Below, piece by piece: positions 1-63,576 of a stretch of DNA of 63,576 bases. Under the pieces are notes generated by a model. The model made no database searches, had not been told where the DNA came from, and worked only from the letters and a program-made list of their open reading frames with translations. Every line of letters begins with the position of its first letter. The stretch's first letter is position 1. A program made the translations under genes and the position numbers. The stretch lies in IMG/VR virus record IMGVR_UViG_3300005529_000035, positions 1-63,576 of that record. One strand, 5' to 3'. The DNA is from a virus. Lineage: Duplodnaviria; Caudoviricetes.

Positions 1-239
1 ATGTGGACGCCGGGGCGGCCTGCGAGGAACAGGAGCATGCGGTCGAAGTCCTCGCGCTCGGGGCGGCTGGCGCCGACCTTGCGGAACGCGGTCCGGTCTG
101 TGTCTGTGAACTCGGCGATCACCCGGCCGCCGCGGCTCGTAATGTGGGCGGTGGTGATAGTCCGCTGGCGTGCGATACCTGCCCGGCCTTTGGATTTGCG
201 CAGGTAGAGGACGTACTCGGTGGCCGGCTTGTCGTCCAT
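1..239 (-). CDS. int: Serine recombinase / large serine integrase, N-terminal catalytic domain (truncated by window)
   Basis: Manual translation MDDKPATEYVLYLRKSKGRAGIARQR...IAEFTDTDRTAF...RPEREDFDRML shows the YxRxS catalytic motif and resolvase-fold signatures; leaderless -10 CATACT 6 nt before the ATG. Confidence 0.85.
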   Translation of the reverse strand, partial: MDDKPATEYVLYLRKSKGRAGIARQRTITTAHITSRGGRVIAEFTDTDRTAFRKVGASRPEREDFDRMLLFLAGRPGVH

Positions 240-244
240 GCCGT

Positions 245-286
245 AAGTATGGCACAACTACCATTAGCCGTAGCTATGCCGTATTT
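245..286. other. Putative attP site
   Basis: Imperfect inverted repeat AAGTATGGCACAACTAC-8nt-GTAGCTATGCCGTATTT (13/17 match) immediately upstream of the serine integrase. Confidence 0.55.
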
Positions 287-557
287 GAGCCACTGCTAGG
301 ATGCTGCCCGTGTGGACGGCGGCCCAGGTTCGGGCCACGCCCGTTATGCCGCTTCCGGTCACCCGCAAACCCCCAGGTCAGGGGTGCAGACGGCGCAACC
401 GGCACACACGGTCACATGTTAACAACGCACGGTAAACGCGCAAGGTCAGACGAGCGTCAAACCTTCGCCTAGAGCAAGCGCAGCCGTCCGCGCGGCAGTT
501 GCCCCGGGCCCGGGGCGAGGACGGGACTTAGGTACCTACTCCACAAGGAGAGCAAGA

Positions 558-1142
558 ATGCGCAACTTCCTGATCAAGGCCATCCCTCTTGCGGGTGTGC
601 TGTGCCTGACCGCGATTGGCTTCGCGGGCTCGGCGAGTGCCAAGGTCGTGCCTGCGGCGTCCTTCGGGTGCGACAACAACACCAGCTTCTTCTGCGGCTC
701 ACAGGAGTTCGCCGCACCGGCCGACCAGGTCTGGAACGTCTACCACGGCGGCCAGGGTGCCCGCGGCCAGAAGATCACCGAGTGGGCGGCGTCCGACGCG
801 GTGAACACCGACTTCTACGCCATTAACGAGAACGGGCTCAGCAGCGGCACTGGCGGTGGCAAGGACAAGACGTTTGAGTACGCCCCGAACGGCCATCGCT
901 CTGGCTGGTGCGTCTCGTTCCCGTCCACGGCCCAGTTCACCGGGGCGGTTCTGCGGCACTGCAACTCCAGCGTGTGGCAGACGTTCGAGCCCATCTACGT
1001 CGACGGCACCTTCGTGGCGTGGAAGAACCTTGCCAGCGGCTTCGTGGTCACCGACCCGGGCTACGCCAGCAACGGCACCCGGCAGCTGGTGCAGGAGGCG
1101 TACCTCGGCACCAAGAACCAGCAGGAGCAGTTCATCGGGTAA
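558..1142 (+). CDS. Secreted protein with ricin-B/beta-trefoil lectin-like domain (moron)
   Basis: AAGGAG RBS, signal peptide ending ASA, WCV...LRHCNSSVWQTF and QxF/W-like motifs; opposite strand to the late operon. Confidence 0.6.
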   Translation: MRNFLIKAIPLAGVLCLTAIGFAGSASAKVVPAASFGCDNNTSFFCGSQEFAAPADQVWNVYHGGQGARGQKITEWAASDAVNTDFYAINENGLSSGTGGGKDKTFEYAPNGHRSGWCVSFPSTAQFTGAVLRHCNSSVWQTFEPIYVDGTFVAWKNLASGFVVTDPGYASNGTRQLVQEAYLGTKNQQEQFIG

Positions 1143-1221
1143 CCCGCTAGACGCGGTGCCCGGCCTCGGGGCGGGCACCGTTGGGGCTGCCGGACCGGAA
1201 TGGGTTCCCTTCCGTAGCCCT

Positions 1222-1256
1222 GGACCCCCTCCAGTTGCGCTAGCTGGAGGGGGTCC
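1222..1256. terminator. Hairpin terminator downstream of the moron
   Basis: GGACCCCCTCCAG...CTGGAGGGGGTCC perfect stem. Confidence 0.6.
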
Positions 1257-1385
1257 GCCATTTCCAGACACCCAAAACGGGCCCCGCCTAGCGCGGGGGA
1301 AATGCCGCTAGACGGGGCCCAGGATCACCGATACCCCACCCCCGGGGTTTGATGATGTGGCCCCATCGTAGTGCCCGGAGACGCC

Positions 1386-1422
1386 AAAAACCGGCCCGCC
1401 CTCCCGAAGGAGAGCGGGCCGG
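1386..1422 (-). terminator. Intrinsic terminator of the late operon
   Basis: CCGGCCCGC-CTCC-gaa-GGAG-GCGGGCCGG stem followed by a T-run on the minus strand, just after the last lysis gene. Confidence 0.7.
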
Positions 1423-1438
1423 TTGCGGCTCTGCGAGT

Positions 1439-1678
1439 CTACGTGCCGGAGTGCGGCGCTTCGAGTTTGCCGGCTTCCTTCACGATGTACGCGGCGAGGA
1501 ACCCGGCCACGACACCCACGACGGCACTGATGGCGTTAGCCGTGGCGGCGTCCTGGTGGAACCCGAGCTTCGTGACCGCCCAGGTGACACCGAAGCCGAG
1601 CACGTTGGTGAACACCTGGGTCAGCACCTTGACATTAGGCAGCCAGGTCACGGTGGGTTCGGGGTCAGCGTGAGCCAT
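1439..1678 (-). CDS. Holin-like small membrane protein
   Basis: 79 aa, two hydrophobic helices, directly downstream of the endolysin. Confidence 0.6.
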   Translation of the reverse strand: MAHADPEPTVTWLPNVKVLTQVFTNVLGFGVTWAVTKLGFHQDAATANAISAVVGVVAGFLAAYIVKEAGKLEAPHSGT

Positions 1679-1687
1679 GACGCCTCC

Positions 1688-2470
1688 TCATGAGCCGTGC
1701 ACCTTCAGCGTGCTTCCCTTGGCCATCGGCGCAGTGTGCGCGGCGGCCATCTCGTCGATGTACTCAGCGGTGCCCTGGTCGAACCGGCCCTGCGCGACAG
1801 CCGTCAGGCGCAGGATCGTGGACGCGTCGGTGTTCGTCTTCTCGGCGATGTCAGCGAGCGATTCGGTGCCTGAGGCGACGTGATCCACGGCTGCCACGGT
1901 GTCCCCTTGTCCCGCCCGGATGGCCTTGGCGCGGGCGATGATCTCGGGCCGCTGTGACGACCGCACATGCTTCGGCGGCAGGTCGGGGCACGTGTGACCA
2001 CCCCATGCGCCGCCGCCCATGTAGTGCACGCCGAGGCCGCGCTCAGACGGCGAGTTGGCCTCCTGCAGCGGGAAGCCTGCGAACGCGCTCAGGCATTCCA
2101 GGATCTGCGCCCCGGCGGTCAGCTGAGCATCGGTCATCGGGTTGTTCGGGTTGCCGTTGTCGGCGAACTCGCAGCTGTACCACGTGCGGTTGCCCGCCAC
2201 CTGTGCCCACGAGTACAGGCCGAGGCCGACGCCGATGAACTGGTGGATGTGCCCGGTCTCATCGACGCCGAAGAAGGCGCTCGCCTGGAACGACGGGGTG
2301 TTGAATGCCTTGATCGCGCTGGCGAGGGTGCCGACCATGGTGTGCTGGACGAGGCCGTTCATGGCACCGCTGCCGGAGCCATGGTTCGGGCAGGGCCACG
2401 GGTCGTTGTAAGAGATGCTGGCTGGCCCGCGGAGCCGGCCGTCAGAGCCGACTGTGAGCTTGCCGGTCAC
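1688..2470 (-). CDS. Endolysin, N-acetylmuramoyl-L-alanine amidase (Amidase_2 type) with LysM-like C-terminus
   Basis: VQHT, SAFF, CEFAD and GHTCPD Zn-amidase motifs; start reassigned to a GTG overlapping the upstream stop (GTGA). Confidence 0.85.
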   Translation of the reverse strand: MTGKLTVGSDGRLRGPASISYNDPWPCPNHGSGSGAMNGLVQHTMVGTLASAIKAFNTPSFQASAFFGVDETGHIHQFIGVGLGLYSWAQVAGNRTWYSCEFADNGNPNNPMTDAQLTAGAQILECLSAFAGFPLQEANSPSERGLGVHYMGGGAWGGHTCPDLPPKHVRSSQRPEIIARAKAIRAGQGDTVAAVDHVASGTESLADIAEKTNTDASTILRLTAVAQGRFDQGTAEYIDEMAAAHTAPMAKGSTLKVHGS

Positions 2471-2631
2471 GACCGGCGCACCCACACTGCGGTCGGCGCC
2501 GCCCAGTACAGCACGAGCAGCACGCCGATGGCGCCGATGAGGATGGCCACGGCATGAGCGACAGTCAGGCCGCCCACCCACAGCACAACAGCAACGACGA
2601 CCAGTGCAAGACCTATGAGCGCTGCGATCAT
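2467..2631 (-). CDS. Small two-TM membrane protein (54 aa) in the lysis cassette
   Basis: Manual translation MIAALIGLALVVVAVVLWVGGLTVAHAVAILIGAIGVLLVLYWAAPTAVWVRRS; translationally coupled on both sides. Confidence 0.7.
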   Translation of the reverse strand: MIAALIGLALVVVAVVLWVGGLTVAHAVAILIGAIGVLLVLYWAAPTAVWVRRS

Positions 2632-3119
2632 GGAGTGCCTCCTTCTCTGCGTGCCGCCTTCGGTTTCGGCTGCGCCCTGGCCTTCGGGGCGACGCGCTCG
2701 GCGTCGGCCTTCAGCGCCCCGTTGGCTACGACGAGCCGGTGGATCTCTGCGGTGAGCGCATGCACCAGGGACGTGAGCTCCCGGTTGCCCTTGATCTCGG
2801 CCAGCGCGGTTTCGTTGGTCTGGTAGTCATGCTCGGCTTTGATCCGGTCGTGCTCGGACTGCCGGTTCTGGGACAGCAGGATCAGTGGTGCGGCGTAGGT
2901 GGCCTGTGCGGAGAACGCCAGGTTCAGCAGGATGAACGGGTAGGGATCCCAGCGGAAGGCGACGACGGCGGCGTTGATGGCGACCCACAGAATGATCACG
3001 GCGGTCATCCAGGCGATGAACTTCAGCGACCCAAAGAAACATACGAATCTGTCCACCGCCCGGTCGGTCCGTGACTGGTCGTCGTGGAGGGCCTGGTTGG
3101 CGGGGTGCCTGTGCCTCAT
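2628..3119 (-). CDS. DUF1003 membrane protein
   Basis: WDPYPFILLNLAFSAQATYAAPLILLSQNRQ signature. Confidence 0.85.
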   Translation of the reverse strand: MRHRHPANQALHDDQSRTDRAVDRFVCFFGSLKFIAWMTAVIILWVAINAAVVAFRWDPYPFILLNLAFSAQATYAAPLILLSQNRQSEHDRIKAEHDYQTNETALAEIKGNRELTSLVHALTAEIHRLVVANGALKADAERVAPKARAQPKPKAARREGGTP

Positions 3120-3125
3120 GGCCAG

Positions 3126-3575
3126 TTAGCCGGTCCCCTTGATGCGGTAGAGCCGGGCGCAGTTGCGCGGAGCCTCGGCCTTGTCAACGAGGGCCAGGAA
3201 GCCCTGCACGGCCTTGCGCTGCTTGCGGATCTGCGCCTTCGGGGTTCCTGGCGCTGGCTTCGACAGCATGGCCAGCTCGTGCCAGATCAGGTCCTGCTTG
3301 GCGCGGGTCTGGTTCCCGGCCTGGCAGGCCGTGACGTTCGTGGCGTGCAGCTGGTTGAGCGTCACGGCGTTGTCGTGGACCTTGACCGCGAACACGGTCA
3401 CCACGATGCTCAGCGCCACGTCGAGGAGCACCGAGACGATGGTGAGCCACACGATGTGGCGGGTGCGGCGCCCATAGGCGTTGACGGCTTTGAGTTCGTC
3501 CCGCATGCCCGTCAGCGCGCCCGTGAGGCCCTTGGCCGTCTCCAGTGCCTCACGGTCCGGGGTGGGCACGGTCAT
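3126..3575 (-). CDS. Single-TM protein with extracytoplasmic Cys pair (lysis cassette)
   Basis: TM helix followed by a coiled region with two Cys; position in the lysis cassette. Confidence 0.6.
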   Translation of the reverse strand: MTVPTPDREALETAKGLTGALTGMRDELKAVNAYGRRTRHIVWLTIVSVLLDVALSIVVTVFAVKVHDNAVTLNQLHATNVTACQAGNQTRAKQDLIWHELAMLSKPAPGTPKAQIRKQRKAVQGFLALVDKAEAPRNCARLYRIKGTG

Positions 3576-3724
3576 TGCGGTACCAGCCTTTCCTCGGACT
3601 CCGGGGGATGCTGTGGCGGGCGCGTCAGGATCGCGGACAGCGCTTCAACGTTCGCGGCGAGACGGTCCAGCAGCGCGTCGAGGTCGGCCGTGACCTTGCG
3701 GACCTCAGAGTCCCGGGTTGCCAC
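3572..3724 (-). CDS. Small helical hypothetical protein (50 aa)
   Basis: Manual translation MATRDSEVRKVTADLDALLDRLAANVEALSAIL...; GGAGG RBS; ATGA overlap. Confidence 0.55.
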   Translation of the reverse strand: MATRDSEVRKVTADLDALLDRLAANVEALSAILTRPPQHPPESEERLVPQ

Positions 3725-3948
3725 CGGACCTCCCTGCTGGTTCCTCAGGTGTCAGGCTGGCGAGACGGCCTAACAGGTAGGACACCTGGGCGGCCTGGGC
3801 GATGGCGGTGGCGGCGAGCTCGCGGGCTTCTTCGTCGCTCATGCTGCCTCCGTGGGTCAGCGCCATGGCCGCGATCGACGCGGCGTCGGGGAGGCCCGCG
3901 GCACGGGCACGGGCGCGGGCTGCCATCAGCCGCGCCTCGTCCGAAACC

Positions 3949-4440
<492 letters not shown>

Positions 4441-4555
4441 CGCTCACTCCCTCGCCTGGTTGTCCCCGCCTGCTGCGGGCTGGCCCGGAAGTTCCCGGCC
4501 GGATTGGTGATCGCCGGCGTGGCGTGTGCGCTGTCATGGTGGCGTGCTGGTGCTG

Positions 4556-7500
4556 TCAGGCGAAATGGGTGATGATCAGCGCAAACCCTGGGCCGCCAGC
4601 CCCCCCGGCACCAGAGGTAACAGCACCCCCAGAGCCCGGGTAGAACGCCGCCCCGCCACCGCCTCCCCCACCGCCGATAAAGGCTGTTGCCCCGGACTGG
4701 GCCGTGGCACCGGCCGTGTTGACACTGGCACCCCCGCCTCCCCCACCGCTCGGCGTGCCCTTGACCGTGGGCGCCGTCCCGGTACCCGGGGAGGCTCCGC
4801 CCGCGACCCCGGCCGACCCCGTGTTCGCATTCGAGCCACTGGACGAATACTGGCCCAGGCCGCCATTCTCGGTGGCCGCGGTGGTGGCCCCGCCCCCGCC
4901 CCCGCCACCGCCACCGCCACCTCCGATGCCGCCGGCGCCCCCGGCGGCGGCACCAGTGCCGCCAGTTCCGCCCTGGCCGCCGCCGTACGGCGTGTTAACG
5001 CTGGTGTTCAGGCCTGGTGACGCGCCTCCTGATGCGGTTCCGCCATTGCCCGGATTGCCGCCAGAAGCGGTCAGGTAAGCCCCGAAAGTAGTGGCCCCCC
5101 CGGTGGTGCCCGCGTTACCGCTCGTGGCAGTCGTCCCGCTGACCGCCGCCCCGGCAGAGTTGCCCCCTGTGCCGACCGTGCCCGTTACCGAACTGGGCAG
5201 GTCCGCAGCGACGAAAGAGCGGAAGTTCATGACCCCGCCGTTGCCGCCACTGCCGCCGCCCGCGTTGCCGGTGATCTCAACGGCCCCTGAGCCGCCCTGC
5301 CCGCCGCCGCCGCAGATGAGCACGTCCACGGTGGCCGCGCCGCCGGGCTTGGTCCAGGTGTAGGACCCGGTTGCGGTGACCCACTGCACAGACGGCGCCG
5401 ACGCGCCCGGCTGGGCCCAGCCACCGGCCACGTAGACCCACAGGGGGTTGACGGTGGCGTCCGTCTGGACGTACTGCGACCCGGTAGCGGCGGCCAGGGT
5501 GGGCGTGCCGGTGCCGTAGTAAGAGACCCGCTGCGCCGTGGTGCTGGCCGCGTAAGCGATCATCACGCCCGGCTGTGCGTGGACCTCGTTGACCCCGAGA
5601 TTCGACCCGCCGGCGAACCAGATGTCGGCAACAGTGTGACCGCCGTAGACGTTGTCCTCGGTGACGATGTTCCCGGCGCACGTGGAGGTGGAGACGCCCA
5701 GGAACGCCAGCCCGTACTGCTGGGCGGCCACACCGGATTCAGCGGTGGTGTCGCTGACGAACGAGTTCCCCGAGAACGTGGTGTTCTGGCAGATGGCCTG
5801 CACTTCGCCGATGGTGGAGGCGGTGTTGTTATATACCCAGGTGCCGCCGTGGAACGAGTTCCCGGAGACCACCGAGTTATTGCCGTACATGTAAAGGCAT
5901 GTGGAGCCCTGGTGGCGTACCACGTTATTTGAGATGACGTGATAGTTGCCGTGGGCGATGGTGATCCCGGCGTCCTGGCCGTCGTGGATATAGTTGCCGG
6001 TGACCTGGGATTCCCACCCGTAGATGGAGCACTGGTCGGACCAGTTCGCGAAGAACTCGCAGTCGGTGACCCGCACATGCCATGAGGCGTAGTTGAAGTT
6101 CATGGCGTAGTTGGGCCGGACGGTCAGCACCTCGTAGAGCGTGCCGGAGGGCGGGGTGACGTTGTTGCCCGCGTAGTCGGTCCAGTGCGTGACCGTGATC
6201 GTGGTCGCAGTGTTCGACTGGATCTGGCCAACGATCATGGCGTAGATCGTGTAAGCGGTTGAGACTGCGGGCGCGGATACGGGCTGCCAGGTGGTCAGCG
6301 ACCGCCACGGCGAGATCGCCAGCGTGATCCCGTCCGCGCAGACATCCTCGACCATCGCCCACGCGGCTGAGGTGCGGATGATGTCACCGCGGCCGACGAG
6401 GCCGTATGAGGAGGTGCTGGTGAAATGCGCGGCTGAGTCGATGAGCTGCAGCTGCTGGGAGGTGGTGATGGTGCCCGTCGTGCGGGTGGGCATGACCCGG
6501 ACGTTGTCGAACTGCGGCAGCGCGGGTGAGGTGGGGAAGCTGGCGCCAGTGTCGGTCAGGACCGTGGACGAGTAAGTGACCGTGCCGCCGGAGTGGGTGG
6601 GCGTCCCGGCCTGGGCGGTGGTCGCGGCGGGAATCAGCCACCACGAGCCGTTGAAGTAGCAGTGGTCGATCTCGACGTCGTCGATCATGGAGGCGTACGG
6701 GTCGCCGCCGGCGAAGGTGCCTGAGTTGCCGTTGATGCCGTTGACGTAGGACTCGAACTCGCAGTACGACAGGCGGATCCGCCGCGCGCCATTGGTGAGC
6801 GTGATGAATGTCCCGTTCGGCCGCCCGGTCTGCGAGTTGCCGGTGAACTTGCAGTGAGTGAACTTGACCCCTGATGACTGGTTAAGGTTCACGCCGGCGT
6901 GGCCGCTGTCGGCGCCGGGGCCAGGGTCGGGGTTGCGGAACGTCACGTGGTCGAACTCGAGGCCCTGGACGTGGCTGCCGGAATGGGAGACCAGGTTCGC
7001 GGCGAGGAACAGGCCGTCGATGACCAGGTTCGTGACCCGGAATCCTGACCCTGGTGAGGACGCTGAGGTGGCGATGAGCGCGGCCATCGACCCGGACGGC
7101 TGGATGACGGTGCCTGCCTGGCCGCGCAGTTCGACGTTGGTGCCGCCCGGGGTGATTCCGGACCCGGAGACGGTGATGGTGGTGCCGGGCAGCAGCACCA
7201 CGCCGCCGGAGGGTGCGGCGGCGATGGCCCGGTTGACTGACGCAGTGGCGTCGGTGTCGCCTGCCTGGGCGTAGTCGCCGCTGTAGAGGGCCAGTTTCCC
7301 GGCCGTGACGAACGCGCCAAGGACACCAGCGGTCAGCGCCTGGTAGACGGTGAACCCCGCCGTGTGGGCGACGGGGGTTGTGGACTCCGCGCCCCGGGTG
7401 ACCGTCCACGTCGTCCCGGACACGTTGGTGACGATCATGATCTCGGTGGGGTGGGCGCGGTCCACGATACGGAACTGGCTGACCCCCGTGGCGGCGGCGG

Positions 7501-7618
7501 GGAAGCCCGTGGAACTGGCCACCGACCACGTTTCGGACGTGCCGCCTGCGGGCGCGGTCGTGCCGCCTGAGGTGACGGTTGTGGTCGGGCCGTTGCTGGC
7601 GAAGATGTCCTGAGCCAC
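4556..7618 (-). CDS. Tail spike/receptor-binding protein with pectate-lyase-like beta-helix and Gly-rich C-terminus
   Basis: DATASVNRAIAAA...GGVVLLP tailspike motif, repeated Asn-ladder beta-helix turns, V(L)ICGGGG(Q)GG glycine-rich domain. Confidence 0.8.
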   Translation of the reverse strand: MAQDIFASNGPTTTVTSGGTTAPAGGTSETWSVASSTGFPAAATGVSQFRIVDRAHPTEIMIVTNVSGTTWTVTRGAESTTPVAHTAGFTVYQALTAGVLGAFVTAGKLALYSGDYAQAGDTDATASVNRAIAAAPSGGVVLLPGTTITVSGSGITPGGTNVELRGQAGTVIQPSGSMAALIATSASSPGSGFRVTNLVIDGLFLAANLVSHSGSHVQGLEFDHVTFRNPDPGPGADSGHAGVNLNQSSGVKFTHCKFTGNSQTGRPNGTFITLTNGARRIRLSYCEFESYVNGINGNSGTFAGGDPYASMIDDVEIDHCYFNGSWWLIPAATTAQAGTPTHSGGTVTYSSTVLTDTGASFPTSPALPQFDNVRVMPTRTTGTITTSQQLQLIDSAAHFTSTSSYGLVGRGDIIRTSAAWAMVEDVCADGITLAISPWRSLTTWQPVSAPAVSTAYTIYAMIVGQIQSNTATTITVTHWTDYAGNNVTPPSGTLYEVLTVRPNYAMNFNYASWHVRVTDCEFFANWSDQCSIYGWESQVTGNYIHDGQDAGITIAHGNYHVISNNVVRHQGSTCLYMYGNNSVVSGNSFHGGTWVYNNTASTIGEVQAICQNTTFSGNSFVSDTTAESGVAAQQYGLAFLGVSTSTCAGNIVTEDNVYGGHTVADIWFAGGSNLGVNEVHAQPGVMIAYAASTTAQRVSYYGTGTPTLAAATGSQYVQTDATVNPLWVYVAGGWAQPGASAPSVQWVTATGSYTWTKPGGAATVDVLICGGGGQGGSGAVEITGNAGGGSGGNGGVMNFRSFVAADLPSSVTGTVGTGGNSAGAAVSGTTATSGNAGTTGGATTFGAYLTASGGNPGNGGTASGGASPGLNTSVNTPYGGGQGGTGGTGAAAGGAGGIGGGGGGGGGGGGATTAATENGGLGQYSSSGSNANTGSAGVAGGASPGTGTAPTVKGTPSGGGGGGASVNTAGATAQSGATAFIGGGGGGGGAAFYPGSGGAVTSGAGGAGGPGFALIITHFA

Positions 7619-7667
7619 CAGCGCTCCCCTCGGGTCGTGGTCGCGTAATAGCAGTCGAGGAAAGGGG

Positions 7668-7880
7668 CTAGATGCGGACGGGCGCGAAGGCGCTGCTGGT
7701 GCCGCTGGCAGTGCCGTCAGTTCCGCCTGTGAACGTGTCGGCGGTCACCCAGTCCACGCCCGTGCCCGGGGTCTGCCCGGTGTTCGCCGTGGTGCAGACG
7801 TAGAAGGTGCCGCCGTAGGTGACCGAGTCGTCCACCCCGTAGGCCGTGCCGCTGTCCCAGGTGCCGCGCCAGTTCGCCAC
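7668..7880 (-). CDS. Small carbohydrate-binding module protein (CBM5/12-like)
   Basis: WDSGTAYGVDDSVTYGGTFYVC...PG...W pattern. Confidence 0.7.
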   Translation of the reverse strand: MANWRGTWDSGTAYGVDDSVTYGGTFYVCTTANTGQTPGTGVDWVTADTFTGGTDGTASGTSSAFAPVRI

Positions 7881-7890
7881 GGGCCCTCCC

Positions 7891-9384
7891 TCAGATCTGC
7901 ATCGGGGCGAATGATGACGCAGGGGCCGCCCAGGTGCCGTCAGCGCGCAGGAACTGGGCGGTGCTGCCAGTCGGCGTGGCGATCGCGGTCCCCTGGATTT
8001 TCGCCACCGTGGGCGCCGCGGACGTGCCGCCGAGGTCCCCGGCGACAGCTGCGCCGTTCAGGTTCGCCAGCGCTGCTGCTGCGGTGGCAGCCCCGGTGCC
8101 GCCATGCGTGGTCGTCAGGACCCCGCTGTTCTCGATGGACAGGGTGCTGCCGGACTGAGCCAGCCCAGCACCCGCCGTGACTGTCCCCGCGCCTGAGAAC
8201 TGCGTGAACGTGATGGGGTCGGTGCCGAGAGTGACGAAGCCGCTGTTGGTGCACACCCAGCCCGTGAGCGCGTTGGATGTCCCGGCCTGGGCGAACGTGA
8301 ACGCGGACTGCACCTCGTTGCCCGCGTCCATGTCGGCGGCCCGGTCCAGTATCCACGGCGTCGACACCGACCCGTGATCGGTCACGGTGAAGATGCCGTT
8401 GTTCGGCGCGTTCCCGCTGGTCTCGTCTTTCACCAGCACCCGGTCACCGTTGGAGACGCTGACACCGTCAATGGTGAGCGCGCCGTTCCCGGTTTCGGTC
8501 AGCGTGCTCGAGGTCGCGCCGTAAGTGGCCAGTGCACCCGTGGTGGCCACACGCACCGTGCCCTTGACCTGCAGGCCCGTAGCCACGGCGTCCACGTAGG
8601 ACTTGGTGGCCACGTCCAGGGCGTTGACCGGCGCCTGCGCCTGGACTTCCCCGGTGAAGGTCTTGGCTCCGCCGATGGTCTGGCTGCTGCTCAGGTCGAC
8701 GAAGTTCTGGGTGCCCGAGCCTGTGCCCCCGGCCGTGACCGGCAGCGGTGAGGGCTGCGTGGCGATGCTGGTGAGCCCCAGGCTGGCCCGCGCGGTGGCA
8801 GTGTTGGTGAGGTCGGACAGGTTGGCGGCTATCTGCGCGGCGCCAGCCTCAGCGGTTTCCGCCCGCGCGATCTCCGATGTGAGGGCCGAGGCGGCAGCCA
8901 CGTTGGCCCCGGCCAGCGTCGACCACGACCCGTTCCCCGACCCGTCCGAGGTCAGCAGGTCACCGGCTGCCGCGCCGCCGGGGATCCGCAGCGGTGGTGA
9001 GCCGTTCAGCACCAGCGTGCCCGCGAGCGCACCGCCAGCGCCCAGGCTGCCCGCTGAGGACGCGGGCTGGATGTCGGACAGGTACTGGACATCGCCGTCA
9101 GTGAACGGCAGCAGGATCGCGTATGCGGCCGGGGCGCCCGGGAACTGCGGGTTCACGAGCCACGCCCACGTGTCCGGGTTCAGGTCCGCGTTGTCAGTCG
9201 CCAGGAGGGTGGCGAAGTTCACGCCCGTGGTGAGGTCGACCACGACCGGCGTCTGGGTGACGATCAGGTTCTCCGGCGCTGCCAGCAGGATGGAGACCGG
9301 CGTGAAGGTGACCGAGCCCTGCCGGATGGGGTAGCCGTCGCCGCCGGTGTAGTTCAGGACGAGGGTCACGTAATTCAGGCTCAC
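7891..9384 (-). CDS. Tail fibre protein
   Basis: DVATKSYVD, VRVATT and GDRVLVKDET...NGIF motifs; start reassigned to a GTG homologous to the start of 9405..11591. Confidence 0.75.
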   Translation of the reverse strand: MSLNYVTLVLNYTGGDGYPIRQGSVTFTPVSILLAAPENLIVTQTPVVVDLTTGVNFATLLATDNADLNPDTWAWLVNPQFPGAPAAYAILLPFTDGDVQYLSDIQPASSAGSLGAGGALAGTLVLNGSPPLRIPGGAAAGDLLTSDGSGNGSWSTLAGANVAAASALTSEIARAETAEAGAAQIAANLSDLTNTATARASLGLTSIATQPSPLPVTAGGTGSGTQNFVDLSSSQTIGGAKTFTGEVQAQAPVNALDVATKSYVDAVATGLQVKGTVRVATTGALATYGATSSTLTETGNGALTIDGVSVSNGDRVLVKDETSGNAPNNGIFTVTDHGSVSTPWILDRAADMDAGNEVQSAFTFAQAGTSNALTGWVCTNSGFVTLGTDPITFTQFSGAGTVTAGAGLAQSGSTLSIENSGVLTTTHGGTGAATAAAALANLNGAAVAGDLGGTSAAPTVAKIQGTAIATPTGSTAQFLRADGTWAAPASSFAPMQI

Positions 9385-9404
9385 CGGATCCCACCCCCGG
9401 GCAT

Positions 9405-11591
9405 CTAGATGGCCTGCACACTCATCACGACCGGGCCACCGAGGGTGCCGGTGGGCGTGGTCGAGGTGGATCCCAGCGCCAGGATGGTGATCGCGTTGGA
9501 AGCACCCGCGCCGAGCAGGTCGAAGTTGTAGCTGTTCCCGGACGTCAGGCCGCTGACCACAAAGCGCAGGCTGAGCACCAGGTGCTGCGCGGTGCTGGAG
9601 ATCTCCGTCGTGTAGACGTGGCCGAGGACCGGGGTCACGGTGCCGTGGGCGGCCAGGGCGAAGGAGACGTTCGTGCTGGCCGTGGTCATCGAGATCACGA
9701 ACGTCGCGGTCACCAGGACGCTGCCCGACGACGGCGCAGTGAAGGCGCCTGTGTTCACGTTGGCCGAGGAGAACGCGCTCAGCGTTGACGTGCTGCACGT
9801 CAGCGACGTCTGCGATCCCGGCGCGTACTCAACTGGCGTGCGCAGCAGTTGCCCGGAGACTGTGCCGCCGCCTACGGCCGGGTTAGCCCAGGTGCCGTCA
9901 GCGCGCAGGAAGTTCGTGGTCCCGCCGGACGGCTGCGGTATCTGCGGGATCGCCGCGTTCGCTGAGTCGATCAGCGGGGCGATGAGGCTTGCCGCGGTCC
10001 CGTAGACCGTGTTGTTCAGCCACAATCCCCCGGAGGGGATTCCGGAATGGGCCGTGGTCTTCAGCAGCGCTGTGATGCTCGAGCCGTTGGCGTTGCAGTG
10101 GTTGCCGCAGAAGATGAGCTCAGCCGGCGCGGAGACGGTGACTGACACCAGGCTGGCCGCCGTGGAGGTGGACGTGGCCAGGAAGTGGTTGTCCTGGAAC
10201 GAGCCCTTGTCGTTGCCGAGTTGGACGCAGACGGTGTTCCCGGCCTGGTCGAAGTAGTTCCCCGTGATGGTGAAGTCCCCGGCCTGTGAGCCGGTCTGCA
10301 GGTGGAACCCGCCGGACGGCATGCCGGTGTAAGTGAAGTGGTCGTTAACGACCTGGAACCCGCCGCCGCCGGCCGTGGGACCGAGGGTGACCTGCTTGGT
10401 GCAGGAATGCCAGAGGTTGTTCGACATCCGCAGGTCGGTGACCCCGGCGCCGTCCGCGTACAGCCCCTGGTAGGACGCGGAGATCACCGAGTGGTGCAGG
10501 CCGAACCCGACCCCGTTGCCGGACGATGACGAGGACAGCTTGATCGCGGTCCCGGTGCTGCCCGGCCGGTCGAAGTCGCCGAGGAAAGCGTTGGTCACGT
10601 GCACGTCGGCGGTGTCGGTGACCAGCAGCCCGATGCAGTTAGCCGCGTACGTGGACCCCGAGCCGCCGACCAGGCCGGACAGGCACAGGCCCTCGAGGGT
10701 GGTGCCGTTCGGGTTGGTGGTGGGCGCGGACGCGGTGCCGATCGCCACCAGCGGTGTCGCGCTGCCGGTGGGGAACGACGACGACGGGCAGATGTAGCCG
10801 CCAGTGAACGTGTCGGGAAAGACCTGCCGGTTGCCCTGGCCGGTCATGACCACGTTCACGCCCGGCAGGATGGTGACCGTGGAGTCCACGGCGCACTTCT
10901 GCGTGATCACCAGCGGTCCCATGGCGAACCCGCCGCTGATCGCGGAGATGGCCGAGTTGATGGCGGCCTGGTCGCCGCTGGTGCCGGTGATCGTCCCGAA
11001 CGCTTCCGGCCGTGCACCCCACGGCGGCAGCCACTTGCCCGCCGATGAACTCGTGGCCACGATGACGTTGCCGTCCGCGGCGGTCCCGGTGACGGTGACC
11101 CCGCCGACCGCAGAGCCCGCAGGCTGCCAGGTTGCGTGGCCGCTGGCGTCCGAGGTCAGCACGTCGCCGTTGGTGGCGCCGACCGGGATGATCAGCGGCG
11201 GACTGCCGTCGAGGACCAGCGTCCCGTTCAGCGTCCCGCCCGCCGCTATCGCGGGCAGCGACGTCGGCGGCTGCAGGTCCGACAGCTGCTGAGTGGCACC
11301 TGCGGCGAAGTTGAGGAGCAGTTGCTGAGCCGGGGGTGCTCCCGGGAACTTGGGTGCGACCAGCCACGCCCACGAGCCGGGGTTAAGGTCGGCGTTGTCG
11401 GTGGCTACGAGGCTGACCGAAGGCTGCGGGTTCTTCGACAGGTCAACGATGACGGGTGACTGGGTGATCACCAGGTCATCGGCTGCCGCCAGCAGGGTCG
11501 CGACCGGCGTGAACGTGACAGTGCCCCGGGAGACTGCCGCGCCTGTGCCATCTACGTAGTTGCAGACGAGGGTCACGAAGTTCAGCGCCAC
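9405..11591 (-). CDS. Tail fibre/spike with beta-helix domain
   Basis: PEAFG...DQAAINSAI motif, beta-helix repeats, N-terminus paralogous to the neighbouring fibre. Confidence 0.75.
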   Translation of the reverse strand: MALNFVTLVCNYVDGTGAAVSRGTVTFTPVATLLAAADDLVITQSPVIVDLSKNPQPSVSLVATDNADLNPGSWAWLVAPKFPGAPPAQQLLLNFAAGATQQLSDLQPPTSLPAIAAGGTLNGTLVLDGSPPLIIPVGATNGDVLTSDASGHATWQPAGSAVGGVTVTGTAADGNVIVATSSSAGKWLPPWGARPEAFGTITGTSGDQAAINSAISAISGGFAMGPLVITQKCAVDSTVTILPGVNVVMTGQGNRQVFPDTFTGGYICPSSSFPTGSATPLVAIGTASAPTTNPNGTTLEGLCLSGLVGGSGSTYAANCIGLLVTDTADVHVTNAFLGDFDRPGSTGTAIKLSSSSSGNGVGFGLHHSVISASYQGLYADGAGVTDLRMSNNLWHSCTKQVTLGPTAGGGGFQVVNDHFTYTGMPSGGFHLQTGSQAGDFTITGNYFDQAGNTVCVQLGNDKGSFQDNHFLATSTSTAASLVSVTVSAPAELIFCGNHCNANGSSITALLKTTAHSGIPSGGLWLNNTVYGTAASLIAPLIDSANAAIPQIPQPSGGTTNFLRADGTWANPAVGGGTVSGQLLRTPVEYAPGSQTSLTCSTSTLSAFSSANVNTGAFTAPSSGSVLVTATFVISMTTASTNVSFALAAHGTVTPVLGHVYTTEISSTAQHLVLSLRFVVSGLTSGNSYNFDLLGAGASNAITILALGSTSTTPTGTLGGPVVMSVQAI

Positions 11592-11601
11592 GGGCCCTCC
11601 C

Positions 11602-12663
11602 TCACGATCCGGGGACGATCAGGGATAGGAGGGACGAAAAGTCCGATCTGGCGCTCTGCATGGGCGTTATCTGTGCTACTTGGTCATCATCTGAGTAGGA
11701 ATAACTCCCCACGACAAATTCGATCAGCCCAGTAACCTGCTCGCCTCCGAAGGGCGCATCGGTCACCAGCAAACGGGCCACGGTCCCGGCGCTTTCGCAG
11801 CCCAGGTCCACGGGGCTGCCGCCCGTGGTCAGGTACTGGCCGAACCTGACCGTGAACGGCCCGGCGAATGCGGCGCGCTGGTAGCGGGCCAGGATGTCCG
11901 TCCCCACCGCTGCGGCAGAGCCCGAGGACAGGACGCCCGCGTTGGAGATGTCGGAGTAGACCTCGGTCGGGCCGTGCCGGTTGATGTCGTCCTGGTCGAA
12001 CGCATCCGTCACGCCGTAAGTGGTGTTGCCCATGCCGTCATCACTGGCGGTGTACTTCAGCCACACGGTCGTGATGTCGCTGGAGATCGTCCGGGTCACT
12101 GGGACGGTGGACACCAGGAGCCGGTTCACGGTAGACGGGATGGCTGTGACGTGCAGCACGTTCCAGCGGTCGATCTGCCAGACCTGCGCGCTCGGCGTCG
12201 CCAGCATATTCAGATGGTCTGTAACTGTCTGTGACGCTGAATCTGGCTGCTGTGACAGCCAGCCTGAGGCGATGCCTGGATTTACCCACTGGAGGCCGCG
12301 GCTTATGGCTTCATCAACCGGATCGTTGAGATCCCAACTCGTGTAATAAGCCGCAAATTGCGAGCCGAAGGTGCCAGCGCCATGTGCCTGCAGTTGCTGG
12401 CCGTCAACCGCCATCACGGGTTCATTGAGTTGCCCGTACCAAACGCATGAGCCGCCACGGAAGATCTTTATGATCCGGCCCGGGTCGGTGGCTGGAGTCC
12501 TGAATGAGGGGGACACCTGCAGAACGCAGGACATCTGGTCCGCGCCACCGGGACAGGTGTAGCTGTACTGCAATTGGGCGACGTGCCCAATTGAGCCAAG
12601 CCAGCGGGGGTCTGACCCGTCTGGCCGGTATGTGCAAATCTGGCTGGCCGCTCTACGGATCAC
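11602..12663 (-). CDS. Minor tail (baseplate hub/Tal-like) protein
   Basis: Position after Dit; hub-like beta-rich sequence. Confidence 0.6.
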   Translation of the reverse strand: MIRRAASQICTYRPDGSDPRWLGSIGHVAQLQYSYTCPGGADQMSCVLQVSPSFRTPATDPGRIIKIFRGGSCVWYGQLNEPVMAVDGQQLQAHGAGTFGSQFAAYYTSWDLNDPVDEAISRGLQWVNPGIASGWLSQQPDSASQTVTDHLNMLATPSAQVWQIDRWNVLHVTAIPSTVNRLLVSTVPVTRTISSDITTVWLKYTASDDGMGNTTYGVTDAFDQDDINRHGPTEVYSDISNAGVLSSGSAAAVGTDILARYQRAAFAGPFTVRFGQYLTTGGSPVDLGCESAGTVARLLVTDAPFGGEQVTGLIEFVVGSYSYSDDDQVAQITPMQSARSDFSSLLSLIVPGS

Positions 12664-12760
12664 AGCGCCGCGCCTCCGTATCGGCTAAAATCGAACGGAG
12701 ACACGAAGCGGGCCCGGCAAGTTGTGTCAGCAACTCGTGAGTCCGGGCCCTGACGCAAGA

Positions 12761-13510
12761 ATGGAGCTTGCGCCTGTGAATGAGTCTGTCACGCCCTCGG
12801 CCACTGATGAGCGCTGGCGTCCCGTAGTCGGCTTTGAGGGCTTCTACGAGGTCAGTGAGTTCGGGCGCGTCCAGTCGCTGCCGCGCAAGACAGCTACAGG
12901 CATCCGTGGCGGCCAGATCCTCAAGCCGTGGCTCACCACCACTGGATATCTGGCCGTAACGCTATGCAAGCACAACGTGAGATACCGCCGCACTATCCAC
13001 CGGCTCGTCGGTGAGGCATTCATCGGGCCGCTGCCGCCTGGCATGCACACGCGCCATGGACAAAATGGCTCAGGTGATCCGGGCCTTGCGAACATCTGCT
13101 ACGGCACTGCGGCCGAGAACGAGGCTGACAAGGTGCGCGACGGAACCAGCAATCGTGGCGAGCGGAATGGCTGCGCGCGACTGACGCGCGCCCTCGTTGA
13201 GGAGATCCGGTCACGGTATGCGGCTGGCGAGAGCGGAGGTTTGCTCGCTCTCGAGTATGGCCTGAGTTCGTCGCATGTCGGAGAACTTGCTCAGGCGGCC
13301 TGGGGGTTTGAGCCAGTGGTCCGTGTGGCGCAGGGCCACATGCGCGGTGAGCGTCAGCCGAACGCGAAACTGACTGAGGAGATCGTCAGGGAGTGCCGCC
13401 GGCGCCGCTCTGAGGGTGCCACGTATGCCGCGCTAGCGCGGAGTTTCGGTGTGACCAAGGCCGTGATGCGCGAGGCCGTGATCGGCATCACCTGGAAGCA
13501 CGTGGCCTAG
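12761..13510 (+). CDS. NUMOD4-HNH homing endonuclease
   Basis: ERWRPVVGFEGFYEVSEFGRVQS (NUMOD4), HRLV..AF, NICYGTAAEN, two RGE...A(K/R)LT repeats; antisense insertion in the tail operon; start uncertain. Confidence 0.9.
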   Translation: MELAPVNESVTPSATDERWRPVVGFEGFYEVSEFGRVQSLPRKTATGIRGGQILKPWLTTTGYLAVTLCKHNVRYRRTIHRLVGEAFIGPLPPGMHTRHGQNGSGDPGLANICYGTAAENEADKVRDGTSNRGERNGCARLTRALVEEIRSRYAAGESGGLLALEYGLSSSHVGELAQAAWGFEPVVRVAQGHMRGERQPNAKLTEEIVRECRRRRSEGATYAALARSFGVTKAVMREAVIGITWKHVA

Positions 13511-13731
13511 CTCATGAAGCCGTTGTCGATCAGGCGGTCCACCAGCAGGTTGAACTGAGCGGTCACCTGAGGGAGGGTGCTGGTGGTGTCACTGACCCCG
13601 GCCATCTGCGACAGGCCAGACAGGAAGGCGGCGTTGCTGAGTGCCATGCTGGACACGGTTGCCGCGAGGTCGTCGATGCGCTTCTCGTGGGCCTGGAGCT
13701 TCGCGTGCAGTGTGGCATTGCTGACCGCCAT
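13507..13731 (-). CDS. Small tail-associated protein
   Basis: AAAGGGG RBS; coiled coil followed by a FNLLVDRLIDNG motif. Confidence 0.6.
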   Translation of the reverse strand: MAVSNATLHAKLQAHEKRIDDLAATVSSMALSNAAFLSGLSQMAGVSDTTSTLPQVTAQFNLLVDRLIDNGFMS

Positions 13732-13742
13732 TGCTGCCCCCT

Positions 13743-15590
13743 TTATGCCAGTCTGTCCACGAACCATCTGGGGTAATAGTTCGCCCCGATCGCCGGGGCA
13801 CCTTCCACCGCGTAGGCGAACAGCACGCAGTCGGTGCCGCCGTCTACCGTGAGCGGGCCACCGGACACGAACGCCGAGTCCAGCACCGACACGGCCTGCG
13901 TACGGTCAGTGGCCGAGCCGAGCACCCGCCCAAGATCCCGGTCCGGCGTCGGCTCATCCAGGTAATAGGTCACGTAGGACGTGGACGCCTCGTTGATGAT
14001 CACCGTCTGGCCCTGGGTGTCGAGCAGGAGAACGTCCAGGAACCGGTCTGAGGAGTTCGTGTCGGTGATGCCCAGCGTGAAGTAGGCGTCGGTGTTGTCG
14101 GCGGCGATGTCCTTGCCCGGCAGCGTGAGCTCGCCGATGACCGCGATCCCGTTGACGATGTCCGTGCTCGGCGTGAACGTACGGCTCACGGACTGTGTGG
14201 ACGACGGCCCGCTGGTGTACTCGTACTGGTGCAGCGTGATCGTCAAGGTTCTCGGTGACCCCGACGACGCCCACGAGTTCGCCACCGCCACGACCGTGTA
14301 GGTGCCGGAGAACCGGGCGTTCTGGCCGCTGACCTGGCTGGTCACCGCGTACTCGCGGCCATCCGGCGGGTCGGTGACGCTCGTGGTGGACACGAACGGG
14401 GTCAGGTTCAGCGGCGAGTCCGGGCCCGGCCGGTGCGCGACCAGGGTCTTGAACGCGGTCGCCCCGGACTGCTGGAACGTCAGGTTCAGCGGCGCGTGCG
14501 ACGTGCCGACCACGCTGTGCAGCGTGTACAGCGACCCGCGCGCCGATGCCGCAGCACCCGTGGTGACGGGCTGTGCGGTCAGGTCGTCCAGGAAGACGTT
14601 CAGCCAGAACCCGGAGTAGTGCGACACCTTGATGTCGCATGCCACGACCGCGGCGAGATTGAACGAGCCGATCGACCCGGGCAGTGCTGCGGTGACCTGG
14701 TTCCAGGTAGGGGTCAGGTCCAGGCGCCCCACCGTGGACGACACGGTGGTGCCGAACGACACCGCACGCCCGGCCGAGTCCTTCAGCGTGAACGTGACCG
14801 TAGGGGTGACCGGCCCCGAGCCCCAGTAGTCCCACGCCTGCTCTGAGGAGAACCCGATCCACATCTGCAGCGACGTCAGCCCGGTCAGGTTCTTGCTCGA
14901 GAACGTGGCGTGGTAGGTGATGACCTCGCCGTTCTGGCCGTTGAAGGTGGTCGGGTCGTCGAACCCGTTCCAGTACGCCGAGTGGGAGCCGGTGATGTGA
15001 ACGGTGGACGCTGTCCAGCCGGTTCCGCTGACGGTCTCGAAGTCGGTCAGCGTCACCGGGGACGCCGGAGGCGGCGGGATCCCGCCGCCGGTCACCGGGG
15101 AATCGAACGCGAGCCGCTGCGGTGCGTCGCTTCTGCCGTAGGGCAGCGCCTGGAACGAGATGGTGACCTGGGAGACCAGGGACCGGTCGTGCCGCACCGA
15201 GTAGGACACCACGGTCGGCAGGGCCCGGAAGCAGTCGAAGACGAGCGGCAGGCCGCTGTCGCTGGTCCAGGTCAGCGTCCACGTCTGGGCGTCGATGGTC
15301 TGCAGCAGCGTTTCCCGCGCCGCGGTGAGTGTGGCCTGGTCGGCGAGGTCGTCGCCCGTGGCCGGGACGGTGATCACGATGGGCAGCGTCATCGTCCGGT
15401 TCGACGCCCGGCGCCCAAATGGGCGCTCACCATCAAGTATTAATTCGCCTACTATGTCCGTTACCGGCTGCGGCGCACTGAAGTCGTAGCCGGGGGCAAG
15501 CTGGAAGATCGCCCCGGTGCACTGCGGCAGCGTGGACGGCTGGCCGAAACCGAGCAGCTCGATGGCGGAGGCGATCAGGAGCGAGGCCAC
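13743..15590 (-). CDS. Distal tail (Dit)-like protein with inserted carbohydrate-binding-like domain
   Basis: Immediately after the tape measure; NRTMTLPI motif; central aromatic beta-sandwich-like insert. Confidence 0.65.
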   Translation of the reverse strand: MASLLIASAIELLGFGQPSTLPQCTGAIFQLAPGYDFSAPQPVTDIVGELILDGERPFGRRASNRTMTLPIVITVPATGDDLADQATLTAARETLLQTIDAQTWTLTWTSDSGLPLVFDCFRALPTVVSYSVRHDRSLVSQVTISFQALPYGRSDAPQRLAFDSPVTGGGIPPPPASPVTLTDFETVSGTGWTASTVHITGSHSAYWNGFDDPTTFNGQNGEVITYHATFSSKNLTGLTSLQMWIGFSSEQAWDYWGSGPVTPTVTFTLKDSAGRAVSFGTTVSSTVGRLDLTPTWNQVTAALPGSIGSFNLAAVVACDIKVSHYSGFWLNVFLDDLTAQPVTTGAAASARGSLYTLHSVVGTSHAPLNLTFQQSGATAFKTLVAHRPGPDSPLNLTPFVSTTSVTDPPDGREYAVTSQVSGQNARFSGTYTVVAVANSWASSGSPRTLTITLHQYEYTSGPSSTQSVSRTFTPSTDIVNGIAVIGELTLPGKDIAADNTDAYFTLGITDTNSSDRFLDVLLLDTQGQTVIINEASTSYVTYYLDEPTPDRDLGRVLGSATDRTQAVSVLDSAFVSGGPLTVDGGTDCVLFAYAVEGAPAIGANYYPRWFVDRLA

Positions 15591-15608
15591 TGGCTCACCC
15601 CCGCCACG

Positions 15609-18600
15609 TCATCTCGCGCTGAATGCCGACCGCGCGTAGGCGGAACGGCTCACACCGTTGAGCGCGCGGCCGAGGTGACCGCCGGTCTCCGCCGGGTTGG
15701 TCTTCAGCAGCGACACGATCTGCGACAGGTAATACTCGGTGCCGCTGCCGATCGTGGACCCCGCACCCGGCACCGCGGGCAGCCCGGAAACCGGCGTACC
15801 CGGCAGGCCGACGCCAGCCGACGAGGTAGCGAAGTTTGACCCGAACCCCTGGCCGCCTGGCGAGACGAACCCCGGCGCCGAGGGCAGCGACACGAGCTGC
15901 CCGCTCGAGCCCGTGCCGCCGAGACCGCCGCTGCCGCCTCCGCTGATGTCAGCGCCGCCGTAAGCGGCCGGAGGGCCCGGCAGAACCCCGGTGAACGTTC
16001 CCGCTGGCGTGGGCGCCGTCGAGGTGTCCGCAGCGCTCGTGTCATCCGCAGCCGTGGTGTCCGTCCCCGCGCCGCCGTACTTGGTGTCGTCCGGCTCACC
16101 GGTCAGCGACCGCAGCAGCTTGATCTCGGACTCAAGCGTGTCCTCGGACGCGGTCTGCTTCTTGCGGTAGGCGGAGATCGTCTTCTCCTGCTTGGAGATC
16201 TCGGCCTTCAGCGACGCCCGCTTGCCGGCGGACAGGCCCGGGTGCTGCAGCAGGTACAGTTCCTCGCGGTTCACCGGGGCCCGCATCGACTTCAGCTTCG
16301 CCGCGACCGTCTTCTTTAGCTTCCCCAGCTTCGTCACGTCGGCGGCGAGCCTGGCGAGCATGGCCTTCTTCGACTGGGTGGGGATCTTCGGCGCGGGACC
16401 GCCCTTGGGCTTCACGTCGGAGGCGATGAGCTTCTTCAGCAGCGCGATCTTCTTGGTGAGACCGTCTTCCTTCTTGGACTGCGCGTCGCGGTAGTCCTTG
16501 ACGACCTTTTCCTGCTTGGTGATCTGCGCCTCAACGGCCTGGCGGTGTGACTTGGGCCAGCCGGGGTGGTCGAGCAGTTCCAGTTCCTCGCGGCTGATGG
16601 GCCTGCGCAGGACCGCGATGTGCGCCGTGGACGCCTTCTGCAGTTTCGCCAGTTCGTCCTGCGCGGCCTGCAGCGCCTTAGAGTCCCTGGCGTACTGGCC
16701 ACTGCCGGTCCTGGGGTGGACGGCCTTGGGCGGCTTGCCGGTGCCCGCCGCGTACCCGGGCAGCCCTGGCATAGCGTGCATGAGCGACTCGGCGTGCGGC
16801 AGCACCGTCTCGCCGCCGTGCATGCGCACGAGCTCGGGACCTTCCTCGCCGACCCACGCCCAGCCCGGCGCCGCGCCTTGGCTGCCGCGGGCATACCAGC
16901 CGTACTTCTGCTCGTGGGCCCAGGCACCGGATGGCGATCCGTACCGGCCGGCGATGTAACCGAGTCCCCACCTGATCTGCGTTGCCGGGTTCGTGCGCCA
17001 GTCCGGGCCAGCAGATGCCATCTTGGCGGCTGGAAGGGACTGGGGGATGCCGTAAGCGCCGGAGGTGGGATTGGTGGCATTCCAGCGCCACCCGGACTCA
17101 CGGGTCCACAGTTCGTTCAGCGCCGTCCAGTTCGCGCCGGTCCACCCGCGGGCCGCAGCCATGGCCTTGCCGAGCGTGACCGCCGCGCCCGACGACACGG
17201 CACCGCCGATCTGGCCTGTCAGGCCGCTGACCCAGTTCAGCACCGACGTGCCGCCGATCTTCAGGCCCGACAGGAGACTGTGCATGATGGCCTTGCCTTC
17301 GGGGACCAGCAGCTTGCTGTCCACGCCGATCGGGCCCTTGAGGCTCTTGATCACGCTGCCGATCTTGGATATCCAGCCAGCCACCGCATGCCAGGCGTCT
17401 TTCATGCCCGACCACAGCCCGGAGATCACATTGTGGCCAGCGCTGACCAGCCAGTGCCCGGCACCGGAGAATGTGTCCTTGATGTCACCAGGCAGGACAC
17501 CGATATGGCCCATGAGGGTGTGGATACCGCTGACGGCCCGGCTGACGGTGTTCTGCCAGATGGCGTTCCACGCCGCTGCGGCGTCATGCCGTGCCCCGGT
17601 CAGCGTGGACGCGATGTCTCCCCGCAGCCCGTCGAACTGGGACGCCGCGCCGTGACGCAGGCTGCTCACGGTGGACGCGACGTCGTGACGCATGTCATCG
17701 AACCGGGAGGCGGCGGTGTGACGGATATCAGCAGCAGCCGAGGCCACGTCGTGACGCATTCCGTCGAACTGGGACGCCACGCCGTGACGCGCGTCTCCAA
17801 CGGCGCCGACCAGGGTGCTCCAGCCCTTGGATGCGGCGTGCGGCAGGGACTGGGTGAGCCAGTTTTCGACCGGATCCTGAACGTACCGCAGCCAGCCGTT
17901 ATTCACTGTGGCCCAGCCTTTAGCCAGTCCCGCAGCGGCCGAGTCGTTCAGGTGCGGCAGCGTCTTGGCGAAGAAGGTAGTCACCGACATGACGAAGTCC
18001 TGGAACGGCTTGAACAGGATCGCCTTCGACTCGAAGCCGCCAAAAATCTGCGGCATGGCGTTGCTTGAGCCGAGCAGCGGCGAGCCGCTCTGCTGCAGGG
18101 CTCCGCTGAGACGCCCAGCACCGGTCCCGGCAGGCGCGAGGTGATCACCAGCGGCCTTGATGACCGCCCCGAGGGCTATGCCCCAGCCGATGGGGCTGAG
18201 GATCCCTGGGCTGAGCCCGGCCCTTGCCAGCAGCCCGCGGAGGCCCGTGGCGCCTGCTGCCCCCCCGGCGGCAGCCTCACCCCCGCCTGCTGCGCCCGCA
18301 GTCCCGGCGGCGCCCCCTTCTGCGCCTGCGCCCGCCATTGTGTCCGCGGCCCGCTGCATCGCCGCGGAGGCCTCGACCATGGTGTCAGCGGCCTTCTGCA
18401 TGCCCGTCGCAGCGCCGAACTTGCTGCCCAGATCGATCTTGCCGCCGGTCAGCAGTTTCAGCAGCGCCGCAGCGCCCTGGCCGGCCCAGTTGATCGCTAC
18501 GGAGATGATCTTGCGGCCGGTACTGAACTTCGAGATCAGCAGCAGCGACGCCGCCACATCGGTGACCGGGGCGACGATGGACTTGGGCAGCCGCGCGAGC

Positions 18601-19775
18601 AGGCCGAAGAAATCGGACAGCACCTTCAGTTCGGTGATGCCGCCAGCGCCAAGACCGCCGCCAATGTTGACCAGCGCCTTGCCGAAGTTGGCCAGGAACT
18701 GCCCGACCACGGGCCCGTTGATGTGCAGCCAGGCCAGGAACTGCTGAACCTCAGTGCGGGACCGGTCCGACTGTGCCCATGACAGGAACGAGCGGCCCAT
18801 TTCGGAGATGCCACGGTCGACGTCGTCGATCAGTGGCTTGAACTGGGGCAACAGGATGATGAAGCCGTTCAGGAAGTTGAGGACGCCGCCGCCAGCCGCT
18901 CCCACCACCTGGGAGCCTTCACCCGCGATGAACTTGGCGAACGTGCGGAACTCGCCTGAGTTAACCAGGGCGCGGAAACTGTACCCGAGTCCGCCGACAA
19001 CGGTGCTGACGTCCTTGATGACCGGCTGCAGGAAGTGCATTGAGTCGGTGATCGCGCCGAGCCACGGCTTCACGGACAGGGCGATAACCGGGGTGACGGA
19101 CTTCCGCAGGTCATCCCACTTCTGTGACAGGTCACCAATCTGCTTCGACAGGGCAACCTGTGCGGGAGACATGCCCGCATACGCCTTGGCGATGGCCAGT
19201 TGCTCGGCCTTGTACGCCGTGGCCTTCTTGGTGCCCGCTTCGATGGCGGCGTTGTAGGCGGTCTGCGCCTTCTCCACGGCCTTCGCGGCAGTGGATGCCT
19301 GGCCCAGGACGCCTTTGGCGGTCAGCCCGTAGGCCGCGAGGGCGCCACCGCCAGCGGTGAACGCACCGCCGAGCGCCGCTGCCGCGCCGGTTGCCACGCC
19401 GAGCAGGCTGATCGCCGGGGGCAGGGCAGCGACAATGCCGGTGGCCAGCAGCGGCACCCCGCCAAGACCCTTGCTGATCTTCGAGCCGAGGGTCTCGAAC
19501 TTCTTCGAGGTCCGGTCGATGTCCGATTCAGCGGTCTTGGTGTTGACCTTGAGGGTCGCGGTACTGGTCGTGTGGCCGAACTTGTCGGCCTTGGCCTGGG
19601 CCTTGTCAATGTCCAGGATCGCCGGCCTGGGGTCGGCCTCCAGTTTCGCCTTGTACGGGTCCTTGGCGAACTTCTCCGCGTCGGCCTTGGCCTGCTTCAG
19701 GTCGCGGCTGAACTGATCCTTGGAGACCGTGAGCCGGGCGGCGATCTCGCCAGCGTCAAAGGAGATGGCCGCCAC
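15609..19775 (-). CDS. Tape measure protein with lytic transglycosylase (SLT) domain
   Basis: 1388 aa, Ala/Gly-rich, 11-aa repeats (RHDVAS), RESGW...GAYGIPQ...NPATQIRWGLGYIAGRYG, VGEEGPELV. Confidence 0.92.
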   Translation of the reverse strand: MAAISFDAGEIAARLTVSKDQFSRDLKQAKADAEKFAKDPYKAKLEADPRPAILDIDKAQAKADKFGHTTSTATLKVNTKTAESDIDRTSKKFETLGSKISKGLGGVPLLATGIVAALPPAISLLGVATGAAAALGGAFTAGGGALAAYGLTAKGVLGQASTAAKAVEKAQTAYNAAIEAGTKKATAYKAEQLAIAKAYAGMSPAQVALSKQIGDLSQKWDDLRKSVTPVIALSVKPWLGAITDSMHFLQPVIKDVSTVVGGLGYSFRALVNSGEFRTFAKFIAGEGSQVVGAAGGGVLNFLNGFIILLPQFKPLIDDVDRGISEMGRSFLSWAQSDRSRTEVQQFLAWLHINGPVVGQFLANFGKALVNIGGGLGAGGITELKVLSDFFGLLARLPKSIVAPVTDVAASLLLISKFSTGRKIISVAINWAGQGAAALLKLLTGGKIDLGSKFGAATGMQKAADTMVEASAAMQRAADTMAGAGAEGGAAGTAGAAGGGEAAAGGAAGATGLRGLLARAGLSPGILSPIGWGIALGAVIKAAGDHLAPAGTGAGRLSGALQQSGSPLLGSSNAMPQIFGGFESKAILFKPFQDFVMSVTTFFAKTLPHLNDSAAAGLAKGWATVNNGWLRYVQDPVENWLTQSLPHAASKGWSTLVGAVGDARHGVASQFDGMRHDVASAAADIRHTAASRFDDMRHDVASTVSSLRHGAASQFDGLRGDIASTLTGARHDAAAAWNAIWQNTVSRAVSGIHTLMGHIGVLPGDIKDTFSGAGHWLVSAGHNVISGLWSGMKDAWHAVAGWISKIGSVIKSLKGPIGVDSKLLVPEGKAIMHSLLSGLKIGGTSVLNWVSGLTGQIGGAVSSGAAVTLGKAMAAARGWTGANWTALNELWTRESGWRWNATNPTSGAYGIPQSLPAAKMASAGPDWRTNPATQIRWGLGYIAGRYGSPSGAWAHEQKYGWYARGSQGAAPGWAWVGEEGPELVRMHGGETVLPHAESLMHAMPGLPGYAAGTGKPPKAVHPRTGSGQYARDSKALQAAQDELAKLQKASTAHIAVLRRPISREELELLDHPGWPKSHRQAVEAQITKQEKVVKDYRDAQSKKEDGLTKKIALLKKLIASDVKPKGGPAPKIPTQSKKAMLARLAADVTKLGKLKKTVAAKLKSMRAPVNREELYLLQHPGLSAGKRASLKAEISKQEKTISAYRKKQTASEDTLESEIKLLRSLTGEPDDTKYGGAGTDTTAADDTSAADTSTAPTPAGTFTGVLPGPPAAYGGADISGGGSGGLGGTGSSGQLVSLPSAPGFVSPGGQGFGSNFATSSAGVGLPGTPVSGLPAVPGAGSTIGSGTEYYLSQIVSLLKTNPAETGGHLGRALNGVSRSAYARSAFSAR

Positions 19776-19814
19776 CTCCCGCCGTGCGGCGCGGTGGAGT
19801 GCGATGATTACCGG

Positions 19815-20045
19815 GTGAGCATTCGTATTGACGGACCGTCACTGGGCCCCGTGCACACCACGGTCTGGTCGTCAGGCAGCCGCGGGCACTCGCGGCCGTG
19901 GGCGCTCCTGCTGGTGCTCCCCGTCGCAGCCCTGGCGTGGAACGCGCTCACTTATACGTGGGTGGACGTCACGCTCGCCATCCTGGCCGTGCTCGGCGTC
20001 TTCGGCTGGCTCAGCGAGAGGGTGCAGCGGAAGCCTGCCCCATAG
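19815..20045 (+). CDS. Small membrane protein inserted antisense between chaperone and tape measure genes
   Basis: 76 aa with two TM helices; probably leaderless GTG start. Confidence 0.55.
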   Translation: MSIRIDGPSLGPVHTTVWSSGSRGHSRPWALLLVLPVAALAWNALTYTWVDVTLAILAVLGVFGWLSERVQRKPAP

Positions 20046-20717
20046 CCGCCTCGAGTTCGCCTCGCATCGCGTCCACGTCGATGACCATGGGCCGTTCCGG
20101 CAGATTCGCCACCTCTGGCGCGGGCTCGGCAGGCCCGAACCCGAACTCCGGGTCAGGCACCGACGCGTCGATCTGGATCACACCCTCGGCGGCCAGGCCC
20201 TCGAGGTGCAGGCGCTTGACCGGCCACGGCAGGTCATCCCACTCGTCTGGCGCGTAGTTCAGGTAACGCCTCACGGCATGCAAAATGAGCCGGCGGCTGG
20301 CAGCGGCGGGGTTCAGCCCGCCGCTGTCCCACCGCCGGCTTCTGCTTCCGGGTTTATCTCATCCCGCAGCCACTTGTAGAACGCGTTCCGCACCCGCGGA
20401 GGGAGTTTCAGCAGTTCCGCCACGCTCGGCTTGCCTGAGCACAGGTCCGCGTACGCCGCGGCTTCGTCGGCGGCGTAGGAGACCAGCGCCTCAGACTGGC
20501 CTGCCTTCTCGATCGCGGCGAGACGGTCGTCGAGGGTGGCGTCGTCGTCCAGATCCGGGGACGCCTGGACGATTTTGCGCTGCTGGATGACTTGCTGGAT
20601 CCCGAACAGCCGGATCTGCTCGTCGGACGGTTCTTTGATGGTGCCTTTGCCCGCCCTGAAGTGCGTGAAGTCGTAGTCCAGTGGCTCGACCACGCTGGCG
20701 GCGTCGAATTGTGCCAT
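20011..20717 (-). CDS. Tail assembly chaperones G (20313..20717) and G-T (-1 frameshift into 20011..20283)
   Basis: Two ORFs before the tape measure, the second open in the -1 frame through AAACCCGGAA at 20346-20355. Confidence 0.8.
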
Positions 20718-20783
20718 GCGGCATCCCTGATGTTGTCCCGCGCTGGGCAGTCAGTGAGGGTGCGCGGGGTTCCCTCTGACGGG

Positions 20784-20915
20784 CTACGCGTGCGCCACGC
20801 CCGTGCACTTCTGCTCCCATGGCCACCGTTCGCAGCGCGGGCAGCGGCCCATGGTGGTGGTCTGGCCAGTGGTAGCGGGCGGCACTGCGGTCATGTCGCC
20901 GGGTATGGCGGTCAT
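20784..20915 (-). CDS. Tiny CxxC protein (43 aa)
   Basis: Manual translation MTAIPGDMTAVPPATTGQTTTMGRCPRCERWPWEQKCTGVAHA; AAGGGG RBS. Confidence 0.4.
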   Translation of the reverse strand: MTAIPGDMTAVPPATTGQTTTMGRCPRCERWPWEQKCTGVAHA

Positions 20916-20927
20916 CGGTCAGGCCCC

Positions 20928-21530
20928 TTAGCTCGTCGCCACGGCTGTGAGGTCCACCCAGACGATGGACGTGAACAGGCACACCGCGTTGAACGTGGTC
21001 GGGTACAGCCGCTGGGCGGCGGCGCGGCGGTACGACGTCGCCACCGTGCCCGCAGACATCACCGCCGGGATGGACAGCACCCGGGCGAAGCCCAGCTGGT
21101 TCTTGCCCACCACCGCGAGCGCCATCTGCGTGAACTGCGTCGACAGCGACAGCACCGACTTGCCCGGCTGCCCCGCACCGGCCGCAGTGACTGCGATCGT
21201 GCCCGCGTTGCCGTACGCCAGGTTGATGTTCGCCAGCGTCTCCTCGGACAGGTCCAGCGACACCTGCATCGTCGCCGAGTCCACCAGCGTCTGCACCGGG
21301 GTGGGCTGCTCCTCGATGCGGATGTCCACCGTGGACGGGTTGAAGTTCAGCGACACGCCCTGGTCGGTGGCGCCCACGTAGGACCAGCCGCCGCCGGTAT
21401 ACGCCGACCCGACACCGAGGCTGGCATCAGCAGGCAGCGACGTGCCGACCGTGGCCGTGAACAGGAGCGCTTCGCCGACGACCACATTGCCCGGCGTGGG
21501 CGACACTGGCGACCAGGTGAGAGACGGCAT
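20928..21530 (-). CDS. Major tail protein
   Basis: WSYVGATDQGV, LSEETLANI motifs; 200 aa; upstream of the chaperones. Confidence 0.85.
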   Translation of the reverse strand: MPSLTWSPVSPTPGNVVVGEALLFTATVGTSLPADASLGVGSAYTGGGWSYVGATDQGVSLNFNPSTVDIRIEEQPTPVQTLVDSATMQVSLDLSEETLANINLAYGNAGTIAVTAAGAGQPGKSVLSLSTQFTQMALAVVGKNQLGFARVLSIPAVMSAGTVATSYRRAAAQRLYPTTFNAVCLFTSIVWVDLTAVATS

Positions 21531-21531
21531 A

Positions 21532-21846
21532 TCAGTGCTCCTTCAGGCTGATCCCGGCGAGCCATGCGGCCTCTCGGGCACGTGCGACGGTTTCGGGACC
21601 GAACTCGGCCGGCTCGGTGGTGATCACCACGTCGTCGACGGTCAGCGACCCGGCTGGAGGCTGCACGGACAGGACCACGGGCTTGTCCGGGACCGGGAAC
21701 AGCGGATTCGCCGGTGCCGCTGGTGCCGTCTGGCGCACCTCCGGGCCGGTGGCGGCCTCGGGCTGGCTGATCTCAGCGCCTGCGTTGCTGCCGATCTGCG
21801 GCGCTGGAGGGGTCTGGGTCTCGGGTGCTTCTTCGCTGCGGGCCAT
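21532..21846 (-). CDS. Hypothetical virion-region protein
   Basis: Start reassigned to the ATG coupled with the upstream stop. Confidence 0.55.
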   Translation of the reverse strand: MARSEEAPETQTPPAPQIGSNAGAEISQPEAATGPEVRQTAPAAPANPLFPVPDKPVVLSVQPPAGSLTVDDVVITTEPAEFGPETVARAREAAWLAGISLKEH

Positions 21847-22217
21847 CAGGACGCCTGATCCATCTCGTAGAGGGTGACGGTGACGTTGGTGTTGGTGCCG
21901 GACAGGTCGAAGTACGTGAACCCGGTCCCGTCCAGCGACGTGAAGTCGGACGGGGTCCACGGGCCGAACAGGTAGTTCGTGGATGCCGACAGGGCCACCG
22001 TCTTGGCGGTGACCGTCTGGCCTTCGACCTTGCGGCCGAAGTTCTGCACGAGGTTCCCGGCGCCGCCCGAATCGACGTAGATGGCGATGAACATGCGCCC
22101 GTTGTTGAGGAACTTGATGCCGGTGTTCGATCCCACGGTCTGCACGCCAGCAGTGGGCAGCACGATGCCCGTGGTGCCGGGCAGCGAGACCGGGCCGGTG
22201 AGTGCCAGGTAAGTCAC
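21846..22217 (-). CDS. Small beta-rich structural protein
   Basis: Codon usage and RBS; located in the structural operon. Confidence 0.6.
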   Translation of the reverse strand: MTYLALTGPVSLPGTTGIVLPTAGVQTVGSNTGIKFLNNGRMFIAIYVDSGGAGNLVQNFGRKVEGQTVTAKTVALSASTNYLFGPWTPSDFTSLDGTGFTYFDLSGTNTNVTVTLYEMDQAS

Positions 22218-22252
22218 GGCTAACCGCCTTCCGTATGGTCTGGGTCAGGCGG

Positions 22253-22729
22253 TCAGGTCTGGTCGGGCACGCGCTTGAGGAAGTCTCCGGTGACGCCGAG
22301 GGTGACGCTGGTGCCCGTCACGACGTAGATGGCGGCGCGGAACAGGTTGCCCGCGAACGCGTTGACGACCGTGCTGTACTTCCCGACCACTGGAGTGGTC
22401 CCGGCGGTGAACAGCGCCTGATAGCCGGGGATCGTGGTCGAGGACGGGTAGCCCGCGGCGGCCAGCGTGGTGGCCGAGTCCGGGTACCACGTGGTGCCGC
22501 CGTCCGGCGAGTTCTGCAGCAGCACCGCCACCAGGCCCGTGGTGGTCCACGTGCCTGCCTGTGCGGTCAGGTTGATCCGCAGGATGGCCTTGTCGAAGTC
22601 CGACCCGGCGAAGGTGTGCGTGCCCGTGGTCAGCCCGGCGCTGCAGACAGTGCCGGAGTCGATCAGGGTCATGGTGTCGGTTTCCCAGCCCAAAATTCGG
22701 CCCTCCAGGTGAAAGAGGGCGTAGGCCAC
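22253..22729 (-). CDS. Beta-sandwich structural protein
   Basis: LQNSPDGGTTWY motif; located in the structural operon. Confidence 0.6.
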   Translation of the reverse strand: MAYALFHLEGRILGWETDTMTLIDSGTVCSAGLTTGTHTFAGSDFDKAILRINLTAQAGTWTTTGLVAVLLQNSPDGGTTWYPDSATTLAAAGYPSSTTIPGYQALFTAGTTPVVGKYSTVVNAFAGNLFRAAIYVVTGTSVTLGVTGDFLKRVPDQT

Positions 22730-22753
22730 CCTCGGGAATGGTTCTGCGTGAAG

Positions 22754-23170
22754 TCAGCGGGTGCCCGCGTAAGCGAGGTACGTGCAGGTGAGCTCGAACC
22801 TGAGCCCGTCATCAGGGCCTGGTGCGAGCGGCGTCGGCGCGGAGCCGAGACGGTGGACGTGGATGAGCACCGTGCCGTCCGTGAGCGTCACCGGGAACGG
22901 CGCCGAGAAGATGAGCGAGTCCAGGGCGTAGGCCAGCCGTTCCGCCTCGCCAGGATCGTCCTGAGGGCCGCGGACCCGTGCCTGGAACGCCGACGCGTCG
23001 GCGGCGCCCTCGATGATGTAACCGGGTCCGGGGACGGCGGTGAGGGTGACGAGCCGGTCGGGTTCCTCGAGGACGTACGGGCCGGGGACGAGCGGTGCGC
23101 CGCGTTCCTGGTCGGTGTCCCAGCCCAGGCCCGTCAGCCAGGAGATCAGCGACGTCGTGGGGACGGCCAT
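22754..23170 (-). CDS. Tail terminator / minor capsid-like protein
   Basis: EPDRLVTLT...FQARVRG...AERLA pattern and synteny. Confidence 0.7.
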   Translation of the reverse strand: MAVPTTSLISWLTGLGWDTDQERGAPLVPGPYVLEEPDRLVTLTAVPGPGYIIEGAADASAFQARVRGPQDDPGEAERLAYALDSLIFSAPFPVTLTDGTVLIHVHRLGSAPTPLAPGPDDGLRFELTCTYLAYAGTR

Positions 23171-23183
23171 CGCTCACCGCCCT

Positions 23184-23672
23184 TTAGGTGCGGTGACGGA
23201 TGACGTTCAGCCCGGACGCGGTGCGCTCACCGTGGTAATGCCCGGACAGGGCGTCGCGGGCCTTGTCCTTGGCCTTCAGTTCTTCCTTCGACAGCCTGCC
23301 GACCAGCGGCGGCCGGTCGTAGATGGTCTCGCCGTCGTCGGTGACCACCGGGTGGCCACTGCCCCGCAGGTCGCCGAACTCAACCGGCGCCAGGCGGGCG
23401 ACCTCGCCGGACAGGTGCTCCGCCGCGGAGATCATGGCATGCTGGCCGCCGTCGTCGAGCACCTTGTCCGCGTACTCCTGCAGGTAGCGGTCGCGGTTGT
23501 CCATCAGCGGCTGGGTCAGGTACATCGCCTGCCCGCCACGCGGATGCTTCAGGTCCAGGCCCTGGTGCTGGAAATGTGCATAGACCTGATTTACGGACAC
23601 AACGGCTTCAAGGTCACCCGAGCCGACCTTGTGCAGAAGCTCGTCGATCCGCGAGCCGAAGTCACCAGCCAT
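23184..23672 (-). CDS. Neck/tail completion protein (HK97 gp10-like)
   Basis: YAHFQH, HPRGGQAMYL, APVEFGDLRGS motifs. Confidence 0.7.
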   Translation of the reverse strand: MAGDFGSRIDELLHKVGSGDLEAVVSVNQVYAHFQHQGLDLKHPRGGQAMYLTQPLMDNRDRYLQEYADKVLDDGGQHAMISAAEHLSGEVARLAPVEFGDLRGSGHPVVTDDGETIYDRPPLVGRLSKEELKAKDKARDALSGHYHGERTASGLNVIRHRT

Positions 23673-24183
23673 CGGGCCAGAACGCGCCGGACAGCGACGA
23701 CCCGGCCGCACCCGCAGGCTCGACCACACCCCGCGGCGACTGCGTGACACCCGAATCCTCGCCCGTGAACACCCGCGGCACCGTGTTGATCGCCTTCCCC
23801 GCATCATCCGGGGCCACGTCCGGCACCCCCGGATCTGCTGAGATCGTCCCCGACGCCAGCGCCGTCAGCGTCGCCATCGCATCCTGGTAAGCCAGCAGCA
23901 CCGGGTCCAGCGGCGACGCGAACGCCTTGTTCTTCCGGTAGATCATCGTCGCGTAGTACACCGCGACCGGGACCGTCACCGAGAAGATCAGGTCCGGCAC
24001 CGGCACCGGCCCGGAGGCGTCGTCGGCGAAAACCTCACCCGCGTACGACGACACCTTCGCCGACGCCCGCACGATCGCCGAGGTCAGCTGGTCGTCGGTC
24101 AGCTGGGCGCACGTTCCGGTGCCTTCATCAGTGCCGTCCACGGCCTCACGGACGTCGGCAGGGGTGCAGTACGTGACGGACAC
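23662..24183 (-). CDS. Head-tail adaptor (Mu gp36/DUF1320-like)
   Basis: YCTPADV...AI..AS..VSSY...YQDAM..L motif. Confidence 0.75.
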   Translation of the reverse strand: MSVTYCTPADVREAVDGTDEGTGTCAQLTDDQLTSAIVRASAKVSSYAGEVFADDASGPVPVPDLIFSVTVPVAVYYATMIYRKNKAFASPLDPVLLAYQDAMATLTALASGTISADPGVPDVAPDDAGKAINTVPRVFTGEDSGVTQSPRGVVEPAGAAGSSLSGAFWPDGW

Positions 24184-24202
24184 CGCGACCCCCTCGCGTC
24201 AG

Positions 24203-24487
24203 CTAGTTGCTGCTATTCGAGGTGAGCTCGTATGTCCCTGCATTCGAGACGGTGTACGAGCCCGGGTGGCCGCCACTGATGGTCGGCGATGTGGTCGTGG
24301 TCGTCGAGCCGTAAGTGATCACATACGGAGTCACCGGATACGTCGGCAGCGGCGTGAAGTGGTAGTGGAAGCAGCGGCAGCCACCGCAATGATGCACGGC
24401 CTGCTGGGCAAGCTGCTCGCGCAGTTCCCCTACCGCCCTGGTCAGCTCGGCGACCTCATCGCGCAGGCGCCGCTTCTCGCTGTCCAT
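24203..24487 (-). CDS. Hypothetical protein
   Basis: GGAGG RBS; coiled coil plus HHCxxC. Confidence 0.5.
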   Translation of the reverse strand: MDSEKRRLRDEVAELTRAVGELREQLAQQAVHHCGGCRCFHYHFTPLPTYPVTPYVITYGSTTTTTSPTISGGHPGSYTVSNAGTYELTSNSSN

Positions 24488-24499
24488 GTCGGCAGCCTC

Positions 24500-24874
24500 C
24501 TACTTCTTGCTGTCGTCCGGCTTGGGATCCGGCTTCGGGTTCGGCTGCGGGTCGTTCGCCTCCGGCGCGTTCGACGCACCCGACTCGATCAGCCGTGAGG
24601 CACCAGCCGGGTCGGGCAGCGCGTCAGGCGGAGGCGCCGGCGGGTGGCCGAACAGGTCACGCGCCGTGATGCGCGGGTCCTCGCCGTCCTTCACCTTTGA
24701 CGCGGCACGGATCACCGGCACCTTGTGGCGGGACATGAACCGGTCAGCCTCGGCCTTGTCGAGTTCGACCGTCTCGCCGGCGTGGACGAGGTAGGCGACG
24801 CGTTCCTTCTTGCCGTCCGTGGCCTCCTGGACGCGCTCGCAGGACAGGTTGGTCAGCGCTACGTAGAGCGTCAT
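24500..24874 (-). CDS. Hypothetical head-associated protein
   Basis: GAGGAG RBS; [14 protein letters not shown] motif. Confidence 0.6.
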
Positions 24875-25464
24875 TTGTTCTCCTCAGAGGGCATCGTCTG
24901 GCGCAGGCGTTCAAGTTCGGCACGCAGCCGGGCGTTCTCGGCCAGCAGTTCGCCGTAGGCTGCGTGCGTCATCATCTTGCGCCGGTTGCGCTGCTGCGCC
25001 GGCCTGGTGGCCCACCGGCAGTTCTCCGGGGAGTACGGGCCATCGTTGTCTATCCGGTCGAGCGTGTGATCAGCGCTCGGCTTGGGCCACATGTCGGCGA
25101 TGAAGTTCGCCAGGCCGTCAGGCCCCTGCCACCTGTCACAGACCGTGATCCCACGGCCACCGTAGTTGCCATAGCTCGGGCTGGTCGGCTTGGTGCAGCG
25201 GGCGATCATCGAGTACCAGGAATTCGCTGCGGGGTGTTTCCTGAGCCCGTGGAAGGTGCCGACCAGGCAGCCGCATGACTGGGAGGTTCCCTGCCTGAGG
25301 CTGAAGGCGGCTACCCGCTTCTCCGTGCCGCAGTCGCACCGGCAGAGGATCTTGTCTGTGCAGATGCGTGCGGGTTCCAGGGTCAGCCAGCGGTCGTGAC
25401 GCTCGCCTGCCGGCATGTACGGCGGCCGGGCAGTTCCCGGGGAGCCGAAAAGCGTATCCTGCAT
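24871..25464 (-). CDS. HNH-type homing endonuclease
   Basis: [42 protein letters not shown]. Confidence 0.88.
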
Positions 25465-25609
25465 AGGTGGTGCACCGCCTGAATCGGTGTGTCCACGACC
25501 CCCGTCCCTGTTACTCGCCAGTGCAGGTGACGGGGGTCCTTACATCGAACAGTCTAGCGGAATACCGCCTGGCACTCGCGGATATCGCGCCGTCCGGTCT
25601 GCCCGATTC

Positions 25610-26521
25610 TTACAGCCCTGACAGCAATACGATGCTTAGGGGCTGGTCGAGCCCTATGGCCGATGCGCGCTGAGTGTCCGATCTGAACGTCTTGCGCGGC
25701 TCATCCCGGTATAGGGGACCGGCTGTAAAGGGAACTTCGTCGGCGATGAACCCGGCTCGCTGGCGCTGCATCACGATGGCGTTCCCGGACGGGATCTGCC
25801 GCGACACCAGCGTGTCGAGACCCATGATCTTGTTGGGCAGAACCCCGGTGTACTGAAGGTTCTCGCTGGCGATATCACCGATGTAAGGCGCCGCGAACGC
25901 GCTTGACTGGATCAGCGTGTTCTTGGTGCCATGCGACACGATCAGGGTGTCCGCCTCGAAGCCCAGGTACTGAGTCACACCCAGCGGCGACGTGATTGAG
26001 GCGTTCTCCACCAGGTAGATCGCGTTGGCGATGTCGGCCCTGATCGTCGCGTTGGACGAGGCCCACGCGTTGCTCACCGCGAGGGTCTGGATAGATGAGT
26101 TCGCGATGACAGCGCTGAAGAAGGCCTGGTTCCACGAGTACACCATCGTGTTCTTGACCTGCATGAGCTGCCGGGTCACCGGGTCCACGACCTGGCGGCG
26201 CCGCATCTCATCGGACACCATGATCGCCATGGCGCGCTCGTGCGCCAGGACCACCCTCGGGATGCCGACCGAGGTGGGCACGACCGGGACCTCACCGAAC
26301 TCGGCGCGGATCTCCGGCAGCGAGTCGGCATACAGCGGCGTTGATTCCTCGTACCGCACGGCGCCGGACTGGGTCATGCCAGCGTTGCGCAGCACCGCGT
26401 CCACGATGAACTCGTTCTTCGTGATGTCGAGGATGTACTGCGGGATGGTCAGCGGATCCTTGAGCAGCGAGTCGACTGTGATCCGCGGGCCGTCGAGGCT
26501 GCTGTAAGCCGGAGTAGGCAC
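25610..26521 (-). CDS. Major capsid protein
   Basis: 303 aa, strong GAAGGAG RBS, AEFGEVP motif, follows the decoration and protease genes. Confidence 0.85.
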   Translation of the reverse strand: MPTPAYSSLDGPRITVDSLLKDPLTIPQYILDITKNEFIVDAVLRNAGMTQSGAVRYEESTPLYADSLPEIRAEFGEVPVVPTSVGIPRVVLAHERAMAIMVSDEMRRRQVVDPVTRQLMQVKNTMVYSWNQAFFSAVIANSSIQTLAVSNAWASSNATIRADIANAIYLVENASITSPLGVTQYLGFEADTLIVSHGTKNTLIQSSAFAAPYIGDIASENLQYTGVLPNKIMGLDTLVSRQIPSGNAIVMQRQRAGFIADEVPFTAGPLYRDEPRKTFRSDTQRASAIGLDQPLSIVLLSGL

Positions 26522-26554
26522 GGTGTTATCTCCTTCGTTTCCTGTGTCCGGCTA

Positions 26555-27007
26555 TCAGCCGAAGATCCTGGCCCTGGCCACGGTGGAACCGGAGGCGACA
26601 CCACCGGGCTGCGTGCAGCGGCCGATGATGTAGGCCGGGTGGGTGTCGGAGCCGTCGACCCATGGGGTGACCTGGCCCGACGCGGCTGTCTTGAGCAGCT
26701 GCCCGAACGTGGCCGAGGCGGCGTAGGTCACGAGCATGTCGCAGCCGTGGGCGACCGAGACGTAGTCGCTGACGTACGAGATGTCGAGCAGCGGGGCACC
26801 GCCGGCGAGCGAGTCGGTGCTGCTGGACTGGTCGGGGACCGGTGCCGCGTTCGTCGTCGCGACGCCGAGGACGTTGATCGCGTTCGCGCCGGCGGGTGAC
26901 ACGGTGGTCGCGCTGGAACCGTCAGCGATGACCAGCTGGCCGGCGGTCACGGCAGCGCTGACCTGGTAGCTGTCGGGACCGAGCTTGTAGTGCTGAGAGC
27001 CTGCCAT
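26555..27007 (-). CDS. Capsid decoration/cement protein (DUF2190-like)
   Basis: AGQLV...VLGVA...GQLLKTAASG pattern; located between protease and capsid. Confidence 0.75.
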   Translation of the reverse strand: MAGSQHYKLGPDSYQVSAAVTAGQLVIADGSSATTVSPAGANAINVLGVATTNAAPVPDQSSSTDSLAGGAPLLDISYVSDYVSVAHGCDMLVTYAASATFGQLLKTAASGQVTPWVDGSDTHPAYIIGRCTQPGGVASGSTVARARIFG

Positions 27008-27043
27008 CAGTCGTTCACTTCCTTACGTGGTGGTGGCGGGCAG

Positions 27044-28261
27044 TCAGCGCACGCCGGTCATGGACTTGAGCGCGGCGATGGTGGAGTCGCGCTCCTCAGC
27101 GCGGGCCTGCTCGTCGGCTTCGGACAGGTCACGCCCGGTCGCCGACCCGGCCTCCACTGAGAGGTCGAGCATCTTCGCGGTGCGCGCGAACTCGGTCAGC
27201 ACGTCGCGGACGACCTTCCCGGCGTCGACCGTGTCCCCGTTCGACAGTTCGACGGTGCGGTCGGCGCCCTCAAGCAGCGAGCGGGCCAGGTCGGTGATCC
27301 TCGGGGGCACGCCGTGGACGCGGGCGAGGGTGTCGCGCTCCTTCTCGTAGGAGGCGGCGTCGAGCTGGCGCTGCATGACGCGCACCTGCTCGGCGGTCTC
27401 GTCGGCGCGGGCGTTGGCGAGGTCGATCGCGGCCTGCTGCTCAGCGGTCAGCGCCGCGCCGGCCAGTTCGCCGTCCGGCACTTCCTCGGCCTTGGCGCTG
27501 TCCTCGTCGTCGTCGAGGCTGGCGAGCAGGTCGTCGAGCTCGGCGTCGGTCAGTTCCCCGTCGCCGTCGTCCTCCGCCTTCTTGTCGTCCTTGTCCGCCG
27601 CGGCGGGGGCGATCAGGGCGTCAAACTCGTCATCAGGCAGGTCGAGCAGCTTCGCCAGCCGCGCTTCCTGAGCCTCCGTGAAACCCATACCCGTCTCCTT
27701 CTGGTCAGGGGCGTACTGGTGATCTGTCAGGTCGATGACTTCGCCGCCGCCGTTCGCGGCCTCCACGGCTTCCCAGCCGCGCATGCCGGTGATGCGGGGG
27801 TCGAGGGTGCCGAGGACGTGCTGCAGGGCGCGGGAGAAGAACTTGCCGTCCGCCCGCTGGTACTGCTCCACGATCCGCGCCGACACGCCGAGCTGCGGGT
27901 TCTGCCGCAGGAGGGCGTCGCCTTCTTTGGTGGCGGCGACGATGACGTCCAGGCCGTCGTCGGTGAGTTCCAGGGCGGCGATCTCGCCGCGGAACCGTTC
28001 CGGGTCGTTGCTGTGGGAGTTGTCCCCGGGCGCGATCTGGAACGGGACCTGGTCGTAGGCGCGGGACCGGAACGCGTTCGCGAGGTCGGCGAGGTATTCG
28101 CGGGTGAACGCGATCTTGCGGCCCTTGTAGTCGATCTCGCCGACCGGGAGGAGTTGCTTGCGCCAGATGCGCTTGCCGCGGGGGCTGGCGTTGCCGCGGT
28201 CGTAGGGCGTGAGCAGCGCGGTCACCCGGCTCACCTCCGGCTGTGGCATTTGGGCGGTCAC
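27044..28261 (-). CDS. Mu-like prohead protease/scaffold fusion
   Basis: H..DP...G.I, GVSARI and HVLGTLDPRI protease motifs; acidic helical scaffold C-terminus. Confidence 0.8.
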   Translation of the reverse strand: MTAQMPQPEVSRVTALLTPYDRGNASPRGKRIWRKQLLPVGEIDYKGRKIAFTREYLADLANAFRSRAYDQVPFQIAPGDNSHSNDPERFRGEIAALELTDDGLDVIVAATKEGDALLRQNPQLGVSARIVEQYQRADGKFFSRALQHVLGTLDPRITGMRGWEAVEAANGGGEVIDLTDHQYAPDQKETGMGFTEAQEARLAKLLDLPDDEFDALIAPAAADKDDKKAEDDGDGELTDAELDDLLASLDDDEDSAKAEEVPDGELAGAALTAEQQAAIDLANARADETAEQVRVMQRQLDAASYEKERDTLARVHGVPPRITDLARSLLEGADRTVELSNGDTVDAGKVVRDVLTEFARTAKMLDLSVEAGSATGRDLSEADEQARAEERDSTIAALKSMTGVR

Positions 28262-28291
28262 CGCCGAGGCGTCGCGATTACAATGGGAAGC

Positions 28292-28501
28292 ATGGGAACT
28301 ACCGAGAGTGGCCGCTTAGACCGCCCCGGCCTCATCGAGACCGTCGACAGTTACCAGCAGGCCGATGCGCGGCGGCAGTTCTGGGCGGCGGCCGTAGTCA
28401 AAGCGGGGTTACAGGACCGCTACGGCGTGTTCGTCAGGTCAGTGCGGCTGTCAGAACGGCACCGCGCGTTCGGCATCTTCGTGGACGCGCACACTGCCTA
28501 G
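28292..28501 (+). CDS. Small antisense moron (69 aa)
   Basis: TACAAT -10 box 7 nt before the ATG; fills the gap in the head operon. Confidence 0.55.
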   Translation: MGTTESGRLDRPGLIETVDSYQQADARRQFWAAAVVKAGLQDRYGVFVRSVRLSERHRAFGIFVDAHTA

Positions 28502-28956
28502 GCCGCCTTAGCCCTGGCGTGCTTCGCGGCGGCGCGCTTGGCCAGCGCCTTCGCCTGCGCGGGCTTCATGCCCCGCCTGACGAGCTTCTTGTAGATCGTG
28601 GCTGCCACGGGTGAGGGCTTGGAGCCGCCCATCGTGGTGATACGCGGGCCGTCCATCGAGGACGCGACCGGCGTTGTGCCCGCGAGGTCGAGGGCCAGTT
28701 GCTCGCCGTCGCTGGTGTTCTGCATCGCCCACGTGCCCTTGACGCCTTTGGCGTTCGTCGCCTTGAGTTCGCGGGCCCGCTTGCGGATCAGGGCCTTGAG
28801 AGCCGGGCGCTTGGATGCTGGCGCGCGGCCCACCGACCGGATGGCCTTCTTCAGGTAGTCCACGTTCGGAACCGGGAAGCTGCCGTCCGGAAGCGCCTGC
28901 TTCTTCGCGGCGAGCTTCTTGCGGCCAGCGGCACGCTGAACCGGGGGTGTCTTCAC
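28498..28956 (-). CDS. Basic head-region protein (DUF6582-like)
   Basis: ALPDGSFPVPNVDYLKKAIRSVGRA motif. Confidence 0.65.
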   Translation of the reverse strand: MKTPPVQRAAGRKKLAAKKQALPDGSFPVPNVDYLKKAIRSVGRAPASKRPALKALIRKRARELKATNAKGVKGTWAMQNTSDGEQLALDLAGTTPVASSMDGPRITTMGGSKPSPVAATIYKKLVRRGMKPAQAKALAKRAAAKHARAKAA

Positions 28957-30023
28957 GCAGCCTCCAGACGGTCACCACGCCACGCAAACCCCGGCGGGGC
29001 CATCGGCATCATCCGGTGGGCAGCGGCACGCTGCGTGCCGTCCATGGCGTTGATCACAGCCGCGATCTCAGCGCCGGACGAATGCCGGTGCAGCGGCTCG
29101 CAGTGGTCGGCGAACTGGCCGCCAGCGGTCTTGCCAGCCGGCACACGGTAAGCCAGCTCAACCGCCGCCGTGTCGTTGCTGAGCAGCAGTTTCTTCGCCC
29201 GTGAGTCCAGCGTGGCGGCCCGCATCCGCAGCGTCGTGGCACGTGACCGCAGCGAGGCGATGCGCTGGACCACGGTCTTCTTCGCCGCGGTCTTCTTGGC
29301 CGTAGCCACCTTGTGCTTCGTGGGCAGGTTCTTCTTCGTGGCCGTCTTGCCCGCTGCTGCCGCTGCGGCCTTCTTCGCCGACGCAGCCGAGGCGGTGTGC
29401 TGCTTGGCGAGGGCGCGCGCCTGGGCGTCGAGGTCACGGGCCTGTGCCCGCAGCCCGGCTGCCTTCTGCCGCAGCGACCGTGCCTGTGCCTGCTTGCCTG
29501 CCATGCCGCCAGGCTTGACCGGGCCGGGCTTCATGAGCCCCGGCTTCTGGCCCGGCCGGGCAGCGTGACTGCCCGCCGCGTGCCCGGCCGGGGTCTTCTT
29601 GCCCTTCGCGGGCTTGGGCTGCGACTGGGTAGTGCCTGAGCCCTTCGGGGCGAACTGGCCGCCTGCCGGGCCTGACGCCACATGCGGGTGCAGGGCAGAG
29701 TTGAAGGTGCCCAATTCCACCGCCTCCGCGTCGTTAGCGTGGCTGTGGGCGGCTGCCTTGGCGGCTTCCCAGGCGGCGACAGCTTTAGCGGCTGCGGCGC
29801 GGACCTCGGGTGAGACCTTCCCGCCACCCCTGGCCCACCGCTTCACGGCGGCAATCGCCAGCTGGATGGCGTTCGACTCGCTGTGCCCGTTACGCATCAG
29901 GGCGCGAGCGATGTTCTCAATGTAGGGATCGAGCATGAGGCCGTGGATCCTGAACAAGCCCGGACCGCCCGGCTTGCCAAGCGGGTGGGGCACGGTGGAC
30001 AGGGCCGGTGTCTTGGCGCTCAC
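28953..30023 (-). CDS. Lys/Ala-rich putative internal head protein
   Basis: Two P..G...GGQFA motifs; very basic; located between gpF and protease. Confidence 0.55.
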   Translation of the reverse strand: MSAKTPALSTVPHPLGKPGGPGLFRIHGLMLDPYIENIARALMRNGHSESNAIQLAIAAVKRWARGGGKVSPEVRAAAAKAVAAWEAAKAAAHSHANDAEAVELGTFNSALHPHVASGPAGGQFAPKGSGTTQSQPKPAKGKKTPAGHAAGSHAARPGQKPGLMKPGPVKPGGMAGKQAQARSLRQKAAGLRAQARDLDAQARALAKQHTASAASAKKAAAAAAGKTATKKNLPTKHKVATAKKTAAKKTVVQRIASLRSRATTLRMRAATLDSRAKKLLLSNDTAAVELAYRVPAGKTAGGQFADHCEPLHRHSSGAEIAAVINAMDGTQRAAAHRMMPMAPPGFAWRGDRLEAA

Positions 30024-30030
30024 TGTCCCC

Positions 30031-30678
30031 CTACGGAATCAGCGGAGCGCCTTCAAACGGCGCCGAAGGGAAACAGCGGCACATAGGGTGCGTGGCTCCC
30101 GGATACCCGATAAGCGGCGGCCTGTCTGCCCTGAAATTCTTGTGATCGGCTGCGTAGCATTCGGCCGTGGTCCGCGAGTCCTTAACCGCGTTCCAGCCCA
30201 GCAGGTTCCCGTGCACCGACGCCGCCGAGTCGACCGCCGTAGCGGCCTGCACCCGCCGGTCCGACGCCTCCGCGTGCTGGGCGAAGTACCGCTGCTCGGC
30301 CCGCAGCGCGTCCTGCAGCGCCGCCATGACCGGCTCGCCCTTCGAGCGGGCCGTGTTCACGTCACGCTGCACACGCCTGCACGCGGCCAGGAAGAACGCA
30401 CCAGACCGCATCACATTCAGGCTGGCCACGTAACGTCCGGCCGGGCCAAGCGGCTCAGGGGCCGTGTGGCCGCGTCCCAGCACCATCGCAGCGACGGCCT
30501 GGAGCGTGGACCCGGCGATCCCCGCGGCCTTCAGCGACGAACGGAGCGCTGCCACGATCGCTGCGGCGGTGACAGCGGTGGCCAGGACCGCCGTGATCTC
30601 AGCGGCCAGGCGCTGGTCGGAGCGGGATGGCGGCGGCTGCTCGGGCTGCTGGAGGGCCTGCGCCCGTGACACAGCCAT
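30031..30678 (-). CDS. Head morphogenesis protein (Mu gpF/SPP1 gp7)
   Basis: WNAVKDSRTTAEC...PG..HPMCRC. Confidence 0.85.
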   Translation of the reverse strand: MAVSRAQALQQPEQPPPSRSDQRLAAEITAVLATAVTAAAIVAALRSSLKAAGIAGSTLQAVAAMVLGRGHTAPEPLGPAGRYVASLNVMRSGAFFLAACRRVQRDVNTARSKGEPVMAALQDALRAEQRYFAQHAEASDRRVQAATAVDSAASVHGNLLGWNAVKDSRTTAECYAADHKNFRADRPPLIGYPGATHPMCRCFPSAPFEGAPLIP

Positions 30679-30681
30679 GAG

Positions 30682-32211
30682 CTACTTGCCGCCTCCCGTG
30701 GGCGCGCTGGTGTTACCTGTCGGCGCGGGCGAGTACGGCGCGTTCAGGTCTTCGGGCTTGGCCTGCCCAGCCGCGGCCTTCACCGCCGCCTGGGCGACCT
30801 TCGTCGCCGCGCTCACACCGCCCGCCAGCTTGCCGATCGCACCTGCCTGCGCTGGTGCCATCCCCGGCGGCGGCATCGCCGCAGCCTGGGCTTCGCGGTC
30901 CTTGGCGCCCTGCTCCACGATCTGCGCCACGGCGTCCTCGTCGAGGTTCAGCACCGACGCGAGACGTTCGGTGATGAGGTCGAGGATGCCGTCCGGGATC
31001 CGCAGCGACGGGGCCACGGCCAGCGCCTGGAACAAGGTCACCAGCGACGCCTCGGAGTCGTCGGTCAGCGGCCCCGACGTCAGCTTCGGGTAGGCCGCGC
31101 CCTTGCCGTAATTCAATGTGATCAAGGGCGCGATCACATGGTGGGTGAACGATTCGGTCATCTCGGTGCTGATGGCCTGGCGGGACTTCAGGAAGAAGCT
31201 GGACTGGTCCTGCGACAGCGCCAGCGACCCGCGGCCGAGCGACGCCAGCGAGGACAGGCCCACGAATCCGGCCAGCACGCTCGAGGTCTGCCACGTCTCC
31301 AGGAACGTCAGCGCCTGGTTGAACTGGTCCGCACCCTTGCCCGAGGACTCGAGGATCTCGAACTTCTTGGACCCGTCTGGCGGGCGCTCGAAGGCGACGA
31401 TGCCGGACTGCCGCAGTGAGGCGATGTCGTCGGCGTGGGCGTTGGCCTGCTTCTGGTTCTGCCCGTAGACGACGACCTTGGGCAGGGACTGGTTCTCGAG
31501 GTACTGATACCAGAGAAAAAGGAGCTTTAGCTTAGTTCGGTAACACCAGTACGAAAGCTCCAATTCGGACGTACCGGTGAGGGGAGCCCTGTGCTTGCCG
31601 TGGATGTAGACATACGACTTCACCTTCGGTATGTCCACGTAGCCTGGGATCTGCTGCTTGGTGATCTGCGGGCCGAATTGCCAGACTTGCTGCCTGAAAC
31701 CGTCCTCGGCGCCCGTCTTGGGGTCGCGCTTCAGTTCGCACGTCGCGGGCGGCCGAAAGGCGAGCTTGTCATAGACGACCTTGCCCTGGTCGTTTATCTC
31801 CCAGCATTTTTCAAAGAATGCTTTTTTGTAGATCTGCGCCGCTGTCATCTGGCTGATAATCACACCGAACGGGATCTTCATCCCACCGCTGGTGGACGGT
31901 TCCATCAGCACCGAGCGGGCGAACTCGGCCTCACCGGAGTCACCCTTGGCGGGCGTGATGGTGTAGTCCGCCTGGCGCAGCGGCAGCGTGAGCACCGACT
32001 CCAGCGACGCGGCGGTGCCGTCACGCTGGAGCATGACAGTCATGTCCCTAGACGTGATTTCGCCGTAGTCGAGAACGTCCGTTCCGCCCGCATATGCGAA
32101 GATGCGCTCGTGCAGGTCGAACTGCGTGCCCAGTTCGCCCTTGAGGAGTTCGTTGCGGGTCTTGGGCTTCAGGTCGGGCAGGCGGATGACCTCGGCCGGC
32201 TCGGCCATCAC
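30682..32211 (-). CDS. Portal protein (Mu gp29/DUF935-like)
   Basis: 509 aa after terminase; FFEKCW, GSLALSQ, IAPLITLNYG motifs. Confidence 0.85.
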   Translation of the reverse strand: MMAEPAEVIRLPDLKPKTRNELLKGELGTQFDLHERIFAYAGGTDVLDYGEITSRDMTVMLQRDGTAASLESVLTLPLRQADYTITPAKGDSGEAEFARSVLMEPSTSGGMKIPFGVIISQMTAAQIYKKAFFEKCWEINDQGKVVYDKLAFRPPATCELKRDPKTGAEDGFRQQVWQFGPQITKQQIPGYVDIPKVKSYVYIHGKHRAPLTGTSELELSYWCYRTKLKLLFLWYQYLENQSLPKVVVYGQNQKQANAHADDIASLRQSGIVAFERPPDGSKKFEILESSGKGADQFNQALTFLETWQTSSVLAGFVGLSSLASLGRGSLALSQDQSSFFLKSRQAISTEMTESFTHHVIAPLITLNYGKGAAYPKLTSGPLTDDSEASLVTLFQALAVAPSLRIPDGILDLITERLASVLNLDEDAVAQIVEQGAKDREAQAAAMPPPGMAPAQAGAIGKLAGGVSAATKVAQAAVKAAAGQAKPEDLNAPYSPAPTGNTSAPTGGGK

Positions 32212-32221
32212 GCCTCCCGGG

Positions 32222-32458
32222 CTAATTGCTTACTGCCACTTTCATTCCGGGGATGCCCCGGAGCGTGTTCGGCGGCGTGGTGTCGTCCACTGCTCCCGGA
32301 TCGGCAAGGCGGATGGACCCGTCAGCGAGCATGCGCTGGGTGAAGGGGTTGTCCGGGTTCAGCGGCGCGGTCTTGCCTGCGGGCCAGGGCCAGGAGGCGC
32401 CCATGTTGCGGAGGCTCAGGTTGTCAGCCAGCGCGGTGTAGAGCAGCGGAGCGCCCAT
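32222..32458 (-). CDS. Hypothetical protein
   Basis: AGGTGAG RBS; located between terminase and portal. Confidence 0.55.
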   Translation of the reverse strand: MGAPLLYTALADNLSLRNMGASWPWPAGKTAPLNPDNPFTQRMLADGSIRLADPGAVDDTTPPNTLRGIPGMKVAVSN

Positions 32459-32528
32459 GCTCACCTGCCCGCATTTGCACCGGTCTGGCGAGTGTAACCC
32501 CGGGTTCTGGCGTAAGAACGATCTTGGT

Positions 32529-34187
32529 TCAGGCCCACGACCTGACGTTCTGGCGGTGCGGGCGCGGGTCCTCATCCACCGGGGCGAACGACTCCGCATC
32601 CCACTCGTCGCTGCCATCCCACTGCTCACCGTTCACCAGACGGCGCCGGAACGGCACACCAGGCGCGGTAGCCCGGCTGATCTCCCGCTGCACCTGCCAC
32701 GGCCTCGCCGATGGTGCATGCGGCATGGACGTGACCGAGAACGCCTGGATCGCCGCGTCACCGTCGTCCGTGGACCGGCCAAGCCGCTCACGGATCGAGT
32801 CCTTCGACTCCACCGCGATCTTCCCGCCGGACTGCACCGACCACCCTGGTGCTGCGAGGTCGCCCAGGAGCATCTCGTCGTCGGGCAGGCACACCTGAGG
32901 GTCACGGGACGGGTCGAGCAGTTCCCGCAGGTTCCACCACGCCCACGACCGCGTGTTGACGAACTGGAACTCGCCAGACGCGTCGCGGATCTTCGTTCCC
33001 GCCGAAGCGTTGAACGGCTGGCACTCGCGGCCCATCTCACGCAGCCGGTCATACACCCCGGCGCCGATGCCGATCACGTCGACCACGGCGGTCAGCGGCT
33101 CGTCACAGCCATCCTGCGCGGCGACGACGCGGCCGGTGGTCTGCATGGTGTCTTCCTTGACCGACCGCCGCAGTTCGGTCAGGACCGGGCCGTGGCGGAT
33201 CGCCAGGACGGTGCGGTCCTCGCCGGTGCGGGCCACGTCCACGCCCACCGTCTTCGGCCACGCACCTGTGTAGCGGCCGGTGCGGTCCCACTCATACCAC
33301 CGCTCAACCGCGGCCTCAGCCCACGACAGCGGGATAACGGAGTCTTCGTCGCCGGCGTGGAACTCGCCCAGGACACGGTTAACGTAGATGGCGGACGCTT
33401 CGCCCCACTGGCGGGCGCGCTGTGCCGCCCAGTCCTGCGAGATCCGCCCGGCGGCTATGGCCTCGGCGAGGGTGACGTGGCGTGGTGACCAGTCCTCGTA
33501 GCCGGGACGGCGCTGCTGGATGTCATAGAACCGGCCCGCAGGGGCGCCAGGCGTGCTCAGGGCGAGCGCGAGCGCCTCACCCGTGCCGGAGAAGGCACCT
33601 TCGCAGGCGTCGAAGGTGCCTGCGGGGATGGCTTTCGACTCGTCGTAGATGAACAGCAGCGAGTCAGCGTGCGCGCCCTCGATGAGGGCCGGGTTAGTGC
33701 ACGCTGCGGCGAACGCGTTGCCGTGGTTCAGCCGCATGTTCAGGTTCAGCAGTTCAGCCCGGGTGAACGGCTGGTCACGGACCTTGTCCCAGTGCAGCCG
33801 CCCGGCCCACTTGTGGACCTCGGGCCACAGGTACTGGATCAGCTGCCGCCACGCACCTGCGGTCGTGACCGCTTTCCAGTCCGCGCCTGCCGCGTCACGG
33901 GTCAGGGCGAACCACAGCAGCGTCACCGCGGCGATCGTGGACTTCCCCAGGCCGTGCGGGCCGCGTACCGCCATCCGCTTGGCCGAGGGCAGTTCGCCGA
34001 TGATGTCCTGCTGGTAAGTGGTCAGCCCTTCGCCGCGCCAGTCAATGCAATCAGCGGCGAAGGCTAGCGGGTCGTTGTAGTAGCGGGCTACGCCCTTGTG
34101 GATCAGGGCGGCGCGGCGCTGCAGGTCCCGCAGGTACCGCAGGCGTTCAGGAGACGCCTGGACGATCAGCTGTTTCGGCTGCGGCAA
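32529..34187 (-). CDS. terL: Terminase large subunit
   Basis: GPHGLGKS Walker A, FIYDE Walker B, VGVDVARTGED and RSTDDGDA nuclease motifs. Confidence 0.95.
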   Translation of the reverse strand: MPQPKQLIVQASPERLRYLRDLQRRAALIHKGVARYYNDPLAFAADCIDWRGEGLTTYQQDIIGELPSAKRMAVRGPHGLGKSTIAAVTLLWFALTRDAAGADWKAVTTAGAWRQLIQYLWPEVHKWAGRLHWDKVRDQPFTRAELLNLNMRLNHGNAFAAACTNPALIEGAHADSLLFIYDESKAIPAGTFDACEGAFSGTGEALALALSTPGAPAGRFYDIQQRRPGYEDWSPRHVTLAEAIAAGRISQDWAAQRARQWGEASAIYVNRVLGEFHAGDEDSVIPLSWAEAAVERWYEWDRTGRYTGAWPKTVGVDVARTGEDRTVLAIRHGPVLTELRRSVKEDTMQTTGRVVAAQDGCDEPLTAVVDVIGIGAGVYDRLREMGRECQPFNASAGTKIRDASGEFQFVNTRSWAWWNLRELLDPSRDPQVCLPDDEMLLGDLAAPGWSVQSGGKIAVESKDSIRERLGRSTDDGDAAIQAFSVTSMPHAPSARPWQVQREISRATAPGVPFRRRLVNGEQWDGSDEWDAESFAPVDEDPRPHRQNVRSWA

Positions 34188-34743
34188 GCTGGCCCTCCAG
34201 CCGCGCGATCTCAGCCTCGATCACGTCGGACGTGATGACCTCAACGCGGGTCTGCACGGGTGCGTCGTAGCCGAGCATGCGGGCCCGGCGTTCCATCAGC
34301 GACCGGATCCGGTCGATGGCGTTCAGCGCCGGGCCGGTGTCGAGGACGTCCTGCCAGATGCGGACCGGCTTGCCATGCTCGTCACGGACGATCTGGCCGT
34401 CCTCGTCGCGCTCGATGCCGACGCACCGGGCGACGACCCGGCCGCCGGAGATGGCGAGGTTCTCGGCTTCGAGCACTTCCCAGGCGATGGTGATCAGCCG
34501 GTCGATGCGCTCGAGGTCGAGGCGTTTGGCTTCGGCGACGTCTTCGGTGGCCACGGACTGGAATGCGCGGCCGATGGCGTCGTGGACGGCGCCGGGTGAG
34601 CCGAAGCCGAGCTCGTTGGCGATCCGCTGCAGGGTCCAGCCCTTGGCGCGCAGTGCCGCGGCGTCAGCGTCGCGCTGCGCGGTTTTGATGGTGCGCGCGA
34701 AACGACCGCCGCCGTCGCGGCTGCGGTCGTTTCGCTGCGCCAT
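34147..34743 (-). CDS. terS: Terminase small subunit
   Basis: HTH LRAKGWTLQRIANELGF, ERRARMLGYDAP; overlaps terL. Confidence 0.8.
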   Translation of the reverse strand: MAQRNDRSRDGGGRFARTIKTAQRDADAAALRAKGWTLQRIANELGFGSPGAVHDAIGRAFQSVATEDVAEAKRLDLERIDRLITIAWEVLEAENLAISGGRVVARCVGIERDEDGQIVRDEHGKPVRIWQDVLDTGPALNAIDRIRSLMERRARMLGYDAPVQTRVEVITSDVIEAEIARLEGQLAAAETADRPGVS

Positions 34744-34762
34744 GTTTTCGTCAGGTGTGCGG

Positions 34763-35116
34763 TCAGGCAGACGGCGCGGCCGGGGGCGGCACCTCGGCAC
34801 CCGCGGCGGTCACACCCGACGTGGCGGATGCCAGGTCGTTCAGGGCGCTGTTCACGCCGCTGAAGTCCAGCGACGGGTTGGCCTGCTGCAGCTGCGCGAT
34901 CTCGGCCTGGACGTTCTGCACGCCGGAGTTGATGGCCTGGACGTCGGTCTCGATGTTCGCAGCGGTCTGGTCGAGCTGGGACTGGTCAGACATGACGGTG
35001 TCCACCTTTCGGTGCAGTACGGACAGGGATTCCCGGATGGCGGTGAGTTCGCACAGGATGGCGCTGGGCGGGTCGGGGTGGTGGTGATGCCAGGTGAAGC
35101 CCTCGGCCGCGCTCAT
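34763..35116 (-). CDS. Coiled-coil hypothetical protein
   Basis: Gln-rich heptad pattern. Confidence 0.55.
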   Translation of the reverse strand: MSAAEGFTWHHHHPDPPSAILCELTAIRESLSVLHRKVDTVMSDQSQLDQTAANIETDVQAINSGVQNVQAEIAQLQQANPSLDFSGVNSALNDLASATSGVTAAGAEVPPPAAPSA

Positions 35117-35364
35117 GCGGCCACCGGCCTTGACGCAGCCTTGCGCCGCGGGTCCACGCCCGAGGTGCGCAGCCCGTTCTCGCGGACGGTCTTCTCCGCA
35201 GCGGCCACATCGTCAGGGTGGTAGAGCGGGTGGCCGCGTTCGGACAGGCCGCGGGCCTTGAGGTGGCCACGTGACACCCAGCAGCGGATCGTACCGGGAC
35301 TGCGGCGGGCCAGCGTAGCGGCCTGGCTGGTGGTGACAAGGCCGTCTCCCCGGGTGATGAGCAT
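35113..35364 (-). CDS. MerR-like HTH DNA-binding protein
   Basis: VTTSQAA...GTIRCWVSRGHL...LY..DDV. Confidence 0.75.
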   Translation of the reverse strand: MLITRGDGLVTTSQAATLARRSPGTIRCWVSRGHLKARGLSERGHPLYHPDDVAAAEKTVRENGLRTSGVDPRRKAASRPVAA

Positions 35365-35466
35365 GCTCACCTGCCCGGAAAAACCACAATGACCCGGAAC
35401 CGTGTGGCTCCAGGTCATGGATGTGCTCGCGGGGTTAGTGTTGCATACCCTGATCTGCGCGTCCAG

Positions 35467-36357
35467 TCACGCCGCTGGTGAATTTCCGCGGACCCGGTCG
35501 ATGTCCTCGCTGCTCACCGTCGCGGCGTAGAGCCTGGTCCAGGCGTGGTATTCCTGGTCGGTCAGCAGCCTGCCGCAGGCGCGGCATTCCGCGGCGTACT
35601 CGCTGCCCTGCTGGCGGACCAGCATCAGCATGTCGCACGCGGGGTCCGGGCATGGCACGTCGAGGCGCTCGGTCATGCGGGTCTCACCGAGCACCGAGCG
35701 GGACCGGTAGCGCAAGGCCAGGATCTCGTCGCCGGCGTCCGCGCCGGACAGGTCGACGGTCACGTCCGCATACCCCCCGGCGCGGTTGGTGCGCCCGTAG
35801 GCGCCTTCGGGGATGCGGGACAGGTCATGCAAAGGGTAACTGCGGGCCATCGGGTCGGCGGGCAGGGCGAGCAGGTGGTCCAGGTTGACGGCGAGGGTGC
35901 GGCAGAACCCGTCGACCATCCGGCCGTGATCGGGGCGGCGGCGCTGTTCCTGCGTGTCGGGCAGCACCAGCCCGGCGGCGAACCGCACCCGCTCATCCCA
36001 CGACGCGAGGATGTCGAGGTGCTCGCGGAGCAGGGCGTCAATGTCGGCGCGCAGCGGCAGCGGCGCGGTGCGGGACATGGTGACCCGCTCGCTGGCCTGC
36101 CCCTTGTTCCCGAGCTCGCAGTGCAGCCGCACCCACAGTTCCGGGATGTCGCCGAGGGACCGGTACACCTGCAGCTGGCACTTGGAGCAGAACGTTTCCC
36201 GGGTGAGTGCCGGGATGATGACGCGCTCCCCGTCGTCGCCGATGATGACCGTGGACCCTGAGCACCAGGTGTCGCGGGCGCAGGGATGCTGTGCGGCGTC
36301 CCGCTCGCCGTGGTCGGAGTGATTCCGGTAGGAGCGGTCGGGACGGGGCACAGTCAC
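35467..36357 (-). CDS. Zn-binding putative late transcription regulator
   Basis: Several CxxC pairs (CSKC, CPDPAC, CRAC); position upstream of the packaging genes, as in many actinophages. Confidence 0.55.
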   Translation of the reverse strand: MTVPRPDRSYRNHSDHGERDAAQHPCARDTWCSGSTVIIGDDGERVIIPALTRETFCSKCQLQVYRSLGDIPELWVRLHCELGNKGQASERVTMSRTAPLPLRADIDALLREHLDILASWDERVRFAAGLVLPDTQEQRRRPDHGRMVDGFCRTLAVNLDHLLALPADPMARSYPLHDLSRIPEGAYGRTNRAGGYADVTVDLSGADAGDEILALRYRSRSVLGETRMTERLDVPCPDPACDMLMLVRQQGSEYAAECRACGRLLTDQEYHAWTRLYAATVSSEDIDRVRGNSPAA

Positions 36358-36419
36358 CTCCGGGCGGCTGGGTGTTGCAGGCCATGGTAGCCACGGAGAG
36401 TAATGGAGGCGTTACAGCC

Positions 36420-36509
36420 TCAGCTGCGGAACATGCCGCGCAGGAAGAAGACCAGGGCACCGAGCAGGAGCAGTCCCGCGAAGCAGGGAGCGGCAATGGA
36501 CCAGGCCAT
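36420..36509 (-). CDS. Putative 29-aa single-TM peptide
   Basis: MAWSIAAPCFAGLLLLGALVFFLRGMFRS with TAGGCT -10 box 8 nt upstream. Confidence 0.35.
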   Translation of the reverse strand: MAWSIAAPCFAGLLLLGALVFFLRGMFRS

Positions 36510-36527
36510 GAGGCTGAAGCCTAGAGG

Positions 36528-36806
36528 TCAGTTCTGCCGCCAGTTTTCCGGGCGCGGGTAGTTGCGGACGGACTCAAACCCCCGCCGCCATACGGAGCAG
36601 GTGAGGATCCAGAACGTGATGGCGACGTCCTGTGCGATCAGGGCGACGCCCACGATGCGGAGAATCAGCCCTGGGCCCGTGATGAGGAAGAAGAGGCCAG
36701 CAGCAGCCGGGCACGCTCCAGTGAGGATCCCGGCCTTCTCGCGGGAGTTCAGCTTTCGCCAGCCTCCGGCAATGCGCCGCGGGAGTCGCACGGTCACGGC
36801 AGTCAC
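36528..36806 (-). CDS. Small two-TM protein (Spd-like)
   Basis: Two hydrophobic helices; last gene of the transfer module. Confidence 0.5.
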   Translation of the reverse strand: MTAVTVRLPRRIAGGWRKLNSREKAGILTGACPAAAGLFFLITGPGLILRIVGVALIAQDVAITFWILTCSVWRRGFESVRNYPRPENWRQN

Positions 36807-36811
36807 ATTCC

Positions 36812-37846
36812 TTATCCTCCCGCAGCGTGGATTGGCGTGGGCGTCTCTCTCTTGATGCGGGTCACGGTGGACTCGGAGACCCCTGCCTTCTTGGCCACCT
36901 CGTCAAGCGGCATGCGCGGCGTGGCCTCCAGGATGGCCTTCACCTTCGCGCGTTTGCGGGCGGTCGCGCTGACGGTCTTGCGAGGCGTCTTCTGACGGGC
37001 CTTCTGACCGTCATTCTGCGCCTGGTCCTGACGGTCGATCTGACGGCGCTCGCGGCGCACGCTGACGGCCAGCTTGTCGCCTTCGGTGACGGCCCTGGTG
37101 ACCATGTCCCTGACGGCCTGTTCCCACCCTCCGGTGACGCGTGCCCTGACGGCCTGCGTGGCGGCGCTGGTGACGGCGTCGCCGAGGCGGCCGGTGCTGA
37201 TGGCTGAGCGCAGGAGTGACGGTGCCTTGCGGCGCCACTGCCAGCGGCCGTAGTGGGCGCGGGCGAGGTCGCGGGCGAACAGCCGGGCCTCTTCCAGTTC
37301 GACCGCCACCGGGTAGGAGGTGACGTTACGCAGCACCATCCGCTTGCGCATGCCCGGCGTCCGCCACGGCGAGAGCAGCCAGCGGGCCCGCGGGATGCGC
37401 ACGGTCTCTCCGTCTCGCCGCTTCGCCAGTTTGCGCCATCGGGTCAGCTCGAGGAACACGATCCACAGCGCCGGCATGACGACGTGCAGGGCGCGGCCAA
37501 GCCAGTCATGGGCGGCAGCGCCGTGGGCGTTGACGTAGATGGTGAACGCCGCCAGCACCCAAGCCAGGGCGCGGGGCACGAGATCGGAGCGGTGGGCGTC
37601 GATGGCTTTGCGGGCTTCGACGATGAGGGCCAGGATCCCGACGTCGATGCCGAGTGGGTAGAGCACTGACCAGCCGGGCAGGCCGTGCTCGTGCGCCAGC
37701 TTGGCGATCGTCTGGAACGACACGGCGAAGCCGATGCCTGCCACGCCGAGCAGGAGCGGGTTGTCTGCGACGACAGCGCGTGCGTGCTTGCTCATGGAGG
37801 GCATCTTGACCGCCATCGGTGATCCTTTCCGGGATTTCCGGCTCAA
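36812..37846 (-). CDS. DUF2637 family membrane protein with C-terminal HTH (Spd-like)
   Basis: GFAVSF..I..LA..HG...LYPLGID, TIYVNA, H.VMP.LW, RIP..RWLLSP; terminal HTH VAKKAGVSESTVTR. Confidence 0.8.
   Translation of the reverse strand: MSRKSRKGSPMAVKMPSMSKHARAVVADNPLLLGVAGIGFAVSFQTIAKLAHEHGLPGWSVLYPLGIDVGILALIVEARKAIDAHRSDLVPRALAWVLAAFTIYVNAHGAAAHDWLGRALHVVMPALWIVFLELTRWRKLAKRRDGETVRIPRARWLLSPWRTPGMRKRMVLRNVTSYPVAVELEEARLFARDLARAHYGRWQWRRKAPSLLRSAISTGRLGDAVTSAATQAVRARVTGGWEQAVRDMVTRAVTEGDKLAVSVRRERRQIDRQDQAQNDGQKARQKTPRKTVSATARKRAKVKAILEATPRMPLDEVAKKAGVSESTVTRIKRETPTPIHAAGG
36969..37223. repeat. (C/G)TGACGG direct-repeat array with ~12-bp periodicity inside the DUF2637 gene
   Basis: 10 exact TGACGG copies plus TGACCG/TGACCA/TGACGC variants. 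Confidence 0.8.
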
Positions 37847-37880
37847 CTCGTGGTCAGCGTGACGTGCGGGCCAAACGGGA

Positions 37881-38333
37881 CTACCGCGTCCTGCTCAGGC
37901 GCCGCCAGGCCGCCCACAGCGGCACCAGGGCAGCGCCGAAGAACACGAGCATCAGCCACACGTGAGGGGCTGCGGCACCCGTGACAGCCAGCATGGCGCC
38001 GAGAGCGATGAGGATCGCGGTCCACGCACGCCGCGCGCCCGGGTCGCTGCCCCGCATCTTCCAGATGAACCGCAGCCGCCTGCGGGCCTGGGCGCCTGCC
38101 AGCATGACCGCCGCCCACGAGGTCATGGGCAGGCCCTCGCGGCGCAGGATGCCGCAGGCGATCAGGACGGTGCCCGGGATCGTGAGGAAAGGCAGCCACG
38201 GCCACGTGTGACCCTGGGTCAGGCCCACAAGGCCGGTGAGGACACCAGCGACGGTCAGGAGCGGTCCTGCGATGAAGGACGCCACCACGATGCCGTCTGG
38301 CAGTTCGTGGCGGGCGGGGTGGGTGGTGGTCAT
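37881..38333 (-). CDS. Four-TM membrane protein (Spd-like)
   Basis: GAGGAG RBS; multiple hydrophobic helices. Confidence 0.6.
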   Translation of the reverse strand: MTTTHPARHELPDGIVVASFIAGPLLTVAGVLTGLVGLTQGHTWPWLPFLTIPGTVLIACGILRREGLPMTSWAAVMLAGAQARRRLRFIWKMRGSDPGARRAWTAILIALGAMLAVTGAAAPHVWLMLVFFGAALVPLWAAWRRLSRTR

Positions 38334-38343
38334 GGGGGTCTCC

Positions 38344-39021
38344 TCAGGCGTGGGGAACGAAGGCGTGGAAGGTCAGCAGGCCGGTGGCCAGCAGGAACAC
38401 CGGGGCGGCGATCACACGCTCAGGCAGAGTTCCGGTCGTGAATGCCGCAGGCTCCGGCAGCAGGTGATAGCGGCGCTTGGAGAACGGGAAGCCCAGCATG
38501 CAGCCCGAGTCCGTGAGCATGTCAGCGGCCACATGAGCTGAGCAGCCGAGCAGCACGGCGAGCGGTATCAGTGCCAGGCCGTAGCCGCGCCATATCACCA
38601 GGGCGGAGACTCCGATGGCCACGAGGTCGGCGGCGTGGCTGCGCAGGATCTTCAGCGCTTCGAGCATCCCGGAGACGCTGAAGGTGATGATGACCGCCAG
38701 GAACGCTTCTGCTGGCCAGGAGGGTAGGAAGCGGCAAGCGATCCATGCCAGCCCGGCGGTGACAGCGATGCCGAGGCAGGAGTGCGTCGCATGCCTGTGA
38801 CCGCCGGTTGCCTTGCCGACGATCCAGGCGACTCCCCGCGAGAACAGGCCCAGCGACCGCGAGACCGAGGAGCCGCAGTGGTCGATGTCAGGCCAGAGGG
38901 CCAGCGCCCCGGTGAAGGCGGCAAGCGTGATGACGCCGCCGGGTGGCGCGTGCATGACGAAGCCGCCGTAAGCCGCCCCTATGGCAGTGCCGGCCCAGGT
39001 GTGGGTCGCTCCGAGGCACAC
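38344..39021 (-). CDS. Membrane-bound metal-dependent hydrolase (YdjM/DUF457-like)
   Basis: TH, PDIDH, GHRHATHS and HVAADMLT metal-ligand motifs. Confidence 0.85.
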   Translation of the reverse strand: MCLGATHTWAGTAIGAAYGGFVMHAPPGGVITLAAFTGALALWPDIDHCGSSVSRSLGLFSRGVAWIVGKATGGHRHATHSCLGIAVTAGLAWIACRFLPSWPAEAFLAVIITFSVSGMLEALKILRSHAADLVAIGVSALVIWRGYGLALIPLAVLLGCSAHVAADMLTDSGCMLGFPFSKRRYHLLPEPAAFTTGTLPERVIAAPVFLLATGLLTFHAFVPHA

Positions 39022-39105
39022 CGCTCAGCCCTCCGGGTGGAGGCCCGGCGCGGCCAGTGGCGGCCAGCTGCCCGCGCCGGGCGTCTGTGGGTGGATATGA
39101 CCCGG

Positions 39106-39244
39106 TTGGACTCTCCCCTCCTGGGAGTCCACGGGCCGCTCCCCTGAGTCCAGGCGGGAGTCCAAAATGGACTCCGGGCAGTCCAATCTGGTGTCCACTC
39201 GCGCGCGCGTGCGTAGGTGCCTACGGGCGGGCGGCCGAGTCCAC
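39106..39244. repeat. clt-like (TraB recognition) octamer array, consensus GAGTCCAN
   Basis: Eight copies (six direct, two inverted) in the intergenic gap immediately 3' of traB. Confidence 0.7.
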
Positions 39245-39248
39245 GGGC

Positions 39249-41258
39249 TCACGGACGGCCTGCCGAGGCGAGCAGGCGGGAGTTCGCCTCACGGATGACC
39301 TCCAGCGCCGTCCAGACATCCTCGCCGGGAGCGGCCCGGTAGCGGCCCTTGCTGACGGCAGTCACCGAACCAGCGCTGACCAGCGCAGACAGTTGTGCCT
39401 GCACCCAGGAGCGGGACATCCCCGAGTCCTTCGCAAGATCACTAGGAGTGCGGCCATCCTCAGGTGCGGTCGTGACCAGCCGGGCGAAGGCGGCCTTGCG
39501 GCGCTCCATCTCGCTGGCGAGCTCGAAGTCCGTGGGGATCCGGGCCAGCGCCGACAGGGGAACGTCTGGCGTCTCCGCGATATCGGCCTCCACCTGTGCC
39601 GCCATCTCCACGGCGCTCTGGCTGGCGGGAGACGGCGCGGCGGGGGAGGGGGCAGCCGGAACCGGTGGCGGCGCTGGCGCCTGGTCCAGGCCCGCGCACT
39701 GCGGGGCGGCGGAACGGAACGCCTGCGGAAGCCGGTGCCAGCGCATGTCGTATGCCTCCTGATGATCATTCGCGTACAGCACCAGGGGAGTCCGCGACAG
39801 GGTGCTGTGGCGCCCGGCGATCTCCCGCACCAGTTCGTGTGGCATGTGCGGGCCGCGGGCAGCCTCGGACGCGGCCTCGGAACCAAGCTGGTAGTAGAAC
39901 GAGCCCTTGACGTTGAGCCGTGACGGGTTGAGCTTCGCCCAGTCGGACAGGGCGAACTGGCCGTGACGGTCGTCGTTGACGGCGAAGCAGATCCGGTGCT
40001 CGAGGTTGCCGCGGGTCTGCTCGGTGCGGACCGACTCACTTAGGGCCCCGTGCTGGGTGAGGACGATCACGTACACCGCGACACCGGAGCCCATGGACGC
40101 GATGGCGGCGAGCAGGTTGGCGCACTGGGTGTCGCCCCGGGCCATCGACGTGACCTCGTGGGTCTCGTCGATGATGATGAACAGCGCCGGGACTTCCCTG
40201 GTGGGGCGCAGCTGCTCGCTGCCGTCGTAGGCATAGGTGGCGCGCTGCTGGACTTCGGCGAGGGCAACGGTCAGCATGAGCCGGGCCTCGTCGATGGTGG
40301 TTGCCACCCAGTCGAGCGCGGCCATCCAGGGGCGGGTGGCCCGGCCGCCCTTCATGTCGATCAGCCACGGGCGGGCGTCGGCGCAGCCGGTGATGGTGGC
40401 CAGGAACGCGGACAGTTCGTTGGACTTGCCGCCGCGGGTGCGGCCGAGGATGAACCAGTTGACCAGCAGGCAGACCTTCACCCAGTCGCCGGATTCGGTC
40501 TTGCCGATCGGGGCGGGCTCGCTGATGGACGCCGGGGCGAGTGCCTGGTCCCATTCGATGTCGTCGCGCAGCGGGTTCTCCCGCCGCAGGTGGTAGACCA
40601 CGACCGAGGGATTGTCCGGGTCGACGTGGCCGCGGATCATGCCGTGCTTCACGTAGCCGCGCAGCGCGGCCTCGATCTGCGGGATGGCGTCCAGGAACTG
40701 CTGGCCGTGCTGCTTCCCGGCGTCCAGCTGCACCCGCAGGACTTCCACGTCGCGGCGGGGCTCGACGTCGATGACGCCGGAGCCTTCGCCGTGCCATGCG
40801 GGGCAGTGGTGCTGCCACCAGGCGTTCCACGACCGGACCAGGCGCACCGAGGACGAATGCAGGCGCTTGCGCTTGTGCAGCCACCACGGGATGCCCCAGG
40901 CCAGGGCCAGGACGCCCCCGGCGATCCATACTGGCTCGCTGAGCCCGTGGTAGGCGACGGCGGTCAGCCAGCCAGCACCGGCCAGCACGGAGCCGACCGC
41001 GTAGACCTGCTCGGCCGTGCGGTCCCACTTGTGCGGGGCGAAGAACCACACGCAGGCCAGGACCGCCGCGCCCGTGAGCAGGACAGGCAGCCTCCAGTGC
41101 TCAGCGAGCACGACCGCGGCAGCCAGGGTGGCCCCGGCGGGGACGGCCAGCAGCGGAACGGTGAGGTGACGGTGACGCCGTGCCCACAGCGGCACCAGCC
41201 ACGTCAGCCGTGGCCGGCCCGGCAGGGACGGCGGGTTGGGCGGTGTGCTCCTGGGCAT
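39249..41258 (-). CDS. traB: FtsK/SpoIIIE-family conjugative DNA translocase (TraB-like)
   Basis: N-terminal TM helices, Walker A GRTRGGKS, LIDMKGG, Walker B IIIDE, LTQ, C-terminal winged helix (GMSRSWVQAQL...GRYR). Confidence 0.88.
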   Translation of the reverse strand: MPRSTPPNPPSLPGRPRLTWLVPLWARRHRHLTVPLLAVPAGATLAAAVVLAEHWRLPVLLTGAAVLACVWFFAPHKWDRTAEQVYAVGSVLAGAGWLTAVAYHGLSEPVWIAGGVLALAWGIPWWLHKRKRLHSSSVRLVRSWNAWWQHHCPAWHGEGSGVIDVEPRRDVEVLRVQLDAGKQHGQQFLDAIPQIEAALRGYVKHGMIRGHVDPDNPSVVVYHLRRENPLRDDIEWDQALAPASISEPAPIGKTESGDWVKVCLLVNWFILGRTRGGKSNELSAFLATITGCADARPWLIDMKGGRATRPWMAALDWVATTIDEARLMLTVALAEVQQRATYAYDGSEQLRPTREVPALFIIIDETHEVTSMARGDTQCANLLAAIASMGSGVAVYVIVLTQHGALSESVRTEQTRGNLEHRICFAVNDDRHGQFALSDWAKLNPSRLNVKGSFYYQLGSEAASEAARGPHMPHELVREIAGRHSTLSRTPLVLYANDHQEAYDMRWHRLPQAFRSAAPQCAGLDQAPAPPPVPAAPSPAAPSPASQSAVEMAAQVEADIAETPDVPLSALARIPTDFELASEMERRKAAFARLVTTAPEDGRTPSDLAKDSGMSRSWVQAQLSALVSAGSVTAVSKGRYRAAPGEDVWTALEVIREANSRLLASAGRP

Positions 41259-41273
41259 GGCGGGAACGTCCTC

Positions 41274-42155
41274 CTACTCGTGGTTGAGTTCGTCGTGGTG
41301 CGGGGCCTGCGTCGCCGAGCCGGCCAGTTCGCCGACGTTCATGGCGGACAGGGCGGCCAGGGCGGAGTCCGATTCCCCGGCCGAGGCAGCGGCGGCCTTG
41401 ACGTGAGCGCCGGCCGTGGTCAGCGGCTCCCAGATAGACGCCGGGTAGCCCTGGTCAGGCTCGGACAGCCGCTGGCCGAACTGGGTCACGACCGTGCCGA
41501 TGTAGTCCAGGGCCTCGGACAGCGTGTGGATGCCGCGGCGCTTGGACTGCAGGCCCCCGGCAAGGGACTGGCTGGTCAGCTGCTGGGCAGCGGTGAACAT
41601 GTCCGAGGACACCCCGGACGATCCGTTCGCTGTGGTTGTCATGGGTGTATGCGCCCTTCCGTTAGTTGAGGCTGTCGGTGCATGGCCGTTGGTCTGCTGC
41701 GGCCCGTGGCCGTTCGCGGATGCCGGCGGGGTCACGGTGGAAGATCCCGGGGCGGCGGCGGGAGGCTGCACCGTCCCGGGATCGCTAGTGGCACGCCGGT
41801 CCCGGACGCGCTGACGGACGGCGGAGCCGGTACGCCCGAGCCTGCGGACCGCGTGACCGGGCCACTGGGAGACGTGCGTGCCGTTGGCCCGGCGCGCGTC
41901 GGAGCGGGCCCACCTGCGCTGCTGGCGCTCCAGCCACGCAGCGGCCTTCGCCTGCGAGAAGTGATGCGCCCTGATCTGCCGGACGCTCTGGCCCGCGCTG
42001 GCCGCTGCCTGCTTCCCCTTGATGCGGGCGCTGCCAGCAGCGCGGCGGGCACCAGGCGTGCCGTTCGCAGCGACCTGCTTGAGGACATGGCCGCCATAGA
42101 CTGCCGTACCCGCCATGATCAGGACGCAGATGAGGATCGCCAGTGCAAGACTCAT
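41274..42155 (-). CDS. Transfer-region protein: N-terminal TM, C-terminal helical hairpin domain
   Basis: Co-oriented upstream of traB; C-terminus paralogous to 42623..42979. Confidence 0.6.
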   Translation of the reverse strand: MSLALAILICVLIMAGTAVYGGHVLKQVAANGTPGARRAAGSARIKGKQAAASAGQSVRQIRAHHFSQAKAAAWLERQQRRWARSDARRANGTHVSQWPGHAVRRLGRTGSAVRQRVRDRRATSDPGTVQPPAAAPGSSTVTPPASANGHGPQQTNGHAPTASTNGRAHTPMTTTANGSSGVSSDMFTAAQQLTSQSLAGGLQSKRRGIHTLSEALDYIGTVVTQFGQRLSEPDQGYPASIWEPLTTAGAHVKAAAASAGESDSALAALSAMNVGELAGSATQAPHHDELNHE

Positions 42156-42170
42156 TGGTGGCCGCCTTTC

Positions 42171-42626
42171 CTAGCCCGCCAGCCACGCGCTGACCGAAGC
42201 CGCGAGCGCCTGGCCGGGAATCGTCGTGGCCACGTACACCTGGTGGATGAAGCCCCCGGCGACCATGGCAAGCACGATGGGGACGACGATCGCCGTCAGC
42301 GCGGCACTCGGCGACGGGGCCCAGATCAGCGCGACCACGGTCCCGGCGAGCATGAACAGCGCCAGGATGACCACGGCGGCGTTGATCAGGCCCGCGTACT
42401 GGCCGCCGACCGTCGTGGTGGCCCAGCCCACGGCACGCGCCGCGACCGAGCCGAGGCCTGCGGCGGCGAGGACTGAGCCGCCGCAGTACATCAGGATGAT
42501 GTTCAGGCGCCCCAGCCACGGGTGGGTCATGGACGGCAGGTGGCTCATGTGCTTGGAGATCACCATGGCCACGGCGATCGTGATGATGCCGATCACCGAT
42601 GAGGCGATAGCGGCGATGATGGTCAT
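42171..42626 (-). CDS. Four-TM transfer-region membrane protein
   Basis: Highly hydrophobic; translationally coupled. Confidence 0.6.
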   Translation of the reverse strand: MTIIAAIASSVIGIITIAVAMVISKHMSHLPSMTHPWLGRLNIILMYCGGSVLAAAGLGSVAARAVGWATTTVGGQYAGLINAAVVILALFMLAGTVVALIWAPSPSAALTAIVVPIVLAMVAGGFIHQVYVATTIPGQALAASVSAWLAG

Positions 42627-42979
42627 GGCCGGCCCCCGTTCAGCTCGGTGTGGACCGGGGCCTGATGAGGTGACGAGGCCAGTTCGCCAACGCTGGTGTT
42701 CAGCAGCCCGTCGAGTGCGGAGATCGCCTCAAGGCAGGTGCGCCCGGCTGAGCGGATAGCCTCGGCGGCCTGGTGCACGGGGTCGCTGATCTCCGGGCCA
42801 TATCCGGCGTCGATGAGGTCGTTGCCCATCACCGACACGGCGTTGCCGAGGAAGCCCACCCCATCGGCGAGCGCGTCAAGGATCTGGCGCTTCAGGTGGA
42901 TGTCACCGAGGCCAGATACGGCAATCACTGCGTCGGCAGCGTTGTCAAGCGGCTCGAAGACTGAGGGAAGGCGGGTCAT
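42623..42979 (-). CDS. Small helical hairpin protein (WXG100-like topology)
   Basis: Helix-GYxP-helix; ends VGELASSPHQAPVHTELN. Confidence 0.55.
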   Translation of the reverse strand: MTRLPSVFEPLDNAADAVIAVSGLGDIHLKRQILDALADGVGFLGNAVSVMGNDLIDAGYGPEISDPVHQAAEAIRSAGRTCLEAISALDGLLNTSVGELASSPHQAPVHTELNGGRP

Positions 42980-43401
42980 CAGGGCCTCCGTGATGGTTGC
43001 GCGTCGGTGATGACGCGGACGGTGACCGGCTCACCGGAGATTGCGTACGGGGCCTCAATGGCCATGTCGGCGTGAGCGGGCTCAAGCACCGGGGCGGCCG
43101 GGCGCAGCACCGTTGCCTGTGCCACGGCGTGCAGGGCCGCACGCTCGGCCGGTGCCGGCATGCCGGGACGCCAGGTTGACGAGGTGGCCATCAGGTACCC
43201 GAACCAGGCGGTTCCGGCGATCGCGGCAGCAGCAAGGACGCCAATGAGCAGGTGGACCACGCCAAGAGCGGGACCGCCGATCACGGCGCAGGCCACAGCC
43301 GCAGCCGCCACGGCCACGCCAGCGAGCCAGCGCAGCCCCCTACGGCGCGAGCCACCGGACGTGATCACGACCGTCTCCGGGCGCCTGAAGATGATGCTCA
43401 T
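42979..43401 (-). CDS. Two-TM membrane protein
   Basis: Hydrophobic helices; coupled to whiB. Confidence 0.55.
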   Translation of the reverse strand: MSIIFRRPETVVITSGGSRRRGLRWLAGVAVAAAAVACAVIGGPALGVVHLLIGVLAAAAIAGTAWFGYLMATSSTWRPGMPAPAERAALHAVAQATVLRPAAPVLEPAHADMAIEAPYAISGEPVTVRVITDAQPSRRP

Positions 43402-43694
43402 GCCGCAGCCTCCATCTGGCGCTCGGTACGGATGACCCGGCGCTCCTGCTCCGAGGTGGCACCCCAGACGCCCCAGTCGTCAGCGCGGGAGGTCCGCAGG
43501 GCGTACTCAAGGCATTCCTGCTGCACCGCGCAGCCCTCGCAGATCCGCTTGGCCGGGCCGGAGGGCTGGCCCTTCTCCGGGAAGAAGGCTTCGGGGTCAG
43601 TGTCCAGGCATGACGCCCAGTCCATCCACTCCAGGTCGCGGGCCTGCTCCAGGATCTTGAGCAGGCGCATCATCGGCTTGGCGCCCCCGCTCAT
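43398..43694 (-). CDS. whiB: WhiB family transcriptional regulator
   Basis: ASCLDTDPEAFFPEKG..AKRICEGCAVQQECLEYAL..WGVWG. Confidence 0.93.
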   Translation of the reverse strand: MSGGAKPMMRLLKILEQARDLEWMDWASCLDTDPEAFFPEKGQPSGPAKRICEGCAVQQECLEYALRTSRADDWGVWGATSEQERRVIRTERQMEAAA

Positions 43695-43903
43695 GCAGAC
43701 CGCCCTCCCTCAACAGCGATGAGGTGGCCACGGCCTGCCCCGGCGCTGCGGGCGAGTTCGATGAACTCGGCACGGCCGGACAGGCCGGTGGCCTCGGCGA
43801 TGCCCTGGTCGATGTAGCCCCAGCCGCGGACAAGGGAATCCAGGCGCTGCTCGACGGCAGCGAGGCGCTGCTCGTGGTCGCAGCAGGGCTGGGGCTTGCT
43901 CAT
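43691..43903 (-). CDS. Hypothetical protein (70 aa)
   Basis: ATGA-coupled at both ends. Confidence 0.55.
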   Translation of the reverse strand: MSKPQPCCDHEQRLAAVEQRLDSLVRGWGYIDQGIAEATGLSGRAEFIELARSAGAGRGHLIAVEGGRSA

Positions 43904-44109
43904 GACGCCACCGCCTCGGTCTCGCCGGACAGGACGTCGACTTCGGACCCGGCGTAGCGGTGATGGCCGCCGAGGGTGCGCTTGTAGCGGATCTTGCCGG
44001 CCTTTGCCCACCGGGTGAGGCTGCGCGGGCTGACCGCGAGCTTGCGGGCGGCAGGACCGGGAAGCAGCCAGATCTCGCCGTCTGGGCGGCTGGGAGAGGT
44101 GCTGTCCAT
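43900..44109 (-). CDS. BldC/Xis-like MerR HTH protein
   Basis: LAVSPRSLTRWAKAGKI...RTLGGHHRY closely resembles the BldC family. Confidence 0.8.
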   Translation of the reverse strand: MDSTSPSRPDGEIWLLPGPAARKLAVSPRSLTRWAKAGKIRYKRTLGGHHRYAGSEVDVLSGETEAVAS

Positions 44110-44159
44110 CGTCCGGGTCGGTCCAATCGGCTCGGTTGACTGCTCTGACCGCTTCACGG

Positions 44160-44210
44160 TAACTCATTGCCGGAGAATATTCAAGAACATTCGTCAACCG
44201 TCTATGCTTG
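44160..44210. promoter_or_regulatory. Divergent promoter/operator region
   Basis: AT-rich; tandem GAATATTC and GAACATTC boxes; TATGCT -10-like hexamer. Confidence 0.5.
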
Positions 44211-44308
44211 GACGTGCCAGGTTCCGTGTGCCCCGCTGCGGGCTGGACGCAGCGGGGCACTCTGGAGAACAATTGGGGACGGACCTGGTTAGCGGAAGGA
44301 GTCCAGCA

Positions 44309-44500
44309 GTGAAGATCGAGTTCATGTGGAAGACCGGCGACTCGAACACCGGCAACTGCCCAGCGAGGTACCGGGCACCCGGCGGCTACGTCATCCAGGG
44401 CAAGCGCCTGGATGACGAGACCCGCGCCCAGCTGCGCGACCTCGGCACCGATGAGGACGCCGTGTTCGTGCCGGACGATGTCATCGACGGGCTGGCCTGA
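44309..44500 (+). CDS. Small DUF6879-associated protein
   Basis: AAGGAG RBS; SNTGNCP..Y...GYVIQG...EDAVFVP pattern. Confidence 0.7.
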   Translation: MKIEFMWKTGDSNTGNCPARYRAPGGYVIQGKRLDDETRAQLRDLGTDEDAVFVPDDVIDGLA

Positions 44501-45030
44501 TGGGCATCCCTATCGCTGAGGACGAGTTCGGCGACCTGCTCAAGTCGTTCGGGCGCACGGCGTTCCGGTTCGAGACCCGCGAGTCCTACGCCCTGGACTA
44601 CGAGGAAGCCGACTTCGATGACTTCCTCGCCGGCCACCCGACGCCGCCACCGGACCTGGACTGGTGGCGGCCGTGGCTGGAGCAGATCGCCCATCTCACA
44701 GCCGAAGGCCGGGAAGTGCAGCGCGTCCGCGTCCTGGCCGAGCCGCCGAGCGACTACCAGCGCTGGGAGATGTGGGGAGCGCGGTGGAACATCAGCGCCG
44801 GGGAGCGCGTCGGCTACCTGACGCGCCAGCGGGCCCGTGATCTCGGCCTGCCGGACGCTGACTGGTGGCTGCTTGATGATGAGCGCGTGATCACCATGGG
44901 ATTCGACGACGACGGGCGCATCACCGGCAAGATGCTTGTCATCGATCCTGCGGTGATCACCCGTTACCGTGCTTGGCGGGACCTGGCAGTCCGTAACGCC
45001 ACCCCGGCGGAAGTGACCGCCGCCGCCTGA
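44500..45030 (+). CDS. DUF6879 family protein
   Basis: AFRFETRESY, RVRVLAEPPSDYQRWE, DWWLLDD. Confidence 0.85.
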   Translation: MGIPIAEDEFGDLLKSFGRTAFRFETRESYALDYEEADFDDFLAGHPTPPPDLDWWRPWLEQIAHLTAEGREVQRVRVLAEPPSDYQRWEMWGARWNISAGERVGYLTRQRARDLGLPDADWWLLDDERVITMGFDDDGRITGKMLVIDPAVITRYRAWRDLAVRNATPAEVTAAA

Positions 45031-45044
45031 CCCCGAGGACCCCG

Positions 45045-45905
45045 GTGCGACCGACTGGAGAATGGCTCAACCAGCCCGGCGGCCTTGCGGAGCGCCTCCT
45101 GCGCCTCCGCAAGGCCGCCGGGCTTACCGGCACTGTGCTCGCGGCTCAGCTTGGCTGGACGCCGTCCAAGGTGCCCAAGCTCGAGAACGGGCGCCAGATG
45201 CCGACCGAGGCCGACATCACGGCATGGGCTAACGCCACCGGGCAGCCGGACGCCATCCCGGAACTGCTGGGCATGCTTGCCGAGGCTCAGGTCGTGCACC
45301 GGCAGTACCGGCACCAGCTGCGCCGCGGGCTCGCGGGCATCCAGGAGGAACTGCAGGGGTTCGTGCGGGAGGCCAAGCGCATCCGCAACTTCGAGATCAT
45401 GTTCATCCCCGGGCTGCTGCAGACACCCGACTACGCCCGGTACCGGATGCTGGACGCGGTGCGCAATCACGGGTTCGCCGAAGAAGGCGTGGACGCCGCA
45501 GTGGCGGCGAAGATGCGCCGGCAGGAGATCCTTTACGAGAGCGACCGCGAGTTCGAGTTCGTCATCATGGAGGTCGCGCTCTGGGTACGCGTGTGCCCGG
45601 CTCCCGTGATGCTCGGCCAGCTGGACCGGCTCCAGACCGCCAGCGGGCTCAGCAACGTCACGCTCGGCATCATCCCGCTGGACGCCGAGCTCGACCTGGC
45701 CCCGGACGTCGGGTTCCTGATCGCCGATGACGTCGCCTACGTCGAGACTGCGGCATCGGAGGACATGCTGCGTGGCGAGGAAGCGGCCACTTACAGCCGC
45801 TTTGCTGACCGGCTGCGAGCCGAGTCTGTGACAGGCGATGAGGCTCGCGCTCTGATCACGTCCGCAGCACGCAGATTGCGCCAGGGCATGGGAGACGGGG
45901 AGTGA
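45045..45905 (+). CDS. XRE HTH regulator with DUF5753 domain
   Basis: LRKAAGLTG..LA..LGW..SKV.KLENG, IPGLLQTPDYA, QLDRL. Confidence 0.9.
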   Translation: MRPTGEWLNQPGGLAERLLRLRKAAGLTGTVLAAQLGWTPSKVPKLENGRQMPTEADITAWANATGQPDAIPELLGMLAEAQVVHRQYRHQLRRGLAGIQEELQGFVREAKRIRNFEIMFIPGLLQTPDYARYRMLDAVRNHGFAEEGVDAAVAAKMRRQEILYESDREFEFVIMEVALWVRVCPAPVMLGQLDRLQTASGLSNVTLGIIPLDAELDLAPDVGFLIADDVAYVETAASEDMLRGEEAATYSRFADRLRAESVTGDEARALITSAARRLRQGMGDGE

Positions 45906-46465
45906 TCGACCCCGGAAAGCTGGGCTACTACGAGAGCCGGCCCGGCAGCGGCATCTGGTCCCACCCTGAGCGCGCCAACAGCAGGTACGAGCCCCGGGTC
46001 TGCGAGAACACCACCTGTGGCAAGGAGTTCATGGCAGAACGCCGACCGAAGCTGCCACCCCGGTTCTGTTCACAAACGTGCTGGGGCCAGTCCCGGCGCA
46101 AACCTGACGCGGGATACGGGCCGTTGCATGAGCGCGTTTTCAAGGCCCGCGGCCGAGCCAGGGAGCAAGCCTGTGTTGACTGCGGCGCGCAAGCCCGTCA
46201 CTGGAGCCAGAAGCACGGAACGACGGGGCAAGACCCCTATGACTATGAACCTCGATGCATCATGTGTCATTACGGAACGGACGGCTATGACTATGAGGCG
46301 CGATCACGAGGGGAAGCCCACGCGCACTCCAAACTCACCGAGGAGCAGGTGCGGGAGATCCGCGTGAGTACGGCCCCTCAGCTGGAGTTGGCCACGCTTT
46401 ACGGCGTCTGCCAAGCTTCGATCTCCCTCATCCGTCAGCGGAAAACGTGGAAGCACGTTGCGTGA
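45902..46465 (+). CDS. HNH-like Zn-binding endonuclease
   Basis: CxxC pairs, YxxLH..V...RG.A, YEPRCIMCH, RGE..HSKLTEE..TWKHVA. Confidence 0.75.
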   Translation: MIDPGKLGYYESRPGSGIWSHPERANSRYEPRVCENTTCGKEFMAERRPKLPPRFCSQTCWGQSRRKPDAGYGPLHERVFKARGRAREQACVDCGAQARHWSQKHGTTGQDPYDYEPRCIMCHYGTDGYDYEARSRGEAHAHSKLTEEQVREIRVSTAPQLELATLYGVCQASISLIRQRKTWKHVA

Positions 46466-46595
46466 CCTGGCCAAGGGGAACCGGAAGCGGATGCGTGAGG
46501 TGGCGATCCTGGAGTTCCGGGACGGGCTGATCTCAAGCCTGCGGGAATACTGGTCGAGCGTCGTCGTGGGCGATCTAGCGCTGGCCCGCGAGTAG
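46464..46595 (+). pseudogene. 3' remnant of an NTF2/SnoaL-like gene
   Basis: Startless frame DLAKGNRKRMREVAILEFRDGLISSLREYWSS. Confidence 0.6.
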
Positions 46596-46606
46596 CCTGC
46601 CACCCG

Positions 46607-46858
46607 ATGAGCACCGATCTCTGGTACCGGCCAGTGCCGAAAGACCAGCCGCCAGCCGAGACGCTGCCTTACCCGCTCAAGCGGGCCATTGCGCGGCGCT
46701 ACTGGGACCACGACGGGACATTGTGCGGCGATGAGCTTGAGTTCACCGCAGCGGACGTTCCGTATCTGGAGGGACTCGCCGATGGTGGCGTTGAGGGTGC
46801 CCGGGAACTCATCGGCGCGATCCGTGAACACGGCGCGGTAATTCTCTGGATCAGGTGA
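46607..46858 (+). CDS. Hypothetical protein (leaderless)
   Basis: TAGCCT box upstream of the ATG. Confidence 0.65.
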   Translation: MSTDLWYRPVPKDQPPAETLPYPLKRAIARRYWDHDGTLCGDELEFTAADVPYLEGLADGGVEGARELIGAIREHGAVILWIR

Positions 46859-46925
46859 GCCCTGGACCTCGTGGTGGGGTGGCAGCGGCGGGGATCTGGT
46901 GGTGGAGCGGGAGTAGCCTGCGGGC

Positions 46926-47156
46926 ATGACCTGGCCCCCGCGGATGCCCGAGGATGCGGTGCGCGCTCACATCGCAACCGACCCCGAAGCCCTCAGGCTC
47001 ATCAAGACCAAGCCGTACGTCATCCTGCAGCCTGCCGTGCTCACGGGCCATACGCTCGGCTCGATCAGGATCAGCAAGCGGGGCCTGATCCTGGCGAGGC
47101 AACTGCGGGACGGACAGGACGTGGGAGAGTGCGTGCTCGCTGACCCGCAGGAGTAG
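46926..47156 (+). CDS. Hypothetical protein (leaderless)
   Basis: TAGCCT box 7 nt upstream of the ATG. Confidence 0.6.
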   Translation: MTWPPRMPEDAVRAHIATDPEALRLIKTKPYVILQPAVLTGHTLGSIRISKRGLILARQLRDGQDVGECVLADPQE

Positions 47157-47165
47157 CCTGCGGCC

Positions 47166-47423
47166 ATGCGCGCTGAGTACGACGCCGATGCTGACGCCCT
47201 TTACCTGTATCTCACGGACGCCGAGGTGGCCCGGACGGTTGAGGTCGGCGCCAGCACGATGGTGGACCTGGACGCCAGCGGCAGCGTCGTCGGCATCGAG
47301 GTGCTCGACCCGGACCGGCTGTGGCCGCTGCCGGAGATCCTGAAGCGGTGGGAGATCGCACCGGACGATGCGCTGATGCTCATGACGTACTGCCCGTTCC
47401 GGTGCTCGGTGACCGTGGGCTAG
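47166..47423 (+). CDS. DUF2283 domain protein
   Basis: MRAEYDADADALYLYL...VDLDASGSVVGIEVL. Confidence 0.85.
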   Translation: MRAEYDADADALYLYLTDAEVARTVEVGASTMVDLDASGSVVGIEVLDPDRLWPLPEILKRWEIAPDDALMLMTYCPFRCSVTVG

Positions 47424-47563
47424 ACGCCCCCCGCGTAGGATCACCTCGGCGGGGTCACCCCCTGGACCGGGACTGCAGAAGGCTTCGATCACCTGGGGGT
47501 GGTCCCGCTGCCTGGTGCCCGGGGCGTCTGGTGGTGGGCGGTGCTGGTGATCAGGGCGCTGAT

Positions 47564-47854
47564 CTAGGCCCTGGGCAGCGAGGCAGGATGCGGCACGTAC
47601 CCGAGATGCGCCTGGCACTGGCAGCCGTCTACCGGGCCCCATGACGGGCACAGGTCGTCGTAGCCGGCGTGGTGGCCGCAGGGGAAGTTCGTCGGCCGGC
47701 TGAAGTCGGGCCACTCCTCCCGGTCGCACCCGCAGTCCGATGCGTGGAGGCGCTCAGCTCGCTTACCGCACTCGGCGCAGGCCAGGAACGGGTTCGCTGG
47801 CGTGATCGTCAGGTGAGTACGCGTGTGGGTGTGCGTCAGGGTGGTCACGGCCAT
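47564..47854 (-). CDS. Cys-rich hypothetical protein (leaderless)
   Basis: TAGAAT 6 nt before the ATG; NxPCGH...CPSWGPVDGCxC. Confidence 0.65.
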   Translation of the reverse strand: MAVTTLTHTHTRTHLTITPANPFLACAECGKRAERLHASDCGCDREEWPDFSRPTNFPCGHHAGYDDLCPSWGPVDGCQCQAHLGYVPHPASLPRA

Positions 47855-48123
47855 GGGCCAATTCTACCGTCACGGGCAGTAGCGGGAGCGGTGCGCACGG
47901 TATTATGTTCGATGGCGCCTAAAATGGCGCCGCTGGCTCGGTGCGGTGAACACCGGCCAGCGACTTGACCGCACCGATCACGGCTAAGGATCACGGTGAA
48001 GCCCAGTGGCAACGATACCCATTAAGCCCCCAGATGCGGGCTTGCACTCCCCGATACATCATCCTTACGCCTCGTAGCCGGCGATGCACGAAGCGCCGTG
48101 CGGTCTCACCAAGATCGCCTGCT

Positions 48124-48393
48124 TCACCGGTCACGTCCTGCCGAAGGCGGCGTGACTGCCAGACCCTCCGACCACCACAGGCGCAGGCGGTGGAAGCGCT
48201 GCTGGCGGGTGGGGGCGGCGTACAGGATCTCAGTGACGACGGCGGGCTGCGGGGTCACCGTCATGGTCCCGAGCGCGGTCCCGCAGGCCGGGCAGACCGT
48301 GGGGACCGTGACTGGCCGGTCGTGGCCGGGCTCCAGTGGTACGGAGAACGTCAGCGAGCCGCCTGAGCGGTGGTCGCAGTCCTGGTCGCTCAC
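48124..48393 (-). CDS. Small CxxC protein (leaderless)
   Basis: TAGAAT 6 nt before the GTG; CPACG. Confidence 0.55.
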   Translation of the reverse strand: MSDQDCDHRSGGSLTFSVPLEPGHDRPVTVPTVCPACGTALGTMTVTPQPAVVTEILYAAPTRQQRFHRLRLWWSEGLAVTPPSAGRDR

Positions 48394-48542
48394 CAGCCAA
48401 TTCTACTGTGACGCGCAGTTACCGGAGCGCTCCAGGCGGTATTGTGTTCGACAGATAAATGAATGCGCCCCCAGCAGTGGCCTTGAACCCACCGCTGAGG
48501 GCTAGCCACACCGGCCACTGCTTAGGAAGACGGTGCAGCCTC

Positions 48543-49085
48543 ATGGAGAGCGTACCCACCGATACGCCGACCGCTCTTTACCACCTCTACGGATCTGCCG
48601 ACCTCGTGCTCTATATCGGGGTGTCGGCCGAGCCCGAAGCGAGACTTCGGCAGCACGAATCCGACAAGCCTTGGTGGCCCGAGGTGATCCGCCACTCAAT
48701 CGAGTGGCACCCCAGCAGGGCGGCTGCGCTCACCGCAGAGGCTTCTGCGATCCACATTGAGCGACCCCTCTACAACCTGAACGGCGTGACGCCGCGGCTA
48801 CGGAGCCGCACGGCGGCGCCTGAGGTTCCCGTTTGGCCGGCCAGCGACCTCCACCAGATGGCAGGCCAACTCGGCGAGATCCTGAGCCGCCGCGATCTGT
48901 CCCATGCTCACGCAAGGCTGCGGGCACTGAACCTGCTGCTGCGAGGACGCGACGAACTGCCTCACGGCAACGAACTCGGAGTCCTCGCGGGATGGTGCGG
49001 CACCAGCATGAGGGAGGCGTACAGGGCGCTGGCGCTTGAGCGCGACGGGTGGCCCGATGGGTGGGAAGCCGACCGCGCTGGCTGA
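48543..49085 (+). CDS. GIY-YIG nuclease domain protein
   Basis: TALYHLY...LYIGVS..PEARLRQH..KPWW...AE..AI..ERPLYN. Confidence 0.85.
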   Translation: MESVPTDTPTALYHLYGSADLVLYIGVSAEPEARLRQHESDKPWWPEVIRHSIEWHPSRAAALTAEASAIHIERPLYNLNGVTPRLRSRTAAPEVPVWPASDLHQMAGQLGEILSRRDLSHAHARLRALNLLLRGRDELPHGNELGVLAGWCGTSMREAYRALALERDGWPDGWEADRAG

Positions 49086-49170
49086 CCGTCGTCCATCATG
49101 GCAGTCGGTTATTCGGGCAGGAAACGGACAGGGTGGCATCGCGCAGCCCTGACTCGGAGAGGATGGGGGC

Positions 49171-49383
49171 ATGAACAGCCTCTGCGTATGCGACGCCTAC
49201 GGGATGTGCCCAGCGGGCTGCCCGCACTGTGACGTCTGCTCAGGGACCGCCGTGAGCGATGGCGACAGACCCGTGTTCCACTCTGGCGGTCTGATCACTG
49301 GGTCCGATGGCAGTGACAGCGTGCCGGTGGTGCTCATGCGTGGTGAGCACGTCTATGACGCTGACGGGAAGCGCTTGCTGTAG
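49171..49383 (+). CDS. Small Cys-rich protein with tape-measure-like GG..SDSVP..GE motif
   Basis: FHSGGLITGSDGSDSVPVVLMRGEHV. Confidence 0.5.
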   Translation: MNSLCVCDAYGMCPAGCPHCDVCSGTAVSDGDRPVFHSGGLITGSDGSDSVPVVLMRGEHVYDADGKRLL

Positions 49384-49410
49384 CGCGGGATACAATGTAG
49401 TCTCCGCTAC

Positions 49411-49629
49411 ATGACATTGACACCGCCGCAGCAGGCGTTCGAGTTCGCCCTCCAAAATTGGGCAGCCCAGCGCAAGGCCAACGAGGACACCCGCGACGAT
49501 CTCGTCATCGGCGCCATTGACGCCGGACTGTCCAAGCACCGGGTCCACGTCCTGACAGGCATCGCACGTACGACGATTGACGACATCCTGGGCAGAGCCC
49601 AGACCGGGACCAAGGAGCAGGACCGATGA
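49411..49629 (+). CDS. Small HTH protein
   Basis: AIDAGLSKHRVHVLTGIARTTIDDIL; TAGTCT leaderless promoter. Confidence 0.7.
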   Translation: MTLTPPQQAFEFALQNWAAQRKANEDTRDDLVIGAIDAGLSKHRVHVLTGIARTTIDDILGRAQTGTKEQDR

Positions 49630-49923
49630 GCGAGACCATTGCGACCACGATGGTTGTGACGCTGCGCAGCGGCACGCAGATCCGGATCGGCGTGAAGGAG
49701 TTCACCGTCCAGTCGGCCTCCCTCAGCGCCGAACTGCGCGGGCTGAAGTGGGTGCCGGATGACAACCCGGCCGGGTCGTCGCTGCCGTGGCTTGACCTCA
49801 GTGAGGTTGCCGCAGTCCACGCCGAGCGCACCGGGTCCACGTCCTCACCGGGATAGCCCGTACCACCATTGACGACATCCTGGGCAGAGCCAAGACCGAG
49901 ACCAAGGAGCAAGACCGATGAGC
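49540..49923 (+). repeat. ~90-bp imperfect direct repeat (49540-49631 and 49832-49923)
   Basis: CGGGTCCACGTCCT...ATTGACGACATCCTGGGCAGAGCC...GACCAAGGAGCA.GACCGATGAGC in both copies. Confidence 0.9.
49626..49856 (+). CDS. Hypothetical protein
   Basis: AAGGAG RBS supplied by the repeat. Confidence 0.65.
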   Translation: MSETIATTMVVTLRSGTQIRIGVKEFTVQSASLSAELRGLKWVPDDNPAGSSLPWLDLSEVAAVHAERTGSTSSPG

Positions 49924-50103
49924 ACCACTATTCCCATGACCTCCGACGCAGAACCTCGCGAGAAGGGGGAATGCGATGCCGCGTTCGGGCCGCCCGGCAC
50001 CGTCCAGGCATGGTGCACGCTCCCCGCAGGCCACTCCGGCGACCATGAGGCTTACGGCACTGATGAATCCCGTGGTCCCGTCAAAACCTGGCCGCGCCAG
50101 TGA
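49918..50103 (+). CDS. Small Zn-binding protein
   Basis: C...CTLPAGHSGDH. Confidence 0.6.
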   Translation: MSTTIPMTSDAEPREKGECDAAFGPPGTVQAWCTLPAGHSGDHEAYGTDESRGPVKTWPRQ

Positions 50104-50522
50104 ACGTCACCACCGAGGCAGTCGAGGCTATGCGCGGTGACCCGGAAGCCTGGGGTGAGCCGGTTACCAGCCCCGTGCGCAAACGGAAGTCGGAGCGCCG
50201 GCAGCGCGGCGCGATGGTTAGCGTTCGCTTCACTCCGGATGAACTGGCCGTCGTCCAGCGGCACGCCGCTACGGCTCGCATGCCAGTTTCGGGATACCTG
50301 CGCAATCTTGCATTAGCGGCGCCGCAGGTGCGCGCGTCAAGGTCCGCGCATGAACAGCCACCGATCCCCTTCCGCCCACCCGAGGACGACCGCGAGTGGC
50401 TCCTGGCCCACGCCGAGAAGACCGGCAAGCCAGTGAACGCCATCCTCCGCATTGCCCTCTCCGACTACAGAGCCAAGACCGACCCTGACGACATCCTGAA
50501 GAAGGCGAGTGAGCAGCAATGA
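50100..50522 (+). CDS. Tandem ribbon-helix-helix DNA-binding protein
   Basis: VSVRFTPDEL...VSGYLR and IPFRPPE...VNAILR. Confidence 0.65.
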   Translation: MNVTTEAVEAMRGDPEAWGEPVTSPVRKRKSERRQRGAMVSVRFTPDELAVVQRHAATARMPVSGYLRNLALAAPQVRASRSAHEQPPIPFRPPEDDREWLLAHAEKTGKPVNAILRIALSDYRAKTDPDDILKKASEQQ

Positions 50523-50824
50523 AGATCACCGTTACGACAACACCAGCCGAACTGATAGACCGCGGCTGCTGGGAAGTCGCCTGCGAAATGCTCGGCTTCA
50601 GCCCGTGGATCATCAACGAGGGCCAGATGGGCTCCGACTGCTCCGTGATCCTCTCCGAAGCCCAAGCGTGGAAGCTCGGGCTCGTGCCCTACCGGCCCGG
50701 CCTTGGGGCGGAGCTTGAGGCCAACCACCTCGACGGCGACCCCACGAACAATGACCCCGCCAACCTGGAACTACGGGAACGGGCCCCCTCCGGGTACCCG
50801 GAGACCAAGGAGCAGCAACAATGA
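50519..50824 (+). CDS. Hypothetical protein with C-terminal HNH fragment
   Basis: EANHLDGDPTNNDPANLE. Confidence 0.55.
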   Translation: MKITVTTTPAELIDRGCWEVACEMLGFSPWIINEGQMGSDCSVILSEAQAWKLGLVPYRPGLGAELEANHLDGDPTNNDPANLELRERAPSGYPETKEQQQ

Positions 50825-51231
50825 GCGGCCTGGCTGAGTTCCTGAAGGCACGGCTTAACGAGGACGAGGCGACGGCGCAGGCCAACATTGGCGATGGAGG
50901 ACTAGGCGACGACGACGCCTACGGGCCCGGCTGGCCGGACTACGCAACATACACCGCCGAGGACAGCGCATCGATCGCCAGCGCCGAAGCCTTCCTGGAC
51001 CGCTTCCGGCCACTGCGCCAACTCCGCGAGGTAGCTGCTAAGCGCCACATGCTCAATGACCTGGACCTGTCATATCCAGACGAGGAGTACCTGCTGCGGC
51101 TCCTGGCTTCGGCCTACAGCGACCACCCGGACTATGACCAGGCGTGGGCCCTTCCCCCGTCAAACACTGGGCAGCAGTGGGCTCCCACCGCCCGCGAGCA
51201 GGTAGACCGGGTGCTTCCCCGTTCAGAATGA
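50821..51231 (+). CDS. DUF6221 family protein
   Basis: LAEFLKARLNEDE...LREVAAKR...LRLLASAYSDHPDYDQAW. Confidence 0.8.
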   Translation: MSGLAEFLKARLNEDEATAQANIGDGGLGDDDAYGPGWPDYATYTAEDSASIASAEAFLDRFRPLRQLREVAAKRHMLNDLDLSYPDEEYLLRLLASAYSDHPDYDQAWALPPSNTGQQWAPTAREQVDRVLPRSE

Positions 51232-51350
51232 AACTTGCACCGCCGTATTCAGCGGGTATTGCAAACACAATACCTACCGTCAGGTAATACGCATCGCGCA
51301 TTTCCCGGGTGATACTGCGGATGGCGGCAGTAACCATTCCGGGAGGAAGC

Positions 51351-51596
51351 ATGCGCAAGTTCCTGTACAGCCCTCGCGTCCTGGGCATCACTGCCGCAGT
51401 CGCCGCGATCGTCGGCCTGGTCCACATGCACACCTAGGCTGATGCCGTGAAGAGTTTCTCTAACGGCAACGGCCCCGGCTGCGGCAACTCCCAGGGCGGT
51501 CCCGCATCCGGCCCCTACGTCCTCACGATCGACGGCATCACCCTCAACCAGCTTCCGGACATCTGGGCCGGGGCAACCTCTCGCGGGTCGCTCTAG
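51351..51596 (+). pseudogene. Small secreted-protein ORF interrupted by an in-frame TAG (51435-51437), or a 28-aa peptide
   Basis: GGAGGA RBS; MRKFLYSPRVLGITAAVAAIVGLVHMHT*ADAVKSFSNGNGPGCG... Confidence 0.5.
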
Positions 51597-52071
51597 GCCC
51601 CACTGACCGGCGGCAAAGCGGCGCCCAGGGCAATCGTCTCCACGCCCTGGGCGTCGTCCTGTGCCGGGGGGTTGACAGCGGCCACCAGGGCGTCACGCTG
51701 GGAACAGGTCCCGGGACGCTTTCCGTGGTCGGCTGGGAGCTGGGACTGCGGCGGCCAGGGTTTACCTGCCGGTTTTTCCTGGCCGCCGCTCTAAGCTTGG
51801 CCCATGGCCACTGACCAGCCCGTCCTGTCCGTGCTCCCCGATGGGCGCGGGCTTCCCCTCGGCGCGGTTCTTCCCGGAGTGATCGACCGGGTCCTGCCTC
51901 CAGTGCAGACGGTGCCCGTGGCGGCGTTCAACAGCGCCATATAGGACATGTCTCGCAAGCGCATCGACCCGCCCTTCTGGTGGCGGCCGTGGATCACGCC
52001 CTGGTCCGCGTGGATCGAGTGGCTGTCCCGGCCGAGGCCCGTCATCCCGCCGAAGCGCTAGCCTGAGCGCC

Positions 52072-52308
52072 ATGACCAGCACCGAGGAGAGACTGGGTAG
52101 CGAGAACCGCTACGAGGGCCGCTGGAGCCTGACATCGATAGTCGGCGAGGTGCCCGTGCCAGGTAGCGAGGTAATGGTGCCCGGCGGCAAGCCGATGCCC
52201 TTGCTGGCCCCGCTCTACAGCACGGTCGATATCACCCGATGCCGTTCCTGCGGCTCTATGGTTGCGGTGGGGTCAGAAGATTTGCACGAGAGCTTGCACC
52301 GACCCTGA
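52072..52308 (+). CDS. Small CxxC protein (leaderless)
   Basis: TAGCCT box upstream; CRSCG...H..LH. Confidence 0.55.
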   Translation: MTSTEERLGSENRYEGRWSLTSIVGEVPVPGSEVMVPGGKPMPLLAPLYSTVDITRCRSCGSMVAVGSEDLHESLHRP

Positions 52309-52460
52309 CCCGATAGGCGTAATGGTCTGCCGCAAAACCGGCTCATAGGATTTCAGCCCCGTAGAGTCACGAACCACTTGCACTCCGCAACCTTCCGGCG
52401 TACTTTCCAAAGCGGACGTTTGCTCGCGGCAAAGCCAGCGTCAGGGGAGGGAATGCGGCA

Positions 52461-52703
52461 ATGAATGACTCACTGCCCGGCTTACATGACTCGGTCGACG
52501 ACCTGTGCGACCTGCTCGAAGCCCACGGGGCCCGCTACTCGATCACACCAATATGCGACGGTGAACACGGCTACCGGGTGACAGCTGAACCCAGGCCACC
52601 TGACCCGAGGTTCGTGCCCATCGAGGCGGAATCGGCAAGGGAGATGCGCGTGCTCCTGGACGCACTCACGGAGCAGCGCCCCCGGTTACAGGAGCCGCAG
52701 TGA
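52461..52703 (+). CDS. Hypothetical protein
   Basis: GGGAGG RBS; two TTA codons. Confidence 0.55.
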   Translation: MNDSLPGLHDSVDDLCDLLEAHGARYSITPICDGEHGYRVTAEPRPPDPRFVPIEAESAREMRVLLDALTEQRPRLQEPQ

Positions 52704-52879
52704 GCACGGGCGAGGTCATCATCGTGTCCTGCTTCGGCGCCATGACCGTGTCGGTGCTGATGCTGCGCTGGCAGAACCGCCGCGGCAGGCACGCCTGGGA
52801 CGACCGCAGGGGCCAGGAAGACTTCCCCTGGGACGAGGATCCTGCCATGTGGCCGAGGGTCAGGGCCGGGCCGCATTAG
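52700..52879 (+). CDS. Small single-TM protein (59 aa)
   Basis: Manual translation MSTGEVIIVSCFGAMTVSVLMLRWQNRRGRH...; GTGA overlap. Confidence 0.5.
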   Translation: MSTGEVIIVSCFGAMTVSVLMLRWQNRRGRHAWDDRRGQEDFPWDEDPAMWPRVRAGPH

Positions 52880-53718
52880 AGCCGGGACGCGGTGCCGTGG
52901 CTTGGCCTCTGGCCTCTTCCCGGCTTCGGTGCCGCGTCCTGATGACGGGTGCGGGAAGTGCCGGGCACACCATTGCGGGCACTTCCCGCGCCCCCCAAGC
53001 GCGTGGCGGCAGGGTGACTGCCCTCCCTGTGGGCCCCCCAAGGTCACCCGCCGCCACGTCAGGTGTCCCGGTGGCGGGAGTACGCACCCATGCCAACGCA
53101 ACCGTTGAGCGGGTCGACTGGGAGAACCCGTCACCGGGACCATAGCGCCGCAGCGGCGCGAGGGGAACCGGACCTGGCCGGTCCTGCGTCACGCTCAGGG
53201 GCACACCGGCCACGTACCCCTCGCGCCGCTGCGGTTTTGCCTTACCGGTTTGGCACGCCCCGGCCTGCGGCTTTACCCCCGCCAGCAGGACCGAGAAGTT
53301 TGGGAACCGGTGCCTGGGCTGGGCGATCCGCCGAAAATAGGTAACGTCAAGGGCTTTAGAAAGCAAACGCCAGGGCATGGGCAGGCATAGTGTGTCTCGG
53401 GGCATGGCCCCCGCCCTGGGCTCTTTCCGGCTTGAGCCCGGGGCGGGGCAAGACGCCGTGGCGGCGGGCGGCTGACGGACCGCACTGGGACGCTTCTCTG
53501 GCAGGGAGGCTCTGTGACGGGACGGCCCTGCCCGCCGCCGCGGCCCCTTCCTATCTTCGGTGCGATCTTCCTGCGAGCCTGTCTCAATTCTGGAATGCTT
53601 GCACTGCGTCACCCTCCGCATACGCGGAGTTAGTCTCCCTGCCACGCACCAGCCGCCGCCCGCCGGATTAAGGGCGGCGCTAGGTGTGGCTGGTGTTGAC
53701 TGCGGGGCGGGGGAGACC

Positions 53719-53991
53719 ATGCGGCGATGGTTAGCGCGGCTGCGTACTGGCTGCCAGTGCGATGGCCTTGATGCCCGCGTCGAGCAGCGCGTCAGCGAAG
53801 CACTGGCCGTGGTGAGCGAGCTCCGCGAGCACGTCAAGCGCCTCACCGAGATCCGCGAGCAGGTCGACGCCAACACGGCGACCCTGGACAGCATGCGGCG
53901 CGGCGAGGCCATCATTGACCAGGCCATCAGGGAAAGCCGTGAGTCCCGGCCGTTCCCGCTGCGGGCCGTGCGGAAGGACGAAGCGGTCTAG
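53719..53991 (+). CDS. Coiled-coil hypothetical protein
   Basis: GGGAG RBS; TTA at codon 5. Confidence 0.55.
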   Translation: MRRWLARLRTGCQCDGLDARVEQRVSEALAVVSELREHVKRLTEIREQVDANTATLDSMRRGEAIIDQAIRESRESRPFPLRAVRKDEAV

Positions 53992-54413
53992 CTCGCGTCC
54001 CGCTCGGCGCGCTCAGCCTCACGCTCAAGGGCGAGCCGTTCGCGGCCCTTTTCCAGCAGCCAGCGCTTCAGGGCCGGCGTCAAAAGCGGATCGGGATCCT
54101 CGGCCAGCCGCCGGAAGCCATCCGGGTCGCCGGGCTTCAGCAGGTCTTCCGGCCGCCACGCAGGCGCGGGCGGCGGCCCGTAACCGGCCGCCTCTACCAG
54201 TTCACCAGACCACTCATCCACCTCGGGGCAGTCCGCGCTGAGGCGCACGGCGAGTTGCCTGATGTTCCGGTAAGCGGGCGCGTGCTGGCCGGTTTCCCAG
54301 CGGCTGACCTGGGAGCGGCCGACGCCTGCCATGTGTGCGAGGTCTTCCTGGGACAGGCGTGCTCTGGCGCGGATCTCCCGGAGCAGCCAGCCGAGGCGCT
54401 GTGTGTCGGGCAC
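53988..54413 (-). CDS. CI-like XRE immunity repressor
   Basis: LREIRARARLSQEDLAHMAGVGRSQVSRWETG; leaderless TAGCGT-7nt-GTG; divergent from the Cro-like gene. Confidence 0.75.
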   Translation of the reverse strand: MPDTQRLGWLLREIRARARLSQEDLAHMAGVGRSQVSRWETGQHAPAYRNIRQLAVRLSADCPEVDEWSGELVEAAGYGPPPAPAWRPEDLLKPGDPDGFRRLAEDPDPLLTPALKRWLLEKGRERLALEREAERAERDAS

Positions 54414-54588
54414 GTCACGGACGCTAGCACGAGACAGCACAGAAGCGCACGGAGCCGGCATATGTGCGCCATGCGGCATGTCGTGCGGAAGAGCACGCAA
54501 CGGACAGCACAAGAGGTGGCCAGGAAGTAACCTTACTACGGACGTAAGTACGCTTGCGTCGTGCGGTGCTGTGCGGTAGTGTGCGGTC
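54414..54588. promoter_or_regulatory. Lysis/lysogeny switch region
   Basis: Divergent -10 boxes (TAGCGT, TAGTGT), repeated GACAGCACA, CTTAC-N7-GTAAG palindrome. Confidence 0.6.
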
Positions 54589-54840
54589 ATGATCGTTCAA
54601 GTGGGCACAGTGAGGCTTCGCGTCAGCGAGTTCCTTGCACGTGCGGTCATGGACGGCGCGCGCACAGACACGGCCATCGCTGAGCGAATCGGCGTCACCC
54701 GGCCAACCGTCACCCGCGCGCTAGATGGCGAGCCGATCAGCGGCGGTTTCGTAGCCGCTGTCCTGCTCGCCTTTCCCGACCGCGAGTTCGGGGATCTCTT
54801 TGAGGCGGTCAGGTCCAGCGCAGAAAGTTCGGCGGCATGA
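54589..54840 (+). CDS. Cro-like HTH protein
   Basis: IAERIGVTRPTVTRAL...FGDLFE. Confidence 0.75.
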   Translation: MIVQVGTVRLRVSEFLARAVMDGARTDTAIAERIGVTRPTVTRALDGEPISGGFVAAVLLAFPDREFGDLFEAVRSSAESSAA

Positions 54841-55322
54841 GCGGCGGCGCATCCAACCGGCGACTCCGGATCACGGCCGCAAGGCCCAGGGTCGAGTTCG
54901 GCATGGCTAGGGCTGGCGCAATCGCCCACCGGGTCAAGTCCATGAGCGCGCACTGGGACACGTCCAGGACGAAGGTCACCTACTCCGCGTTCTGGCAGTG
55001 CAACAACCTGGCGAACGACATGATCTTGCTCCCCGGCACCGATGGCCTGGAGGAGTGTCGGACCTGCAAGTACGCCCAGATGCCGGTCGTCTACCACTAC
55101 TTCGACGTTGTCCAGCGCCTCATCTACATCGGCTCTGCGGACAACTACGTCGCCCGGGAAATGACGCACCAGTGCCGCTCGCCGTGGTGGCTGGATGTGG
55201 CCAGCGTGCGGCTGACCCGCTACCCGAGCATCACCCACGCCCGCGTGGCTGAGCGAGTTGCCATCAGGACCGAGAACCCACTTCACAACGTGGTCGGCAA
55301 GGTTGCGGCGGTGGCGGCATGA
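54837..55322 (+). CDS. GIY-YIG nuclease domain protein
   Basis: VVYHYFD...LIYIGS...H...SPWW...AE..AIRTENPLHN. Confidence 0.8.
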   Translation: MSGGASNRRLRITAARPRVEFGMARAGAIAHRVKSMSAHWDTSRTKVTYSAFWQCNNLANDMILLPGTDGLEECRTCKYAQMPVVYHYFDVVQRLIYIGSADNYVAREMTHQCRSPWWLDVASVRLTRYPSITHARVAERVAIRTENPLHNVVGKVAAVAA

Positions 55323-55465
55323 GTGCCCGGCCGACCGACGAGGCCATCCGCAACCTCGCGCCCCTGCGGCGTGACGAAGCCCGGAGGCTCGGCCCGGTGA
55401 TCGCTGCCGCCGTGAACCGGCTGGACAAGCAGAAGGACGGCACCGAGGAGACGACGGCCGCCTGA
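55319..55465 (+). CDS. Hypothetical protein (48 aa)
   Basis: ATGA-coupled; MSARPTDEAIRNLAPLRRDEARRLG... Confidence 0.5.
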   Translation: MSARPTDEAIRNLAPLRRDEARRLGPVIAAAVNRLDKQKDGTEETTAA

Positions 55466-55555
55466 CAAAAATCGGGCCCCCCGCCCTGCACGGCGAGGGG
55501 CACCCGGACACCGATGAGTCCGGGACCAGAGTACACGAAAGGGACACCGAGAGTC

Positions 55556-57526
55556 ATGGACGCAGCCCACCCCGCGGTGATCACGCGGCAGCAGTACATC
55601 TTCGGCGACGCAAGCCTCACCGCCGAGTGCCAGCTTGTAGGGACCGAAACCGGCTGGCACGTCTGGTTCTCAGACGCGGGCGTCATTCACGCCACAACGC
55701 GCAAATGCCCTGGCGGTGGCAGCGGCACGACGCTGACCGCCGGGACGCCTGAGCAGATGCGCCGTGTCGTCGCCGAGACCGAGCACGAGTGGAAGTGCGC
55801 GGAGAAGCTGCAGCAGGCCCTGGCCGCTGCGTGGACCCGCTATGAGCTTGAGGTCAGCACCGGCCCGAAGGCGGCAGCGTGACTACCACTGCCCTCGCCC
55901 CGGCCGTCCTCACCGACGCCCAGCGCGCCACCCTTGCCGAGGTCTTCGAGGACGCGACCTATTACCGGCTGCCTGACGGTGACTGCACCGCATGCAGCGC
56001 CTCGCTCGAGCCTCCTTGCGCCGAGCACGAGGCAGACATGACGCGGGCCGTCCGGTACCGCATCCTCGCTGCCGACCTCGGCCTTGACCGCCCGGGAGGT
56101 GCGTCATGACCGCCGAGACCACCACCAGCCCCAACGTCCGCATCCTGCCGAAGGAGCCCGACCCAGTGACCGAGTCCCCGTGGCCGATCGTCTCCGCCGA
56201 GGCCCGCGCCGCCTGGAATGCGCTGCAGCGGGAACTGGCCACCGGCTACGTGGACGACTCAGCGCTCCTGGGCCGCTGGTATGTCGACGCCTGGCAGCGC
56301 ACGTTCCAGTGCCCGGTCCCGGAGTGGGTCACGCGCACGGTGCCCGTGATCGCGCCGCCGGAACCTGACAGCGCTGAGCCCGCTCCCGTCGCTGCCGCTC
56401 CTGAGCCTGAGCCAGAGCCGCAGCCAGACGGCCCTGAGCCCGCGCCAGACGCCACGCAGGTGATCGACGTCGGCGAGGCGGAGGCCACGGTCGTGCCCCC
56501 GGTGCAGGACGGAGACGAGACCAATGGCTGAGGTCAGCGTGACGCTGCAGCGCATACCCGAGCTCAACGCGGCGCTGCTGCGCAAAACGCTTGAGCACAT
56601 TGAGGCGCACCCCGAGACGTGGAAGCAGGACTACTGGCGTTGCGAGAGCGGGCTGTGCTTCGCCGGAACGGCTTGCGACCTGGACGGCGGCGAGTGGGCG
56701 CTACCGGGCCAGGGCACGAACCCCGGATGGGCTGAACTGCTCGTCGCACGCGAAGGCGAGCCTGGCGACGAGACCTGGTGCGTTACCCCCAACCGGGTTC
56801 ACGCGCGGACCCGTGCCCAGCAGATCCTCGGGATCACCGAGGCTGAGGCTGAGACGCTGTTCGCCCCGGAAAACACCCTGGACGACCTGCGCGAGCACGT
56901 CGCTTTCCTCCTGCGGGAGGACGGTGAGCAGGCATGAGCATCCACGACGTCATCGCCCTCATCGGCGAGATCCTGGCAGCCATCGGGGGCATCGCATTCA
57001 TCCTCGCCCTCACCGTCGCGCTGGCGTTCCTGCGGCGCGGCTACCGGCTGTCGGTCACTCCGCCTGCTGCGGCCAGGCCAGTTGCCCCGCTCACGCTTAA
57101 CGGCGAGGTGCTGTCGTCGGCTCAGGTGCCGCAGGCCAGGAGGGGCATGTGATGACCGCCACCGTCACGCAGCTGGCAACGCGCCGCCGCAGGAGCACTC
57201 CGTGGCGCCCGGCGTCGCAGCGCAAAATCCTGCTCGCGTGGATGGCCGCCGAGGCAGCCGAGGGCCGGCCAGTTCCCGCATCGATCCGGGAAGACCTGCT
57301 GACCCTCTACGCGGACCCGTCCAAGCCTCCGGAGCAGACCAGGGAGAACTGGCGCGAGTACCTGGAGTGCGTCAAGCAGCAGGACGAGATCGCCCACGGC
57401 TCACTGACCGCATGGCAAGACCTGGACGACGAGATGGCACCTGACGGGCGCCACATGTCCGTGGAGGACATCGCCGCCATGAACGCAGCAACCGCCCTGG
57501 CCGACCTGGCCGGGCGCGATCACTAA
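55556..57526 (+). CDS. Run of six small coupled early genes (55556-55882, 55879-56109, 56106-56531, 56524-56937, 56934-57152, 57149-57526), functions unknown
   Basis: Overlapping start/stop codons with RBS; typical actinophage early hypothetical genes. Confidence 0.6.
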
Positions 57527-57540
57527 CAGGGGAACTGAAG

Positions 57541-58554
57541 ATGACTGCAAGCACCGAAGTGGAGGTGCGGGCGCCGCAGGGGAGCGGCATGCTCGCCAAG
57601 ATCCGGTACGCGCAGACGCTGGCCGACTCGGGCCTGCTGCCCACCGCATACCGCAGGCAGCCCGCCAACGTCCTGTACGCCGTCGAGTACGGCGAGATGC
57701 TCGGCCTGGCACCGATGGCCGCCATCACCGGCATCCACATCATCGAGGGCAAGCCGAGCGCGAGCGCCGGGCTGATCTCGGGCCTGGTGCGCCGGGCCGG
57801 CCACAAGCTCCGCGTCCAGGGCGACGCCCAGCGCGCGACCTGCCAGATCGTCCGCTCCGACGACCCGGACTACACGTTCGAGGTCACGTTCACGATGGAC
57901 GACGCGAAGGCGGCCGGCCTGACCGGCAAGAGCGTCTGGAAGAACTACCCGGCCTCGATGCTGAAGGCGCGGGCCATCACTCAGTGCGCCCGCGACGCCT
58001 GCGAGGAAGCGCTGTACGGCCTGCACTACACGCCCGAGGAGCTGGGCGCGGAAGTAGACGCGGAGGGCGAGATCGTGGGCGAGGCGCAGCCTCAGGCCCC
58101 GGCAAGCCCCGACGACCCGTGGTATGTCCGGCCAGCGACAAGCGGCGGCACCGAGTGGGTTGAGCAGGCGCTCGCGCGGGCGCATGCCAAGGACCTCACC
58201 AAGGATGAGGCGGAGAAGTTCTGGAAGGCCGGGCTGACGAAGCAGCAGGCCCGGGAGATCTCAACGCAGGACGCCACGCGCATCGCCGAGGCGCTCAAGT
58301 GCCGGTTCGCGGAGTTCAAGGCTGCTGAGGCTGACGCCGAAGTGGTTGATGCCGAGGTCGTTGAGGGCCTGGACCCGGAGGACCCGTGGGCACCCAAGAT
58401 CGAGACCATCACCGACTGTGAGGATGCTGACGCCGCCAGGGCTGACGTGGAGACCGGTGTCAAGGCCGGGCACATCAGCGAGGAGCGGCGTGACGCCATC
58501 CTGTCGGCAATCGACGCCCGCGTGGCCTCGCTGAGCGAGCAGGCGGCAGCGTGA
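57541..58554 (+). CDS. RecT/Bet-like single-strand annealing protein
   Basis: LA.SGLLP.AYR.QPANVL, GLAPM, I.IIEGKP, WKNYP..ML.ARA..., YTPEEL. Confidence 0.8.
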   Translation: MTASTEVEVRAPQGSGMLAKIRYAQTLADSGLLPTAYRRQPANVLYAVEYGEMLGLAPMAAITGIHIIEGKPSASAGLISGLVRRAGHKLRVQGDAQRATCQIVRSDDPDYTFEVTFTMDDAKAAGLTGKSVWKNYPASMLKARAITQCARDACEEALYGLHYTPEELGAEVDAEGEIVGEAQPQAPASPDDPWYVRPATSGGTEWVEQALARAHAKDLTKDEAEKFWKAGLTKQQAREISTQDATRIAEALKCRFAEFKAAEADAEVVDAEVVEGLDPEDPWAPKIETITDCEDADAARADVETGVKAGHISEERRDAILSAIDARVASLSEQAAA

Positions 58555-59097
58555 TGCCCGCGTCCGCCTTCCGCTCCGCCTGGGCCGACCCGGAGCACGT
58601 CCGACTGTCGATGTTCCGCTCCTGGTGGGACGTAGCCATCGGCCACGTGGCCAGAGGCCCGCTGCCGCCCGCTGAGAACCCGTGGGACGCGGACCCTCAG
58701 ACGGCCCCCGGTGCGCCAGGGGGCCAGCAGTGAGCGGCCCGCGTGGCTATGCGCGGCAGGACGACTACGCCTGGGCGCGATGCGAGTGCGGGCACATTTG
58801 CTACGCCGATGAGACGCCCGGTGGCAGGTGCCGGTTCTGCTCATGTGGCAACCACCGCCCGGCCCAGGGCGGTGCGTCATGAGCGGCCCCGGCGCCGTCT
58901 CCCGTCAGATCGGCGAACTGGCCACCGCAGTGCTCCAGTACGCCATCGCGGAGCGCCGCCCCGGGCCGACCAGTACCGCGGCCTTCAACGCAGCCCAGGG
59001 TGACGTGATCCGCGAGGCCCGGAAACTGACAGCGCTGGTCGACGGCCTGGAACCCGGTGCGATGCCCCCGGCGTGGCGTGACAGGCAGGCGTCATGA
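58551..59097 (+). CDS. Three small coupled hypothetical genes (58551-58733, 58730-58882 with Zn ribbon, 58879-59097)
   Basis: GTGA/ATGA overlaps; CECGH...CRFCSC. Confidence 0.5.
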
Positions 59098-59615
59098 GCC
59101 TCACCAGGCGCACTCCGTTGCGCGCCCGTGCGCGCATTGAGCGCAAGACGCCGCTCACCCGGCCTGCATGGATCCGCAAGCCACCAGGGGCCCACCGCAA
59201 GCCCAGGGCCGTCAGGGACACCGGGTTCTCCCAGGCCGTCAAGCTGGCCGTGCGGACCCGCGCCGGAGGAGGAGATCCCGACGCCGCCCGCTGCGAGGCG
59301 ACCGGCGTCTGGCTCGGCCGACACGGCGGGGAGGTCCAGCACCGCGTGGCCCGGCTCAGCGGAGGACGCGGGTCCAAGGCGCCCTGGTGGTTCCACACGC
59401 CCGCGAACGCCGCCCTGCTGTCCCGTGAAGCCCACCGGGCCGCTGAGGCCCGGGAGCGGGAGATGGGACCGGACGGCAAGGGGTTCTGGCTGCGGAGCAC
59501 GCAGGACGCCACGGCCGAGCCGGTCATGCTCCACGGACCGGACGGCGGCGCGACCGTCTACTTGGGCGCGGATGGTGGGTACTGGCTCATCCCGCCGGAG
59601 CGGGGTGCGGCATGA
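59094..59615 (+). CDS. HNH-like nuclease (actinophage type)
   Basis: RRTPLR, RCE, QHR..R.SGG, N...L...H..AE, PV...G..V.L..DG. Confidence 0.65.
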   Translation: MSLTRRTPLRARARIERKTPLTRPAWIRKPPGAHRKPRAVRDTGFSQAVKLAVRTRAGGGDPDAARCEATGVWLGRHGGEVQHRVARLSGGRGSKAPWWFHTPANAALLSREAHRAAEAREREMGPDGKGFWLRSTQDATAEPVMLHGPDGGATVYLGADGGYWLIPPERGAA

Positions 59616-60690
59616 AAGACGCCATGACCCTGGTCGTCGTCGTCGCCGGGCTCAGCGTGATCATCGCTGCCGCGCTCATCGCCCAGCGTCTCGAGGACCG
59701 GCGCATAGCCGCAGCAGAGGCAGAAGAGGCGCGCTCGTTCGACGCCGCATGCGAGGAACTGCACCAGGACGAGATGCGCAAAGCCCAGCAGCGTCACCCC
59801 GTCAGGCGCATGCCAGCGCGCCGCAGGGCTGTCCCGTGCGAGCCGCGCGGTGAGCCCCTGACCGCAGCCGAGGCCGAGGCCCTGGCCGCGCTGTGGTGGT
59901 CGGTCCGCAACGAGACCGCACGCAGGCCAGCCAAGGACGGCAGCGATGGCTAGGAGCGGTACCAGACGCGCTGTCACCGGCCCGGCCCGTGACCTGCTCG
60001 CCGACGCAGAGCACCGCCTGGCCACGATCGCCGACCCGCTCCTGGCCATCAGGTCCCTCACACCCGAAGGCGCGTCGGTGCAGGCCCAGCTCGCCCTCGA
60101 CGACGTCCGCGAGGCCCTGGCGATCCGCAGGGGATCTAAGACGCCCCACGCCGAGGCGATGGCCCGCTACCGGGGCCGCAAGCGGCTGAAGGACGGCGAG
60201 GAACTGTGGCCGTCTGAGTGGGAGGCGCTGGAGCGCGCAGGGGAACTGGAGGGCACAGGGTGAGCACCGAACGGTGGGATTTCTCCTGGCAGCACATCGA
60301 GCGGGCGGCCTGCTCCCGCTGCGGCCAGCCTCCCGGTGAGCGCTGCCGCACCCCGGCGGGCAAGCTCTGCCCGCCTCACCGGGTGCGCAAGGACGACGCT
60401 GCGGCGCTGGGCTATTACGTCCCCGGCCGGGGCTCGCTGGTGCCACCGGAGCGTGACGGATGAGCCAGCAGCCACGCAGGCGGCGCGTCACCATGCTCCG
60501 CGATGACCTGCCCCACCAGATCCGCCTGACCTTCGTCAACGGCAGCGGCAGCATCAGCGTCTCCTGCTGCTGCCGCAAGAACCCTGGCGGGTCATTCGCC
60601 TCCCTGGAGACCCGCACCAGATGGGAAGCGCCGGAAGCCATGACCGTCTGGCGCGCTCACGTTGACAGAGCGGAGGCCAGAGGTGCCTAG
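59612..60690 (+). CDS. Four small coupled early genes (59612-59953, 59946-60263, 60260-60463 Zn finger, 60460-60690)
   Basis: Coupled ORFs; CSRCGQPPGERC...H.R zinc finger. Confidence 0.55.
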
Positions 60691-61378
60691 CCGCCGTTTC
60701 ATCTCCACCCGCACTGCCGCGAGCGCCAACGGTGCCCCGGAAAGTCCTGGCTACGTCTACCGCGGCAAGGACCGGGAGCCAGCAGACCCGGTGGCGGCCT
60801 CGGACCGGTCCCGCCGTGACGCGGCCAAGCGCGCTGCCGGGCTGGTGCTGCGTGCCGCCCGTGAAGCTGCGGGGCTGAGCCAGCCTCAGGCGGCTCAGGC
60901 AGCCGGGTGCAGCGCGGGCTACATCTCGGCCGTCGAGAACGGCCACGACTGGCCCAGCAAGCGTCTCATCGCCGCTCTCGCTGCCGCTTACGGCGTGAGC
61001 CCCCAAGACCTGGCCGCTGCTGCCGAGTCCGCCCCCGTGGCTCTCAGCACGCCAGATGAGGCACGACCTGTCCCCCGGGCAGGACGTGCCACCCGCCCCG
61101 TCGCAGCGGTCCCGGACCCTTCCGCTGCGACGGGGCCCATGACTCCGGGGACCGCCGTGGAGGCTGCGGGGAACAGTCCTCCGCGAGCGGTCCCTGGTAC
61201 CAGCGCCGGGGCCGGTGACGGCGAGGGGGCGTCACCGGCCCTGCGGGGCGAGGCGTGGCGCAAGGCCGCGCAAGCCGAGTTGTCGTCTCAGCACGCCGCT
61301 CAGAGGCGGGGAAGGGTACGCAGGGCACCGAAGCCCATCACGGGGATCGTGAAGCCGCCACCGGACGGTGCGCGATGA
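60683..61378 (+). CDS. XRE-family HTH protein
   Basis: LRAAREAAGLSQPQAAQAAGCSAGYISAVENG. Confidence 0.8.
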   Translation: MPSRRFISTRTAASANGAPESPGYVYRGKDREPADPVAASDRSRRDAAKRAAGLVLRAAREAAGLSQPQAAQAAGCSAGYISAVENGHDWPSKRLIAALAAAYGVSPQDLAAAAESAPVALSTPDEARPVPRAGRATRPVAAVPDPSAATGPMTPGTAVEAAGNSPPRAVPGTSAGAGDGEGASPALRGEAWRKAAQAELSSQHAAQRRGRVRRAPKPITGIVKPPPDGAR

Positions 61379-61749
61379 GTGAACGCACGCGGAAGGTGGT
61401 GATGCCCCATGAGCCCGTGGCCGGAAGCAGAGACCTCGATCGCGAGAGGGCCCATATAGCTCCGGTCCCGGAGGTGCATGGCACTCCGGGACCGGAACTT
61501 GGGCGCACGGACCTCTCCTGGTACCGCTTCGCAGCCTGCCGTGGCATGGACGCCGACCCGTTCTTCCCTCTCGACCGTGGCCTTACCCCCGAAGCCGCTG
61601 CTGCCTGCGGTGTCTGTGCAGTCACGCAGGAGTGCCTGGAGACCGGAGCCACGATGACCGGCACGTGGGGTGGCGTCGGGGAGAGTGCACGGCGTAACGC
61701 CAGGAAGAACGCGGCGAGGGGACGGCGAGCGGGGGCGGGAACGCGGTGA
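61375..61749 (+). CDS. whiB: WhiB family regulator (second, divergent copy)
   Basis: AACRGMDADPFFP...ACGVCAVTQECL...GTWGG. Confidence 0.8.
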   Translation: MSERTRKVVMPHEPVAGSRDLDRERAHIAPVPEVHGTPGPELGRTDLSWYRFAACRGMDADPFFPLDRGLTPEAAAACGVCAVTQECLETGATMTGTWGGVGESARRNARKNAARGRRAGAGTR

Positions 61750-61752
61750 TAC

Positions 61753-61992
61753 TCAGGCGTCCAGCGACTCGCCCTCGTGGTCCTTGGCCCACTTGCGGTA
61801 GGCGGCCTCGTAGTCGCGGACCTGCTGCGGGCCTATCCTCATCTTCGCGGCGATCGTCGCCTGAGACTCGCCGCCCTGCTCGCGGGCCCGGATCATCGAC
61901 AGGCCGAGCAGTGCCCGCTGCCGGTCAACCATGGCCTTCGCCTGGGCGCGGACATCGTCAAACGCCTTACGCGCTTCGAGTACTTCTGTCAT
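61753..61992 (-). CDS. Small HTH protein, antisense insert in the early operon
   Basis: RAREQGGESQATIAAKMRIGPQQVRDYE. Confidence 0.6.
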   Translation of the reverse strand: MTEVLEARKAFDDVRAQAKAMVDRQRALLGLSMIRAREQGGESQATIAAKMRIGPQQVRDYEAAYRKWAKDHEGESLDA

Positions 61993-62183
61993 GGCGTCGC
62001 CCACACCTCCACTATGCCACGTCACCTGTAGTACACGACAGCACCCGTGGCCACCGCCAGCGACTCGCCGGACTGTGGGGCCGGGCACTGGACAAGCATA
62101 ACCCATAACCTGCTAGGGTCATAACCTCAGCGGGTATATAGTTGCAGGGCAAGCGTTGATCACGGGAAGGGGGCTCGCCACTA

Positions 62184-63125
62184 GTGGCACGGATGCGCAC
62201 ACTCAAGCCCGAGGCGTTCACGTCAGAGACGCTCGCGGCCGTATCCGTGCATGCACGGTGGACCTTCGGGGGCCTCTGGTGTTACTGCGATGACGAGGGC
62301 CGCGGCCGGGCCAATGCCGGGCTCGTCAAGGCCGCCGTCTGGCCGCTCGACGAGGACATCACCGTCAAGCACGTCGAGCAGTTCCTGGACGAACTCGAGG
62401 CAGCGCGGCTGCTCTGCCGCTACGAGGTGGACGGCAAGGGCTATCTGCACGTCGTGAACTTCGGCGAGCACCAGCACCCGAACCGGCCCGTTGAAAGCAA
62501 GCTGCCGGCCTGCACACGGAGGACTCACGGAGGACTCAGTGAGCATGCAGTGAGTCCGCATACGGGGGGGCCTGAGAGCGGCGGTGATGCCGTCGCCGAG
62601 CGGCCGGAGCCCAGGTCAGACAGGAAAGCGGCCCAAACGACCCCCGTGACCGGCAAACATGCAGGTCAGATGCCACTCACTGAGGACTCACTGAGTGCTC
62701 ACGGAGCCCGCAAAGCAAAGTCGTCCAGTACCCCTCCTACTCCTGTAGGTACTACAGGAGTAGGAGATGGAGATGGAGAAGTAGATGGAGTCCAGCAGGC
62801 TACGCCTGCTGCCGCGAACGGATCGCGGCCCGACGCCCAGCTGACCATCACCCAGCGTTCCAAGCGCATCACCGACGCCTACGCCAAGGCTGAGCCGCTC
62901 TGCAAATGGCCAGCCGTCAACGGCGTGGTGATCCGGGCGCTAAAGACCGAGCGCTACTCAGACGACGAGATCCAGGCCGCGCTGCTGCGCATGGCCGGGG
63001 AGAACCGCTCGGTCACGGTCGACTCACTCCGTACCGAGCTCGGGGGGATGCCGCCACGCAACGGCGGCACCCCCGGCAAGAAAACCAACTACACCGATGA
63101 GGAGTATGCCAGTGGCTGGGGATGA
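62184..63125 (+). CDS. Phage replication initiator
   Basis: MARMRTLKPEAF.SE...GLWCYCDDEGR...YL..VNF.EHQ N-terminal motif; internal iterons. Confidence 0.85.
   Translation: MARMRTLKPEAFTSETLAAVSVHARWTFGGLWCYCDDEGRGRANAGLVKAAVWPLDEDITVKHVEQFLDELEAARLLCRYEVDGKGYLHVVNFGEHQHPNRPVESKLPACTRRTHGGLSEHAVSPHTGGPESGGDAVAERPEPRSDRKAAQTTPVTGKHAGQMPLTEDSLSAHGARKAKSSSTPPTPVGTTGVGDGDGEVDGVQQATPAAANGSRPDAQLTITQRSKRITDAYAKAEPLCKWPAVNGVVIRALKTERYSDDEIQAALLRMAGENRSVTVDSLRTELGGMPPRNGGTPGKKTNYTDEEYASGWG
62515..62766. repeat. Putative replication origin: 11-bp iterons and a perfect hairpin
   Basis: CACGGAGGACT/CACTGAG repeats at 62515-62556 and 62676-62706; 15-bp perfect stem 62734-62766. Confidence 0.7.
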
Positions 63126-63576
63126 TCTCCACGACAACCTGCTAGCCGAGATCCCGGACGCCAGGGCGGTTGAGTGCGACGGGCACGGCTGGCTGAGCAT
63201 CACCTGGGCAGACCGCACCACGGCCGCCAAGTGCCCACGGTGCGCAACCCGCGTACTGCGTCTCGCCATCGGCGAGTTCATCCCGAAGCGCTTCCGCGAA
63301 CCAGTGGAAGTAGACGAGCAGATCACCGAGTGGGCCATGCGCGGCCCCAAGGCCGAGGGCCTGTACCTCGCCGGCCAGGTCGGCACCGGCAAGACGCACG
63401 CTGCGTGGATGGCAGTTGCCGCATGGTGCCTCGCGGCGAACGTGGCCCCGCGCGGCGAGGACTTCAGGCACAGCCCGTACTCCGACCAGCGGACCCGGGT
63501 CAAGCCGACCGTGATCTTCGCCCGGATGACGGACCTGCTCGACAACTTCCGGCCCGGCCCCGACGACTCGGTACAG
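63112..63576 (+). CDS. DnaC/IstB-like helicase loader ATPase (truncated by window)
   Basis: Manual translation: CPRC, IPKRF, GLYLAGQVGTGKTH Walker A, DLLDNFRP; GAGGAG RBS. Confidence 0.85.
   Translation, partial: MAGDDLHDNLLAEIPDARAVECDGHGWLSITWADRTTAAKCPRCATRVLRLAIGEFIPKRFREPVEVDEQITEWAMRGPKAEGLYLAGQVGTGKTHAAWMAVAAWCLAANVAPRGEDFRHSPYSDQRTRVKPTVIFARMTDLLDNFRPGPDDSVQ

Follow-up and report, generated by a model that had tools for sequence, protein, structure and literature searches.

A clt-like octamer array behind a TraB-like translocase gene of a tailed phage, and covariation of its word with the translocase winged helix

Transfer of double-stranded DNA by a TraB protein acting on a clt locus is known from Streptomyces plasmids and AICEs. 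FtsK and SpoIIIE proteins pump or segregate DNA within one organism, and in the FtsK-KOPS and SpoIIIE-SRS systems an 8-bp word is read by the C-terminal winged helix. As far as the accessible portions of the respective publications go, TraB hexamers assemble on clt, whose 8-bp direct repeats are recognised by alpha-3, a helix of the winged-helix domain; in pIJ101, pJV1 and pWTY27, whose clt loci have been tested, direct repeats occur together with inverted ones, at the tra gene or immediately behind it (PMC4447253, PMC4170104, PMC3583192). SpdB2 homologues are recorded on some actinophages in the available part of one of these sources (PMC4447253), and two others, likewise available in part, merely list actinophage FtsK-like genes or tie them loosely to segregation or development (PMC4569894, PMC10117723). 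Our literature searches, which did not cover supplementary files, returned no description of a phage-borne TraB-clt pair.

Here we show that a tailed phage record carries an array of octamers directly behind a gene whose product has a TraB-like architecture and fold, that such arrays are conserved across a family of homologous loci, and that the repeated word covaries with the recognition helix of the encoded protein.

The octamer array and its setting

The DNA analysed here, referred to as the window, is an entire virus record of 63,576 bp, listed as linear and estimated to be 63% complete, and encodes a tape measure, a portal, a large terminase, an amidase, a RecT-like protein and a WhiB-like protein. 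Minus-strand genes extend from about 1.4 to 44 kb and follow one another in the order HTH_17/MerR-like gene, WhiB gene, four genes without family match, translocase gene, array, YdjM-type hydrolase gene, a 150-aa gene, the gene of a DUF2637 and HTH protein, two further genes and the terminase gene. The features of the locus are as follows:

43900-44157, minus strand: HTH_17/MerR-like (excisionase-type) gene, at the head of the minus-strand block of the translocase gene
43398-43694, minus strand: gene of a WhiB-like regulator, at the head of the same block
39249-41258, minus strand: traB-like gene encoding P0001 (669 aa, FtsK/SpoIIIE-type), identified by sequence, profile and fold matches
39106-39244, no strand assigned: clt-like array of eight octamers (GAGTCCA type), 3' of the traB-like gene
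39198-39230, minus strand: central element, GC-rich and able to form a hairpin, separating the first copy from the main array; degenerate form of a block that the family conserves
39040-39085, minus strand: strong GC hairpin with 18-nt arms of 89% complementarity, located past the array and ahead of the ribosome-binding site of the hydrolase gene
39025-39252, minus strand: 75-codon ORF that runs through the entire gap from a GTG start overlapping the stop of traB; dismissed as the source of the repeats
38344-39021, minus strand: gene of a YdjM-type membrane-bound metal-dependent hydrolase (PF04307, E 1.4e-18), the next gene downstream
36812-37846, minus strand: gene of a DUF2637 membrane protein with a C-terminal HTH (PF10935, E 6e-17), 1.2 kb beyond the array

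A divergently transcribed pair encoding a DUF6879 protein and an HTH_31 plus DUF5753 protein is located at 44500-45905 of the window (plus strand).

A preliminary description of this DNA had reported eight octamers with alternating spacings of 21 and 12 bp. The array could be confirmed, with seven of the eight copies located where they had been placed and the second inverted 8-mer at 39167-39174 instead of 39168. Read on the plus strand, the direct copies are GAGTCCAC (39125), GAGTCCAG (39146), GAGTCCAA (39158), CAGTCCAA (39179), GTGTCCAC (39191) and GAGTCCAC again (39237), and the inverted ones are TTGGACTC (39106-39113) and ATGGACTC (39167-39174). On the coding strand of traB the word reads nTGGACTC, an orientation taken by six copies (39244-39237, 39198-39191, 39186-39179, 39165-39158, 39153-39146 and 39132-39125). 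The same-strand spacings were indeed measured as 21, 12, 21 and 12 bp, giving a period of 33 bp or roughly three helical turns. The first copy is found 5 nt past the stop codon (39249-39251) of the traB-like gene, and the array occupies the 227-bp gap between this gene and the hydrolase gene.

Exact GAGTCCA matches number 15 on both strands of the window, and six of these fall inside 39107-39243, compared with 0.019 expected in the 137 bp of the array from the nine matches elsewhere (Poisson P(>=6) = 7e-14). The densest 140-bp stretch for the shorter core GTCCA/TGGAC starts at 39107 with eight copies, the next densest unrelated stretches holding four. The nine copies outside the array (seven on the plus and two on the minus strand) compare with 9.4 expected for the whole window, and a KOPS-like dispersal of the word with strand skew was not seen across the 63.6 kb. 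The array is therefore the sole cluster of its word in the record, which fits the earlier proposal that the phage genome itself is the target, binding data being absent.

Neither a tyrosine or serine integrase nor a tRNA gene was found in the record at its completeness of about 63%, the ORFs scanned in this incomplete record include no GntR-type TraR, and no replication initiator or ParA/ParB gene adjoins the array among the ORFs scanned. Since the record is incomplete, other word clusters or partner genes could lie outside it. The record of the closest relative, which is 88.9 kb long, has terminal repeats and is rated complete, contains a tyrosine integrase and a large terminase, and in the four related records where a large terminase was found the array locus lies 4.5-11 kb upstream of it on the same strand. 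In a 131-kb related record the large terminase (G004:C1:67778-69455), with 65% identity to that of the window, matches it in two pieces with a TAA within the longer one. DNA relatives among deposited phages, near or distant, amounted to just one 46-bp match. Relatives of the DUF2637 protein of the window occur in 327 plasmid records and hold the SpdB2 position beside traA-traB on Streptomyces conjugative plasmids, in the order DUF2637 - traA - traB.

Within the remainder of the gap, the inverted-repeat arms of the central element span 39197-39217 and 39220-39240. The hairpin at 39040-39085 has no T tract and is found in the window only, being missing from the four other loci of the five-locus alignment A2. 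Neither a sigma-70-type promoter nor an intrinsic terminator consensus was found. As RNA, the gap folds better than its shuffles (z = -3.55) because of the inverted copies; a search for known RNA families gave a single Rfam match at E 0.99, and RNAalifold returned no consensus pairs in the central element. A structured RNA thus finds no support from Rfam or consensus folding.

The preliminary description had also taken the adjacent gene for a traB, and the organization of P0001 bears this out as TraB-like, with membrane helices, an FtsK/TcpA-type motor and a C-terminal winged helix. Four long hydrophobic N-terminal helices (approximately residues 30-128) are apparent from the sequence and the AF2 model (pLDDT 85.6), with no dedicated transmembrane predictor behind them. 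They are followed by an FtsK/SpoIIIE-type motor at about 160-520 (Walker A G272..G277-K278-S279, Walker B D364-E365), a linker of low confidence in the AF2 model (533-547) and a winged helix composed of helices 577-596 and 605-612, the recognition helix 616-629, a wing (632-642) and a last helix 648-667. The Walker A and B residues G272, K278, D364 and E365 do not vary among 36 homologues; this is in keeping with a working module and agrees with the earlier view that it is probably functional, in the absence of binding or transfer data.

The motor matches the phage FtsK/SpoIIIE-like family phrog_31069 (E 6e-26); PDB profile matches were obtained with TcpA of pCW3 (2.8e-7) and FtsK (1e-4), and Foldseek matches with TcpA (6o1x, E 4e-17) and the FtsK motor (6t8b, E 5e-17). 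The best named relative of P0001 is the NCBIfam family NF041214 plasmid_TraB (E 6e-17), at 61.3 bits against a cut-off of 800, and a score so far under the curated cut-off does not meet the requirement for a plasmid_TraB equivalog, as judged by this profile. P0001 also remains under the Pfam FtsK_SpoIIIE cut-off, and the Pfam wHTH families that match residues 593-657 all do so under theirs. Folded alone, the C-terminal domain is modelled as an H-H-H-beta-beta winged helix (AF2, pLDDT 94), for which the nearest solved folds are wHTH regulators (IdeR, IclR, MarR, ArsR), the best being the IdeR wHTH at E 4e-3. No PDB match of the isolated domain reached E <= 0.001, and the FtsK gamma domain was not among the matches listed.

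Homologous loci and covariation of the word with the recognition helix

A search of a large protein collection returned 95 homologues of P0001, the closest 94 of which share 36-58% identity over 58-100% of the query, the 95th being a weak partial match (E 2e-20). Nearly all are metagenomic, two being named as Actinomycetota or Streptosporangiaceae. Together with the 84 loci that were fetched, the window makes 85 loci; the gene is present in all 85, and removal of duplicates and of loci with under 250 bp behind the stop leaves 53.

Repeats were scored in the 200 bp after the stop as exact 6-mers with at least two A/T, using 2353 windows as controls. Under these conditions, a 6-mer occurring at least four times was encountered in 47 of the 53 loci compared to 136/2353 controls (5.8%), and one occurring at least five times in 39/53 compared to 37/2353 (1.6%; Mann-Whitney p = 9e-40 for the repeat counts of downstream and control windows). 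The downstream window tops all control windows of its own locus in 29 of the 53 loci only. A looser statistic, 7-mers with one mismatch, did not discriminate (23/53); its background was too high, and exact 6-mers were used instead. These counts establish that the array is conserved in kind across a large metagenomic family.

Typically, the coding strand of a homologous locus presents, in this order, the stop, zero to three inverted words, a GC-rich block, three to eight direct words spaced mostly 9-13 bp apart, a box and a ribosome-binding site. The GC-rich block (core approximately ACGCGCG[CT]AGGCG, followed by alternating GC) is kept across loci with different words, lies about 40-95 nt after the traB-like stop and divides inverted from direct words. 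Given the lack of RNAalifold consensus pairs, it looks like a sequence-specific site and not a simple terminator. The box, approximately CACGCAGAGTGAC, matches at 9 or more of 13 positions in 43/53 loci and is placed about 125-175 nt from the stop, with 5-15 nt separating it from the ribosome-binding site of whichever gene follows; in the window it is weak (8/13 positions, about 39081-39093). Its dinucleotides (GA 29, AA 9, AG 2, GG 2, CA 1, plus 10 low-score loci) fit independent purine variation, and a constrained stop codon was rejected on these counts. A recurrent promoter was also rejected, with 25 matches in the window against 34.8 expected.

The array of the window is atypical for the family, in that its first copy is direct and not inverted, two inverted copies are interspersed, the central block is degenerate and the box is weak. 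The downstream gene, which in the window is of YdjM type, differs among homologous loci, and the array stays attached to the traB-like gene.

A conserved, expressed ORF at 39025-39252 had been named beforehand as a finding that would refute the clt-like reading. This ORF exists, with GC1/2/3 = 0.72/0.63/0.82 (a GC2 of 0.63 being high for a gene here), but it has no family match in a profile search and is not conserved: a same-strand ORF over the array is absent in 5/43 loci, namely the closest relative (L001) and four others. An ORF on either strand covers the array in 43/43 testable loci, a test that is uninformative in DNA of such high GC. Moreover, 65/145 repeat spacings are multiples of 3 with a peak at 9-13 bp, and thus follow the DNA helix and not codons. 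A small gene was consequently rejected as the source of the repeats, and the refutation does not hold.

The word itself changes among loci. TGGACTC is found in the window and two other loci, and TGGACAC, CGAACAA, CGGACAA, GGACGA, CGGAGGA, TGGAGGT, TGGAAAA, TGACAGT and CCGGAAT elsewhere. Word labels were fixed before the protein alignment was viewed, and were typed in the script that first printed this alignment. In the alignment, a protein segment S-G-x-x-x-x-W-x-x sorts by word:

SRSW in the helix: TGGAC[AT]
GRTW in the helix: CGAACAA
GH[ST]W in the helix: CGGACAA
S[TS]SWIHP in the helix: GGACGA
[AG][KS]SW in the helix: CGGAGG

This relationship was quantified in the 46 of 53 loci with at least 480 residues and a word label. 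The distance between words correlates with that between helices (r = 0.28) and not with that between the rest of the proteins (r = 0.03), and the partial Mantel correlation of motif and helix given the rest of the protein is 0.285, a value reached in 0/2000 permutations. When the last 480 residues were scanned in 442 nine-column windows, the top nine all fell in 607-623 (peak 0.354, mean 0.002, sd 0.094), and a label-free scan, in which loci were compared by the Jaccard distance of their repeated 6-mers, placed its ten highest-scoring windows (of 436) within 607-624. Residues 607-624 correspond to the turn and recognition helix of the winged helix, and are the sole stretch within the last 480 residues that tracks the differences between words. 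The covariation of repeat and helix, which the preliminary description had put forward as a check, is thus present and confined to this part of the protein.

Individual pairs of loci illustrate the same point. L045 and L056 share 93% body identity and differ in the helix (RGRTWC and RGSSWV) and in the word (CGAACAA and GGAGGA). L038 and L045, at 90% identity, differ by a G-to-S exchange in the helix and an R-to-Y exchange in the wing, with TGACAGT and CGAACAA as their words. These two pairs and L015/L024 are 90-97% identical outside the winged helix with differing helices and words, suggesting that helix and site are exchanged together by recombination. Per-position mutual information, calculated without correction for relatedness, pairs S615 with base 1, R616 with bases 5-6, S617 and V619 with base 3, and Q620 and K637 of the wing with base 7. 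With high confidence, although by sequence comparison alone, the winged helix and the repeats can be taken to belong together, their physical binding being inferred. The DNA-reading tip of P0001 appears to recognise the repeated words, in the absence of binding data.

A putative loading site and competing explanations

Taken together, the clustering of the word, the TraB-like architecture of P0001, the arrays found across the family and the covariation of word and helix make it most likely that the array is a cognate clt-like loading site, and the tested plasmid clt loci, in which repeats split by an inverted repeat directly follow the tra gene in the accessible part of PMC3583192, offer a supporting likeness, as does the Streptomyces plasmid NZ_CP108216.1. 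Further support comes from the DUF2637 gene in the vicinity, given that its relatives adjoin traA-traB on plasmids and that SpdB2 homologues are recorded on some actinophages (PMC4447253). We therefore regard it as probable that the array acts in cis as a recognition and loading site, similar to clt/TRS, for the TraB-like dsDNA translocase encoded just upstream, binding and transfer both being inferences.

These findings suggest a model in which the four N-terminal helices would hold the TraB-like protein in the membrane and an FtsK-type ring would form, with the winged helix of each subunit flexibly tethered by the linker. One TGGACTC word would be read by the turn and recognition helix (S615, R616, S617, V619, Q620) and the wing (K637). 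The five same-orientation copies, spaced by 21/12/21/12 bp, would put their sites on roughly one face of the DNA, so that several winged helices of one ring could engage together. The ring, once loaded on the phage DNA, would pump it across a septum or the cell envelope using ATP, and the outcome may be that the phage genome spreads or segregates without virions in a host that is a filamentous actinomycete, perhaps with help from the DUF2637 membrane protein (SpdB2 position) encoded 1.2 kb further. Our confidence in a transport role of the phage TraB-like protein is moderate, with ring loading, direction of transport and biological role all inferred.

Several other explanations have to be weighed against a loading site for transfer. 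In the first, the winged helix does bind the repeats, but for segregation or anchoring of phage or prophage DNA within one organism, for example by pumping or tethering it at septa formed during sporulation or vegetative growth, or by plasmid-like partition. FtsK/SpoIIIE proteins generally act in this way, and a WhiB-like gene stands in the block of the translocase gene. In the accessible parts of the sources, 'DNA segregation' was proposed for the FtsK-like ORF63 of phage P1312 by its authors (PMC4569894), and a review regards the ftsK genes of phages as a means of manipulating the development of the host (PMC10117723). Nevertheless, the nearest named family of P0001 is plasmid TraB and not chromosomal FtsK, the gene in SpdB2 position points to plasmid spread machinery, and a genome-wide, oriented word distribution of the KOPS type is lacking, as indicated above by the counts outside the array. 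We consider this explanation unlikely, while noting that segregation or anchoring and transfer between cells cannot be separated by sequence alone.

Rather less support remains for the winged helix as a transcription factor, acting on traB itself or on the downstream operon, with the array as an operator or enhancer and not a loading site. The wHTH regulators found as closest structural neighbours of the isolated domain would agree with this, as would the position of the array upstream of the next genes on the same strand and the box between array and ribosome-binding site in most loci. However, the winged helix forms one protein with a motor that is anchored in the membrane and whose ATPase residues are invariant, the array stays with traB and the downstream gene varies, no sigma-70-type promoter was found, and in the window the box is weak without any excess of box-like matches. 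A regulatory role appears quite improbable on this evidence, although sequence alone does not decide between it and transfer or segregation.

That the repeats are bound by another protein, whether as replication-origin iterons, for partition or as a terminase (pac) site, is very improbable. Short phased repeat arrays are typical of all three, the large terminase is encoded downstream on the same strand in the four related records mentioned above, and the DUF2637 protein has an HTH of its own; on the other hand, word and TraB-like recognition helix covary specifically, and this localised covariation makes a different binding protein unlikely. An AT-rich unwinding region is also missing at the array locus (GC ~0.70 across 39-40 kb), no initiator or ParA/ParB gene adjoins it among the ORFs scanned, and, against an iteron origin, its constant neighbour is the translocase gene. 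It is scarcely credible that the repeats are a by-product of the small gene or of a structured RNA, for which the open frame of 75 codons with its overlapping GTG start and GC3 of 0.82 and the folding of the gap beyond its shuffles can be cited, given the missing family match, the high GC2, the five loci without the same-strand ORF, the spacings and the negative Rfam and RNAalifold results.

A clt-like loading site for the TraB-like translocase, as favoured above, suggests that the genome of this phage of filamentous soil bacteria could pass from one cell or compartment to another with no virus particle involved, the transfer itself being inferred. If phages do use a TraB-like pump with its own loading site, this would constitute a virion-independent route of phage spread, and the boundary between phages and conjugative elements would blur in filamentous bacteria. 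Only as a tentative extension do we propose that widespread tailed, partly temperate phages of filamentous actinomycetes may carry a complete plasmid-type module for dsDNA conjugation and spread (TraB-like pump, co-evolving clt-like site and SpdB2-position protein) allowing virion-independent passage of the genome between hyphal compartments or mycelia, in which rapidly swapped pairs of helix and word would keep the pump specific for its own DNA. The family further provides a natural specificity table of about a dozen words paired with helix variants, which is open to helix-swap predictions, and Thermobifida phage P1312 represents a cultured system that appears to have the same kind of cluster.

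Comparison with known systems

Among phage-borne genes, the closest parallels are the FtsK/SpoIIIE-like genes of actinophages (Thermobifida phage P1312 and Streptomyces phages Hiyaa, Spocter and Keanu), whose products show 22-28% identity to P0001 over 37-44% of its length. In P1312 (L086, KT021004.1), all four exact GTGTCAC copies in 5.8 kb (4/4) fall within 156 bp (3668-3823) straddling the ORF63 stop, a cluster that also holds further GTCACA copies, and the clt repeat of pWTY27, TGACACC, reads GGTGTCA on its opposite strand. The accessible part of the P1312 paper does not mention this cluster (PMC4569894). No array was found after the FtsK-like gene of Hiyaa, and arrays are thus not universal among phage FtsK-like genes.

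TcpA of the Clostridium perfringens plasmid pCW3 is the top structural and sequence-profile match of the P0001 motor. It works in a multi-protein conjugation apparatus, and the PDB titles mention neither an adjacent repeat array nor a C-terminal winged helix. The motor fold is also shared with FtsK-KOPS and SpoIIIE-SRS (6t8b, 2iuu). Unlike the words of these systems, that of the phage is confined to one 140-bp cluster and is not skewed over the replicon, and a likeness of the isolated winged helix of P0001 to FtsK gamma was not found.

The phage locus differs from plasmid and AICE TraB-clt systems in its carrier, a tailed phage with tape measure, portal and large terminase, in a similarity of only about 25% between P0001 and Streptomyces plasmid TraB proteins, in its word TGGACTC and in the absence of a GntR-type TraR among the ORFs scanned. 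A further difference from plasmid clt is that, in most loci of the phage family, proximal and distal copies face opposite ways on either side of a GC-rich block conserved in sequence. What it shares with Streptomyces TraB-clt/TRS (pSVH1, pIJ101, pJV1, pWTY27) is a single FtsK-like, membrane-anchored translocase with a C-terminal winged helix and, as in Streptomyces conjugative plasmids, a DUF2637 gene (SpdB2 position) near the translocase gene. Like plasmid clt, as covered by the available parts of PMC3583192 and PMC4447253, it has direct repeats of 7-9 bp, interrupted by an inverted repeat, from the tra stop onward; the earlier characterization of clt as arrays of short direct repeats beside traB that are read by alpha-3 agrees with the same sources. 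The Streptomyces plasmid NZ_CP108216.1 likewise carries CCGCACA[CG][CG] copies split by an inverted repeat right after traB, with a DUF2637 gene beside traA-traB, and the pWTY27 repeat TGACACC and its C-rich CCCGCCC resemble the TGGACACC words of the phage family and the C-rich run before the central element. Overall, the phage system is best read as plasmid TraB-clt logic in tailed phages, with a very divergent protein and a word family of its own.
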